Assembly: GCA_964188305.1 (NCBI GenBank) | Contig: OZ076900.1 | Length of the DNA stretch: 64,000 nucleotides | Source of the DNA: Podarcis bocagei | Taxonomy: Eukaryota | Strand: one strand, 5' to 3' | Shown: positions 1-64,000 of the stretch, in pieces | How the letters are laid out: the number at the start of each line of letters is the position of its first letter | How positions within the stretch are numbered: the stretch's first letter is position 1 | Program-made: the position numbers and the translations under genes | Notes under the pieces: generated by a model | The model's input: only the letters and a program-made list of their open reading frames with translations | The model's database searches: none | What the model was told of the DNA's origin: nothing

Positions 1-947
1 GGTTACTGTTTTCACACATTTGGGCCAATAATATGAAGCTATGTTTGTGTATGCATACTTAAGGATGCTGTGTGATTTTGCATGGATTACATTTTAAGCA
101 AACTAATCAAAGTTTCCTTTCCTGGGCTATGATGCGGATCAGAAAACAGTTACATTTTATATGGGTTTTTTCCACTTTTTAAAATGAAAATTTTGTGATG
201 AAGTTATTAGCTCAAAAGGTATCCAAGTGCACTAAAAATGTACCCAAATGCATATGTTTTAAAGGGTACAATGTGTGCAATAATATTTATTTTGTCTTTA
301 TTTATGTGGAATGTTCAAAAATAATGCAAATTTTCATTTTAATGTCAATTAGTGTAGAAACAACACATAACAGACTTATTAAATAACAGGTGTGAAACTG
401 ACATGCACCAAAAGTAGATGGAGTTTTCTATCCAAAGCACATATCGACACACCAGCAGCAAATAATGCTTGGGTTGGAGGAACAGGAACATAATATTGTG
501 GGATGGTGATGGTGAAGCACTGTACAGGCCAAATCTGATTGAAAGATAAAGAACTCTAAGGACTCAGATACATTAGTAAAAAAGAAATGTTTTGAATGTG
601 TTATAAACAATGCAACACCAGATGGTGCAGTAAAGCAGAAAATGTTTCAATGCAATTTTACATAGCATTTTTTTCTTTGTTATAATGATTTAATTTCTGA
701 CTTATTTATAGCATTTTTCTCCTGTGTGTAGATGCACCCTAAGAATGGAGACTTGTAGGGGACATAGTCTTCCCTAAACCTAGGTAAAAGACTGAAAAGG
801 CACACAGGTGACCTGCTTACAGTCTTCTGCATGAGCAGAATATGTCTTTGTAAATATACATATTTATATTATTATCATTGGGTGATATTCAACTATGTTT
901 TACTCAGACTATTGAAATTAATGGACTTCAGTCATTTCTAAATTTGC

Positions 948-948
<1 letters not shown>

Positions 949-990
<42 letters not shown>

Positions 991-1008
991 CTATCTATCA
1001 TCTATCTA
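949..1008. repeat. (TATC)n microsatellite
   Basis: Direct inspection. Confidence 0.95.
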
Positions 1009-1539
1009 AAATATTGACTTTCCTCTCCTATTAGGGCCAGATTGAGACCTAGGCTGGATCTACACCGACATGTCTGATGTTATTAGTACAATATTTGATA
1101 TGTCGTTCTAAAACATCACAGGCCATACTTGTTAATTAAAGTGTTTTTTTACCTTTGTCCCGTCCCTCCCCCCCCCCAGTGAAAACATTGTTTCTCTACT
1201 GCTGGTTGCTCTACAGCACCCTGTGATGTCACATTTTAATAACACATTATGAACGTTAAAAGTAGGACATCATTTTCCATTTTAATGCAAATCTGCCAAA
1301 TTCACACTAATTCACAAACTAATATGTGAAGCAAACTGCAGTTTTCCTTTAAAATTTGCACTTCTCTGAATTTTGTGATGCAGTTACACAATCATAAACG
1401 CACACTTGAGAAATGGGGAAAGTGTATTCTAACCAATATATATTTGAATATAATTCACAACCATGCATTGTATTAGGAGAATTTGTTTGCAAAAATGTGT
1501 CTATTAGGCAAAAACTGCATGCCTATGCCTATGTATATA

Positions 1540-1804
1540 CAGTCATACCTCAGGTTACAGATGCTTCTGGTTGCGTTTTTTCAGGTTGCGGACCGGACCG
1601 CCAAAATCTGGAAGTACAGGAACGGGTTACTTTCAGGTTTTGGTGGTCGCGCATGCGCAGAAGCACTAAATCACACTTTGCACATGAGGAGAAGCATCGA
1701 ATCGCAACCTGCATGTGCACAGACGCGCCGTTGCAGGTTGCGGATGCTGCGGGTTGTGAACGTGCATCCCGCACGGATCATGTTCGCAACCCGAGTGTCC
1801 ACTG
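1540..1804. mobile_element. Tc1/mariner-pogo (Tigger-like) MITE
   Basis: TA|CAGTCATACCTCAGGTT...AACCCGAGTGTCCACTG. CpG-rich and related to the 51892-52126 copy in opposite orientation. Inserted in an older AT-rich repeat. Confidence 0.75.
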
Positions 1805-3361
1805 AACAGTTTATAAATCAAATGTGAAACACACCCCCCCATACACACACCTCAAACCCAATCCAACATAATTATATCTTGAATCCAGTTTAGAAATTTG
1901 AATCTTTGGTCCTACCACTAACAAGCCATAACTCTCTCCCCCCCCCCATTGGTACATAACATTTGAACATATGGTATACCCACAAGGCTAGCTCTGCAAA
2001 TTTTTATGCAAATATATCTCAGGGATTTATGCAAGCCACCTCAAAGTTTGCTTTCCTCCAAAAATATAAACTATATATTTTTTTAAAGTAATATCACTTT
2101 AGGAGTTAATAGGAAGGGAATGATTTGGCAAGGGTTGGCCAGTATAGGTGCAGCCCATAGTTATTTCATTTTATTTTTAATGCAAACTGTGGAACTGGGG
2201 TGAACTGGCTTTAATATTTCAAAAAAGAGAAGCCAGATTTATCCATCCCTCCCCAGATGTAAGAAACATGACCCCAGGAAGTCAGATATGAAATCTGAAA
2301 GTGATGAGCAAAGTTCAGAAGAGCCAGAAAATGGTGGCATAATCCCTGTCATGCTGCAGGTCAAGTTCCAAAAGCAGTAGAAATGAGAAGGGTAGAAGTA
2401 ATTGCGTTCATTTGGAGAAAGGTAGTGTATAAATGGAATAAAAAAAAACTGTGCATAAGAGAGAATAGACTGCAATAAACTGAGATCCTACCAACAGATT
2501 TAGAATTTTGCATTCAGGATCTGAAGTAGCAAGCACAGGTTTAATATTGAATTACATTTCACCTGTAGATGATGGTACAGAAAAGAATAGTCCCTTTCCA
2601 TCATGTGATCCTGCTGTTTTGCTCTTGCTGTGCTCAAGACAAGGGGACATTCTGGGGTTGTTGGTTTTTTTGTTTGTTTGTTTTAAATTGTTTGAAAATG
2701 TAACAAAAGTTTTGCTTTGGGACTGAAAGAGAATGCAAAATATGAAGAAGATAAAATGAAATACCTCTGAGCTGATGAAGAATAAATCTCCCTGCATTTC
2801 TGAGGTTACCTTTCTCGTGAATTTGCAATGTGTTTAGCTAGATTTATGATGAATACATGTTGATGCAAAAATAGATTAGATTAGATTAGATTGGAGAGAA
2901 GATGTGACAAACAGTGTAATATATTCTTTTTGGCTCTCCTTTGTGGCTCCCAGCCTATGCCAGGGCAAGCTGTATAAGACACACTATATCACTTCTTTCC
3001 TTTCCAAAAAGTGAGATAAGATAACCACCATTCCTCTCTTGCACAAGAACAATTTTAAAGTAGCCTTTCTTTACATTTGTTAAAAATACCGTACAACGGA
3101 TTCAATACGTGGCTCGTGCTGATGAGATGTAAATTAGATGCAAGAAATTTGCATGTGTTCAGGAAGTTATATTGACTACATTCCAACTTTCTTAGTATTG
3201 CTGCTGAAAAAGAAGCTGGCAAGATACTGACTCCTGAGTTGTTGCAAATATCATAACTAGGGATGGAGGCGAAATTGTTTTTTTGTACACCACTTAGAAA
3301 TATATTTTTAATATTAATATATATTTAATATATTAAGTGGTATAGAAAAGAAATAATCAAA

Positions 3362-4325
3362 TCAATTCACCCTCTGGAGATGACCATCCAAGCAGGACTG
3401 AAACCACAGCAAAGCGGTGCCACCCACCCTTAACTTGTACAACCACCCCAGAGAGATACTATGGTTGATGGTATTGAAAAGCACTGAGAAGTCAAGGAGA
3501 ATTAACAAGGACACATTTACCCTGTCTCTCTCCAGACGGAGGTCATCATGCAAGGCAACCAAAGTAGTTTTGGTGCCAAAACCTGGCCTAAACCCTGATT
3601 GAAATGTATCTAGAAAATTGGTTTTCTTCAAGAATGCATGGATCTGGTCTACAGCCACCTACTCAAGAATCTTGCCCAATAAGGGGAGATTGGCAACTGG
3701 CTGATAATTACTTAGATTTTCTGAATCCAGGGAGGATTTCTTGAGGAGTGGTTTTACCACTGCCTCCTTCAAGCATGGAGGGGCCAGCCACCCTCTCTTG
3801 CAAGGAGGCATTAATCACACACACACACCCAGCTCTATCAGTTGTCCCATCCCTGCTAGTTTTGATCACCCAAGTGGTGCAGGAGTCCAGAGTGCAAGCA
3901 GTTGCCCTGATCAATCCAAACACCTTGTTTGCAACCTCAAGCTTTACTAACTGGAACTCATCCAACATAACAGGACTAAACAGTGCTCTGGACACCTCTT
4001 GAGATTCATCTGCTGTAACAGTCTAGTTAATGTCCTGGTGGATGCAAGTGATTTTATCCTTAAAATGCTTTGCAGACAAGTTACAGTGAGCTACCGTCAT
4101 TTCTGTCATGTCCTTCAGGCCAGTCTTTAAAGGGTCCCACACTACCAGAGAGAGCTATGCTGGATGGATGGCACAATGAGAGTGCAATGGAAGCAGCAAA
4201 GTATGCCTTCTTTACTGCCTTCACTGCCACTAGGTAGACTTGATGATGATCCTCCCAAGTGTTTGATTTCATTCAAATGGAGTTTTCTCCCACTTGTGTT
4301 TCTGCCATCTCCCAGGTTGTTTCCT
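3362..4325 (-). mobile_element. L2-clade LINE ORF2 fragment (RT N-terminal part)
   Basis: FLDTFQSGFRPGFGTKTTLVALHDDL..LILLDFSVLFNTINH..GTALLWFQSCL; TACTLDSCTTWVIK..INASLQE; VKAVKKAYFAASI. Confidence 0.88.
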
Positions 4326-4969
4326 GGGCAAAGCTAGCAGAAGGGAGGGGTTAGCTGTAAGTGATGAGAGGACTGAAATCTCTCCTCTCATCCCCTCTCT
4401 CTCTTTCTCTCTCGTTTGCCTCCTTGCCACAAACAGCAGTCACTTTGTTCCTTGGACCCACTGAACGCCAATGAATATTAAGATTTATTACAAAATCAGA
4501 AATTGCTGTGTAAATGTGGAGAACTGAAGTTAATATTGGGGAAATGAGAAACTGGGAGAAATTTTTAAAAAAACCACCAAATTCATCCATCCCTAATATT
4601 AATGTGTGAATCCCACCCCCATCTTTTTTCTGCTAAAAGCTGCATATATACACCTTGAGATCTCATACTCCTCTGAGATGTTGCTGTGTAAGAATTGTAT
4701 AATCTCATTGTATCATTTTCCTCTGGGGTTAACACTTCTCAGGTAGGGAGAAATTGTTCTTGTCTGCTTTTGCCATTATAGAAAGCCGTGCTTAGCTGCC
4801 CTGAGGCTTTACAGAAATGTATTGGAATAAAATTGCATTTGTGTTTTGTATCAGTTTAGAATGTCTTTTGGTTGCAGTGAAACCATCATAAGAGTTACGC
4901 AGGACAATTGAGACTGAGAATCTGTTTTTTCACATTATTAGATGTATATGACCTTTATTTATCATTCCC

Positions 4970-5030
4970 CTTCTTCTTCTTCTTCTTCTTCTTCTTCTTC
5001 TTCTTCTTCTTCTTCTTCTTCTTCTTCTTC
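4970..5030. repeat. (TTC)20 microsatellite
   Basis: Direct inspection. Confidence 0.97.
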
Positions 5031-8000
5031 GACATAGCTAAAATTTACCAAAAACCAAGGAGGAGGACCTGTAGCCCTCCATATATTATTAGACCCCAAT
5101 TCTTATCAAACCCAGCCAGCATGGCAAATAGTCAAGGATGATGGGAGGTGTAGTCCAACAACATGGCCAACTTTCCTTATTCCTGCCACATACCATGGTC
5201 ATCAGGTCTCATTTGACAGGAAAAGGCTTCACCATTTTGGTTAAAGTTACCTCAGTCCCTGCTGCAACTTTGATAACTATGTTGAGGCAGAAAGGCAGAA
5301 TATATAAAAATAGTTTATCAGTCTAGGGTAACTGGTGGATTCAGAACCCCGGGATTATGTACTGGAGCAACAGGGAAGAACCCAACTATTCACTGCATTG
5401 TTGCCAAAATATCCCCCTCCCCAGCAAATCAGCTTAGGGAGTTGTGTTTTCCTTCCATAACTCAACAAGTGAATCATGATGTGAGAGGTGCTTTTTTCAG
5501 AGGGGTGGTGGGATACAATGGTCCCGGAGGTTACTAGAAGCACCATGACAAATTGGCCACAGTGGAAAAAAGAAGGAAAGAAAAGTCTCTGCTAAGCTGT
5601 TTCTTAATAAATGCAAGTCTCCACCCTCTGGGTGTTTAGAGAATATAGGCACCCATCCCTAAAAAGTGCAGGAGTGGCCTGGGCTGCATTAGTAAGCACT
5701 AAATCCAAGGAACCAGTTGCAGATGAATTAAAATGAGGCATAGCTGGGAGTTATCAGCAAATACTTCCAAACCATATGGCTCAGCATCTTCCTATACATG
5801 GTCTTAGGGTTGGAGCTCTGAAACACTTGGTAGAAAGTTACATGGAGAAAGCCCATCACTACCCTCTGTAGTTTCCCAAAAAACCAATGCCTGTATCCAT
5901 TTGAGAACAGACTTTATACCAGTATGTATCTGTGCTGAAACTATTTTTAGCCATTTTATATGTAGGACTGTTTTTTTAAAAAAATGTTTTAAATCACTTT
6001 ATATTTTAAAAATTGCTTCCACGCCTTTCTTATTTTATGGTTATAACAGTCTTATTCATTTTATCCTCCTAGGTTTAATGGTTGTAGCTTCTGTCCTGGG
6101 ACCTTATGGTAAAGGGCAAGTCAGAAATCCAATAAAATAAAAATAAACACGATTGCATCAGAAACCCTTTACCGAAAGTCGTTTTTAAAAATCTAGTAAT
6201 TTTGTCAAAGGTGGACAGAAGGGAGGATAGTCCCTCCTATGGAGGTGTCAGTTAGATAGTTAGATATTAAATGGAAAGGGGGCAGGGAGTGAGACAGCTC
6301 CAGTGATTCCCTTTCTCCACTGTCAAGTGCCAATATGCTTCTGAATATCAATTACTGAGAATCACAAGTGGAGAGATTACCATTGTGCTCAGTCCTACTT
6401 GTGGGTTTTCCACAAGCAGATGGTTAACCACTGTAGCAACAGGATGCTGGACTAGGTGACATTTGGCCTGATGCAACAGTGCTCTTTTTATGTCAAATGA
6501 CCACATATTCTCTAATTAGGCATGTATGTGTGGGTTTCTTCTAAATATCAGAGCAAATTAGCCTGGCATCTTGCTGAAGAAGAGAGCTTAATATGACTTG
6601 TGATGTCTTTTGTTGCATTTCTGAATAGAGTACTCAAAATATTCAATTGGAGTACAATTTGCAGTATTTGAGATGTCTTGAATAATTCACACACATTCAT
6701 TTATTCTTGATTAGTGGATCAGGCTTGGCAAAAAAGGTAGTATTTATATTATTTTATGACATGTAGTATTAATAATGCATTCCTTTGCTCTCAAGCTGCT
6801 TTTTATTTTATTGTATATATTTTAAAAGAAAGAACAAAAATATGCAAAGAGATGAGACTCCTGAATAGAGATTAAGGAAACATGGAGATACTTTAAGTTG
6901 TCAATTGAAAATGTGGTTCATTGTATTAGTTATCCCTTATGGGAGCAGAGGAAAATGCATGGGCTGGTAACATGGCAGAAACGGGGAGGAAGTACGGGTG
7001 CAGAGGGGGGAAAGTATAAATAAATAACCTAGTTTGCAACAATGAAAGCAACAGATTTTACTGGTTGAACATGAATCCCCACAGTTTTGTTGCAAACACC
7101 AATTCGCAGGAGGGGGGGGGAGGGATGCAGCATAATGCAGGGAAGAATTGTCAGTTGAGACAATCTGCTTTGCGCGCAGAAGGTTCTAGGTTCAATCCTC
7201 GACTTCTCCAGGTAGGGCTGAAAAAGACTCCTGCTGGAAACCCTATTATGTTTTGCTTCTGGTTGAACAAATTTATTTGGAATGGTCCAGATTACACCCC
7301 TTGTGTTGCAAGATTTCATGAGGTGCCTAGCAGTGCAGGACTAGCTATATGGACTTGTTGGAATAGCATGTGTGGCAACCATGGCCTTAACCACACACTG
7401 TTCACACACTTGACTGGTGCATATTAATGTATACAAGTAGAACCCATCTAAACACAGGGAAATCATTGACATGCTATCCAGAAGCACATAGTGATATGTA
7501 TGTGGCCACCATGTGTGTTGACTTGTGAGGAGTGGGGGAGAAAGTAAGGCTAGCCTACATGGTCTCACAAACCCTGTCATATATGCTTTCTACAACTTGA
7601 GGTGGGGAGTGTCATCTGAATGCTCCTTACGTCTTGTCATTTGCAGAGCATTCGAAGATCACTCCTTGATAGTACATGGGCCATCGGGCCATCAATCTTA
7701 GTATTATATGTCTAGATCTCATTCTGCCTTTGTTTGCTTTTGCCTTTTTTTTTTTTAAAAAACCCCACTTTCATCAACCTTGTGTGATTTTCTCCTAATA
7801 AACACATTTTTGTATGCAGTTTTGACTAATGCACATGTTGTATTCACATTCAGAAGAAAGATTAAACACATGTTATGTGGCAAAAAAAGAGAAAAGATTA
7901 GATTTGTCTTTTAAATAAATAACAAATGAGAGGATCTATCAATTAGCTGAATAACTAAGCATGGGCAGACTGAGTTCAGTGGTTACATAAGAGAGAAGTC

Positions 8001-10112
8001 TCTCTTACCACCACTGGGCATGTAAGGAAGAAAGCTATTTGCTCTCCAGCCAAGATTTTTTTTGCTATATGAGCCTTGGATAAGCAAAGTACAACCTGTG
8101 CACCCTGGCTCCGCTGCTCAGTATTCACCAGGATGCACAGACTAGGCCCAAAGGGAACGCCCAAGTACCCTAAAGCCTCTATTGCTCTCCCCCATAATGC
8201 CTCAGCATGGCATTACATGGCCTGCACTGAATGCCAAACAGCTGAACAATGACAAATGAGGAAAGGCTGCTCTACAGTGTGAAGTGCAAGAAAATGGGAA
8301 GTCCCAACAGCCAGTCTGAGATTCACCCAAAATTCCTACTTGGTCCCACACTAAACAACTAGCCAAAGCCCATACTATAGAAGGAGGGAGGATACTGCAA
8401 AGAGCAGGGAGAAGCAGCAGAGTAGCCTTAAAGGGGCTGGTCAACCCTTGTCCACACTGACTGGCAATGGCTCTGCAGGATGAAGAGAAGCCACCACCAA
8501 CAGGTGCAGAAGCAAAAGTCTGAATTCAGACAATATGATTCAACTTCAAATGCACACAGGGTATATTCCTGAGATCAAATTAATGCTGAAAAAAATGGAT
8601 TCTTGGCAAGATTAGAGAGTTAGAAACCCGCCCCCCATTCTCTCAACACATAGAAATCCTCTTTGTGGAATGCTGAAGAAAAAAGCCATTTTACCATAAT
8701 TCCAGATAAATCAAATGCATGCAGCAGAGTGGTATATCATCATCATAAAACATGATCCATCTGATCAAATAAAGATGTTCTTTAGCCTTGCTTAAAATAT
8801 GTATGAATCAGACTGTGTAACAGCATATGAGCCTCTAATACAACCCACTGGATTATATCACTGAATTAAAAGACTTCCTTGAAATCCCAGGGACTTATTT
8901 TCTCTGCCAATTCTTTAAGTGTATTTTTCATGAAGCAGTAAGCTTGGTGTTTCTAATCTTATGAAATGCCAACTACAGTACTGTCTAGTGTACACTACTA
9001 GGCTGCCAAAAAATCCACCCAATATCTTATATTTATAGACCCACATCTCAGCATGGAGGGCAAATGTTAACTATGGGGCCACTTAAGTAATTGTAATCTC
9101 AAGTTTGAAACTCAAACAACTTCTATCAACTTTTCTTGCTAGTCCTAGGCACTGGTTCCTAGAACTAGAGTAAGACTTCTTCAGGGGACTTCCGGGGAGG
9201 TGCCTCCGGTAATGGCTGAATTCCTCTGATCGGGAGGAATTTGCCCCGTGGGAATTTGGGTCTGTACCGCCACGGCAAGGCGGAGACCCGTAAAAATCAC
9301 AGGCGGGAGAAGCCTGTGAACGTGGATTTGGTGGGCACCTTTTGCGCCTCCCCTACTCGCGGGGAAACCCGGTTTCGGGGATCCGGAGCAACGTGGGGTG
9401 AGCGGCACGGTGCTTCGAATCGTCTTCTTCTTCCACGGAGTGAAGCCGCATAGCTGTTGCCGGAGAGCACTGACCTTTTCCTGTGGACAATTTGATTCTA
9501 AAGTAACTACCCGTGAGTAGCGCTTAATCGGGAAAATTTGATTTTTTAAAAAAACGTCTAATTTGGCATCGAAACGGGGAAGGTTCAAAACAGGAAGTCC
9601 GCCTTCCCCTTTTGTAAATAGACTGAAGCAATTGAGGCTGCAAGCTGAAGTCTTGGAAAGCCTTTTGTAAAGACTAAATTTCCATAAGTAAAGAATATAA
9701 CCCCCCCCCCTTGGAGGCAGGAGAAGGGGGGGGGAGTTGTGGACTGAGTTTGCCTGCGGAAGAGACCAAGAGAGGCAAAATACCGCCGCTCGGACCCTGG
9801 GAACGGGCTGCTAGTAGGTCCGACGTTTGGTGGGATGTTTATTGACAGCATTTGGATCGTTCATTGACAGCTAGCATAAGAGAAGATACATTGTTTCCTC
9901 TGCCTCCAGCAGTGAAAGTAACTTTGAAATTAGTCTTGGGTCGTTTCAATTGTGCCTATAAGAGGATATTATGTATCAATACAAACAGAAACTGTTTCCC
10001 TCTAGTGGAAGTTCTTGAAACTGGCGGCCACATAAGATCTGGGCTGGGAAATTTCCAGCGGTAAGATAACACCCGTGAGACTGTGAGATTGACCTTGAAT
10101 CTATTGAGCGTT

Positions 10113-10811
10113 ATGGCAGATGGGAAAGACGGAATGTCGCCAGAAGAGGTCTTAGTGGTTGTATTAGGGAAAATAAATGACTCGCTGGAACAACTTCACA
10201 AGAAAATGGACGTGATAAATATGAAAGTGGATGCAGTAAATATTAAAACTGACTTGGTGGTAGAAAGTAGTAGATAGGTAGCCGTGTTGGTCTGCCATAG
10301 TCAAAATAAAAAAATTCCTTCCAGTAGCACCTTAAAGACCAACTAAGTTAGTTCTTGGTATGAGCTTTCGTGTGCATGCACACGAAAGCTCATACCAAGA
10401 ACTAACTTAGTTGGTCTTTAAGGTGCTACTGGAAGGAATTTTTTTATTTTGGTGGTAGAAAGTTTAAATAACCTGGGACAAAAGGTGAATACCAATATAG
10501 AAACCACCCAGAAATTGACACAGGAGTCTATCCTGATGCGGCAAACTGCGGATGAAGTTAAGGAGAAAACCTTTGCTGCTGAAGTTGGAGTGATTCAACA
10601 GAAGAGAGTCCCATCCATTCAAGGACAACTTTATGAATTCAAGCTGACACTGGTTATGACTGAACTTGAAGAGAAACAGATGAAATTGAGGATCAGAGCC
10701 CTACCTGAGGAAAATGTGAATTTATTCAAGGGCAATTGTGAAGGACGTTGGCTTGAAGAGAAGGGGGATTTGGAAACAGGGTTAAATTGGAAGTGGTTAT
10801 TGTTGGGCTGA
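10113..10811 (+). pseudogene. L1 ORF1 N-terminal coiled coil fused in frame to an ORF2 fragment, disrupted by a 195-bp insertion
   Basis: ORFs 10083..10277 and 10449..10811 are in the same frame. Removing the insertion plus one TSD copy gives a continuous 167-aa ORF from ATG 10113 (MADGKDGMSPEE...DLVVES/LNNLGQK...KLRIRALPEE/NVNLFKGN...LLLG*). Confidence 0.75.
10269..10451. mobile_element. Penelope-like element fragment forming a perfect 150-bp palindrome (10302-10451)
   Basis: Begins ggtagccgtgttggtctg, as does the copy at ~36455. Two 75-bp arms are perfectly complementary about 10376/10377. Flanked by the duplication ttggtggtagaaagt (10254-10268 / 10449-10463). Confidence 0.8.
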
Positions 10812-12297
10812 GTTGTTGTGGTGGGGATGAGGGTTGCGGTGATGTTGGGGATGCTGCTTTTGTTTCAAACATTGCAGGCTTTGGATGGGAGGGATTGTTC
10901 CAGGAGGTGGCAGAGGGACGTCTCTAGATTTGTTTGGCAGGGCAGGAAGCCCCGAGTAAAACTTAAGATATTAACGGATGCTAAAGAAGGAGGTGGACTT
11001 GCCCTGCCAGACCCCTAAGTTTTGTTGTGAATCATCTGCTTTTTGCTGGCTGAGAGAATCGGCAGAATCCGAGACCAGGGAGAAGAGCTGGTGGAAGTTG
11101 ACTGGAAGTTTAAAGACTATTTATAGAAATATTGCAAAATTAATGAATGTTAGAACACAGTTGGAATGAAGTTATATGGCTTTAGCAGAAATGTTATAAG
11201 GAATTAAGTATAAATAGATCAATAGAGTATTAAAGGGAACAAAATAAGGTCAGAATGTGTTAAGATAATTATAGGATAGAAAACAGGGGAAGATGGAAAG
11301 GAATTGCTGAAATAATTAATTGATGTGGAATACAAAAAGGGAGGTGTGAGGAAGTCGTGGAAACAAGCGAACAAAAGGTATGACATTGAAATTGTTTAAT
11401 ATGTTTTAAATGGTTTTTGTTTTGTTTTGTTTTGTTTTGCTTTGTTTGTTTGTTTTTTGTATTGTATTGTATGTCTTTTTTCTTTATGGTTTTTTGTAGT
11501 GTTGTGTTGAATTTGTTGGGAAACTAATATTTATTTATTTTTTTAAAAAAGTAAGTCTTCTTCAGCCTGGTGCTCGCCACATTAGCTGGTACTGATACGA
11601 GTTATATTAGAGAACAACTGAAGGTCCCTAGGTTGTGAGAAACAGCTTGTGATTGGATAGCCATCAAATGTAAGACCTTGGCCTTAATACAAAGTCCTCT
11701 AAATATTAGCCCAATCCCAGTTAGCATGCATAAGTACAAAGCACCCACACAGAGCAAATTAGCAATTGCAATGATGACTGAGAAATGTCACTGATATACC
11801 CTACTGGTGGGGTGGACAGTTCTAGGGAGGAGATCATAGTTCAATGGTAGTGAACATGTTTTGTATGCAGAAGGACTCAGATTAAATCGCTTGCTGCCCT
11901 GCATCTCCAGTCAAAAATGATTAGCTAGTAAGTGATGTCCAAGACCTCTTCCTGAGTCCCTAGAGGGCTTGTCATAGTGAGCAATACTGACTTAGCTGGA
12001 CTTGGTGTAAAATAATATCATATATCCCATCCAATGTTCCAGTTAAATTTATTCTTTTAAATGTCACAGACATTTGTGAAATTATAATTTAGCACATCAA
12101 GATACTCCATGCAGCCCTCCTTCCTTTATTTCTAGTGTGATGTTGTTGCTTATTTCCCAAGATTTGATCCCCCACCCTGAAGGCAATGTTTGGAAGAAGG
12201 CCTCGTGTTAGGTGGGGATATAACCTACATTTACTTTATGAGTCATCCCATTCCTCACATCATGTTTATGGAGTATATGTGCACTGAGCCTGAGAAA

Positions 12298-12485
12298 GTG
12301 CTGTAGCTCTGTGACAGAGCACATGCTTTGCATTCAGAAGGTCCCAGGTTCAATCCCCAGTATCTCCAAGTAGGGTTGAGAATGTCCCCTGTCTGAGCCA
12401 CTAGAGAGCTGCTGCCCATCAGTGCAGACAACATTATGCTTCAGGGAGCAGAGGTCTGACTCTGTATAAGGCAGCTATGTGTTAT
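12298..12485 (+). mobile_element. tRNA-derived squamate SINE
   Basis: A-box-like gctgtagctc..agagc and B-box ggttcaatccc; body ccagtc..gtagacaa..ggtctgactc..tataaggcagc. Further copies at ~7140-7330(+), ~11826-12025(+), ~19270-19430(-), ~27104-27265(-), ~31418-31607(+), ~42770-42930(-), ~61121-61312(-). Confidence 0.75.
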
Positions 12486-14295
12486 CTGAATGGAAGCCTT
12501 CCCCAATCACTGATGCCGAGTTACTGTCAGAAGTGTCAGATAGTCAGATGGAGTCACTATGCTGGCTTCTTGGCACATGGGTCCTGGTGTAGGAGTGAGG
12601 GGATAGAAAGTTCATCCACACAAGCAGGAGCACTGGATTGCTTCTGCAAGTGAGTTTGCAGAGCATTAACCTCCCTGCCACCTCCCCCCTCCAATAAGCA
12701 TCACTTTCTAGGAAACTAGTGTTATGCCCTACTTGCTAAGTTGCTTTTGGTTACCATTATTTCAACCATATGTGCTTTTCTCATAGATTTCAGCATGTCT
12801 GAAATGAAGAAACATACACCAAACAGCACGTCTGTTTACTAAGAAGAGTGATGTTTTACAACAGATAAAGGTTTGGTTTGAATGTTGAAGTGTTTCCTGG
12901 CTCCAAATCTAGTGTTCTTTCTTAGAAGTTCTGCTTCAGCTGGTCTTAAATTGATGGATGAGCCAGTAACTCAGCCTGAATGGGCTGAACTTGAATACTT
13001 CTTACTTATTCAGGTTTTTCCTCTTTCTCAGGTGCCTATGAAGACTGTGATCCTGGCTCACAGTGACGTGGTATGATGTGACATGATATACAGGACCAAA
13101 AGCAGAATCCATCTGAGTAGCAGTTGCAAGGCAAAAACAACAGGAGAGAATATTGCCCTCACTGTCCCACATTTGGGCTTTTCATAGCAGTGTTGAGGTT
13201 TTTGCTTACAGTCAAGCAAATACACACAGACACACACGCACACACACAAATAATCATCCATTTGAGCACTGTGGAGGCAAAATGTTGGACTATACTGGTC
13301 ATTTATCTCACGTTCATGTCTGATTTTTAGCATTTAAATAGCAACCACAAGGCTGGAGCCATCAGAATTGGGACCACAATGTGTGTGTGCATCGGCAGGG
13401 GTGGGAGATAGGAAGGATTCAATCTGAATGCAGATTGAATCTATTAACCCCAGTTAGAACTCTCCCGTAGTGAAGTCACTATGCCAGTATACTGGATCAA
13501 AGAATCGGACTGCACATTTTAAATATTTATTGCATTACCTTGTTAAACCTTTTCACTGTCATATAACCTCATTTCACTCACTTTGTCTACCCAGTCAAGA
13601 TTCATCTTTCAACTTCATATTTTGATTCTCTTATCTTTTCAGATCTCTCGCTCTCTTTTTAACAGCTACACAGAAGACTTACTTTTTTAAAAAAAAAAGT
13701 AGGATGGAGCATTTGTATCCATCTTCTTGAATACATTGTGCTACATTGTGAGTTTTAACTGATTTTTAAATGAATCACGGAAAGCACTAGAGAGGGTTTT
13801 CAAAGGTGTGTTCTTAATAGTTAAGTGGGTCCCCACCCACTTCTTGCATGTGGAAGTTAGATCAAACACAGACTATTTCAACTGAATGACTTGCAGGGCT
13901 GCTGCCTGTTGAGGATATTGTTTTCTAAAGTATGGTAGGTTAAGGCCTTTTTTCCCTTAAAAAAAGGGTTCTGAAATTATTTTACAGAACTTTATAGCAT
14001 TTGTATTGAAAGAGAAAGAAAAGGAAATAGTTTTCTTTCCCTATGTGATTTCTCCTTGACTATATATATACCTGGTTTTGTGACTAATTCTCCACCTGCA
14101 CTATACCTTTACAACGGTATCATACGACATTTAATAGGTATGGGTTTTCCAAGAGTATCCTGGTTACTTTGTTAAGGGTGCTGAAAGTTGTTAGGAGACG
14201 ACTATTTCCCTCACAGAGCCACAGTTTCCAGAGTGGTTTAGCAATCAATCCCTCTACCCAAATCTAGAACATTTGGACAATCTAGTTCTAGTACA

Positions 14296-14376
14296 TCTGA
14301 TTGGACACTGTGAGAACAGGATACAGGAGTAGAGAGACCTTTGATCTGATCCAGCAAGGCTCTTCTTATGGTCTTG
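14296..14376 (+). mobile_element. Ancient CR1-type 3' tail remnant
   Basis: cactgtgagaacaggat..ctgatccagcaaggctcttcttatg. Similar remnants at ~6340-6495, ~41690-41775, ~42150-42250, ~46740-46880, ~53660-53850(-) and ~62430-62480. Confidence 0.55.
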
Positions 14377-15197
14377 GGTCCCCTGCTGTGGGTGCCCAGT
14401 GTCAGCACACACTGCTTCACACCATGACATCGCACCATGGGGGAGAGACGAGCTGGGGCAGGGCGCACTGCCAGAACTGTGTCCCTCCCAGTGCTCTCCA
14501 CTTTGAGGGCTGCTGAGCAGGACACAATGCTCAGCCGGTCTAGGAGGCTGCATTCCTGCAGGGCACCCTCCAGCTAGAGGGTGCCTGCAAGTGATGTGGC
14601 ACAGCAGCTCTGGCTCCCTGCAGTCACTTGCAGATGCCCTCCTGAGTTCTGCTGGAGGGTGACTGAAGGGAAGGCAGTGGGCAGAGGCCAGCCCCACATT
14701 TCCTTCTTGGGCAGAGCATGGTTCCTGCATGGTGACGTGTGGCTGGGGCCAGCACAGGGTAGTTGCATCCCTCCTGGCCACCCTCTGGGAGCCAGGAGAG
14801 GGGACAAAGCATCCAGCACACTGGATGCCAAGCCCCGGGACACACTGATTTTGGGAGCAGCGCACTGGGCTCTGGGGCACCTGGTGTTCCCTTGGCTCTG
14901 GTGCACCACCCCCATGGTAAGTGCCGCCCAAGGCACCGCATCCTCCCCACCCACACCTAGCTACACTACTGCAGCAAATGAGCAAGCAAACCTGCCACAG
15001 TGGGAAGCCCTGTGGGTGAGGAGGGGCAGGAGAGGATGGGTTGGTGTGACACTCTTCTCACTCTGCCGCCTGAGTCAAGTGGCTCACCTTGTCCAATGCA
15101 GATCCTTCCCTCCATGTAGATGGTTTGTAGAATCAGCCGGTCAATAATTAGAACACTGTTTTCGCTAAGCATGTTTCAACAAATAGATACACTACGC

Positions 15198-15860
15198 TAG
15201 GGTTACCAGACGTCCCCGTTGCCTGGGGACAGTCCCTGGATTTGTGAATAAATTCCCGGACAAATTCCATCTCCGGAATGTCCCCGGATTTCATCTAATG
15301 TCCCCAGGAAATGCAGCAGCAGCAGTCTCAGCAGCCCGGAGCAGTTGGCTTTGGCTGGTTTCAGGAGCTGCTTGGAAGTCCCCATATGGTGGTGGTGCAG
15401 AGACTCTAAGATGCAGTTTCTGGGCTGCCTCCACCTTCTCTGACCCCAGCAACTAAGCTGTGAAGGGAGGCTTCATGCTGCCTATCGGAGCAGCCTCCCA
15501 ACTCCTACTTGTGTAAAAGCAGGATCGGGGCGGGGATCTCTCAGCTGTGAAGGAAGGCTTCACACTGCCTATCAGAGCTTGTGTGCAAGCAGGAGTAGGA
15601 ATGGAATTGGGGCTGCTCCAATGGGAAGAGAGGCATCGCACTGCCTGAGCCTCGTTGCCACCACCGCTCTCTGCCTTCCATGCCTGACCTACCGCACACC
15701 TCTTCCCCACCGCCACCGAAGAATCAACAACTCAGGGGCTGCCCAGGCTCATGGAGAAAGGAGATAGAAGCCTCAGAAGAAGGGGAAACATGGTGGTTGA
15801 GGTCAAGGTGGCGGCCGTTCCTCTGCCGCCACCATCACTGCAGCATCAACATCCTGAACG
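15198..15860. mobile_element. GC-rich non-autonomous DNA element with hAT-like left end
   Basis: Starts TAGGGTTACCAGACGTCCCC with gggaca/tgtccc subterminal motifs. Internal ~36-bp direct repeat (15457, 15543). Right end not defined. Confidence 0.45.
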
Positions 15861-16329
15861 CATAGTATTTAATTAATTAATTAATTAAAGGATCCCTAGA
15901 TTGGTAGAAAAAAAAAATGTTAACCATACACTACACTCTTCCTCGCAGTGTTCTATTCAGAATTGGGGGCTCTTTTCAAGCAGTGTAGCATTGAGATTCA
16001 GTGATATTGTACCTCTGCACACACATTCCAAATTCCTGATTTTGGGCATTGTAACAAAGAACTCCAAGTCCTATGAACACATCAGTCCTGTGTGGCCCAA
16101 GCACTGTGGGAGCAAACCAGGAAAAAAAAAAAAGTTAAGACAGCTTTGAGCTTTAGCAACTTATTTCTTGAATGTTTCCGTTTCATACTTTTGAAGCCTT
16201 TTAAATATTGACTTGAACTGTTTTATCCAGCAGGCAGATAAGTACACAACACATGGTGAACCTCCCCACCCCCACCCCCTCTCCCAAAAAAGAGACTCTT
16301 TTTTTTTTTTTTGCTTTTGTGGCTCTAAT

Positions 16330-16335
16330 TTTATT
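16330..16335 (-). promoter_or_regulatory. Candidate distal polyadenylation signal of PCDH11X
   Basis: Minus strand ...attAATAAAattagagccacaaaagc, then a genomic A14 run, then a U/G-rich tract (tctcttttttgggagagggggtggggtgggg). Confidence 0.5.
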
Positions 16336-17786
16336 AATAAGCATCTTAATTAACAAGACAACATGCTGTACATAACCTGAAAGAGAACTACAGTGGGTTT
16401 AACTGGACTTCCAATGCTATTGAACTTAACAGCGTACAATGCCCAACAGCACGATTCTAAAGCGTGGATTAGGGCAGTTTCAGTACAAATACACAGACTT
16501 AATCACTTTCAAATCCTGTAGTATGCCACAGAGTGAAAAAATCTCCCTGAAGTACAAACTCAAATACATGTATTTACAAAAGCTTTTTTCAGATATCTTC
16601 CATAACTAGGGTTAACATGACATACACATAGTTTTGTTTCCTAGGATTTACCAAATACAATCCTTGCCTGCAAGCCTGTTTACTTATGATCACAAAACCC
16701 AACTCTTTACTTTTACAAAAAGATAAAGCCCAGACCTAAAACAAGTAGGATTTGTACAAGAGGATGACTGTTATGAACCTTGCTCCAATTTCAGCACATA
16801 TAATTTGGCCAATGCATTGTGCCCTCATTAAACAAAGGTTGTTAAAGGAGCCTATTTTCTTTTGTCAATTAAGATTAATCACACATTTATGTCAAGAGAG
16901 CCCACACACTGGGGGGGGGGGTCTTTTTAATTTGCAGGCATCAACAGGCTGCACCTAAATGCTGACAATGACTCTTCTTTTTCTGTCTGAAATAATTTCT
17001 AAATAATTAAGAACAAGTTTCTAAATAATCTATGTTTATTTTGATTTAGAATAAGATATCACTCATTGCTGAGAAGAATTTGGTTTGATCAACGGAGAGG
17101 GAAACAGTGCAGTAAAGATGGCAAGCTCTTTAAAAAATAAATAAATCTACAAAACCAAATGAAATTTGACTTTCTTATTATACTCAGCAACCAAACATAC
17201 TGCTGCCTATTTCCACTCCTGTTTTTTCTTCTTCCCCTCTTGGCAGAATCCTATTCACACTTCGGAATGAAGCTACTCTAGGATGGAGAAAGGAACAGTT
17301 GCAACATCCCTCTAAGTATAACTTGAAAACTGGTTTTAATTCAAAATGGATTTTTTAAAAAATCCTTTTTTAAAAAAGCCCAAACCCCTCCCCTAAGAAG
17401 CAGTTTGCACATGGATGCCCATTGATGACTGTGTCACAGATTTAACCACAAGGAGAGGTGTTCTATAACCCAGGAGGGGCTGGTGTGGTGAGGAGGGGTC
17501 ATGGAGATGATCTCCCAGCCATGGAGCTGATCTCATCACTGCTTCCTGGGATGGCATGTGCGTGTGGTAAGGCAGCAGTGAAGGCAATTAGGGTGCACCA
17601 TTGGCACCAAATTGAACCTCCCAGTTGGGCACAAAAGTTGCCTCAAACTCACTGCTGCCTTGCTCTGCCACATGCCAGTAAGTGGCAATGATTCCAGTGC
17701 TTAGAGGCTCGCTCTGCGTTGATTCCACCGGCCCCTTTTGCTACAACCTAATGCTACCTCAGACACCATATATATTTATTTATAAT

Positions 17787-17860
17787 TATATATATATATA
17801 TATATATATACAGAGAGAGAGAGAGACAGAGAGAGAGAGAGTCAGAGAGACAGAGAGAGT
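17787..17860. repeat. Compound (TA)n-(GA)n microsatellite
   Basis: Direct inspection. Confidence 0.9.
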
Positions 17861-20389
17861 CAGTTTTCACACATTGCACAAACCAATGCAGAGTGAGGAG
17901 AAACCTATTGTTGTGCATAGATCTGTGAATCAGCTAGAAAGGAACACAGTATTATTTCCAACAAACATGTTTTAAAACAAAACCGTTCCTGGTTTTAAAC
18001 ATTGTTTGACACTTTGTTCATCTGAGGAAGGCAAAAAGTGCACCCCCTCCCATTTATAATATATAGTATGAAATAAATCTCTGTAGCTACACAGTATGTA
18101 CTGCAGTATATAGTTTTAGGTTTCTTTTTCTTAAAAAAAATCAATTTCAGGCAAATAAAGTAAAATAAGCCAGATGACTAAATAAGATGACACAGATGGT
18201 ACTGGATGATTGCTTAGATATGGTAACATGTGTAAATGTCCATGGATGTTATTGGGTACTGGCGAGAAAGACTCAGAAAGAGTCCACATATTATTATTAT
18301 TTTGTATGCTAGATAATTCAGGCACAGTTGTCCTCTTCAAGTATTCTCTAGTCAAGTTAATTAAACCCATGGAGGGGGAGGGGGAGTGGCAAAGGGAAAT
18401 ATGCATTAGCTCTCCCTCCTCACCACCATTCCGAATGCCCTTCCCCAAAGATGGAAGGAAAACTACTTAAGCTGTTCACATTTTAAAATGAACATACAAA
18501 ACCTGCATCTTCTGAAATATGTACTCTTCCCTGAAATTTGTCATGCAGAGCCCCGATCTCTCACCAAAAAGACCTGTGCCCACCCCGCAAAAGAAAGATG
18601 GCAAATGTTCGGAGAAAATGTGCACAGAAACAATTGTATTGGGGAAAACAGGACACAAAACGTGAACTGAAACACACCCATCCTTCAGAATGTACACACA
18701 TTTTGCAATGCTACCCCCAAGCCAACAAACATGTACAAAAATGAACACCCTAGGGGGGGGGGACATGCTGTGCATTTATGCAAACTAGTGCAGGAAATGT
18801 GAAACTTAGCCCAAGACTGGGGACAAAAGAGGAATTGAAAAAAGCCAGAATGATTTTTTTTAAAGGGTAGGGAGCTTCCACAAGTACAGGAGTTCTCTCT
18901 CTCTCTCTCTCTCTCTGAGTTTGGAGGATTATCAGGGTGGTGATGGGGCACAACGAGCACACTTGTTTGTGCGCACAAACCCCCTCATGTGATTAATTAA
19001 AATGACTAGAGAATGCCTGAAGAGTGTGGCTTGTATTCCTCCTCTGGAGCTCTCTGTAAACACTGTAAGGGGCATATCATCCTGCATGGAATTTCTGTCA
19101 ATGAAGGGAGAGATTTGTGCACCTGATGAAATGTGTACCCAGATAAGTGTTCCTCCATTCAAAATTAAAAATGAAGTAGTTATTGGTGTGAGACATCATG
19201 TAGCATGCTGGCTGTCCCTAACCCCTAACCACAGTTTTGGAAGTGGGGGAAACTATGGGAAACTTCACTGATCTATTGATGCATGCAGTTTAGTATCGCC
19301 TGCAAGGACTGGCTAGAAGCTCTCTGAAGTTTAAGGCGGGGACCTCTCTCAGCTCTAACTGGAGATGCTGGGGATTGAATATAGGACTTACTGCATGCAA
19401 CACTGGTCTCTGCCACTAAGCCTAGCCCATCCAAAACAATATGGCATAAATGAGCTTTGTAGTTTCAGGGGAGGACTGAAGTGCATGGAGCTTGGCCCAG
19501 TGTGATGCATGGTGGCAGAGCCAATCTGATGCTTCTGCTGCCACATGTTGCACCAAGTCAATCTTGCTGTGCTGCACCCTTCCCCTTTCCTTCTCAGTAA
19601 GCATGTGATCCATGGTGTTAGGAAGCTAGAAGAGTAACGCTGCCCCATCAACATCATTTCACTAGCCACTACTAGTCCCCAGCACTTCCTGTTTAAAAAA
19701 GGATCAAGCAACAGATGATGAGAAGACCTGTACCTGTGCCTCAGGAGAACTGCTGCCAGACAGAGTAGGCAACACTAAGCTAGATGAACAATTATCTGAC
19801 CTATGTTCCTAACCAATTAAAAAAAGGAAGAAAAATGAATGGAAGTGCACATGGAGCTTCTGAGAGCAAGTGCTCTATCTCTCTCTTTGTATGAATATAG
19901 GAGGTCATTAGCTAAGGGACATCTGTGTATGGAACAGAGATTCTACTCCCACAGTAGCTCATAGTGTTAATACTTTGCTCTCTAGTCGGTTCACATAGGC
20001 ATCACTTAATGACGTCATCATGATGACTTGCACATGTGAATGAGACATCAGATTTCAATTCCACATATCTGATTGTTATCAAACCTCTCACACAGATTTT
20101 ATATATATATATAATCAGAGCCTGTTTAGCTGAAGGCATCAAGAATAGAATAAGTGGGTGTTTCAAGTGTTCAAATATGAGGGCTCAAACATTTAAAAAT
20201 CTCAGTTTCATGCAGAACAGGCAGCAGTTTGTTTCTACTGCTTGATTGGAACACTTGAAAAGCCTTGAGCCCCTATTGGAATGAATTGTTTTATACTGAA
20301 GATAAGCGCTACAACATAGCATCATCAGCTGTTTAGCGGTACTGAGAGAAACTTAGTTTTTATCTAAGGAGACCATTACAAATGTGTTC

Positions 20390-20590
20390 ATTAGAATAGT
20401 AGTCTGGACTTTTGAAACCTGGGTTCAAGCCCTCACTCACTTATGTAATTCACTGGGGTGACTTGGGGCTAAAATGACATTGCTCAGTCTAACCTACCTC
20501 AAAAGGTTGTTCTAAATGTAACATCTCTTTGAGATCCTTGGAGGAAGCCTGAGATGCAGATGAAGCAATTATAATAATTAATATAATACA
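20390..20590 (+). mobile_element. MIR/Ther1-like CORE SINE
   Basis: acctgggttcaagccc..cactggggtgacttgggg..ctcagtctaacctacctcaaaaggttgtt, the CORE-SINE pattern, with an (ATA)n tail. Confidence 0.6.
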
Positions 20591-23500
20591 TTATGTCATG
20601 TGCGGCCCAGAGTGTTCTACTGGAGCTGCCAAAGATAATAATAATTGCTGCCTCTCACCACCTCCTCTTTCTCCTCTTCCTCCCTGGAATGCCCAATGGT
20701 GGAGGATGGTCACATGGTAGGCAGGCAGGCAACAGAGGAAGTGGCAGTGGGCAGTGGAAGCTCAACAGCCAACAAGTTGCAAGAAGCAGTGATCAGCACA
20801 CCCCATGGGGGCCGAATCTGCCACCCCTTCCAACTCTCTGGAGCCTGCTGCTTCCTCACCTTGCCTCATGGATGGTTTTATGCATATGAATGCATTAGTA
20901 GTAACCATTCAAAATGCAAGCAATCTAATCCGATAAACGGTGTTTTTCCCCAGTACTTTTAAGTCTTGATATTTAATTCTTCCTATATAGCTTAAAAGCA
21001 CCATAAAGTTCATGGACACAATTTCCCCCTACCCTAATATATTGTGGCAAGACCTAGCAGGAACCATGAAGGTCTTAAAACACGTTAACTATTAACTTTT
21101 TTGTGTATTGATTTTCCATGAGAGCACTCTCAATTTGCCATTAGGAGATGAAGCCATTTAATTCTGATGGATGGGTAAAACCAGCTCAATATTTTAGCTG
21201 TTCAAGTGGATATAAGAAAGCTAGTTTGGGGAAACTTTATGTTTTACCAATGATTTTTTCATAATTTAGTAGTCTTGTCATTCTATGTCAGGGTTCAGAA
21301 GTCAATGCAGGGCTTCCTATGCCCATGGGAAATCAAAGACACCAACACATAGGTTGATGGAATCTTAGTCTGGGCTAACCTAGTTAGATGGGGGCCATAT
21401 AAATAATAACATCATCATCATTATTATTTGTTGGAACAAACACTGGGTTAAATCACCTTTAAGTTCTTTTGTGCAAATCCCATAAAAATTGGACCTGCAC
21501 AAGCAAGTCAAGTGAGCAGTCCACATATCTTTGAGATCTAGGTATCCCAACAGACAAAATAACCAAGCAGAATTTTCCAACATATACCACTGAACTGTGA
21601 GTTTGCATAAGAAGTAATTCTGGAGGTACTGACATTGTGGCTGAAGTAAAGTCTTGCTTCTCAACTGTAATGTAGCATATATACCCTGCCCCCCATGGAT
21701 GTATTGAGAGCTTAGATCTGGTATGAAAGCTACATGCTTGTTATAATTTGGGAGAGAAGTTTCAACAACCACTCGTTTCTTATCAGGTGCAGACATTTAG
21801 GTCACCTATAAGCCCGCTTCAAGCACTAGAAAGAGGGCTACATGGGAGGTGGGTTGTAGTGGGATGAGTGTGATAGCACCACCCACTCCTCTAGCAACAT
21901 TTTCCTTGCCTTCCTTGTGTGGTAAGAGACTATTTGCAGTGAGAGCCTTATAATTCCATGGAGGTTCATAGCACATTTGAGAACCCCAGTTATGCAAAAG
22001 GTTCTAAAAGGTGTTGGCAGCCTCCACGGATATAAAAAGCTCTCCAGCACAGTCTGTCACCTTCTACAAGCTGAAAAGCTTGGTTGGATTTGCTAGGCTT
22101 GCCTTTAAATGCAAACTCAATCAACTTTCTCTCCCCCCCCCCCCGCCAATAGGGCATATAAACAATATTTTGTAAGATTAACTTTTTTTAAAATGGAAGA
22201 AGTAAACTTTAAACTTAACAATTATGTGTGCATGTGCATGATCAAGGCCTATGTCGACTATTTTCTAAAACAACAAAGAAGCTTTTCCTTTTTCTTTTAA
22301 ATACAAAGCGAACACTGAAGACTTAAGTGAAGGTTTCCTGGAACCAAAGCTGCTTTCTGATTGATTTGTCAAAGTATTTACTGTGCTTGAATTGGTGTTG
22401 AGTCGTTGTGTCAGTATCTAAAGCATTAACATGTATCCCAGAATTTACATGCAGTGAGCCCTATCTCAGACAAAGCATTTTGTGGGGTTAGGGAAAGATA
22501 CACAATAACATAGCCTGAGCTTTATATGAATTAAATGCAACTGGAAAGTTAAAAGTGAAACTTCTCTTGTAATTATTATTATTATTATTAGTATTACTTT
22601 ACATTACATGTTAAAAGCAAAATGTGTTCAGAATAACAGTGGGGATAATAAAGCTACTTATAGTTGCTGAGGGCAATACAGAGAAACTCTGTTAGCATTC
22701 ATTGGAACCCTCAGCAACAGGAATTTCAATAAATTTACAAGCCATTTTATATTACAGTAATTATACACACAGAGGTTTGCTCATAAGTTACAGATTTTAA
22801 AGTTACATTGATGAGCCTACATGAAGTTCTTTTCACGGGAAAAGATTCTCCTTCTTTTTTCAATCACACTTTGCTTCCTTCTCTCCATCAAATTTCGATT
22901 GTCTGTGGTAAAGTAAAATTGGAGCTAGGAAAGCTGTTCGATTGTGTTACAGACAGGTTATTTGGTTGCAGAATGTACAAGACTGCAGGAATCAAAGGCT
23001 AGGGAGAAAGAAAAAGGAAGTGGATCAGGACTCTTTCATATTAAAAAAAAGGAAGAAGACATATTTTCTGTACCCGGTATAGCCTTTACTCGCTATTCAT
23101 TATACTGTATATGAAAACTAGCACACAGAGATCAGTCATGAATGTCTAATCTCCTCTGGTACATCACCTTGAGCTGCTACAGAATAACGTTAACAAGGGG
23201 GACTTCATAATTACATCCATCAAACATTTGCTTCCTGGTCCTCTCATTCTTTAGACTAATGCCAGTGATTTGCTTCAGCATAGACTGAGCAAAAAATGCC
23301 AAGAATTATTTTGCCTAATGGCTTTTGCATACAGCGTGTGAAGTTACAGAGTGAAACCTACAGGAACTGACAACATACATTCACTACCACAATGTCGTCT
23401 CCTAGAGGATACTTGCTTACCACCAAGAGGCACAACACAGGCCCATGCAGAGAGTGGGGGGTGGGGGAGGGCAATCAGTTACACTTGCCCTGGGCCTCAG

Positions 23501-24159
23501 AGGGCTAAGCTGGTTGGGCCCCCCAGCAGGGACCAGCTGCTTTTTTTTTTGTTTTAGTTTTTAATCTAAGTCTAACAAGACTTGGGACTTGGGCCTCATA
23601 TAAGCTCTGCATGGGCCAGGCACAACACAACTCATAAAGGTCTAACTATTTGATAGGGGAATCGAGGGGCATAAGAATAGTTAGGAATCTTTATAGCCAC
23701 CCACAGAGACATAATATACAGCAGAGCTGGGGGATTCTTTTTTCAGCTGAAGGGAAGCATTCCTGTGTGGGCAAACTTCAAAGAAGACGGGGGGGGGGGC
23801 TGGCCAGTGATGCATAGGGTGAAAGGCAACATGTAGGTGGACCCAGACACAAAAGTGTACAGAGCAACAAGTGTGGCTCTTACATTATTTCAGCAGGCTA
23901 CACTCCAGCTGTGCAAATGTCAGAGGTTTCTACACCCTGCATGCACATCTCTCCACCTATCCTCTGTCACAGTTCAGGGACATATTCCACTCAGGAAAAA
24001 GCACATGAGCATGTAGCCTTGGTCTGGTGGTGGTGGGGTATGACCAGAGGAGATGGGTGTGGCCTGATGGGGAAACACAGCATTGGGGAAAGTTACAAGG
24101 GCCAGAAAGGCTGGAATGGTGCTTTGAACTTCCAGGTCTGAGGTTCTGCACCCCTGATC

Positions 24160-24160
<1 letters not shown>

Positions 24161-24212
<52 letters not shown>
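24161..24212. repeat. (TG)n microsatellite
   Basis: Direct inspection. Confidence 0.97.
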
Positions 24213-24213
<1 letters not shown>

Positions 24214-24936
24214 CTTCAAGCAGTCATACTCCAAAATAAGGTAGGTTATGTCTTGGTTTGGGGATGTTTTGCTGATCAAAACTATACTTGTGAAAATAAT
24301 ACGTGAAAAAGTGGAAGATAAGAGGTATATTGTCTCCTGTATGATAATCTGAAATGTCTTGTTGCTTCCCCTGCCTAAAGCTAGAATCCCAACCCCACTT
24401 AACTAGCGTAGTTCAATAAGACTTACGTATGTCTCAGAAGACATGGTTAGGATTGTGCTGTAAAAGGTTTAATGGTACTCTCCTCCAAGTTGGCTAGCTT
24501 GGGTTCTTTATTGCTCTGTCCTGGTTTGTAGGTTTGTTAATTTTGTTGGGGAAATGTTTGGGGGTGAAAAGGGGAAATCCCCCTGCCAGGGGCTATTTAT
24601 ACTTCCGCTTATTCACCACATGTTGTAAACCTGATGGTGTCATGGCACCTTGCAGCCTGTCAGAGGAACAGTTATGTGAAAAAGTCAAGGAGGGCAAAAG
24701 AAGCTAATAATCAGTTTGAATGCCAGGGAGGGGACATTTGATTCTATATTGCCCCCTCTTTTCCCCCAGATTGCTGCTACAAAGCAAATCAGATACTAGA
24801 AGGTATAGTCCTTCCTCACACCCATTCAGAATAAAATATTTCCCTCCTTAATGTTTCACATAACAAAATCGGAATGACTGCTTATCGCGGTAACACCATC
24901 ACATTCACACTGTGACCTTGTTTGGGCTGAGATCTA

Positions 24937-25268
24937 GGCCCCACCTGCACTATAAATGTTAAGCATTATCATACTGCTTTAAATACTCAATAATCTTGGG
25001 AATGGTAGTTCATTTACGATGCTGGAGTTGTTAGTAGACCCCTATTCCTCTTACAGAACTATAATTCCCAGAGGGAAGAAGGTTTGACTATTAAACCACC
25101 CTGGCAATTGAAGCTCTGTGAGGGGAATAGGGGAGGTCTCTTAACAATGCTCGGCACACTTTAACAAACCACATTTCCGGGGGGGGGGGGGTTGTGTGGG
25201 GGGGGGGGAGAACCATGCTCATTTAAAGTGGCACAGTACCGCTTTACATGCATAGTGCAGATGGGGCC
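24937..25268. mobile_element. Palindromic MITE (Harbinger-like termini)
   Basis: GGCCCCACCTGCACTATA...CATAGTGCAGATGGGGCC, with internal inverted blocks (cctattcctcttacaga / ctctgtgaggggaatagg). Related copies at ~14090-14270, ~50758-51065, ~52290-52605 and ~56890-57050. Superfamily is tentative. Confidence 0.65.
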
Positions 25269-25312
25269 CATGCCATTGTGCTTTTTTAAATGGCATGCGG
25301 AGCTGCAGGATA

Positions 25313-25313
<1 letters not shown>

Positions 25314-25345
<32 letters not shown>
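25314..25345. repeat. (CA)n microsatellite
   Basis: Direct inspection. Confidence 0.95.
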
Positions 25346-25350
<5 letters not shown>

Positions 25351-25662
25351 TGCTCCCCAGGTGGACCCCCCATTTTTTTTTATATATATAAAAATCTTCC
25401 CTCTCCACACCTCATCACCAGTTTCTCAGTGATAGCTTTGCAGCACAGGTAGGATAGAGGAAACAACGCATCAAAATTCCCTGCAGTTTGCAAGGCTGGA
25501 AGAGACCGATCTATTGCAACCCTTTGTGATACCACACCAGCCCTTCCTCTCCTAAATGTCTTTGCCCTTCTTCGCTTACAAACCCAGCACTAAGCAAGAT
25601 GCCCTGATCAAGCCAGAAGATACTGGACATTGTAGGTGTGTGTTCCCTGGGCTACGGTGGAG

Positions 25663-25674
25663 AATAAATTTATT
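25663..25674. promoter_or_regulatory. Palindromic AATAAATTTATT, candidate proximal (bidirectional) poly(A) signal
   Basis: Perfect 12-bp palindrome giving AATAAA on both strands, ~730 nt after the stop. No clear GU-rich downstream element. Confidence 0.3.
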
Positions 25675-26405
25675 GCACATTTAATGCAATATTGCAAAGG
25701 CTCAGATCTCTTCAGGTGCTTCAAGTGCATGTGAACAGATCACTTTTGTTTGTTTGTTTTAAACAGTTTATACCACCCTTCATCATTTTAGTTTTCTGGA
25801 AGGCACATGCTATATTGTGGGTTGCATGTACCATACCACCCCTTCCTAATGTTTCCCCTTTTGGAACTCACCAACATAACAGGAATACTCTACTTTCCAT
25901 TTTTAGTTCCCTCATGAAGAATTGCAAGGCTCTGTCATGAGTATGCTTAATAATTATACTGGGTGTTCATTATTATTATTATTATTATTATTCTGTACAA
26001 GTTAAAAGTATGACCTGAAAGCAAAGAGTTTATCCTAAAGTTCTCCTCTTTGACGGTTGCTGAGCAGATCTTTTCCAAAACTCGCTGTCACTTCTATCAA
26101 AAAAGGGATACCAGCCTTGTCTTTAAATGATATTTTGTGTCATGACAGCTCATTGGGGAAAGAATCACACTTTTTTGTTTCCTTTTTTCCTTTTGTTTTT
26201 TGCATACTGTTATATACTGATTAAGCTGAATTTCCTTTAACTTGTTACTTAGGATAGAGGTCTTCAGCTTCAACTCAGAATTCTTATATACATGAATATT
26301 AACAAACCTGAATAGGTTTGCATATGCATTATAATTGTGTTAAGCTGTGCCTATATACACTCACACTTTAAAGCCCGAAATAGCTTGATTTGTCAAGGTA
26401 TGCCT

Positions 26406-26797
26406 TTATAGTTGGTGCTCATGGATCAAAGTAGCGTTCTTCCCAGATATGGAGGCTGCCTGGGCCGGGATGAAGTTTGCAAGAGGAATGACTTTGACTG
26501 GGTCTTCACTGGTGCAGTGTCTTTCGCAGGTGTTGTAGAACTGAGGCCTGGGTCCTCCTTGGCCTTTGTCAGTATCATCCTTCGGAAGGGGCCTTCCGAG
26601 GGTGTGCCTTCCCTCTGGCATGGCTCCACACCCCCATCCTTGCTGGAAGCCGAATGCTGGCAAAGGAGGGTTGGATTGCTGGTACTGTGTCAGGGAAGGA
26701 GGCATCCAGCAATTGTCAGAATGGCCAAGGATGAGACATTCTTGTGTGCAGGTTTCAGAAGCTTCAGCAAGAGCTTTTTGGAGGTTCACTTCAATAG
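26406..26797 (-). CDS. PCDH11X: Protocadherin-11 (delta-1 protocadherin) terminal coding exon, cytoplasmic tail with CM2 motif
   Basis: Translation (x)IEVNLQKALAEASETCTQECLILGHSDNCWMPP...FQQGWG...PQFYNTCERHCTSEDPVKVIPLANFIP...HEHQL*. CTQECLxxGHSDxCWMP is the delta-protocadherin CM2 motif. The QQGW, QFY..ER and KVIPL..F.P blocks match my recollection of PCDH11X better than PCDH9. Canonical acceptor on the minus strand: CTAAT branch-like motif, tcttcttctcttttctttttaAG (AG at 26799-26798), phase 1. TAA stop at 26408-26406. Confidence 0.88.
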
Positions 26798-29700
26798 CTT
26801 AAAAAGAAAAGAGAAGAAGATTAGGTGTCATTTAAGAATATTTATTTCTTGTAGAACAGGGGTGGGGCCCTCCAGATGTTGCTGGACTCCAACTTCCATC
26901 GTTCTTGAGAACTGGTTATGCCAGCTATGACTCATGGGAGTTAGGAGTCCAGCAACAGTGAGAGGAACACAAGTTCTCCATTCCTGATGAATTCTATTTG
27001 TGATGTTCTGGGGTAACAAGTTTCAGAACACTAGTCAACTGAATAACTCTTTAGCTTTATTGTAATTATACATGTATGATTTCATTAACTATGGACATTT
27101 ATAGCAACATAGGAAGCCACTTTATACTGAATCAATCCATTGCACTTTCTAGTTCAATACTGTCTACTCCGACTGGCACCAACCCACTGGGTGTTCAGAT
27201 AGGGAGCTCTCCCAGCCCTACCAGGAGATGCTAGAGAGGGAATCTGAAGCCTGCTTCATGTGGGATAACCAGTCTCAGGTTAACCAGTCTCATATAACAA
27301 CGTGCTTAAGTCTAATTAATGCATGAAGGGATCAATACCATAGAGCATGCTGCCCTGCCAGGCTTAGCTAAGTCACTTCCCTCAACTAGAGAGGAACTAC
27401 TGGTAGTAATCAAGCCTTTGTTCTCTCCAGTCTACCTGAGAAGCTCAGCATGTGCAGATGTTTGAGCTAGAGGCTCCAGCTCACCCCTCTTGGCTCTCAC
27501 CAGCCATTCTTTAGTTCCTCTACCAGTAATTTAGGAACTTTCATCACTTTGTAACTAAGCCAAGTTTTACTGCCTGTGCAGCTTTCTGAAGCCCAAGAAT
27601 CTAGCCTTTGGAAAGTTTGTAAGTATTTTTTTGTTTGTTTGTTTAAAAAAAGTTATCAAAAATGTGGTCTTTTTCGTTTGCTGGTGGAAGAAGGGAAATA
27701 GCACCATTCTGAATCAGATGAGTTGAACTCCACCCACCACAGAATTACACTTCCTATAACTTTCAGCACACCAAAAAAGAGAGAATTATTTTCACTCTTC
27801 GTGTTTTCATGGTCTCTTCATTTAGGTGCTTTTTGTATTTGCATCAAATACAAAGATATCTTTTTGAAGGCAGAGTATGAAGTCTTAAGCTTTGATGCTA
27901 TGGATAACACAGTTGTCCACTGTTGTAGAAGCAACCTGCAGACATAATGCAACATGCTCTATATCTCTGTATATACACAGAAACTAGGAATGCACATTGA
28001 ATTTACATGATTCCCTAATTGCAAAGTAGAACTAGATACTTCAGGGGTCAGACTTACATTTAAATAGGATTTTTAACACTCTTAAACATACAGTAGGGAG
28101 GGCATGCACACCCTGAAAACCACACTGCAGAAAACTAAATTGAACCTTCTGTTAACCAGATGGGGAGCAGAGAGTTCAATCCTGCTGGGTGTTGCTGTGT
28201 CAATATGTTCCCCACAGGTAACACCCTGGCTAAGTAGACCCCTGCAGTCAGCAGGACTCGGTTTGTGAGTGGAGAGTGCACTAGTGCTGGGATATGCTTC
28301 ACCAGTGCATTCACATTTGACTATGGATAGCTATGGTGACTCTACCCATGAAAAAGAGGATGTGTCCTGGAAAAAGAGTACATATGGCAACTCTGCATAA
28401 ACTTTGGTTTAAACCCTGATTTTGTTTTTTGTGAAACAGCCTTTTTGTCTGAATGATGTTGCTCAGTGACTCAGATCTGCTTCATTCCCCCACCTTCCTC
28501 CATGCTGAGTTCTAGGAGCAGAGCCAGCCTAGCCAAGAGGCAAGATGAGGCAACAAAGCAGTAGATTGGGCCTCCAAGGAATACATCACCCACTGCTGCA
28601 GCAACAAAGGCTATGGTATACTCCTTGGAGGACGGATCTGCCACCTCCTTGGCAGCAACCCCACGCCTCTTCTACAGTGGCATGTCACTGGTGGTCTCCT
28701 CCCCACCTTGTCTCCAATGTAGATCTTTCTTCCTCCCTTGTTCCTGATGTAGTTGCTCACTCACCCATTCTTCCCTACTCCAGAACCATTTTGTGGTTCA
28801 CATCAGGTGCCAAAATGTCTTGAACTGGCCCTGTCTATGACGGCAACATAGAGACAAGAGGGGAGGAAGCTGACAAGCTGTGCCAGACCCTGAACAGGTT
28901 GCAAGTAGGAAGGAATAGGTGGGGACTGGCTAAAGGCAGACTGGGGTTGGTGGAGAAGTGCTCCATGCATCTTAATGAGTATAATGCAACCACCCATATG
29001 GGCATGGCTCCCCACATTTGTTCTTAGTCTTTCATTCTCTGTCTCTTTCCAGAATCTATTTTCACTGTGAGGTAGAAGAAAAAGAAGAAAGTCTGCAGGA
29101 TAATATACCTGCTGTGACTCTATTTTATAGCTACAGTACACATACCTGATCAAACTACCACATTATTTGCAGAGTCAGGGCAAAGCGGAATTTCCTGGGT
29201 TTTAAGTACTATTGTCTCTCTTTTTTTGTTTTTATGTCGATCACACACAGACACAGTAAAAGTACACATCCTGTTCTTATTTGAACTCCAAATTGCTTTG
29301 GGGAGCAAACAGTGGGATCATATTTGTTTAATTTGTCTGCCCCAGAAATAAGAACTCCCCCCCCCCTTTAAGGCTGTCAGGTGAATTCCTGTCTCCTCAA
29401 ATATACAGATCTGAGTTTGACTTACAAGCATAGCAGTTTAAAGGCTTTTATTCATTGTTCATCAGCCTGTATCACTTGTAGGTTAAAAGAGTTTTCAGTA
29501 ATTATATATAGAAGTGGAGTGTGGGAGAAGAATCAAGGTTGTTGCAGTATTGCCAGTAGCTATCCTTGAGGTTCTTTTTTTGTTTTTTTTTAAAATCACT
29601 TAACCCAATTGACTTCTCTAAATCTTTCTTCTTATCCATCGAGGGAGGCTTTTATCAGAGACAAAAGTCAGATACAGCAAGCATAAATGGGGATCGAGAT

Positions 29701-30293
29701 ATGATTATCCATGAGGAATAATAGTAGATAGTAGAACAAAGAGGCTGGTAAAGCATTCTTGCTTTCCTGTGATGTAAAAGGAACAGAAACCCCACAAATT
29801 AAGCAGATTTGATAGCTGCTGCCCTTGGAAATGCCATAGAGATCACAAAGATGCACATGAATCATTTTGCTTGGACCCAGTGTGTTTTGTGTCAGGACAT
29901 AGTTCCTCAGGGGCAATTGAACCAGTTTCTTCAAAGCAACAGCTCAAACAGCCTTGCAATCTGCCTGGCAAAGAAAATGGAGTGCATCCATCTAAGTTAC
30001 AGTAAACCAGTGGAAATTAATGGACCTACATTACATCCATTCCTTTCAATGGGTCTGCTCCAAGTATAACTAATGTTGGTTATGACAGGTGCCCAGTGTC
30101 TGGGATAATATATATATTGTCCAGCACTTTCTCCAAAGAGGGCAGTATACAGTACCTGGTTCTAATGTATCCACTCATTTATTCACACAACAACCCAGCA
30201 AAGGTAGGTTTGACTGATAAACAGTGCCTTGGCCAAGTACACTGATATATTACACCACTATTTCATTTAAAAAATCAATGTGGTTTGAAATAA

Positions 30294-30514
30294 NNNNNNN
30301 NNNNNNNNNNNNNNNNNNNNNNNNNNNNNNNNNNNNNNNNNNNNNNNNNNNNNNNNNNNNNNNNNNNNNNNNNNNNNNNNNNNNNNNNNNNNNNNNNNNN
30401 NNNNNNNNNNNNNNNNNNNNNNNNNNNNNNNNNNNNNNNNNNNNNNNNNNNNNNNNNNNNNNNNNNNNNNNNNNNNNNNNNNNNNNNNNNNNNNNNNNNN
30501 NNNNNNNNNNNNNN
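30294..30514. other. Assembly gap (221 N)
   Basis: Run of N. Confidence 0.99.
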
Positions 30515-30844
30515 TAACTATTGTGGAAAGAGGTGTTCCTGGTTGCTTGCATAGGCTTGACAGAATAGAAAGGTTTTCAGCAGATTCAGCTACCTCTCTA
30601 CCAGCAGAGTACAGTGGGACCTTGGTTCTTGTATGGCTTAGTTGTCGAACAAATCGTCTCCCAAATGCCTCAAACCCTGAAGTAAGTGTTCCGGTTTGTG
30701 AAAGTTTTTCAGGAGCTGAACATCCAACATGGCTTCCGCTTGAGTGCAGGAGGCTCCTGCAGCCAATCAGAAGCAGCACCTTGATTTTCGAATGGTTGCA
30801 GGAGTCCATCAGACTCCCAGAATTCGAGAACCAAGGTACCACTG
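30515..30844. mobile_element. Tigger-like MITE, left end lost in gap
   Basis: Ends ...GAGAACCAAGGTACCACTG|TA; CpG-enriched. Confidence 0.7.
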
Positions 30845-30849
30845 TATTC

Positions 30850-31330
30850 TGTAATACTGGGCCAATGACACTAAAGTCTCTACTTATTGTTATGAAGTGA
30901 ATCTTGCCAACTCAAGGAATGACCAGTGACGCACCTGCAGATGATCTTAGTGATCAAGCTGGGATATAAGAGCTCAGGTGATCCCTGAGGTACCATGGAC
31001 CTAAGTTGTTTAGGGCTTTGCAAATTAATACAAGAACCCTGAACCTGGCTCAGTAGTAGATGGACTTCCGGTACAGGTGTTTTAACAATGGTGTTCCGTG
31101 CTGTTGCCTAGATGCACCCATCAGTCTGACTGTTGCATTCTGCACCAGCTGAAGTTTCTGAACCAGACCCAAGGTCAGCCCCATGTAGAGCACATTACCG
31201 TAATATAGACTTGAGGTTATCAACACATGGACTACAATGGTCAGGCTATCCCTGTCCAGGAACAGCCATAGCTGGTGAACCAATTGAAGCTGCTAGAAGG
31301 TACTTAGTGAGATGGATGGCGGAGGTGATA
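30850..31330 (-). mobile_element. L2-clade LINE ORF2 C-terminal fragment
   Basis: FLDRDSLTIVVHVLITSSLYYGNVLYMGL..VQKLQLVQNATVRL..TPLLKHL matches L2 LVTSRLDYCN..KLQLVQNAAARL. Confidence 0.82.
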
Positions 31331-31417
31331 TTTGAAGCCTAGACTCCTCAGAGCTCATCTGACACTAGACTTGTTCACACATTACAATGAAGACAAGTTA
31401 AAGCTGTCTCTAAAAGC

Positions 31418-31607
31418 TGGGCCATGGCTTAGTGTTAGAGCATTTAATTTGCATGCAGATGTTCCCAGTTTTAAGCCCTGGAATCTGCAGCTGGGGCTAA
31501 GAGAGAACCCTGCCTGCAATACAGGAGAGTCACTAACACTCAGTGCAGTGCATTTAATACTTTGCTAGATGGACCAATCATCTGACTCATGGCTTCCAAT
31601 GTTCCTA
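31418..31607 (+). mobile_element. tRNA-derived squamate SINE
   Basis: gggccatggcttagtgttagagc..gcatgcaga..gctagatggaccaat..gttccta; same family as 12298. Confidence 0.7.
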
Positions 31608-31927
31608 CACGTTTATAAGTGTTGGCGTTAAAGATGATACACTAACTGGTTTGAACAGCTCAACTATTGTATACACAGACTGAACACTGCATGTGAACAA
31701 TTGTATGATTACACAGCTGATATTTTTGTGCACACAGGGACACGGAAAGTACACTTGATAAACACAGCATGTGAACACATCTACTCTAGTCAAGCAGCAT
31801 ATATTTTGTCCAAGATTTAATAGTCACATTGAAATCAATTGGGCAAATATACAATAAATGTGCATGAAGCCTAGGCAGCTATATATGTTCTTAACTTTCC
31901 TATTGATTACAGTTGAAGAACTAAACA

Positions 31928-31930
<3 letters not shown>

Positions 31931-31975
<45 letters not shown>
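31931..31975. repeat. (CA)n microsatellite
   Basis: Direct inspection. Confidence 0.95.
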
Positions 31976-31977
<2 letters not shown>

Positions 31978-34699
31978 CTCTGGTGTAGCCTATCAATATG
32001 GAACATCTGTCCTCTTTTACAAGCCAGGGAATTATCTGCATGCATTCTGGAAAATCCCTGTGTGTCCCCATGGAACTGTTCTATTAATGAAAAATGGGCC
32101 ACTCCTGTGCTGCTGAGATTTTGAATCATAGTATAGCTGCCTGTTTGCAACTGAAAAAAGAAAGAAAAGAAAACACTAGAAAAATCACTTAAACACAGTG
32201 AATTTTCCTTAGTGTTGTGTAATGCGAAATGTTCAGTCTAGCTAAGTCTCCTCAACAAAAGCCAACACAGAGTTTGACACACTTCTGGATGGGAGCCATC
32301 CAACCTTCCTTCGCACCCACTCTTATTTCATCACAAAGCAAGCAACAATTAGCACACAATTAAGCAAATTGCCATAATTATGCCATTGCTGTTCTACTTT
32401 TCATATTTCCCCAACACAGTACATATATGAATACATGGCTGGCGGGCCAGCATCATTCGTTCGGCAGCCCAGAAGTGGCTCTCTCAATTGCTGGAACATT
32501 TCTTATTAAACAGCTCCAGCAGCACATTGCAGTCTTATCTGCTCAGCAGGAAGTTGCTCAAGTGATGCCGATGACAAGCTTAAACTGCTCATGTCAGCCA
32601 ATAGCTAATAAGGAATATGCCGGTTTCTTGCTAGAGGTTGTACTCCTGTCCATGCGGGAAGTGTGGCCTAATGTGAGGAAATTATGGCTCAGAATTACTC
32701 TGGTGGCCTGAAGTAGCCACTTGGGTACCATAATTTAGCAGCTTTAGCTATGTAAGAGACCCGAAATGACAGTAAAAATGAAGAACAAAGTAGAAGTCGT
32801 CTGTTAGTATAAGTCGGGTTGCTTTAATGAGGTCAGTACCAAGACACTTTAATGTAGAACCCCTAAAATGATTGCTGTTATAATATACTCTACCTTTTTT
32901 TTTCTTTTTTTCTTTTCTTTTTGGTTTAATAATAAAATGCCTTTGGGAACAGATTGCCATGAATATTTTAGTTTTCCCATATAAGTTTAAATAAATTTGA
33001 GGGAAAAATAAGACTGTGATTAAAAGTTCCAAAGCTTTACAGTTCTTTAATCATAGACTGAAGTAGAATGCACATTAGTCATTGACAGGTTTCTTTTAAC
33101 TTTTTGGTCTGTTATAAAGAGCTTATTCTTTAAAAAGAAAAAAAAATCAAGGGCAAGTGAACTGTCTTATATTATTGGAAAAGGAAACCCTTGGTTCCAA
33201 AGTTTGTGTTAAATTAATATATTCTCCATACATTTTCATCATAATATTGGGCAATCCTGTTAATTTATCCTAGAAAGAGCTTGAGAGCAGGTTCCTTGCA
33301 ACTAATAATTTCCCATGGGGATAAACATTAACAACAACAACAACAAAAACCCTTTCTTTCCTCTTCAATCCTTAAATATTTAAAAGAGAAATTGTAATGA
33401 ATTGTAATGGTTCTGCATTATTTTACAGAGATTTTGATGCATATTCGCAACACTAAAGCATCTGTATTGGAATGAAGGTGGTGCGTTGAGCTAGATTTAA
33501 GGTATAAATAACAACGGCTTTGTTTTAATATTTCATTAGTCGCTTCACTTTTGAACTGCTCCTTCTTAAAACATTGATAGGAGCTTCTTTTATTTAACAG
33601 GGCATATCAGACAACACTACAATGATTTGTAGTGGATGAAAAGTAATACTATTTTGATACAAATGACTGATAAAGACCATTAAACCAATCAAGTATTTAA
33701 AGGGGGCTATTTAAAAGTTCATTGTATACTTGGAATATTCAGGGTAGTCTAAATGTCCTTATTACAAAATGTTTTCTTCACATACTTTAACATGCAGAAA
33801 CCTCTTAAACCCCATCACATTAATAGGATATTTGAATAGGCTGTAGATATGTTGAAGATCCATGAATTGTCACCACTGACCTGGTCTTGTTGTTGTTGTT
33901 GTTTAATTAAACTAGGTGGGCATAAAAGTTGCTGTTGTCCCATGTGCCAACACTGTCAGTCTAGTTGGTTGTTCTAAAACATACACTCCCTTTGGAATGT
34001 AAATTGTTGTTGTTGTTCTTTGTTTGTTTTAAAAATAATTGCAGCAGCAATACTGAAATGATTACGTGGCTGCCAAATAAGAACATAGAAAGTTAGCTGT
34101 TATCAAACTATCTGTCTACATAGTATAGTACTGTCTAGTGTAGTCCTTGCTAACCTGGTGTCCTTCTAACTGTTTTAGATTACAGCTCCCATCAGCCCCA
34201 GCTGTTTTCCTTGAAGTAAACTGTTCCTCAACTCACCATGCTTTCAGAGGTATATTATTCTCAGATAGGAGCCCTTACAAAGATTTTCCTTATCAAATTG
34301 AGTTCCACCTTGAACTGCTCACCTCATGGCTATCCCCAGCTGGGTGTGGTGGATGGGAGTTGTAATCCAAAATGGCTGCAGGGCACCAGGTTAGTGAAGG
34401 TTGGTTTAGTCTGACTGGAAGCAGCGAGCTAAAGCCACAGAGATATTTCACACCCTGCTACTTGGTATCATTTTAATTGCTAGTGCCACATATTGAACCT
34501 GCATTGTGGATACATAAGAGCTCACCCATTCACTTCGTCCAGTTCCAGGAAACAAGCACTCCCAGATTCTGCTAGCGACTGAGGCAGACATGAACTTTGG
34601 GGTTCTGCACTGTAAATAGTTTTTGCACCTAAATAAAACCTGTAAAAGACAGGTCGGAGTCCTGCCTGTTTACTTGTGAGCAACCACCTCTGCCATCTG

Positions 34700-35118
34700 A
34701 CACCCGCCCTTCCTGGACAAGACTGGGCTCAGGGCTGCTAAATCAGGTATAAAAACAATAGATTAAAATACAACTTAAAAACAGGATTAAAGTACAGCTT
34801 AAAATGCAGCCTCATTTCAGTGGAAGCTCAGATCAAAAACTGTTTGGGTGGATAAAACGTCAAATCTTCACCAAGGCCAGCTATTCCAGACTGGTCCTAC
34901 GTGGGCCAGAAAAAAGCCAGGGAAGTCCCCAAATAGGGGTTCCATCACAGAAGGAAAAGGAAAGAGGGAGAGGGGGATCAGGCTGATTCCAAGCCAAATG
35001 CCAGGTGGAACAACTATGTCTTACAGGCTCTGCGGAAAGAAATCAGTTCCCACAGGGCTCTGGTCTCATGATACAGAGCGTTCCATCAGGCCAGAGCCAG
35101 TGTTGAAAAGGCCCTGTT
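34700..35118 (-). mobile_element. L2-like LINE 3' end
   Basis: Minus strand cagggccttttcaacactggctctggcctgatggaacgctctg (RAFS..W N.L motif), followed by a T-rich L2-type tail. Confidence 0.6.
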
Positions 35119-36451
35119 GAAGAATGGCAACACCAATGAGGATCAAGAAAGCCCTTCAGAGCTTCTACTTACTCAAGCTATACTCAGTGTTCTCTGTCCA
35201 CTCTGGTACAAGAGCCCTTACACTGGTGGACGTGTTTAAAGGTTGCACAACAAAGGAATCCAATGCAACAATTGTACTTATGGAAGCTTGTTGTGCAGTG
35301 GCTGCTTCTTGTTGTGTAATCTATTGCACAAGAATCTTTGGTAATGCACTTGTGTTTTCCTTTGCAAAACAATGTTTCACCAGCAGAACAAGGATATCTT
35401 TACACTGGATATTCCCATTGGCCTCAAAATGGAGATTACAGACCGGGCAGATGAGTCTCTGCTAGGTACTGCAGGTCTCAGGTTGCTCCTAGGTTTCTGG
35501 GGGAAAGAATAAATATCTGGCCCCTATTTCAAGGGACATAAAGTCTAGTATTTATCCAGATCTCTCACCAGCCTTAAGTGAAATGCATTGGTTCCTCATT
35601 AGACAGAGATTAGGCAGAAGCAGTGTATGTATCATATTTTCTGACATAAACAGGCATGTGATATCCCAACAGGGTTTACCACCATTAAAAAAAGATGGTT
35701 TATGCATATGGCCAAATAGAAATTAAAACACATTGAAAATAGAGCCTTCGCTGTTGCATGGGGAGGCATAATTTGCATTGGATTCCCTAATATCAGCAAA
35801 TTACACAGCCTTGCCACCAAGAAATGTGTTTGCAAGTTCCATGGGGATGCAGCATGCTGTTTAGATTAAAGGAAACCTGGTGCAGAAATAATGACATTCT
35901 CAATGGCTCGTCAACTGGACTACAATCCAGCTATTGGGCGGGGGGAGCATCTAAAGATGGCACTTTGGAAGTGAAACAAAGGCTAATTAACTGAAAGCTG
36001 CTTAGCCAAATTAAGGTAACTCCGGCCATTGTGGAAAGGCATTTATATCCCCTTTAACAATTGCATAATTATTCCATTCCCTCATTAACCAGGCATATAA
36101 GAGCCAATTAGCACCAATTAAACAGATGTGTATACACTTAAGTTCAATTATTTATTTAATCAAGAGTCACTGGCAACATGGTATATGCTATCATTTAAAT
36201 GAGAGAAGCCTCTTTATATGCATGCAAAGGCTATTGGTGATGGTGTTTTATAAAGTTTACTGAAGATGTGTTAAGAATGAGGAAGTAGTACCTGCTCAGG
36301 GATTAAGGGGTTGGAAAGAACAGAAGATTGGGTGAGGTACACTCAAATGCTGCTGCTGCAACTTGATAGATATCTGGTACAGTATATCACACACATAATC
36401 TCAGTTTTGTGTGTGTCCAAAATATAATGAAGTTATATAATTAATATAGAT

Positions 36452-36592
36452 TCAGGTAGGTAGCCGTGTTGGTCTGACGCAGTCAAAATAAATAAAAAAT
36501 TGTCCAGCAGCATCTTAGAGACCAACCAAGTTTCTTCTGGGTATAAGCTTTCGTGTGCATGCACACTTCATCAGAAACACTGAAACAGAAGT
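36452..36592 (-). mobile_element. Penelope-like element terminal (pLTR) fragment
   Basis: Homologous to 10272-10383 (gtagccgtgttggtctg...cttagagaccaac...gctttcgtgtgcatgcacac) and carries a hammerhead core. Confidence 0.75.
36541..36578 (-). ncRNA. Minimal type I hammerhead ribozyme (Penelope-associated)
   Basis: Minus strand gttt-CUGAUGA-A-GUGUGC AU GCACAC-GAAA-GC-UU-auac. Both conserved boxes are present, with a 6-bp stem II, a palindromic AGCU stem III, and stem I at 3/4 pairs. Confidence 0.75.
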
Positions 36593-39101
36593 TCTTTTTC
36601 ACCCACTGGAATTCCTTGAACAGCTATCTCCCCACAATGTTGTGTATCACCTTTTGAAACACATGTCAACAATCATTTAGGAATAATTCTAGATGTATCT
36701 CAGCTTGGTCACTGATATCATACCCTCCTTGTAATTTGCTCTGTTTCTCTTTTCTGCCCACCCAGGGTGGCCCTGTCCTCTGCCTGCCCCTCAGAGATGG
36801 CGTGTCATGCAGAGCTGGGCCTCGGTGGCAGCATGCTCTCCTCCTCACTCACTATCCAGCAGCCCCTACTAGCTGGCAGCAGTGGCCATGGAGAGGCAAT
36901 GGAATGCTCCCTTTGCCACTGCTCAGGATAAGTGGAGGCTCATCCTCATCTCTGAGCTTATGCCGATAAGCCCAAATATAGGATTAATATTTGGGGGGGG
37001 GGTGATCACTGGGTTTCTGGAAAAAGAGGACATCCTGGAGAGTTACTGGAGAGCAAGCGTCGAAAAATGGGCAGGCAGTAATGCACATTCTTCTCTCCCA
37101 CACCTCCAGGCTCTTCATGCCCTGGCTCTCTCTGGCTGAATTCACATGGTCTTTGCTTCTGAAGTGGGACCATTGTTTTATGCATGGGAAATTCCACCCG
37201 GACTGAAATCCTAGAGAGTCGCTGATGGTCTGTGTAGACAATACTGAGCAATTGGTCCGACTCAATACAAAGCAGCTTCCTAGGTTCGTATTCACTAGCT
37301 GGGTTCAGAATTGCATGTTGGTTGAAGGTCTCTAAATTTTTGGACATTCCACTGTAACATATACACTTTTAACAAGGTGGAACACACATCTTTAAACAAA
37401 CTGAATATTTGGCTTTTGTATTACAAAATTATGGCTTCAGGCCTGTCTTTGTGATTTCAGATGTGATTCTACTCCCCCCTCCCTTGATTTGCTTTAGCAC
37501 TTATTTAAACCTCAAAAGAAAAAAAATCAAAGCACTTCTCTAAATCAAATGACAATGGAAAGAAATCTTGACTTCAATTAAGCTTTCAAAATATGCTATT
37601 ATGTTGCTACAAAAAAGTCTCTTAACTGTCTTCTCCCACAAAAATAAATAAATATATATATATTTTAAAAATGTGCCAGTTCCAAATGAGGGCACTTAAG
37701 AGGAGAAGTATATAACCAAACTAATGTCATTTAGCTTTATTTTCATGTGGGTAGGAAGCTATGACTGCTCATTACTGCTGATGAAAAAAAGAAAGAAAAA
37801 ATAGGAAGGAAGAACTCTGTCCTCCAGCTAAAACCTTGAAAATCCCATAAAAAGGTTCATGCATTCATGCATAATTAGTAGGGGTCATCAGATCAAACTT
37901 ATTAATGGAAAGTACATTTTAATTCTCATAAACTGGATGGAGGAGTTTCAATTCTCTTTTGCATATTAGGCTGCTTAATCACACTGTACAACCTTAGCAG
38001 GGAGGATTAACTGGCAGGAGAAGACATTGGCGCACAGAATACTCCTTGTCAGGAAAATTCACTTCTTCCCACAGACTCTGTGTCCCCTTTTTTCAGATAA
38101 TATAACTGTTCCAGGGGTTGAATAATTTGAGATCCTCATACAAGCAAACCTGTTACCTTTCCACACACCAAACCTCAGTGATCTAACCCACTCAGCTTAC
38201 ACAGAACGAATACACCAGATAAGGAACATAGGGAACAACTTTAGGGGAAAACATTAAGGTGAAAAAGAAGCTCTGCTAATATTATTGCTAATGGTGAGAT
38301 CCACCTGTGAGAAACTGAAGAACGTCCTCTCAATTTCTATTTCCCCAAATAGAGATAATTTTGCACATAGCTCTAGATCCTGCCAGATGACATCATTATG
38401 GAAAGTGCTCCCATTCAACTAGATTCATAGTTTACTGGCATCTCAACTGTAAATCCAAGATCTCTGCTAATGGATATTCTTACCCAAGCAAATGTGACAT
38501 TCTCAGTTCCTTGCATGAGAATGTTTCCATTAATGTCTCAGCATCTTATCAGTCTAGAAAGTATTTCACCAGTTCCAACCCACACCTCTGAGGCCAACTT
38601 TTGAGCCCAGACATTCCCGAAATTTCTCATCCCCACACCCCAAAACTCCCTCACACTGCGACATAGAAATGGTTGCACAAAAGCTATCCATTGGAAGTAG
38701 GGGCCAGGGCTAGCACTAGAAAAATAGAAATACACTGTTGTAGAAGTGGCTCCTCAGTCAACAAAGTCCCATGATTCCTGGATGGTTGCAATGCAAATTT
38801 GCAACTGTACAAAGAAAACTCTCTTGTTCAGGAGAGAGGAAACATAGGAAAATATGGTTGTACAAAATATCCTGTGACCTGTTTTTTCCCCATTTTCATA
38901 ACATCAATCAGCCTCTATGGACCTGAAATTAAATCCTATATTGGCATCACTTTTGGTGAAAATGGAAGGAAATAATACTATCAGAGGCAGAATGCTTCAG
39001 TGTGATTACTGATGGGTAAGAATCTGTGTGCATATTACACATTGGCTGCCATTTTGCTATTGCAAAGTTCAAGGTTTTACTATTAGTAAATAAAGCCATT
39101 A

Positions 39102-39343
39102 CAGTGGTACCTCGGGTTACATACACTTCAAGTTACATACGCTTCAGGTTACAGACTCCGCTAACCCAGAAATAGTACCTCGGGTAAATAACTTTGCTTC
39201 AGGATGAGGACAGAAATCGTGCTCCAGCGGCACGGCAGCAGTGGGAGGCCCCATTAGCTAAAGTGGTGCTTCAGGTTAAGAACAGTTTCAGGTTCAGAAC
39301 AGACCTCTGGAACGAATTAAGTACAGAACCAGAGGTACCACTG
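39102..39343. mobile_element. Tigger-like MITE
   Basis: TA|CAGTGGTACCTCGGGTT...AACCAGAGGTACCACTG|TA, with internal gcttcaggtta repeats. Confidence 0.88.
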
Positions 39344-40582
39344 TAATGCCTTAGGACCAGTTTGCTTATGGTATCACCTTGTCTCATTTACAAGCACCAC
39401 ATAAAATTTGTTCTGCATTTGCAGAAAGTCATTATTTTAGTCTGGCGGCACTTCCTTGCCTATTGACATTAGGCAGCCACACCCAATATACTGTTTTAGA
39501 TGTCTACTGAATACTAAAATATTTCATGAAGCCTACCCAAATATAATTTAGTTATATATACTTGTTTCAAAAGCTGTGCAGATTTTATCTGGGGGTGTTT
39601 TTTTAATGCATGTATGTATATATTCTTTTGTGGGTTTTAGCTGTGATTTACTCCGGTTGAATTATGAAAACTTTTTAGCTCTTTGACTAAGTGGTTTGAA
39701 AATATATATAAATCAATAAACAACAACAAAGAGGCAACATGATCAGACAGCAGTGAGACCTAGACATAATGTACTTTGCTCTGCATAAAGCACTAAGTAA
39801 GCTAGCAGCTGTCCCTCTCCATCCCTCCAAAATTCTATAAAAAGCCTTTGATAGGGTTGAGTGGAAATGCAAAATTGCTTAGGCATTTAATTGTGGTGAT
39901 TTTCCTTTAAGAAATCAATAGTATCAATGAGTAAACTGCCTTCCTCTTTTTCTGTAACTTGTAGAATAAGAGATGGTCGGCAATTGTTCTGCTTTTCTTG
40001 AAAGTTCTATGGAACCATTTGTGATGGAAGACAAAGCAAAACAAAAATGTATATGTAATGATATAATATTACATTTGACGAATGTATAAAATTCAGCATC
40101 CCGAAAGGCAATCTACTACAGTGTATTATTATATTTTTTGGTAAATAAAATGTCTGAAATTGTGGCAATAAACTAAACTAGAAGCTATTCTGCAATATAA
40201 TATGCTCCGTCAATTCTAATGCACTGTCATTGTCTCAGACCCTGAGTCCTTGGAATCCTTCAGCAGGCAGAGCCAGTTTCTGACCCATACTAAGTAGACC
40301 CACAAACATCAAATTCTACATTCAACTGCCCAAGTTCAAATCTGAGTAATATACTGTCTCCTTTGAGAATCAAGGAGGCTGTGCAGAGCTTCCACTGACA
40401 AAGTCCCTGGAACCCAAAATATTGCTTCCCACAAGGAGGCAATGAGTGAACCAAAGAACCCATATTTTAACTGGTATGTTGTAGCACCCAGAAAACAGTG
40501 TACTGATTCTCCATGGTTGACTACACAGCTATGGCCTAAGGTCCTATGACAAGTTACAACAATTAAAATGTAATATTAAAAA

Positions 40583-41064
40583 CAGTTCAAGAAGGACACT
40601 GACAAACTGGAACGTGTCCAGAGGAGGGCAACCAAAATGGTCAAAGGCCTGGAAACGATGTCTTATGAGGAACGGCTAAGGGAGCTGGGCATGTTTAGCC
40701 TGGAGAAGAGGAGGTTAAGGGGTGATATGATAGCCATGTTCAAATATATAAAAGGATGTCACATAGAGGAGGGAGAAAGGTTGTTTTCTGCTGCTCCAGA
40801 GAAGCGGACACGGAGCAATGGATCCAAACTACAAGAAAGAAGATTCCACCTAAACATTAGGAAGAACTTCCTGACAGTAAGAGCTGTTCGACAGTGGAAT
40901 TTGCTGCCAAGGAGTGTGGTGGAGTCTCCTTCTTTGGAGGTCTTTAAGCAGAGGCTTGACAACCATATGTCAGGAGTGCTCTGATGGTGTTTCCTGCTTG
41001 GCAGGGGGTTGGACTCGATGGCCCTTGTGGTCTCTTCCAACTCTATGATTCTATGATTCTATGA
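40583..41064 (+). mobile_element. Young 5'-truncated CR1 LINE (ORF2 C-terminus and 3'UTR)
   Basis: Uninterrupted [51 protein letters not shown], followed by an (ATTCTATG)n tail. Confidence 0.93.
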
Positions 41065-41261
41065 AGTCCTTCCTGCTCTCAGCTAAAGGATTGCTGTCCA
41101 TGGTCCTTAGTCAAACATTTTGAGCCTGCTTCTTTGTCTGACATCACTCCAGCAAGAAGCTTGCTCAGTCCTAGTCATCTTGTTTGGGCTGTTCTCTTGG
41201 TGATAGAGATTGCTAATGATCAGAACATGAACTAGGCTACCTTTTAAGATACTTTGGAATA

Positions 41262-41597
41262 CAGTGGTGCCTCGCAAGACGAAAAGAATCCGTTCCGTGA
41301 TTCTCTTCGTCTAGCGGTTTTTCCGTCTTGCGAAGCAAGCCCATTGACGGATTAGCGCTATTAGCGGCTTTTAGCGGCTTTTAGCAGCTTATCTGCTGAT
41401 CGGATCAGCTGATAAGTGGCTTAGCGGCTTAGAAAAAGGGGGGAGGAAAAAACCCCCCGCAGGAACTCGCAAGACATTGTCGTCTTGCGAAGCAAGCCCA
41501 TGGGAGATTCGTTTTGCGAAGCAGCTCAAAAACGGAAAACTCTTTCATCTAGCGGGTTTTCCGTCTTGCGAGGCATTCGTCTTGCGGGGCACCACTG
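41262..41597. mobile_element. Young Tigger-like MITE
   Basis: 22-bp TIR CAGTGGTGCCTCGCAAGACGAA (21/22), TA TSD, many intact CpGs, internal cgtcttgcga and ttagcggctt repeats. Confidence 0.9.
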
Positions 41598-44012
41598 TAT
41601 ATGTTGATAATAATTATAATATCCTGTTCAAGGACAACTACCCTTCATCACTGGTATAGTACTGAGGTCTTGCTTTTAGGCTTCACACAGGCATCCAGTT
41701 GGCCACTTTGAGAAGAGGATGCTGGACTAGATGGGCCATTGACCTGATCCATCATGATTTTATTGCTTATGTTCTACCCAGAGGTGACTCAAGAAGTGGC
41801 AATGAATAGCAGGTGCTCCCTGAAAGCATTTCCCCTAGGATTTATATTTAGTCATTGTATATATGTATTCATGCATATCATACAATCCTATTCTCTTTAT
41901 AACTGTATTTATCACATAATTCTGCCCCCTGTGGCTACTGGCTATTCTCAGAGGTCATATGCCTCTGAACGCTAGATGCTGGGCATCACATGTGGGCATA
42001 ACCCTCCAGCATTCCTCTGATGCAAATGGGGACATCCTTGATGCAAGTGGGGCATTCCAGGATCAAAGCAGAAACCATGACGGCTTTTCTAAATCAGGGA
42101 CTTCTCTGGAAAATAGGGACACCTAGTGGGTCTGTGTGGGGTTCTGCTTGTGGGTTTCTCATAGGTCTCTGCTTGGCCACTGTGGGAAAAGAATGCTGGG
42201 GAATATGAGTGTTTAGACTGACCCAGCAGGGCTCTTCTTATATTCATATGTTTAAACTAATGTTTGCTTTTCTGGCGTTAGCCCTTCCAACATGGTGTCA
42301 TCTTTTATGCGCAAAATAAATGTCATAAAGATGAATATTTTTGCTGAAAATAAACTCATTCCAAAAATACCACTGACCTTATCAGGGGAGGGAAAGTAAT
42401 CTGTATGGAAGGAGATTGTCTTTTGATTTATCTGGGATTTAAAATAAAACACCATGAATAAGTAATAAAATTGCATATGATAGAAAGGGCCATGATAGCT
42501 ATTCTTTCCCATTTGAAGTAGTAGCAAATTACCAGTATTATCTTTTTTTAAAAGCTTAAGGGATATAGATATTGGCAATTCCATATAAAATGTCTTATAG
42601 GAAGAGCCATGGAATAAACATAGAAAAAAAGCTTCCAGCAGACATGTTGCCACTACCACAATGTGGATTTAGCCTACATTTCTACACTTAGAATGGAATC
42701 CTATACCCACTTACTTGGAAGCAAGCCCCACTGAACACAATGAACTTTGATTCTTAACAGGATTAAAGTGTTAGGAATCAAGTCAATACGTTAGTCAATG
42801 TATCTCAGTGCAGCCTACACTGACCAGCAGCAGCTTTCCAGGGTTCCAGAGAGGGATCTTTCCCAGTGCTTACTGAAGATACCAGGGATTGAAACTGGGA
42901 AACTGTATGCAAAAGAGAAGATTTACCACAAATGGAGAAAGCTTTCCCCAGCTTACTGATTCAGCAATAAGCCCTGTTAAAAATGTAGGAATTATTTCTC
43001 AATAAATAAACATTCATGGGATTGCTTCATTAGACCAGTGCCTCTGTTATTTTGGAAAATACACAACTGAGATTATTGTCAGAATTCCACCCCCACTGCA
43101 GAATCCTAATTTCCTTTATACATCTAATTAGACTTTGCTTTTACCAAAAGGGGAAAAGAACTGACTATAGAGGTAGATAAAATGATGCTTTCTCAAAATA
43201 TTGTACTCTTATTTAGATAGGCGATATACTATAATTTGTTTTAAAGATGACTAGTTATTAAATGGTATTTTGGAACCAAATAAATGCTTTAAAGACATTT
43301 CAAGCTAGCAATACAATAAGCTGGTTTTCTGCTGAAAATAAAGGTGATCTTGTCTTAAGGTGCATTGGAATCATGGGCTTTTTGGGAAATGATAATGGAA
43401 ACTATTAATGAAATGTTAAATATCTACTTGTTGATCATTTTTGTGTCTACTGAATTATGTAAAAAGTGACACTTTTACGTGGTCACACGAACCCTTGATT
43501 TATGCTCTAGCAGCACAGTTAATTTTCGCAATACATTGTAAGAAAGTAAAAAAATAAACCGTTCAAAACTGAATCACTTAGAAAATGGTGAGACTCATTT
43601 ATTTCATGGCCTTACTGAGCTTATCATATGGAATACATAGGCTTCACTTGCACAATATGTAGCTGTAGATCTGGATGTTGTTAGCAACTTTTGTTGATAT
43701 ATTTGATTATTTTTGTGTTATTCCTCTTTTTCTAACATTAAGATGCATAAAAGGGTCATAATTTTTAAAGACTTTTTAAAAAAAAAAAAGAGGAAAGAGA
43801 AATCAGGATGTTTGAGAGCCTTCGGATCCCCCGGATGAATGAAATGTGAAAGGTAGTAATTAGACTGGTAATTATTCAGACTTCAGTCTCTTATGTTTTC
43901 TATTTCCTCCATTTCTGGGCAGCTGGAGCAATGACTCATTAATAATAATAAAGTCATTTAACCCTGCAGCCACATTAGGAGAAGAATGGTGCCATTTGTC
44001 ATCCAACATGAA

Positions 44013-44154
44013 NNNNNNNNNNNNNNNNNNNNNNNNNNNNNNNNNNNNNNNNNNNNNNNNNNNNNNNNNNNNNNNNNNNNNNNNNNNNNNNNNNNNNNNN
44101 NNNNNNNNNNNNNNNNNNNNNNNNNNNNNNNNNNNNNNNNNNNNNNNNNNNNNN
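44013..44154. other. Assembly gap (142 N)
   Basis: Run of N. Confidence 0.99.
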
Positions 44155-44860
44155 GAAGGATAAAAAGGACACTTGGCACTTATTGTTAACATGACATCCC
44201 AATCTGCTTCTTAATTATCAATAAACATAAGGGGACAGCAAATGGCATACAGGGCACTGCTAATGGGGTATTATCCGGAGGTGACATTTCTGTAATTGAT
44301 TTACAGCCACCCTATATGAACACAATAGTTTGTATTTTCTGCTGGTGAAACTATCACATGCATACTATGCAAATCCTTGATAAGCGACAAATCACACGTT
44401 CCAACTGAACAGGATTTTTTTTTCCATGGGTGACCGAACCCTGCTCACTGAAATTCATGCAGCTTTTGTTTTGTGGATTTCTTTTTTTAAAAAATGAAAG
44501 ATTCACATTTAAATTGTACACATTTTGTATGCTGTTTGAATGTATTCTTCCCCTAAACACTATTCTTCTCCCAGACCTTTGGCTAATTATACTATCTATG
44601 GCCTTTTAATAGTGGTGTTATTGTTTATGTTTGCCACCATGTCATTTATTCTTGTGTTTTTATGTTGCAAAGCACCCCGTGATCCTTGGACGAAGGGTGG
44701 AATAGAAATCATTATGACCATCATCATCTACACATTTTCTACAGCTTTTTGCCAACAGACATTTGTGTGCATTAAAAAAAAAATTAAATGCATTGCAAAA
44801 TTCAGAAAAGTGCATAATTTGAATGACACCTGCATTCCAAGCCACATATAAGTCTAGGAC

Positions 44861-45351
44861 TGTCAGGATGCTGCCAGCGGCTCCCAGTACAAAGTATAAA
44901 GCCATAAAGTATAAAGCCAATGAAAAGTTTCTTACAGTCTTTTTTTATTTACAATTTGTACAGAGAGGGGCTATAGAACGCAGCCTCTCAGATAACAGCA
45001 TTGTCCCAAGTCAATCTCCACTCCCCGTCTCTCCCCCTTCCTCATTCGTCATCATCATCACCACCTCTATAGGTGCTGCTATGTGCCCTCTGTCTTCAAG
45101 CTCTTTGCTCTTCTACTTTTAAGGCTTGCCAGGTTCTTGGAGATGGTGGGTCTGGAATGTTTTCTAATGACAACGTGTCAACCAGCTGCTGCTCCTGTCC
45201 TCCCATTATTTCCCAACTTCTCCCTTCATCTGCCTCTGAGATGTGACCTCCCTGTTGTAAATCTATCCTGTCTTTCTCTTCCTGTTCCCTGAAAGGGTCA
45301 GGATAGGGAAGCAGTCTCCACCATTCTTCCTCCTCTGCCCAGTCCCTGACA
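44861..45351 (-). mobile_element. Solo LTR (491 bp)
   Basis: Termini TGTCAGG...CCTGACA (7-bp inverted repeat, TG..CA). Perfect 5-bp TSD AGGAC (44856-44860, 45352-45356). AATAAA on the minus strand near 44945. Confidence 0.85.
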
Positions 45352-45459
45352 AGGACTGACAAATTAATTCAGTTCACTTTAAAATGTGGACTAAACAAAT
45401 GTCTCTTTCATTTCTAACCATAACTGTTTATTCTTGTCTATGGGCCTTGGCGAAGGACA

Positions 45460-45815
45460 GGGGAGAATTTTGATTTGGTTTGCATTTTAATGTGAACCTA
45501 CCTAAATCACATTTGCTGGGGGGAAAATCCAATCTGAAACACAGATTGAATATTTGAATCACAATGAAACACACTTCTCTGAATTTGGTGATGCAGTTCT
45601 CCACCTAAATGTGTATATTAGGGGAATGTGTGAATAAAATGCATATATTAGTGAAAATACATACAACAATGTATTATATCAGGGACATTGCTTGCCCCAA
45701 AATGTGCATATTATGCAAAATCTCATACAACACTGATATGGAAATGTGGAGGTCTGAATTTAAGATTAGAAAAATTAGAAACTGAAACTGAAATTGACAG
45801 ATTCATCCATCCATA
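45460..45815. mobile_element. Old AT-rich non-autonomous DNA element family (TAGGGATG-type termini)
   Basis: Shares blocks (ttctctgaattt..gtgatgcagtt, aaatgtggag..ctgaa, attcatccatcc) with ~1275-1537, ~4480-4595, ~18480-18780 and ~62500-62667. Confidence 0.55.
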
Positions 45816-48800
45816 GCCTTGACACAATTAAATCAGCAATAGCTAAGGAACATAAAAAAGGCGTATCTCTCTCCGGCTGTGTGGTAGAAAGGGGGTTTAA
45901 ATGAGTCTTTTACTTATATCCTTGTCTGTCTGTTTGGTTGTAAGTCACCCTTGGCAAGATAAAGTAGCTAACAAATTCAATAAATAATAATATTATTTGA
46001 GTATTTGAACTGTATAAAAGGGGAAGATTCTGTAAAAGTCTTTGCTGCTGTTTAAATTGAAGGGAAAGGAGTTAACAAACCTTTGTCCCAACTTGCATAT
46101 GATGGGTGGAGCCAAAGTTTCAGGCCTTTTTCCATACAAGTATTGCCTGTATTCTAGTTATCTCTTACTTCAACTACAAGAAGTCACTGGCTTTTCATCC
46201 TCTAATCACTGACATTCTCTTTCAGCTCCATTCAGCTGCGAATTTGTATGCCTTCTCATCACAGAAATTGTTATACTGAGACAAGAGAATGGTCTGCCAG
46301 CCTCATTGTACTATCTTTCAACAGCACTCAGTGATCCATCCAAGAGAAATCCAAAATGCAGACAGAATTGGTGATATCCTCTCCTCAAGTCTCTGTACAT
46401 TATGACTATCAATGGCTACTAGCCATGATGGTTATATTCCACCTCCACTAATGGAGGCAGAATTCCTCTGAATACCATAATGATACTGGGTCCTTGCCTA
46501 ATCTCAGCTGCTAATTAATTCCAGAGGGCAGGCGCGGCAACACTAAAACCCCTGTTTTTAGTCCAAATTAAGCATACTTCTGGGGCATGCGTCATCTGAG
46601 TAGTGCAGCTGCCAGGCAGGAATATATGTGGTGAGGTGGTCACTCACATTATTATATCTCTGGCTGTTGGTGTGCCTTTGGGTATATATTTTGTCTGTTT
46701 GCAGCTTCCAGATTCAAAGGGTATGAGTAGCACTTTTGCTGGGGAGCAACAGCAGGGAAAAGGATATCATTTTCATGTCCTATTTTTTTCTTCCTCAGTG
46801 GCATCTTGTTGGCCACTGTGAAAAATATGTTGCTGTACTATTTAGTTTGATTGTATAGGGCTCTTCTCATGTCTTTATGAATCTATACTGTGGCCATTTT
46901 AAGAAGAGATGGAAGCAAATATCATCTGAAATTAAATTTCATGGAATATTTCAAGAATCCTCCTTAGACAATAATAAATTAAAGGTCGGGAGCCTTTAGA
47001 ATTGGTAGGATCCATCACTATCCACAGATTCAGTTGCTAGGGACACCAGGCAACGACTCTGAACAGCAACACCTTCATGAAATCTTAGGGAGCTAAACCC
47101 CATTTCCTATAGAGGGTCTAGCATTGGGCCCTATGCCTCAATGCTACACTCTTAACCATTATACACTGGCCAAGATGATTGTGTCACCCAGTATTTCATA
47201 TGGATATCTTACAGGATACCTTACAAAGGCAAAATAAATGTAATAGTTAAAAAAAAAGTAATGTTAATTGTTCTCTGCGATAATGGTCTCTTGACTAAAT
47301 AACCGCACTTCTACAGTATCATGAGAGTCTATTCACTTATCTTGGTAAAATGAGAAATGTTACACTTATTCAGCATTTAACCTAATTAAGAACATCTATT
47401 ATCCCTAATACTCTTTAAAAGTAGTTAGGGCCTAACAGTCTGAACAGACTTATTGGATGTTATAATAGGCTTAGAGAATATAGTTAATGCAGGCTTTCCT
47501 GATAATTCACACTGACTTAATTTATGAATGGTACAATTTGAGATCATGGATTGTCCTGTTCTCTCCACCCTAGTCTCATCCTCTCTCTCTGCCCATGTCA
47601 TTTTTGAGAGAAGTGACTCACTTCTCACTTTAATGTTTTGGGAACAGTCATGTTGTCATCATCAATTTCTTTCTGCTTTTGAATGGTTTTACAGACCACT
47701 TAGGTTGGACCTAGACATCAAAATCATAGCGAGATGTCACACATTAATGGTCTGTAATTTTCCCTGCATAGCTTCCTTATCATGTTTCTCTGGCAGCAAG
47801 AGGAAAAGTTAGCAGCATGATGTTATCGTCTCACTGGTGAGTTTTCAGCAGGCATAACTGAAAGGATGGATATAACTAGATATGGGAGAACTGTTTTCAG
47901 TGACAGTCCCATGCCTTCCATAACAGATATGTTTGCTTGCATAGATACCACTGAATCAACTAGGATGCTTACCATGTGGTAGTACAGGAAAGTGATTGAG
48001 TAAGAAGGCAGGAGAGGCCAACAGGATGGGATGGTGATTTGCAGCTGGACTTCCAGCAGCAATGGCACTGCTGGTTACTGGGATAGTGCAAGGGCAAGGC
48101 AGGGTGGTGTCAAGGGCAGTGAGATTGCTCTGGTGGAGCCAATTCAGCACTTCCACCAGTGCATAGAGCCTGTTCTAACCTCACCATTCTTCTGATCTGC
48201 CGTGTTCCAATAAGTGGCAGTGATTCTACTGCCAGAAGACTAGTTCCACAGTGTGTTTGATTCCAGCAGCCAGGAGGAAAATGCCGCTTCCCAGAGACAA
48301 TCATTTGAACTATGGCACAAGCTGAATCCTCCTTCCATCGAGCACTGGTGGGCAGTAAGGAAATTTTACCATCAAGAAAGATGCATTAGTGGGTGGTAGG
48401 TATAAAAAGGTTGACTACCGCTGGTGTAGACAGTATTGAGCTAGATGGACCAACAGCTTGACTGAGTTTAGCATGGCTTTCTATGTTTTTATTTGATTAT
48501 TTATAGCCATCGCAGAGGAAAAACAGCTAATTTGAACTGAGAGCAATGTTTCCAGATGGGTCATAGGGGTGATCCCAGCAAATTGTATCACTAGTTATAC
48601 TCTCTGTGTGTGCATGAACCGTTTTGGTGAAAACAAAATGGCTGGGGGTGGGTGTTCACTGGAAGGCGCTAAACATTAGTATAATTTATTTTCAACAGCA
48701 CTCCAATTTTCTGCTGTTGCGACAAAAGTGTTTCAAGTATGGCAACGCTTGTCAGAGACAGCTAAAAACAAATTCAGTAAATATGAGTCAACGGACATAT

Positions 48801-50757
48801 CATAAATTAGATGGCATTAAGATTTCATTCAAACGCACCATACCAAACAATTTTTAAAGCATGTTTTTATATAAGGGGGTTTAGAGGTATTTTAATATAA
48901 TAGGGCCTCAACACAAACATATATATTATACATTTTCCTTTCAAAGACATATTTAAACTCCACCAGTATATGAAAGTTATACTCATAAAATCAAGAAAGT
49001 ATCTGTTATACATCCTCATTTTACCCTTCAGATCCAGAATATTTCCATTCCAATAACCTGCACTTATACTTTCCAAACTCAAGAGTGGCTAGTACCAACT
49101 GATGTTCACAGGGTGGATCACAATGAGCTCATACAGAAGATGGGGCCAGAACCAATGATAGCTGGAGCCAACTAATTCTAGCTTTGCCCTGATCCTCTTC
49201 CCTACTGAGTTATACAAGGGCAACACTGAGGCTAAGGAGAAGGAAGTTCACAGGCTTTGCCATTCCCTGGACTCATTATTATGTAGGAAGGCAAGCCAGT
49301 GGCTGAGGGCAGGCGGAGGTTGGTGGGGCAGATCCCCATTCACCATAATAAACCAGCCTCAACTGCCTACATACATTTTATTTATCTACAAGTACTAAGG
49401 GGGGATGTTTCCTAAGCAGTTTTCTTTCCCTCCCTCTTTTTATAACAACGTACACAATTCCCATTGCAAAAATATCCCTGTATGGACATACCACTAGCAA
49501 TGCTTGTGATTGTTGCAGTTTTGTACTCTTTTGATGCACTTTAAATAATAATAATAAATAAATCATAAAAAGAGGAGGGCTTTCAGTGCTGCTGAAAATG
49601 TTTGCAAGAAAGAAAACAGAAAGAAAAGAAACCTTCTTTTCAGCTAAGGCTTCTTTCAAATACTTCAGAAGTCAAAGTTATAATGGGTGAAACTGAATGC
49701 ACACAAAACATCAAGCCCTATCCTGGTATCTCTGCACCCTCCTTGCCTCAAAGGCTGAGAGCACCTCTACCAAAAAACCTGATTAATCACAATATGTGTG
49801 TTTTTCTGTAAATGTAACGTTTCACCCTATCCTATAAATAAAAATCAGTAATCTGAATTTCAGTTCTATTTGTATAAAATGTAAATGAAACAGGGGGATG
49901 CAATACCATTGCAATTTTTCTCTTTATAAATTGCTGCCATGTGTATTACATGAACTCAGTGTGAACTTCAATATTATGGGGGTTTAAACTGCTATTTAGT
50001 ACAAACAACTGCATCTAAATGTATAATCCAATTTTATCCCCAGAATAAATTTGTATAAAAGGGAGGGGGGAACAAAAAAAAACAAACTACAAACCTAAAT
50101 ATGCTTTAATACATTTATAACCAAACTGACAGTCTCAGTACATGAGTTGATGTTCATTATTAGGTACCAAATGGGTAAATAGATAAATAAAGCTAAATTT
50201 GGGGAGATTTGTTTCTGTTGAAGCATCAGTCTAGAATTTCTTAAGGAAAGAGGTCTAGTCAAACTGACAAAACAGAAATCTTATGAGCACTGCAATTTTC
50301 ACATCAATATGAGGTAAAATGTTTTGAATGACTGTCATTTTTACCCAGTTTGATAAAGAAAATTACCCCCAAATGGGTGATAATTTAAAACAGGGATAAT
50401 CCAGATTCCATTGTGTTTCAATCATACATAAGAGAGATATAGCAGACTGTGTGTATACCTGTAAGTAATATATATTTCTGTTTAGTAGTGACTTTAAAGG
50501 GGGGGATGGTTATTTGGTGTTTCTACAAGGCACTTTTGAAGACCTGTTGAATAATGTAAAAATGTCACTTGTAATGGTGGTTTTCTCCAAAAAGCCCTGG
50601 GCAGCCACATGCCACCATTTTAATTTCCAGCATTGCCCATACATAATGTCTCTTCACAACATTGTGGCAAATTGAAATGGTGACTCCATCAGAGGTTGGA
50701 TGGCTCTGCCAGGACCCCTTAGTGATATAGCTCCCCACCAGTGAGTAAACCATGCTA

Positions 50758-51065
50758 GGACCCATCTGCCCATATCAAAGAGCTATCACACAACTTTAAA
50801 CAGTCATAGTGTCCCACAAAGTATCCTGGGAACTGAAGTTTGTTAGGAGTGTCCCCTCACAGAGCCACACTTTTCAGAGTTACCTCAAGAGATGCATTTA
50901 TTGTTAAATGATTGTGAGAAGTGAAGCTCTGTGATGGGAATAGAGGTCTCCTAACAACTCTCAGCACCCTGTACAAACCACAGTCCCCATAATTCTTTGG
51001 AGGAAGTAATGACTGTTTAAAGTGGTATACTATACTGCTTTAAATATCTAGTGAAGTCAGGGCTC
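50758..51065. mobile_element. Palindromic MITE, same family as 24937-25268
   Basis: Shared cccctcacagagc / gctctgtgatgggaatag..ctcctaacaactctcagcaccct blocks and degenerate termini. Confidence 0.6.
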
Positions 51066-51891
51066 TACTCTCATCCCTGTCTTTGGACTTCATACATCCC
51101 AGACCAGAATCTGATAGCGGACTAAATCTGCAAAATTAAATTTATTTATTTTTTAAAAATGAAATACTTGTCTATTCCCAAGTCTAATATAAAGGTTAAA
51201 GTAGTAAACTGCAGATTCGATGTTCATTAAGAATTCACCCATCTGCTGTGGTGCTGCCCACCACTGTGGTCCTTGAATTCATCCATCTTCCACCTCAAAA
51301 ATGTCATTAATATGTTTAGCGTTAATTCATTCTAGTTCCGATGCTTCAATTCAGGTTCATGTTAGCAGAATATATTCATCACAAATGATGAGACTTGAAA
51401 AGGCAGATTTAGATTCTGACAGAGAATAATTTATCATGGGCAGGAAAGAAGCTTTCTACCAACTGGGCTATTTGAAAGTTGCAAGATGAAAATATACCAA
51501 CAGGAGAGACTATGCAAAGTGAGGTGGGGGTGAGGGAGAAAAAAGGGAAATCTAGGGGAGACTGCTATCAGGTTTGGCCTTCTCAAATGAAAGAAACACA
51601 ATTCCAGGAAAAAATTTATTTTCTTCTTCTCTGCTGTATGCTTCTGCAGATCCGTGAAAAGACATTTGACCCCGAGGTTCTGAATGGAGTGTAAATGGAG
51701 AAAATAGGGTTGAAATCCCCAAGCAGAGAGTTATACAGAGCAATCATCCATTTCCCAAAGGTCTGAGAGTTTGTGAGCAGGGTAAGAGTTAGAAAATCAG
51801 AATAGGAAGCACATACCACCAGCTCCAGAAGACAACACACCAACAACAACCTAGAAAAGTGACTGTCTCTACTCAGCCATCTTAGCTGATA

Positions 51892-52126
51892 CAGTGGTAC
51901 CTCTGGATGCAAACGGGATCTGTTCCAGAGCTCTGTTCGCATCCAGAAGTGAATGCAACCCACGTCAGCATGTCTGCGTGTGCGCAGGTTGTGATTCGCT
52001 GCTTCTGCACATGCGCGAGCGGTAAAACCCGGAAGTAGCACACTCCGTTACTTCCAGGTCTCCGCAGAGCGCAACCTGAAAATACTTATCCCGAAGCTAC
52101 TTCAGCCCGAGGTATGACTATGACTG
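51892..52126. mobile_element. Tigger-like MITE
   Basis: TA|CAGTGGTACCTC...CCCGAGGTATGACTATGACTG|TA, with a small duplication in the right TIR. Confidence 0.8.
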
Positions 52127-54878
52127 TACTTCAAGACCAGCATCAAGTGTGGGTATTTGTGGGGAAAAGGTCAAATCCCGCAACCCATAACATATGTTAT
52201 GAAAGTTACATAATTTCACCACAGTAAGACGAAAAATCTAGTTTTTGGTGGAAGACCAACCACAGCAGAAGATAAAGGGGGTGCCCCACAAATCTCAGAA
52301 ATCACTGGGATTAGTTAAGCTACCCTGAGAACTGCCGCTCTGTGAGGGCAATAGGGTGTCTCCTAATGACTCTCAGCACAAGAGCTTTTTTCAGCCAGAA
52401 CTCCCCGAAACTCAGTTCCGGCACTTCTCAGGTGGGCACCATTACCATTATAAGCGAACAAGGGAAGCATTCATGTTGTGTTCTATTTTTGAAAAAGCAC
52501 TGCTCGGCACCCTTCACAAACTACACTTCTCATGATTCTTTGGCAGAATCTATCACTGTTTAAAGTGATATGATGCTATTTTAAATGTGCAGCTCACATG
52601 GGGCACAAATCTGAAGCACCAACTGCCATACCACACTGACTTTTCATCACTGTTTGAACATTTTCCTGTTGCCTTGATTACATTTTAGAAAAGTGAGGCA
52701 AACATTCTAGAAATAAAATCATAAAGAAAATAATGTTTAGCCCCAGACTCGTGTGCTATTTGCTGAATTCTTGCATCAGCTCGTTTGCTTTCGGAACAGC
52801 AGCTCTTGTTTTCAACCAATCTCTCTCAGAAAGCAACACAATACAGAGTAGAGACTCCATACTAAATGGGTTTGGGCTAAATTAAAGAGACCCTTGAACT
52901 GCAACAATCGATGCCTTTCATTGATTTTAAGCTTTTGTCTATTTGTAATTGACACGCTAACAAGCCCAAGTTGCCTTTCACAGTCATTAATAATCCTATA
53001 AATGAAGTTGGAAGTCTAATCCTCTCTTTGTACCCCCCCCCCAACAAATACCCATCTTAACCGTAAAGAGTTAATCAATTACTTTAATAAAGGTCATTTT
53101 AAGAAAAAAAAGACTCAAGTAAATGAGTTGAGATGAGAAGATATTGGGAGCAGACCTCAGTGTACTCTCAGCGATATTACCCACCTCAACTTAATTAAAG
53201 TCAATGACTTAATAAAGTTCTTAGTTAGTAAACCAATATCCAAATTTCTCATGACTCCTTTAATTTTAATGAACTTGTTTGCAGTCTGTTGTTCTGCCAA
53301 CAAGATCAAAACATATTAAGTCCTAGTTTACATTGTCAAGTGCAAGGGGGGCGGGGTTGCGGGTGGGAGAAAAGAAGAGGAAGAGCCGATGGTCTAGACA
53401 AATGAGACAAGCTTTCTTTTAATAACCAACAGGCACCAATTGTTCAAGTGAAATCATTGTTCTATTTGCTGCAAAAACAAAACAACCATAAAGGCCTTAT
53501 CCAGGCAATCTCTGATTTAGGGCATAGTTGTTGTTGTTGTTGCTTTCTATATTCAAATCAGCTGATAGAATTAAGCTAATGCATGAGTGCATTGCAATGT
53601 GTGAATCAGAACAATTTAGAGTGCAGATCTCTGAAATCTGAACTACATAATCAAATGGGCATAAGAAGACCTTGCTTGATCAGGCCAATGGCCCATCTGG
53701 TCCAGCATCTTTTCCTCACAGTGGTCAACTAGGAAACACCAAGCTAGACTAACCACAAGAGGACTCACCCCTTCTGTGGCTTCCAGCAATTGTTATTCAG
53801 AAGCATTATTGCCTCTTGAATGTGGAATCAGCTCATACCCACCATGCTGGCTATAAGGAGTGAGATTAGTTGATTTGTGCATAGATCCATGTGCATTGCA
53901 TATAAGAATATTCCCCTAGTGAAAAATGACTATGTATATACAAAAACTAGGATGCCAGGGGAAAGGGTATCTAGCTTCTCCCCAATATGAGAATGTATAT
54001 GCAAAGAGGGTTGTTGTTTTAATATGGGCAATCCAGTATGCCTTGAATAATATAAGACAAATTCACATTCCAGTGCCCGGTAGAATGACCTTGTTTGATC
54101 ACCCAATCGCTAACGGTCCCTGTTTGAACCAATTGTTTTATTGACCAGTTCTACCACTCTTACGTTCTAATTTTGTTTTATGTCATTATGACCTATGGTC
54201 ACACAATAAAAATATATAAAACTACTTTAAAAATGGAGAAGCAGAGAAGTCATGCCCCAGTAATGAAATTCTCTCCCTGGGGAGGAAATCTTGTGCAGTT
54301 TCTGACATCGGGCAAAGACCTTTTCATTTACCTGGCCCTTGTAAAATACTGCTTCAATTGTGTGGTGTTGTTGTTTTGGGGAAAAAATGCTGCTGGCTTT
54401 TTATGGTTCTGCTGTTTCAATGTGCAACTTCAAAAAAAGAAGAAGTGTATTTGATTGTTGTTTTACCTTGATCTTTTGTTTTAATTACTGTAATGTGCCC
54501 TGAGAGTTGTGTTAACACTAAAGAAGGGGGTGTAGATGGGCACATAAATTTATGAATTATGTGGTATTGTTGGGACCAGTTCACTTAAGTGATCGCCTTA
54601 TCCCCATAGGTGTCCACTCAATCACTTTGTGCACTTTTACAACTGCCATACAGTGTTCATTCTGCATTTGTGAGGAGTTAATACTTTAGTGTGGCATCAC
54701 CTATGCTCTGGAACTCCCAGTGTCTTGACACTAGGTAGGTGCCTTCATGATAATGTTTTAGTGCAAACATTATCAGTTGTTAGCATTCAATGACTAATAT
54801 ATTAATTAGCTATCTACACATTATCCAGTCTTGGGCAGCTAGCCATTAAGCAACCACACAAATGTACAATGCTGACTG

Positions 54879-55014
54879 CAGACCCTCCAAGTGTCCCTAT
54901 TTTCCAGGGACAGTCCCTGATTTACAGAAGCCATCCTGGTTTCTGATTTTACCCTGAAACGTCCCACTTTTCCTTAGGACATCCCTATTTTCATCAGAAA
55001 AATGTTGGCAGGTA
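54879..55014. mobile_element. Short hAT-like MITE
   Basis: cagaccctccaagtgtccctattttccagggacagtccc...aatgttggcagg. A reverse-orientation relative lies at ~41997-42134. Related gggaca/tgtccc elements at 15198, ~28320-28397 and ~37000-37075. Confidence 0.55.
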
Positions 55015-55849
55015 AGTGATTGCAGTGGCCCTTGTTTCCACTACCACCTTTCATGGGTTTCTGGCCAGGACTGATCTTTCTCCCTCCACAAGAGTTGGCA
55101 GTAACTACCAGTGAACTCCTCTGACAGCTGGCACTGGCTTCAGCACTGTGGTAAGGGGTCAGTTGACTTTGTACCACTCCAAGAATACTTAGAGTCTTCC
55201 AAATTACTTTGCACTTTGCATTTCAGACCTGGGGCTTATCATGCGGTTAAGCCTAACAAGTGAAAATATCTATACAAAGCTTTGTGTACAAAACAGATAA
55301 CAGCAGGGTGAGAAAGATGGGAACATTCTGTGGAATAACTGACCATAAATTTGCTCTCTAATGAAGGATGGAGAGAAATTGAAGAGAAAGAAGGTTTCCA
55401 AAGCTCCCCCCCCCACCCATTTGTAGGTGTTTTTCCATTAACCAGCCTTTGCAAATGGACCCCATAGGGTTGGTTATTCTTATAGCTAAACCCTGACTGA
55501 TTATCCGCCCCATTCACTAGACGCACATTACTGTGATGAAATGTACATGTTTTGGTCCCAGCATGAGGGTAGAGTCCCCACATGGTGAGTAATTCCATGC
55601 CTGCTCCAAAGCGAGAAGAGATGCATTACCCCAAAGTTAGTTATAAGGAAGACTAGGTGCATCCTTTCTTTATAATTTTGCATATAGTCATGCTTGAAAA
55701 CTCCTGCAGCTTCGTTCCTGGTCTGTGCCTTTTATTTTTCACCCACCATGTTTGTTGCTGTTGTTATTGCTCTGTAGTTTTTTAAAAAACCATGATACAA
55801 TTTGCTTGCTGGCAGCTTTGGCTCTAAGTAAAATATAAAATGCCATAAA

Positions 55850-56665
55850 TCAGAAATCTCATCTAAAGCATCCATGACAGATGGCCATCCAACCTCTGCT
55901 TAAAAATCTCCAAGGAAGGAGAGTCCAACACCTTACAAGGGAGTTTGTTCCACTGTTGAGAAGCTATTACCACCAGCAAGTTCTTTTTGATGTTTATCTC
56001 CTTTCTTGTAACTTGAAACCATTGGTTCTGGTCCTACCCTCTGGAGCAGGAGAAAACAAGCCTGCTCCATCTTCCATGTGAAAGCCCTTTAGATCTTTTT
56101 TCACATGCTACTGACAATCCAGGTGTTCCCCATCTTGTATTTACACAGCTGCTTCTTCTTGTCTAAGTTCAGAACCTGACATTTGTCCTTACTGAAATTC
56201 ATTTTGTTAGTTTGGGCCCAGTTCTCCCATCTGTTAAAGTCATCTTGAATCCTGATACTGTCTTCTGCAGCATTAGCTACCCCTCCCAGTTTGGGGCAAT
56301 CTGCAAATTTGATAAGGATCCCCTCAATGCCTTCATCCAAGTTATTTATATATACATTGGACAACAATGGGCCAAGAACAGAACCATGTGACACCCCATG
56401 TCACTTTTTCCCAGGATGATGAAGAACCATTAGTGAGCACTCTTTTGGTTTGGTCAGTCAACCAGCTACAAATACACCAACAGATACCTCGTCCAGTCCA
56501 CGTTTTACCAGATTTATCAGGGGGGACTTTATCAAAAGCCTTAATGAAATCAACATACACAGCGTTCGCAGGATCCCCCTGATCAACCAAGCTTTTCACT
56601 CTATCAAAAAAAGAAATGAGATTTGTCTGGCACTGCTTGTTTTTGAGATTCCCATGCTGGGTCAC
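55850..56665 (-). mobile_element. Older, deleted CR1 LINE fragment (RT domain)
   Basis: Motifs QTNLISFFD, VYVDFIKAFDKVP, GSVLGPLL..YINNLDEGIE..LIKFAD, MNFSKDKCQVL and LFSPAPEGRTRTNGFKLQE, spread across frameshifts. Confidence 0.88.
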
Positions 56666-56737
56666 AGTATAAATTGGGAAGAAGGAGAACCAAGTACATC
56701 ACCTTGAGCTCCTCAGAAGAAAAAGTGGGAATTGGAA

Positions 56738-56738
<1 letters not shown>

Positions 56739-56768
<30 letters not shown>

Positions 56769-56808
56769 AAGAAGAAGAAGAAGAAGAAGAAGAAGAAGAA
56801 GAAGAAGA
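56739..56808. repeat. (AAG)n microsatellite
   Basis: Direct inspection. Confidence 0.97.
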
Positions 56809-59278
56809 TTTGAACATAGGTCAGGACATAGGTCCAGATGTTGGATTCCTATAAAGACATTGGGAAATTCCATCAAAGATATAAATGAAGGCTCCATATA
56901 CACCATACATTTAAAAGACATGACTCCCCCTGAAGAATCCTGAGAACTCTAGTTTACCTCTCACAGAGCTACTTTTCCCAGGCTTCTTCTTTTTTTGTGG
57001 GGTGTGTGCGTGTGTGTTTTAAATGTGCATTAAATGCATGGTGCATATAAAGCCAAAAGTGGACATTGCTGCTGTTCCAGGTTTTTGTCGCAGGTCTGGA
57101 ACAGAAATTATGTTAAATAACAGACAGCAAGATGAATAATGTTAGTATTTGGAGGAAACCAATTTGCAGCAGAATGGAAACAGTGTTGATTGTGGTGATG
57201 ATAGTTTGGAACAGAAATCACTGCCTTCTTATATCCTTAGTCCCAACTCCCATCATCCCCAGCCAGCATGCTCCATGATCAAGGATGAGGGGAGTTGTAG
57301 TCCTGCTACAGCTTTTCCACTCCCAAATTAGAATACTGGCACATTCCATCTAGAGTTGTGTGCTCCCACTTGCAGTGGTTATCTTACAGTTTAGGCAAAT
57401 GGCTATCCAAGCCCTGTTGACTGAGACTGGTAATGCCAAAGGAGCCTTTTGGTGTGAAAACCACATGTTTTACCCCCTGCTATTTAAAATAAAAAGATGA
57501 GCTATGGTCAATGAACAAAACGGACATGGTAGGTTCTAAGTATACAAAAGCAATCCTGTAGCTAATGGATGGAAAAGAAATACATGTCTGGCTTCACATG
57601 ACAATCTAATCCTCATGTGGTTGCACTACTACATGGTAAAAATGGCTGTCTCTGCTCAGGGGTATTGAGCCACAACTATTCCAAGTCTGTGAAACAGAGC
57701 TGGAGAGATAATTGCCTTGCCCAGGAGACAAAAAGAGTCCCTGATGGAGGGGGAATCTTGAACCAAGACCTTACCAGAACCAAATACAATTCATTATCTC
57801 CCCCAACCCCCATCTTTCTCTTGGGCTGCACAGCCTCTCATGCAACAATGACATTGTATGACATTCACTGAGTTGGATTGGTATCATCACTTATGTCAAT
57901 AATTCACAGGGAAAGAATAGCAAGCAAGCAAGAAGGGGGAAAAGGAATTAAATAAGGGCACAAGACTGACATTGCCAGCCTTCCTTTCAACAGGGGAGGT
58001 TGAGATTAACGGGATTTCAATTGTAGGGAATGCACATCACGTTATCATCGTTTTGACAAGATCAGCGAGTGTCACCGGAGATAACTGTGATAAAATACTA
58101 GGATGACAGATAAAAGAATATGAGCACCCCACCCTCCAAACCCAAGCCTCCTGAGATGAGATCTGGCTGTTTTCCGTAACAGTGTCCTACTGATATAATG
58201 TACGGCATACATAAACCCCACAGAGTATGGGGATAATACTGTTCCTGACATGGATTCACTGCACTGAGCTCTTGGGCATTACAGAGTCTATTTTAAGTTA
58301 AAAGACTTCAGATCATTTTAAATCACTTTTCACAGATCTAGTACAATCAACTCCAGTGGCTGCTTTAATTTCCTTTTTGTCTCCAGAGGGACGATGATGT
58401 GACACTTTTTTTTAGGGGGGTGGGACAGAACTCAAGAGCAACAGTCTTCCTGGGATTAACATCCCAAGCAGGACATAAATCCTCTCTCTCTCCACTTTGT
58501 GGGAGGAGAAGTGTACATCTCAGCTTGGACACACACACATGCACACACACAAACACACACACACACACACACACACACTCCCCCTCAGACTTGTTGTTAG
58601 CAAAGTCATTTAAATAATGCACATGCAGGACAGAGAGAAAAGAAATCCTGCTAATACTTTACTGAAGAAACTGAGCAAAACACAATGCATAGTTTGAAGA
58701 GAGGTCTAGTTCTGTGGCCCTACCTTACTTATGTATCCCCTATGATGTTATAGTTTATAATTATTGTGTAATGTTTTAATTCTGACTATCGGTCGAATAA
58801 AGAATTTGATGATGATGATAGTTTGAAGAGAAAGTAAGAAAGAGCACCTGTTTTTCTGACATTTTACAGGGCAGGGAGAGCATTCAACCAAATTTACAGA
58901 GGAAAAACTGCCTCAGGACAGCACATCCAACCAGGACCCCGACTGCAAGCCCAATTCTGTGGAACTCCTCATGATTGAGATCAGAGAGGACTCCCCTGTT
59001 TAACCTCCAATGCTAGGAGAAGCAAGTATTTTACGTAAGCTGTTCTGATTGTACGGGCATATTGGGTATTATTCAACTAAGTTTTACTCAGAGCAGGCCT
59101 GTTGAGATGGACCTGCATTTTTCATGTTTGTTAACTTCAGTGGGTCTATCCTGTATAAATTGGAACTTACTTTTATCTCTATGGTAACTCTTTTATAACC
59201 TCACTGCATACCAGTTAGAAATGACAACCCTATCAAGATACAACAGGCACCCACTAGCTGCACCTTCCGAAACAACTA

Positions 59279-59477
59279 CAGTGGTACCTCTGGTTACTGA
59301 TGCTTCAGGTTACAGACTCTGCTAACCCAGAAATAGTTCTCCGGTTAAGAACTTTGCTTCAGGGTGAGAACAGAAATCGCCGGCAGTGGTGTGGGGGCAG
59401 CGGGAGGCCCCATTAGCTAAAGTAGTACCTCGGGTTAAGAACAGATTCAGTTAAGTTCTTTACCCGAGGTACCATTG
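59279..59477. mobile_element. Tigger-like MITE, shorter copy of the 39102 family
   Basis: TA|CAGTGGTACCTC...CCCGAGGTACCATTG|TA; colinear with 39102-39343. Confidence 0.85.
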
Positions 59478-59611
59478 TAAAGACATTTTTGATCCAACAA
59501 GCTTCTCTCAGCTGGATGAATAGGTCTCTACTATGGATGCTGTGTTGTTTTAAAACTGTTTTTCTTAGGTTGTTTAATTGTATTTTGTACACCATGTTGA
59601 GACAGACGTGT

Positions 59612-59649
59612 TCAAACAAACAAACAAACAAACAAACAAACAAACAAAC
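59612..59649. repeat. (CAAA)n microsatellite
   Basis: Direct inspection; probably a LINE/SINE tail. Confidence 0.9.
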
Positions 59650-61120
59650 TGTTGAAATAATAAAAATAACCCAATCTGGTGAACAACCACGAGTGTTTTA
59701 AATCATACCAGTCAAAGTCTTAAATTGTGCAAACATGACAATGAGGTTAATCCAAGGCATGATTGTTGTGGTTTTTAAAAGATCACCACCTGACTAACTT
59801 AGGCCCATTCATTCCAATAGGTCTACTCTGAGTAGAGCCCATAGATATGAAAGGCTTAGTTTACAAAGCTGACTTGTTCAGGGAATCTGACCCTCAGGTT
59901 TACAGTGCAGCCAGCCACAAACTGTCTGTGCACCTTGGAAGGGGGTTGTTTATATTTAAATATTATTTTATCACACACACCAGCTTAAAAAAAGGTTCCA
60001 TAGTGGCTTACAAAAATCAAACATGACACAAAAGGGAAATGGGCTGCCAGTGAGGATGGGGGAAAACAAACTCAGGCACTAGTTATTTGATGCAAGTTGA
60101 CACCACTGCAGATGGCCGGGAGGAGTTATTGCAGTAGATCTCATGTGAGCCAAGAGACCAGTGTGCTTCCACTTAGACCTGCAAAGCCTCAAACTCTTGC
60201 TGAACATCAAAAGCTGTATTTTACCCCCGGAGTGGCCAAAGTTCAGCAACTCCCGGCTTTCTTATTCAACAGCAATACCTTCCATCTCACCTGTCTCCTT
60301 ATCCAGACTGCCACCTCCGATTGCAGGTATGCTGAGCCCCATCAACTCTCTTTTAGCAATAATCTAGACAAAGTGAAGGCCTTGCTGCCATCCATATTGC
60401 TAGTGGCCAACCGCAAGTCAGAGAGATCGATCTGAGCCTTTCCACTTACAGGGGCAAATTAATTAAACCGCCTGCCTCTGGTTACCTAAAATGCACTCCT
60501 GAAAGTGAAACAATGGTCTAAATCCATGCACCTGTGACTTGTATGTTTATTCCAGGCAATATTCATGAATGAACAGAAATGAAGAAGGCAAGGAAAAAGG
60601 AATTGCATTCACTTTTTCTTCTGAGGGTTTCTAAACAAGTGAACAAAAAGTTGTACTCCTAGGTGGAAGCTCTAATCTGCATTTAAATAGAATTCCCTTT
60701 TTTCCAACACCCTCAAATATCAAACAAGTGCCTCAAGCAACATTTTTTACAGGAGACACTTGCTGCTACACTGTGTTTTATTATAGATCTTAATCTGGCT
60801 GTCCCTAATCCCCTCATGGCTTGCATATTCGCTTTGCAACCAGTTTATCAAGTCATCTTGGTGAGGAGCAACAGCAGACGTCATTGCTAGTTCTGTTTAA
60901 TACTTGATTGTGTATGTGTGTAATATCACGCTGAAGCAATTTCAAATCAATGGCTTCCTGCTTTTTGAAAACAAGCATCTTAAACAGCACCAGACTAGTG
61001 CTGAATTTGAATCAAGACTTCATGGGAACATAAGAAGACCCCTGCTGGATCAAACCCTATACTAATAGCTTGGTCTTCAATGTGAGCACCTTTTCATTTG
61101 GGAAGTATCTATAAGAATAA

Positions 61121-61312
61121 AAACATAGGCAGTTGCCTTATACTGAGTCAGATCATTGACCCATCTCATACAGTTTTATGTATGCCAACTGGTAGCTACT
61201 CTCCAGGGTTTGATGCAGAGTTCTTTCCCAGCCTTACTTGGAAATAGCAGGATTTGGAACCGGAATGATTTGCATGCAAGTGATATTCTCTGCCTTTGAT
61301 ATGGAGCCCTTT
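61121..61312 (-). mobile_element. tRNA-derived squamate SINE
   Basis: Reverse complement of the same family (gccttatactgagtcagatcatt..ctctccagggttt..tttcccagcc..tgcatgcaag). Confidence 0.7.
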
Positions 61313-61313
61313 C

Positions 61314-61444
61314 NNNNNNNNNNNNNNNNNNNNNNNNNNNNNNNNNNNNNNNNNNNNNNNNNNNNNNNNNNNNNNNNNNNNNNNNNNNNNNNNNNNNNNN
61401 NNNNNNNNNNNNNNNNNNNNNNNNNNNNNNNNNNNNNNNNNNNN
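61314..61444. other. Assembly gap (131 N)
   Basis: Run of N. Confidence 0.99.
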
Positions 61445-61931
61445 TAAAAAGCAGAGACATCACCTTGACAACAAACGTCCATATAGTTAAAGCTATGGTT
61501 TTCCCAGTAGTGATGTATGGAAGTGAGAGCTGGATCATAAAGAAGACTGATCGCCGAAGAATGGATGCTTTTGAATTATGGTGCTGGAGGAGACTCTTGA
61601 GAGTCCCATGGACTGCAAGAAGATCAAACCTCTCCATTCTTAAGGAAATCAGCCCTGAGTGCTCACTGGAAGGACAGATCGTGAAGCTGAGGCTCCAATA
61701 CTTTGGCCACCTCATGAGAAGAGAAGACTCCCTGGAAAAGACCCTGATGTTGGGAAAGATGGAGGGCACAAGGAGAAGGGGATGACAGAGGACGAGATGG
61801 TTGGACAGTGTTCTTGAAGCTACCAGCATGAGTTTGACCAAACTGCGGGAGGCAGTGGAAGACAGGAGTGCCTGGCGTGCTCTGGTCCATGGGGTCACAA
61901 AGAGTCGGACATGACTAAACAACAACAACAT
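61445..61931 (+). mobile_element. RTE-BovB LINE 3' end (5' side lost in gap)
   Basis: VKAMVFPVVMYGSESW..DAFELWCWRRLLRVPWTARRSN..LQYFGHLMRREDSLEKTLMLGK; 3' end gagtcggacatgact-(AAC)n. Confidence 0.93.
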
Positions 61932-62667
61932 AGATATAGATATATAGCTATAGATATAGATATAGATTCATATTCCTGGGAGTAAGGCCTACTGAACTCA
62001 GTGAGGTGTGTGCCTGATGAATAGGGACAAGCAAATATGTCAATTTTGTTTTCTCTCAGTATAACTTTTTTCCAATCATTTCTTTCCAATATAATTCATC
62101 CAACCCCATTTTTCCAATCATAAATTTGAGTTTCCCAAGGATTATTACGAAGACCTGTGCACCTTAACTCCTTCATAAACAATGTACAGTTAGGAGCGAG
62201 CAGTGAGGTGGCAATGTTTCTGATCGTTTCTGATCGTTTAAAAATGGGATTGTGAAGAACTCCAAAAGAGCCTCTCTCTGAACTGGATGATGCTTGTCGG
62301 AGCAAAACAATATTAATTTCATGTAGACACTCATGGGGTCTGAACTAGCTGTAATTGTCTAGGAATGAGACCTTGGGGTCTTAGTGGATTGTCACATCCA
62401 TTTGGCACATGAGACAACAGAACAACATAGGCCATTGGCCTGATCCAGTAGGCTTTTCTTATGTTCTTCTGCTCTTATGCCTGGTTCCCTGCATTTTAAC
62501 ATCAGTTGCTCATTTTTTTAAAAAGTTGAAATAAAAATTCCTCAACATTTAGTGAAAATTTCTATCTTACATGTACATAATGTATGCTATTTCCCCAATA
62601 AGCATATTTTTGTAAAGCAATGTTCTCTAATTTAATGCATTTTTAATATTTTATTTCCACTAATATA

Positions 62668-63263
62668 CACCCTTGTGCAAATTAATTAAAACAAACAATG
62701 AATTTAGTAGTTTATTGTACAAAACTCACATATACATGTACAAAACTCACATATACGTACATTAGTAATGGATATGACCTCTGCTATTTTTAAGCAGCAT
62801 TTGAACACTGTTTGTCATGGAGTCGACTAGTTTCAAACAGTCCCTGTACCACACCTGAATCAGCGCCTGAATGAACTTCTCCATAATCATACCTTCTACA
62901 GCACGGAGGCAACTTTTGCATAAAGCCCACAAATTCTCAATGGGATTTATATCCGGGGAATTCCCTGGCTAATCAAGTACCTGTATTTCCTGCTCTGCCA
63001 TGAATTTCTTCACCACTTTCAATGTGTGACAGGGGGCTAGGTCCTGCTGCAATATCCCAGCACCGTCAGGATACCTCTTTCCCAGCTCTGGAATAACTCT
63101 CTTCCATAGAACCTCAATATATTGTGGCGAGCGCATCGTTCCTTCTATTTGCTGCAGGCTTCTGATGCCCTAATGATCAACTGACTTTTCGTGTTTGTTT
63201 TGAGTACAGGATTACGAGTAAGATGGAAAAAATGCTTTGTTTCAATTAATATGCATAAGGGAG
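62668..63263 (-). mobile_element. Internally deleted Tc1-family DNA transposon (596 bp)
   Basis: 28-bp TIRs CACCCTTGTGCAAATTAATTAAAACAAA / CTCCCTTATGCATATTAATTGAAACAAA (24/28). TA on both sides (62666-67, 63264-65). Contains a transposase C-terminus. Confidence 0.9.
62762..63148 (-). pseudogene. Tc1-like DD34E transposase C-terminal remnant
   Basis: Manual translation IEGTMRSPQYIEVL...GILQQDLAPCHTLKVVKKFMAEQEIQVLD*PGNSPDINPIENLW...LVDSMTNSVQMLLKNSRGHIHY*. 34 residues lie between D and E, with one nonsense codon at the conserved W. AATAAA at 62716-62711. Confidence 0.9.
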
Positions 63264-63342
63264 TATGCATTTTATGCACACTCTGGCATTGCTTGTGTAG
63301 AGAACTGTGAGTGTTGAGGGTTTGTTGTGTTTCATTTCACAT

Positions 63343-63404
63343 GTTGTTGTTGTTGTTTTGTCGTGTCTGACTCTTCATGACTCCATGGACCAGAGCACGC
63401 CAGG
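63343..63404 (-). mobile_element. 62-bp 5'-truncated BovB-type 3' end
   Basis: Reverse complement of 61869-61930 including the (AAC)n tail. 10-bp TSD catttcacat (63333-63342, 63405-63414). Confidence 0.85.
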
Positions 63405-64000
63405 CATTTCACATACTGTTTAGGGAAGTATAAATGCCAACTGAAACAAAATCCTCCCCCATCCCTACTGGGGGAAAGTGCATAAATCTGCACTGTAAAC
63501 GTATTTCAGCCTGATCCAACAGCGTACTTCTAAAGTCCTAAAGTTAAGCATTTTTCCTCCCACCCACAACCATGCTAGGTTTCTTGGTAGTCTTCACCAC
63601 TTCCCTTGCAAAAACCAAACCACTCCTGAAAGCTAGCAGAAAATGAAAACATAGCAAGGTGAAAACAAGATCAATTACATACTAATTTCATTATATAAAA
63701 GATGCTGCGCCAATAAAATAAAAAGTTAAAAAAGAAAAGAAAAGGGTCAGCTTTGGTGGTAGAGCGATACACTTAATTCCACATTATCTAAAAGAGAAAC
63801 ACAATTTAGAAATTGCTCGTAACTTCCCAGATGCTGTCAGCAATGCTTAGCAGCAAAATTAAACCCAATATCTTAAATTAAATATAACAAGGTCCTTTGG
63901 CCAGGGTTGCTTTTAAAATGCTTACGTTAGAGAAAAAATATTTAACAAAACATTAGCAGAATCTGATTCAATTTGAATCATTTGCAAGGGAGTTAAGCTA

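What the first reader, a model, noticed from the sequence alone, without database searches (positions are those of the whole stretch)
10254..10463. Perfect loop-less 150-bp palindrome, a Penelope fragment folded back exactly at its hammerhead stem II
Seen: 10302-10451 is a perfect inverted repeat centred on GTGTGCA|TGCACAC. The sister copy at 36.5 kb continues past this motif into the CUGAUGA box. Here the sequence instead turns back on itself, leaving two back-to-back GAAAGCTCATAC half-ribozymes and no CUGANGA box. The insert is bounded by a 15-bp duplication and disrupts the mini-L1 ORF. Known: Penelope-like elements often carry inverted terminal segments and minimal hammerheads. Inference: the ribozyme stem II hairpin acted as a snap-back primer during cDNA synthesis, a concrete mechanism for these inversions. 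The perfect arms imply a recent event. It could extrude a cruciform, or yield dsRNA/siRNA if transcribed from the L1 promoter upstream.
Basis: partly seen in the sequence, partly recalled or inferred. Interest (0 to 1): 0.72.

Follow-up and report, generated by a model that had tools for sequence, protein, structure and literature searches.

The report
Folded-back Penelope retrotransposon stub
A 180-base dead fragment of a Penelope-like retrotransposon landed in an older lizard retroposon as two back-to-back copies that form a perfect 150-base palindrome hinged on the element's hammerhead hairpin; the layout is already known for this element class, and only the position of the hinge is a small new clue to how it arises.

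Summary
10302-10451 is a perfect palindrome with no spacer (75-nt arms). It lies in a 180-bp insert (10269-10448) flanked by a perfect 15-bp target-site duplication. A related lizard locus and protein carry that site only once, so this is a discrete insertion that splits an open reading frame of a 2.4-kb L1-type retroposon.

The insert is the segment from the reverse-transcription start to the hammerhead of a Penelope-like element (PLE) or a PLE-mobilised derivative. The axis is the centre of the 14-nt self-complementary hammerhead stem II. One arm carries 33 extra bases, which matches the published 30-40-nt PLE "tail". Neither strand has a CUGANGA box, so no ribozyme is left.

Head-to-head 5'-truncated copies, one-sided tails and palindromes at the inverted junction are all published PLE features. 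The junction palindromes were already read as self-priming (Arkhipova 2013). So does annealing of two cDNAs primed from both target strands, an activity shown in vitro for the Anolis PLE (Frangieh 2024).

The claim that stem II is a genome-wide inversion hot spot could not be tested here. Other notes of this scan report several similar hammerhead-centred palindromes elsewhere in this genome; I treat these as unchecked leads. No read data were available to rule out an assembly artefact. Verdict: real, young, ordinary for its class, of modest interest.

The parts
10254..10268 (.). Left copy of the target-site duplication TTGGTGGTAGAAAGT. Its 3' end would be the top-strand primer.
   Evidence: 100% direct repeat. 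The site is single in the uninterrupted relative L002 and P0001.
10269..10301 (-). 33-nt one-sided extension ('tail') ending at the distal end of the element (...CCAACACGGCTACCTATCTACT on the minus strand).
   Evidence: Present on the left arm and in the sister copy but absent from the right arm. Its length matches the published 30-40-nt PLE tail, about 34 nt in the Anolis element PAc.
10302..10376 (-). Left palindrome arm. The element's sense strand is the minus strand here. It runs from the stem II centre through GAAA, the predicted cleavage site and the conserved GUUGGUCU/AGACCAAC stem-loop.
10370..10383 (.). 14-nt self-complementary hammerhead stem II (GTGTGCATGCACAC). This is the symmetry axis.
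   Evidence: In the sister copy the same 14-mer lies between CUGAUGA-A and GAAA.
10377..10451 (+). Right palindrome arm. The element's sense strand is the plus strand here. It ends at ...TTTATTT(TG), 79-82 nt from the first base of stem II. Its last 3 nt are shared with the duplication.
10449..10463 (.). Right copy of the target-site duplication.
36454..36600 (-). Sister copy, 5'-truncated and not inverted, with a complete minimal hammerhead motif. On the minus strand: CUGAUGA 36574-36568, bulged A 36567, stem II 36566-36553, GAAA 36552-36549, palindromic AGCU, predicted cut after U36545.
9169..11565 (+). Host element: a 2.4-kb retroposon with an A-run at its 3' end and a 16-nt duplication AGTAAG[A/T]CTTCTTCAG (9169-9184 and 11550-11565). 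The insert splits its ORF into pieces 10113-10268 and 10449-10808.
   Evidence: Relatives P0001-P0004. Uninterrupted copy L002.

Best explanation
This is a dead-on-arrival, 5'-truncated, head-to-head insertion of the RT-start-to-hammerhead segment of a Penelope-like element, or of a non-autonomous element that PLEs mobilise.

Proposed mechanism:
1. The element's endonuclease made nicks staggered by 12-15 bp in the ORF of an older L1-type retroposon.
2. Each freed 3' end primed cDNA on element RNA at one of the two internal RT start sites. The top strand started at the distal site and so gained the 33-nt tail. The bottom strand started at the proximal site, where its CAA-3' end can pair with UUG in the RNA.
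3. Both antisense cDNAs ended in the copy of hammerhead stem II. That copy is a 14-nt perfect palindrome, so the two cDNA 3' ends could pair with each other.
4. Each cDNA was then extended on the other. This closed the gap and produced a palindrome with no spacer, flanked by the duplication.

Shown here: the anatomy, the discrete insertion, the axis at stem II, the 33-nt asymmetry, and that the template RNA had not been cut by its ribozyme (both arms keep 15 nt 5' of the predicted cleavage site).

Inferred: the two-strand priming, by analogy with the Anolis element PAc in vitro, and the pairing step.

The product has no ribozyme and no coding capacity. Its only likely effects are disruption of the already defective host retroposon and a potential hairpin in DNA or RNA.
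For: - Perfect 75-nt arms with no spacer, and a perfect 15-nt duplication.
- Empty site in a related protein and locus.
- The sister copy shows that the axis 14-mer is the hairpin between CUGAUGA-A and GAAA of a minimal hammerhead.
- Frangieh 2024 (PMC11167929): the Anolis PLE nicks and extends both target strands. RT starts internally at two sites about +85 and +119 from the start of stem II. The roughly 34-nt tail is the stretch between them, and uncleaved RNA is the main template. [quoted passage not shown]
- Craig 2021 (PMC8557442): an inverted 5'-truncated copy and a 30-40-bp tail at one end only are typical of PLE insertions.
- Arkhipova 2013 (PMC3846280): palindromes sit at PLE inverted junctions, and head-to-head is the commonest arrangement.
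Against: - Only one inverted locus could be examined, and the pairing step is not observable in a finished insertion.
- The family differs in sequence from PAc, so the match of end positions is by geometry, not by alignment.
- Two independent cDNAs both ending in stem II is more demanding than one cDNA folding back.
- The 3-nt overlap at the right junction can equally be read as a microhomology-mediated template jump.
- No RT/GIY-YIG ORF of this family is in the window, so class membership rests on the motif and the architecture.
- Rfam models do not detect the hammerhead.
- No reads were available to exclude an assembly artefact.
Confidence: 0.4

Rival explanations
1. One reading: intramolecular snap-back. 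One target-primed cDNA, starting from the top-strand 3' end at 10268 at the distal site, copies through stem II. Its 3' end folds into the 5-bp/CATG hairpin and primes copying of the cDNA itself. The copy-back stops 33 nt short of the cDNA's 5' end, jumps to the other target end through the TTG microhomology, and is sealed.
For: - Arms made this way are perfect and spacer-free by construction.
- There is a 3-nt overlap (TTG) at the right junction; the chance of this is about 1/64.
- Arkhipova 2013 interpreted junction palindromes of PLEs as self-priming.
- Hairpin-primed second-strand synthesis is a classical RT activity (my own knowledge).
- Unchecked scan notes give a spread of hammerhead-centred palindrome lengths, 125-215 bp. 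That fits a variable copy-back length with a ceiling at about 2 x 108 nt.
Against: - It does not predict that the copy-back should stop just where the published tail begins. A stop falling in the 30-40-nt range has roughly a 1 in 10 chance.
- It needs an extra template jump.
- It ignores the demonstrated priming from both strands.
Confidence: 0.33
2. Ordinary PLE head-to-head junction whose position in stem II is a coincidence. The inversion arose by whatever generic process makes PLE inverted repeats, and the 14-nt palindrome played no part.
For: Scan notes list PLE palindromes of about 1, 1.3 and 2.4 kb in this genome, whose axes must lie elsewhere. Inverted junctions in rotifer PLEs lie at the 5' end of the pLTR, not at the hammerhead.
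Against: A junction falling exactly on the centre of the only 14-nt perfect palindrome in the roughly 108-nt segment is unlikely by chance (about 1 in 100 positions). Several scan notes report the same axis elsewhere, but these are unchecked.
Confidence: 0.1
3. The palindrome was inherited, not made here. A transcript of an older palindromic copy was reverse-transcribed as a unit.
For: Notes report similar-sized palindromes (148 and 150 bp) elsewhere in the genome.
Against: The reported sizes vary (125-215 bp) rather than forming one family. A 75-bp perfect RNA hairpin is a poor RT template. No second palindromic copy is in the window.
Confidence: 0.06
4. Assembly or sequencing artefact (fold-back chimera), or a fold-back created after insertion by replication template switching at the hairpin.
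For: PLE inverted structures are known to trouble assemblies.
Against: The palindrome sits inside an exact target-site duplication with element-typical ends, the frame is preserved, and a single-copy site exists in a relative. A later fold-back would not place the inverted arm directly against the duplication.
Confidence: 0.07

Closest known systems
Canonical insertion architecture of endonuclease-containing Penelope-like elements (Evgen'ev & Arkhipova 2005; Arkhipova 2013, PMC3846280; Craig 2021, PMC8557442)
   Same: A 5'-truncated copy with an adjacent inverted 5'-truncated copy (head-to-head). A 30-40-nt tail at one end only. A target-site duplication. A palindrome at the inverted junction. 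A hammerhead motif next to the ORF start.
   Different: This is a minimal stub of 180 bp with no pLTR body and no ORF. The junction palindrome is the hammerhead stem II itself, whereas the rotifer examples have it at the 5' end of the pLTR. The target is not a microsatellite.
Poseidon_Ac (PAc) of Anolis carolinensis, characterised in vitro (Frangieh 2024, PMC11167929)
   Same: An ATG inside or at stem II. Two RT start sites about 34 nt apart, roughly 80-120 nt downstream. Uncleaved RNA as template. Both target strands can prime, which predicts head-to-head products.
   Different: The sequence is not alignable by eye with the PAc consensus. Here the reading frame after the ATG closes after 9 codons (25 in the sister copy), so the source may be non-autonomous. 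PAc stem II is not a perfect palindrome.
Twin priming and 5' inversion of L1 (Ostertag & Kazazian 2001; my own knowledge)
   Same: Both target strands prime cDNA on one RNA, giving an inverted 5' part and a direct 3' part within one target-site duplication.
   Different: L1 inversions have a small deletion or duplication at the junction and arms from different parts of the RNA. They do not form a spacer-free perfect palindrome. Here both arms start at the same internal initiation region.
Hairpin-primed (snap-back) second-strand cDNA synthesis by reverse transcriptases (my own knowledge)
   Same: A self-complementary cDNA 3' end primes copying of the cDNA and produces a perfect fold-back.
   Different: It is known as an in vitro property of retroviral RTs. 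It has not been shown for a PLE RT, nor in vivo at a hammerhead stem.
Animal non-LTR retrozymes (Li, Clavereau & Pollet 2026, bioRxiv 10.64898/2026.07.22.740005)
   Same: Short hammerhead-bearing, non-coding, PLE-related repeats. Reptile consensus sequences average about 176 bp.
   Different: Retrozymes are defined by tandem arrays. Both copies here are solitary.

Membership tests
Penelope-like element insertion | ORF with telomerase-like RT and GIY-YIG endonuclease | tested here: not met
   No such ORF lies next to either copy. This is expected for 140-180-bp 5'-truncated stubs, so the feature cannot decide the question for a fragment.
Penelope-like element insertion | Adjacent inverted 5'-truncated copy (head-to-head) inside one target-site duplication | tested here: met
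   Definition taken.
Penelope-like element insertion | 30-40-nt 'tail' present at one end only | tested here: met
   33 nt (10269-10301) on the left arm only. Published values are 31-40 nt.
Penelope-like element insertion | Palindrome at the inverted junction | tested here: met
   14-nt perfect palindrome at 10370-10383. Described for PLEs.
Penelope-like element insertion | AT-rich or microsatellite target | tested here: inconclusive
   66% A+T within +/-50 nt, against 59% for the window. There is no microsatellite and no ATT at the inferred nicks.
Penelope-like element insertion | Sequence homology to a curated PLE consensus | not tested
   The only consensus seen (Poseidon_Ac) has no reference usable by the tools and looks unrelated in sequence by eye. 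No lizard repeat library is available.
Minimal type-I hammerhead ribozyme of PLEs (Cervera & de la Pena 2014) | Core CUGANGA ... [quoted passage not shown] | tested here: met
   Met in the sister copy: CUGAUGA-A-GUGUG(CAUG)CACAC-GAAA-GC-UU, against the descriptor features. Helix I is weak, 4 of 6 pairs by inspection.
Minimal type-I hammerhead ribozyme of PLEs (Cervera & de la Pena 2014) | The same core in the palindromic copy | tested here: not met
   No CTGANGA on either strand of 10269-10448. Only stem II, GAAA and the cleavage-site half remain.
Hammerhead families of Rfam | Match to a curated covariance model | tested here: not met
   No hit at the gathering score in the window and none at E <= 10 in 36400-36700. 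Minimal PLE hammerheads lack a helix III, so a miss is expected.
L1 twin-priming inversion | Inversion junction with a deletion or duplication, arms from different RNA regions, poly(A) 3' end | tested here: not met
   The junction has no spacer and is perfectly symmetric. Both arms cover the same region, and there is no poly(A).
Non-LTR retrozyme | Tandem array of hammerhead-bearing units | tested here: not met
   There are two solitary copies in 64 kb.

The most novel reading that the evidence does not exclude
Hammerhead stem II is a genome-wide hot spot for the inversion junction. On this reading the hairpin, kept long and G+C-rich in PLE hammerheads, doubles as the cis element through which cDNA ends pair, with themselves or with the cDNA from the other strand. 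That pairing would build the head-to-head structures of PLEs and complete integration. It would give the motif a DNA-level role and could help explain why ribozyme catalysis is dispensable for insertion in vitro.
Probability: 0.3. Interest if true: 0.6.

Novelty: new member of a known kind. Interest (0 to 1): 0.33.

Why it matters
How Penelope-like elements build their tandem and inverted structures is still described as undefined (Craig 2021). An in vitro system has existed only since 2024.

Minimal, young, perfectly preserved stubs like this one record the junction chemistry. Both ends, the tail, the duplication and the exact switch point are all readable within 210 bp. If a census confirmed that such junctions pile up on the stem II palindrome, it would narrow the models to pairing of self-complementary cDNA ends. 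It would also suggest a simple marked-template experiment in the PAc system.

For the host genome the locus is of little consequence. It sits in an already defective retroposon, although perfect palindromes of this size are potential fragile sites and hairpin-RNA sources.

Tried and rejected
- **Rfam.** Nothing at the gathering score in the whole window except a tRNA-like SINE head. Nothing at E <= 10 on the sister copy.
- **Other copies.** BLAST and nhmmer found no further copies in the window.
- **Public collections.** Exact scans for the stem II + GAAAGC 20-mer gave one chance hit in metagenomes, unrelated in context. They gave none in viral contigs and none in prokaryote genomes. These collections hold no lizard genomes, so no census of breakpoints was possible.
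- **ORF route to other copies.** No ORF of 30 aa or more lies inside the palindrome, so the exact-protein look-up could not be used to fetch other copies.
- **Host ORF.** The word search with the right ORF piece was blank. Pfam gave nothing for the ORF pieces or their relatives, so the L1 nature of the host rests on its architecture. It also rests on an ORF2-like FVWQGRKPRVK...GGLALPD motif that I recognise from memory.
- **RT-start stem-loop.** RNA folds of the putative stem-loop are not better than shuffles. Only the 8-bp closing stem is shared by both copies.
- **Literature.** A string search for the element's sequence found 0 papers.
- **Related locus.** L002 holds no copy of the PLE fragment.
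- **Reads.** No reads tool was available, so the assembly-artefact test was not run.
- **Rejected idea.** Truncation by ribozyme self-cleavage is ruled out, because both arms extend 15 nt 5' of the predicted cut.

Full report
**1. Observation**

The repeat finder reports arms 10302-10376 and 10377-10451, 75 nt each, 100% complementary, with nothing between them. It also reports a 15-nt direct repeat TTGGTGGTAGAAAGT at 10254-10268 and 10449-10463. A script confirmed the identity of the arms and showed that the next outer pair does not match.

No other zero-spacer palindrome longer than 24 nt exists in the 64-kb window. The single strand folds at -90 kcal/mol against -15.5 for shuffles. The first three bases of the right repeat copy (TTG) also complete the right arm. 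The duplication is therefore 12-15 bp and the arm 72-75 nt.

**2. It is a discrete insertion**

The insert (10269-10448, 180 bp) plus one repeat copy is 195 bp, or 65 codons. The ORF pieces on either side are in the same frame. The left piece ends ...TDLVVES and the right piece begins LVVES....

A profile-free search of the right piece found four relatives. The best is P0001 (340 aa). It aligns with the left piece up to its residues 92-96 (LIAES) and with the right piece from the same residues 92-96. The five duplicated codons therefore occur once in the uninterrupted relative.

The locus encoding P0001 is L002, from NCBI assembly GCA_027172205.1, chromosome record CM049768.1. I believe from memory that this is a lacertid lizard assembly; I could not check that here. 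It is about 84% identical to the flanks and carries the 15-bp site once.

The joined ORF was not submitted to any tool. The pieces were searched separately.

**3. The host**

The host is a 2.4-kb retroposon at 9169-11565. It has a 16-nt duplication with one mismatch and an A-run at its 3' end. This agrees with the scan's note s1-341806.

Pfam does not recognise its ORF or the relatives. An ORF2-like motif downstream (FVWQGRKPRVK...GGLALPD) is my own recognition from memory, not a test.

**4. What the insert is**

The only other copy in the window lies at 36454-36600 and is 83-84% identical. On the minus strand it reads GUGUUU-CUGAUGA-A-GUGUG(CAUG)CACAC-GAAA-GC-UU-AUACCC.... This has every feature that Cervera & de la Pena (PMC4209133) list for the minimal type-I hammerheads of Penelope-like elements:
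- the two core boxes;
- the G10.1-C11.1 pair;
- a long helix II;
- a palindromic AGCU in place of helix III;
- H17.

Rfam models do not score it, which is expected for a motif without helix III.

In the palindromic copy the 14-nt stem II is the axis. Each strand keeps stem II, GAAA, the cleavage-site half and about 60-90 nt downstream. Neither strand has a CUGANGA box, so no ribozyme remains.

Both arms retain 15 nt 5' of the predicted cut. The RNA template had therefore not been self-cleaved. This agrees with the in vitro finding that uncleaved RNA is the main substrate.

**5. Fit to published Penelope biology**

Craig et al. 2021 and Arkhipova et al. 2013 describe PLE insertions with these features:
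- they are highly 5'-truncated;
- they often have an inverted 5'-truncated copy abutting;
- a 30-40-bp 'tail' is present at one end only;
- they are flanked by a target-site duplication.

Frangieh et al. 2024 worked with the Anolis element PAc. They showed that:
- the ORF's ATG lies at stem II;
- reverse transcription starts internally at two sites, about +85 and +119;
- the roughly 34-nt tail is the stretch between those sites;
- the protein nicks and extends both target strands.

Here an ATG lies in the stem II loop. The two outer ends of the insert lie 79-82 and 115 nt from the first base of stem II, and the asymmetry is 33 nt.

An 8-bp stem, GUUGGUCU/AGACCAAC with an AC-rich 3' strand, is shared by both copies. 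It brackets the proximal end. This resembles the AC-rich stem-loop in which PAc initiates, although the folds are no better than shuffles.

The sequence itself is not that of PAc (by eye). The frame after the ATG closes after 9 codons, or 25 in the sister copy. The source may therefore be a different, possibly non-autonomous, family (compare the preprint).

**6. Mechanism**

Any process in which a cDNA that has just copied stem II pairs through that self-complementary 14-mer with an antisense strand, and is then extended, yields exactly this product. There are two versions.

The copy-back must then stop 33 nt short and jump to the other target end, using the TTG overlap.

*(b) Two-strand priming.* Both nicked strands prime, as in vitro. 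One starts at the distal site and one at the proximal site. The two antisense cDNAs pair through stem II and copy each other, which also completes both strands of the integration.

Version (b) predicts the tail-sized asymmetry and the positions of both ends. The TTG overlap then reads as three base pairs between the bottom-strand primer (...CAA-3') and UUG in the RNA. Version (a) is kinetically simpler and makes perfect arms by construction.

I lean slightly towards (b), 0.40 against 0.33. Together they take about three quarters of the probability. In both, stem II sets the axis.

The general idea is not new. Arkhipova et al. 2013 wrote that the consistent palindromes at PLE inverted junctions are best interpreted as self-priming. 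What this locus adds is that the palindrome used is the hammerhead stem II.

**7. What could not be tested**

That needs the whole genome, and none of the searchable collections holds lizard DNA.

The scan's own notes list 18 Penelope palindromes in this genome. Several short ones are said to have the hammerhead on the axis: 125, 139, 148, 175 and 215 bp. Others are 1-2.4 kb, and their axes must lie elsewhere. These notes are unchecked leads. They fit a hot spot but do not establish one.

Two earlier follow-ups on sister cases (s1-354177, s1-340173) also concluded that such structures are real and already described for the class. The scan has therefore met this kind of structure before on other DNA of the same genome.

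No reads tool was available, so an assembly artefact cannot be formally excluded. The exact duplication, the element-typical ends and the single-copy site in a relative make it unlikely, about 5%.

The age is only loosely bounded. No differences in 90 paired sites allows up to 3.3% divergence.

N runs in the window were left untouched.

**8. Verdict**

This is a real, probably young, dead Penelope-type head-to-head stub. It is a new member of a known kind. The hinge at the hammerhead stem is a neat but modest clue to the mechanism. Interest 0.33.

Noticed in passing
window 11538-11561 and 13672-13701: The 23-nt string TTTTTTAAAAAAGTAAGTCTTCT, which is the 3' A-run of the host retroposon plus its flanking duplication, recurs in inverted orientation 2.1 kb downstream (93% over 30 nt). 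It may be a second insertion into a similar target, or an older inverted repeat into which the retroposon landed.
   Followed up: partly
window 7140-7209 (+): A tRNA-like sequence just above the Rfam gathering score (29.5 bits, E = 0.044) with imperfect stems. It is probably the head of a tRNA-derived SINE rather than a gene.
   Followed up: no
window 10818-11018 (+): An ORF fragment, ...RFVWQGRKPRVKLKILTDAKEGGGLALPDP, resembles from memory the conserved post-RT motif of L1 ORF2 proteins. It directly follows a coiled-coil ORF1-like part. Relatives P0001-P0004 (274-362 aa) share the arrangement, so this 'mini-L1' chimera seems to be a family, not a one-off deletion. Pfam recognises none of them.
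   Followed up: partly
window 24157-24223 and 25303-25349: (TG)n and (CA)n microsatellites in inverted orientation 1.1 kb apart, with short unique extensions that also pair (43 nt, 91%).
   Followed up: no
window 10269-10274: The left junction reads GAAAGT|AGTAGA. The last 3 nt of the duplication (AGT) are repeated as the first 3 nt of the insert. This could be primer slippage at the start of reverse transcription or the true end of the element. The sister copy ends differently (…CCTACCTG).
   Followed up: partly
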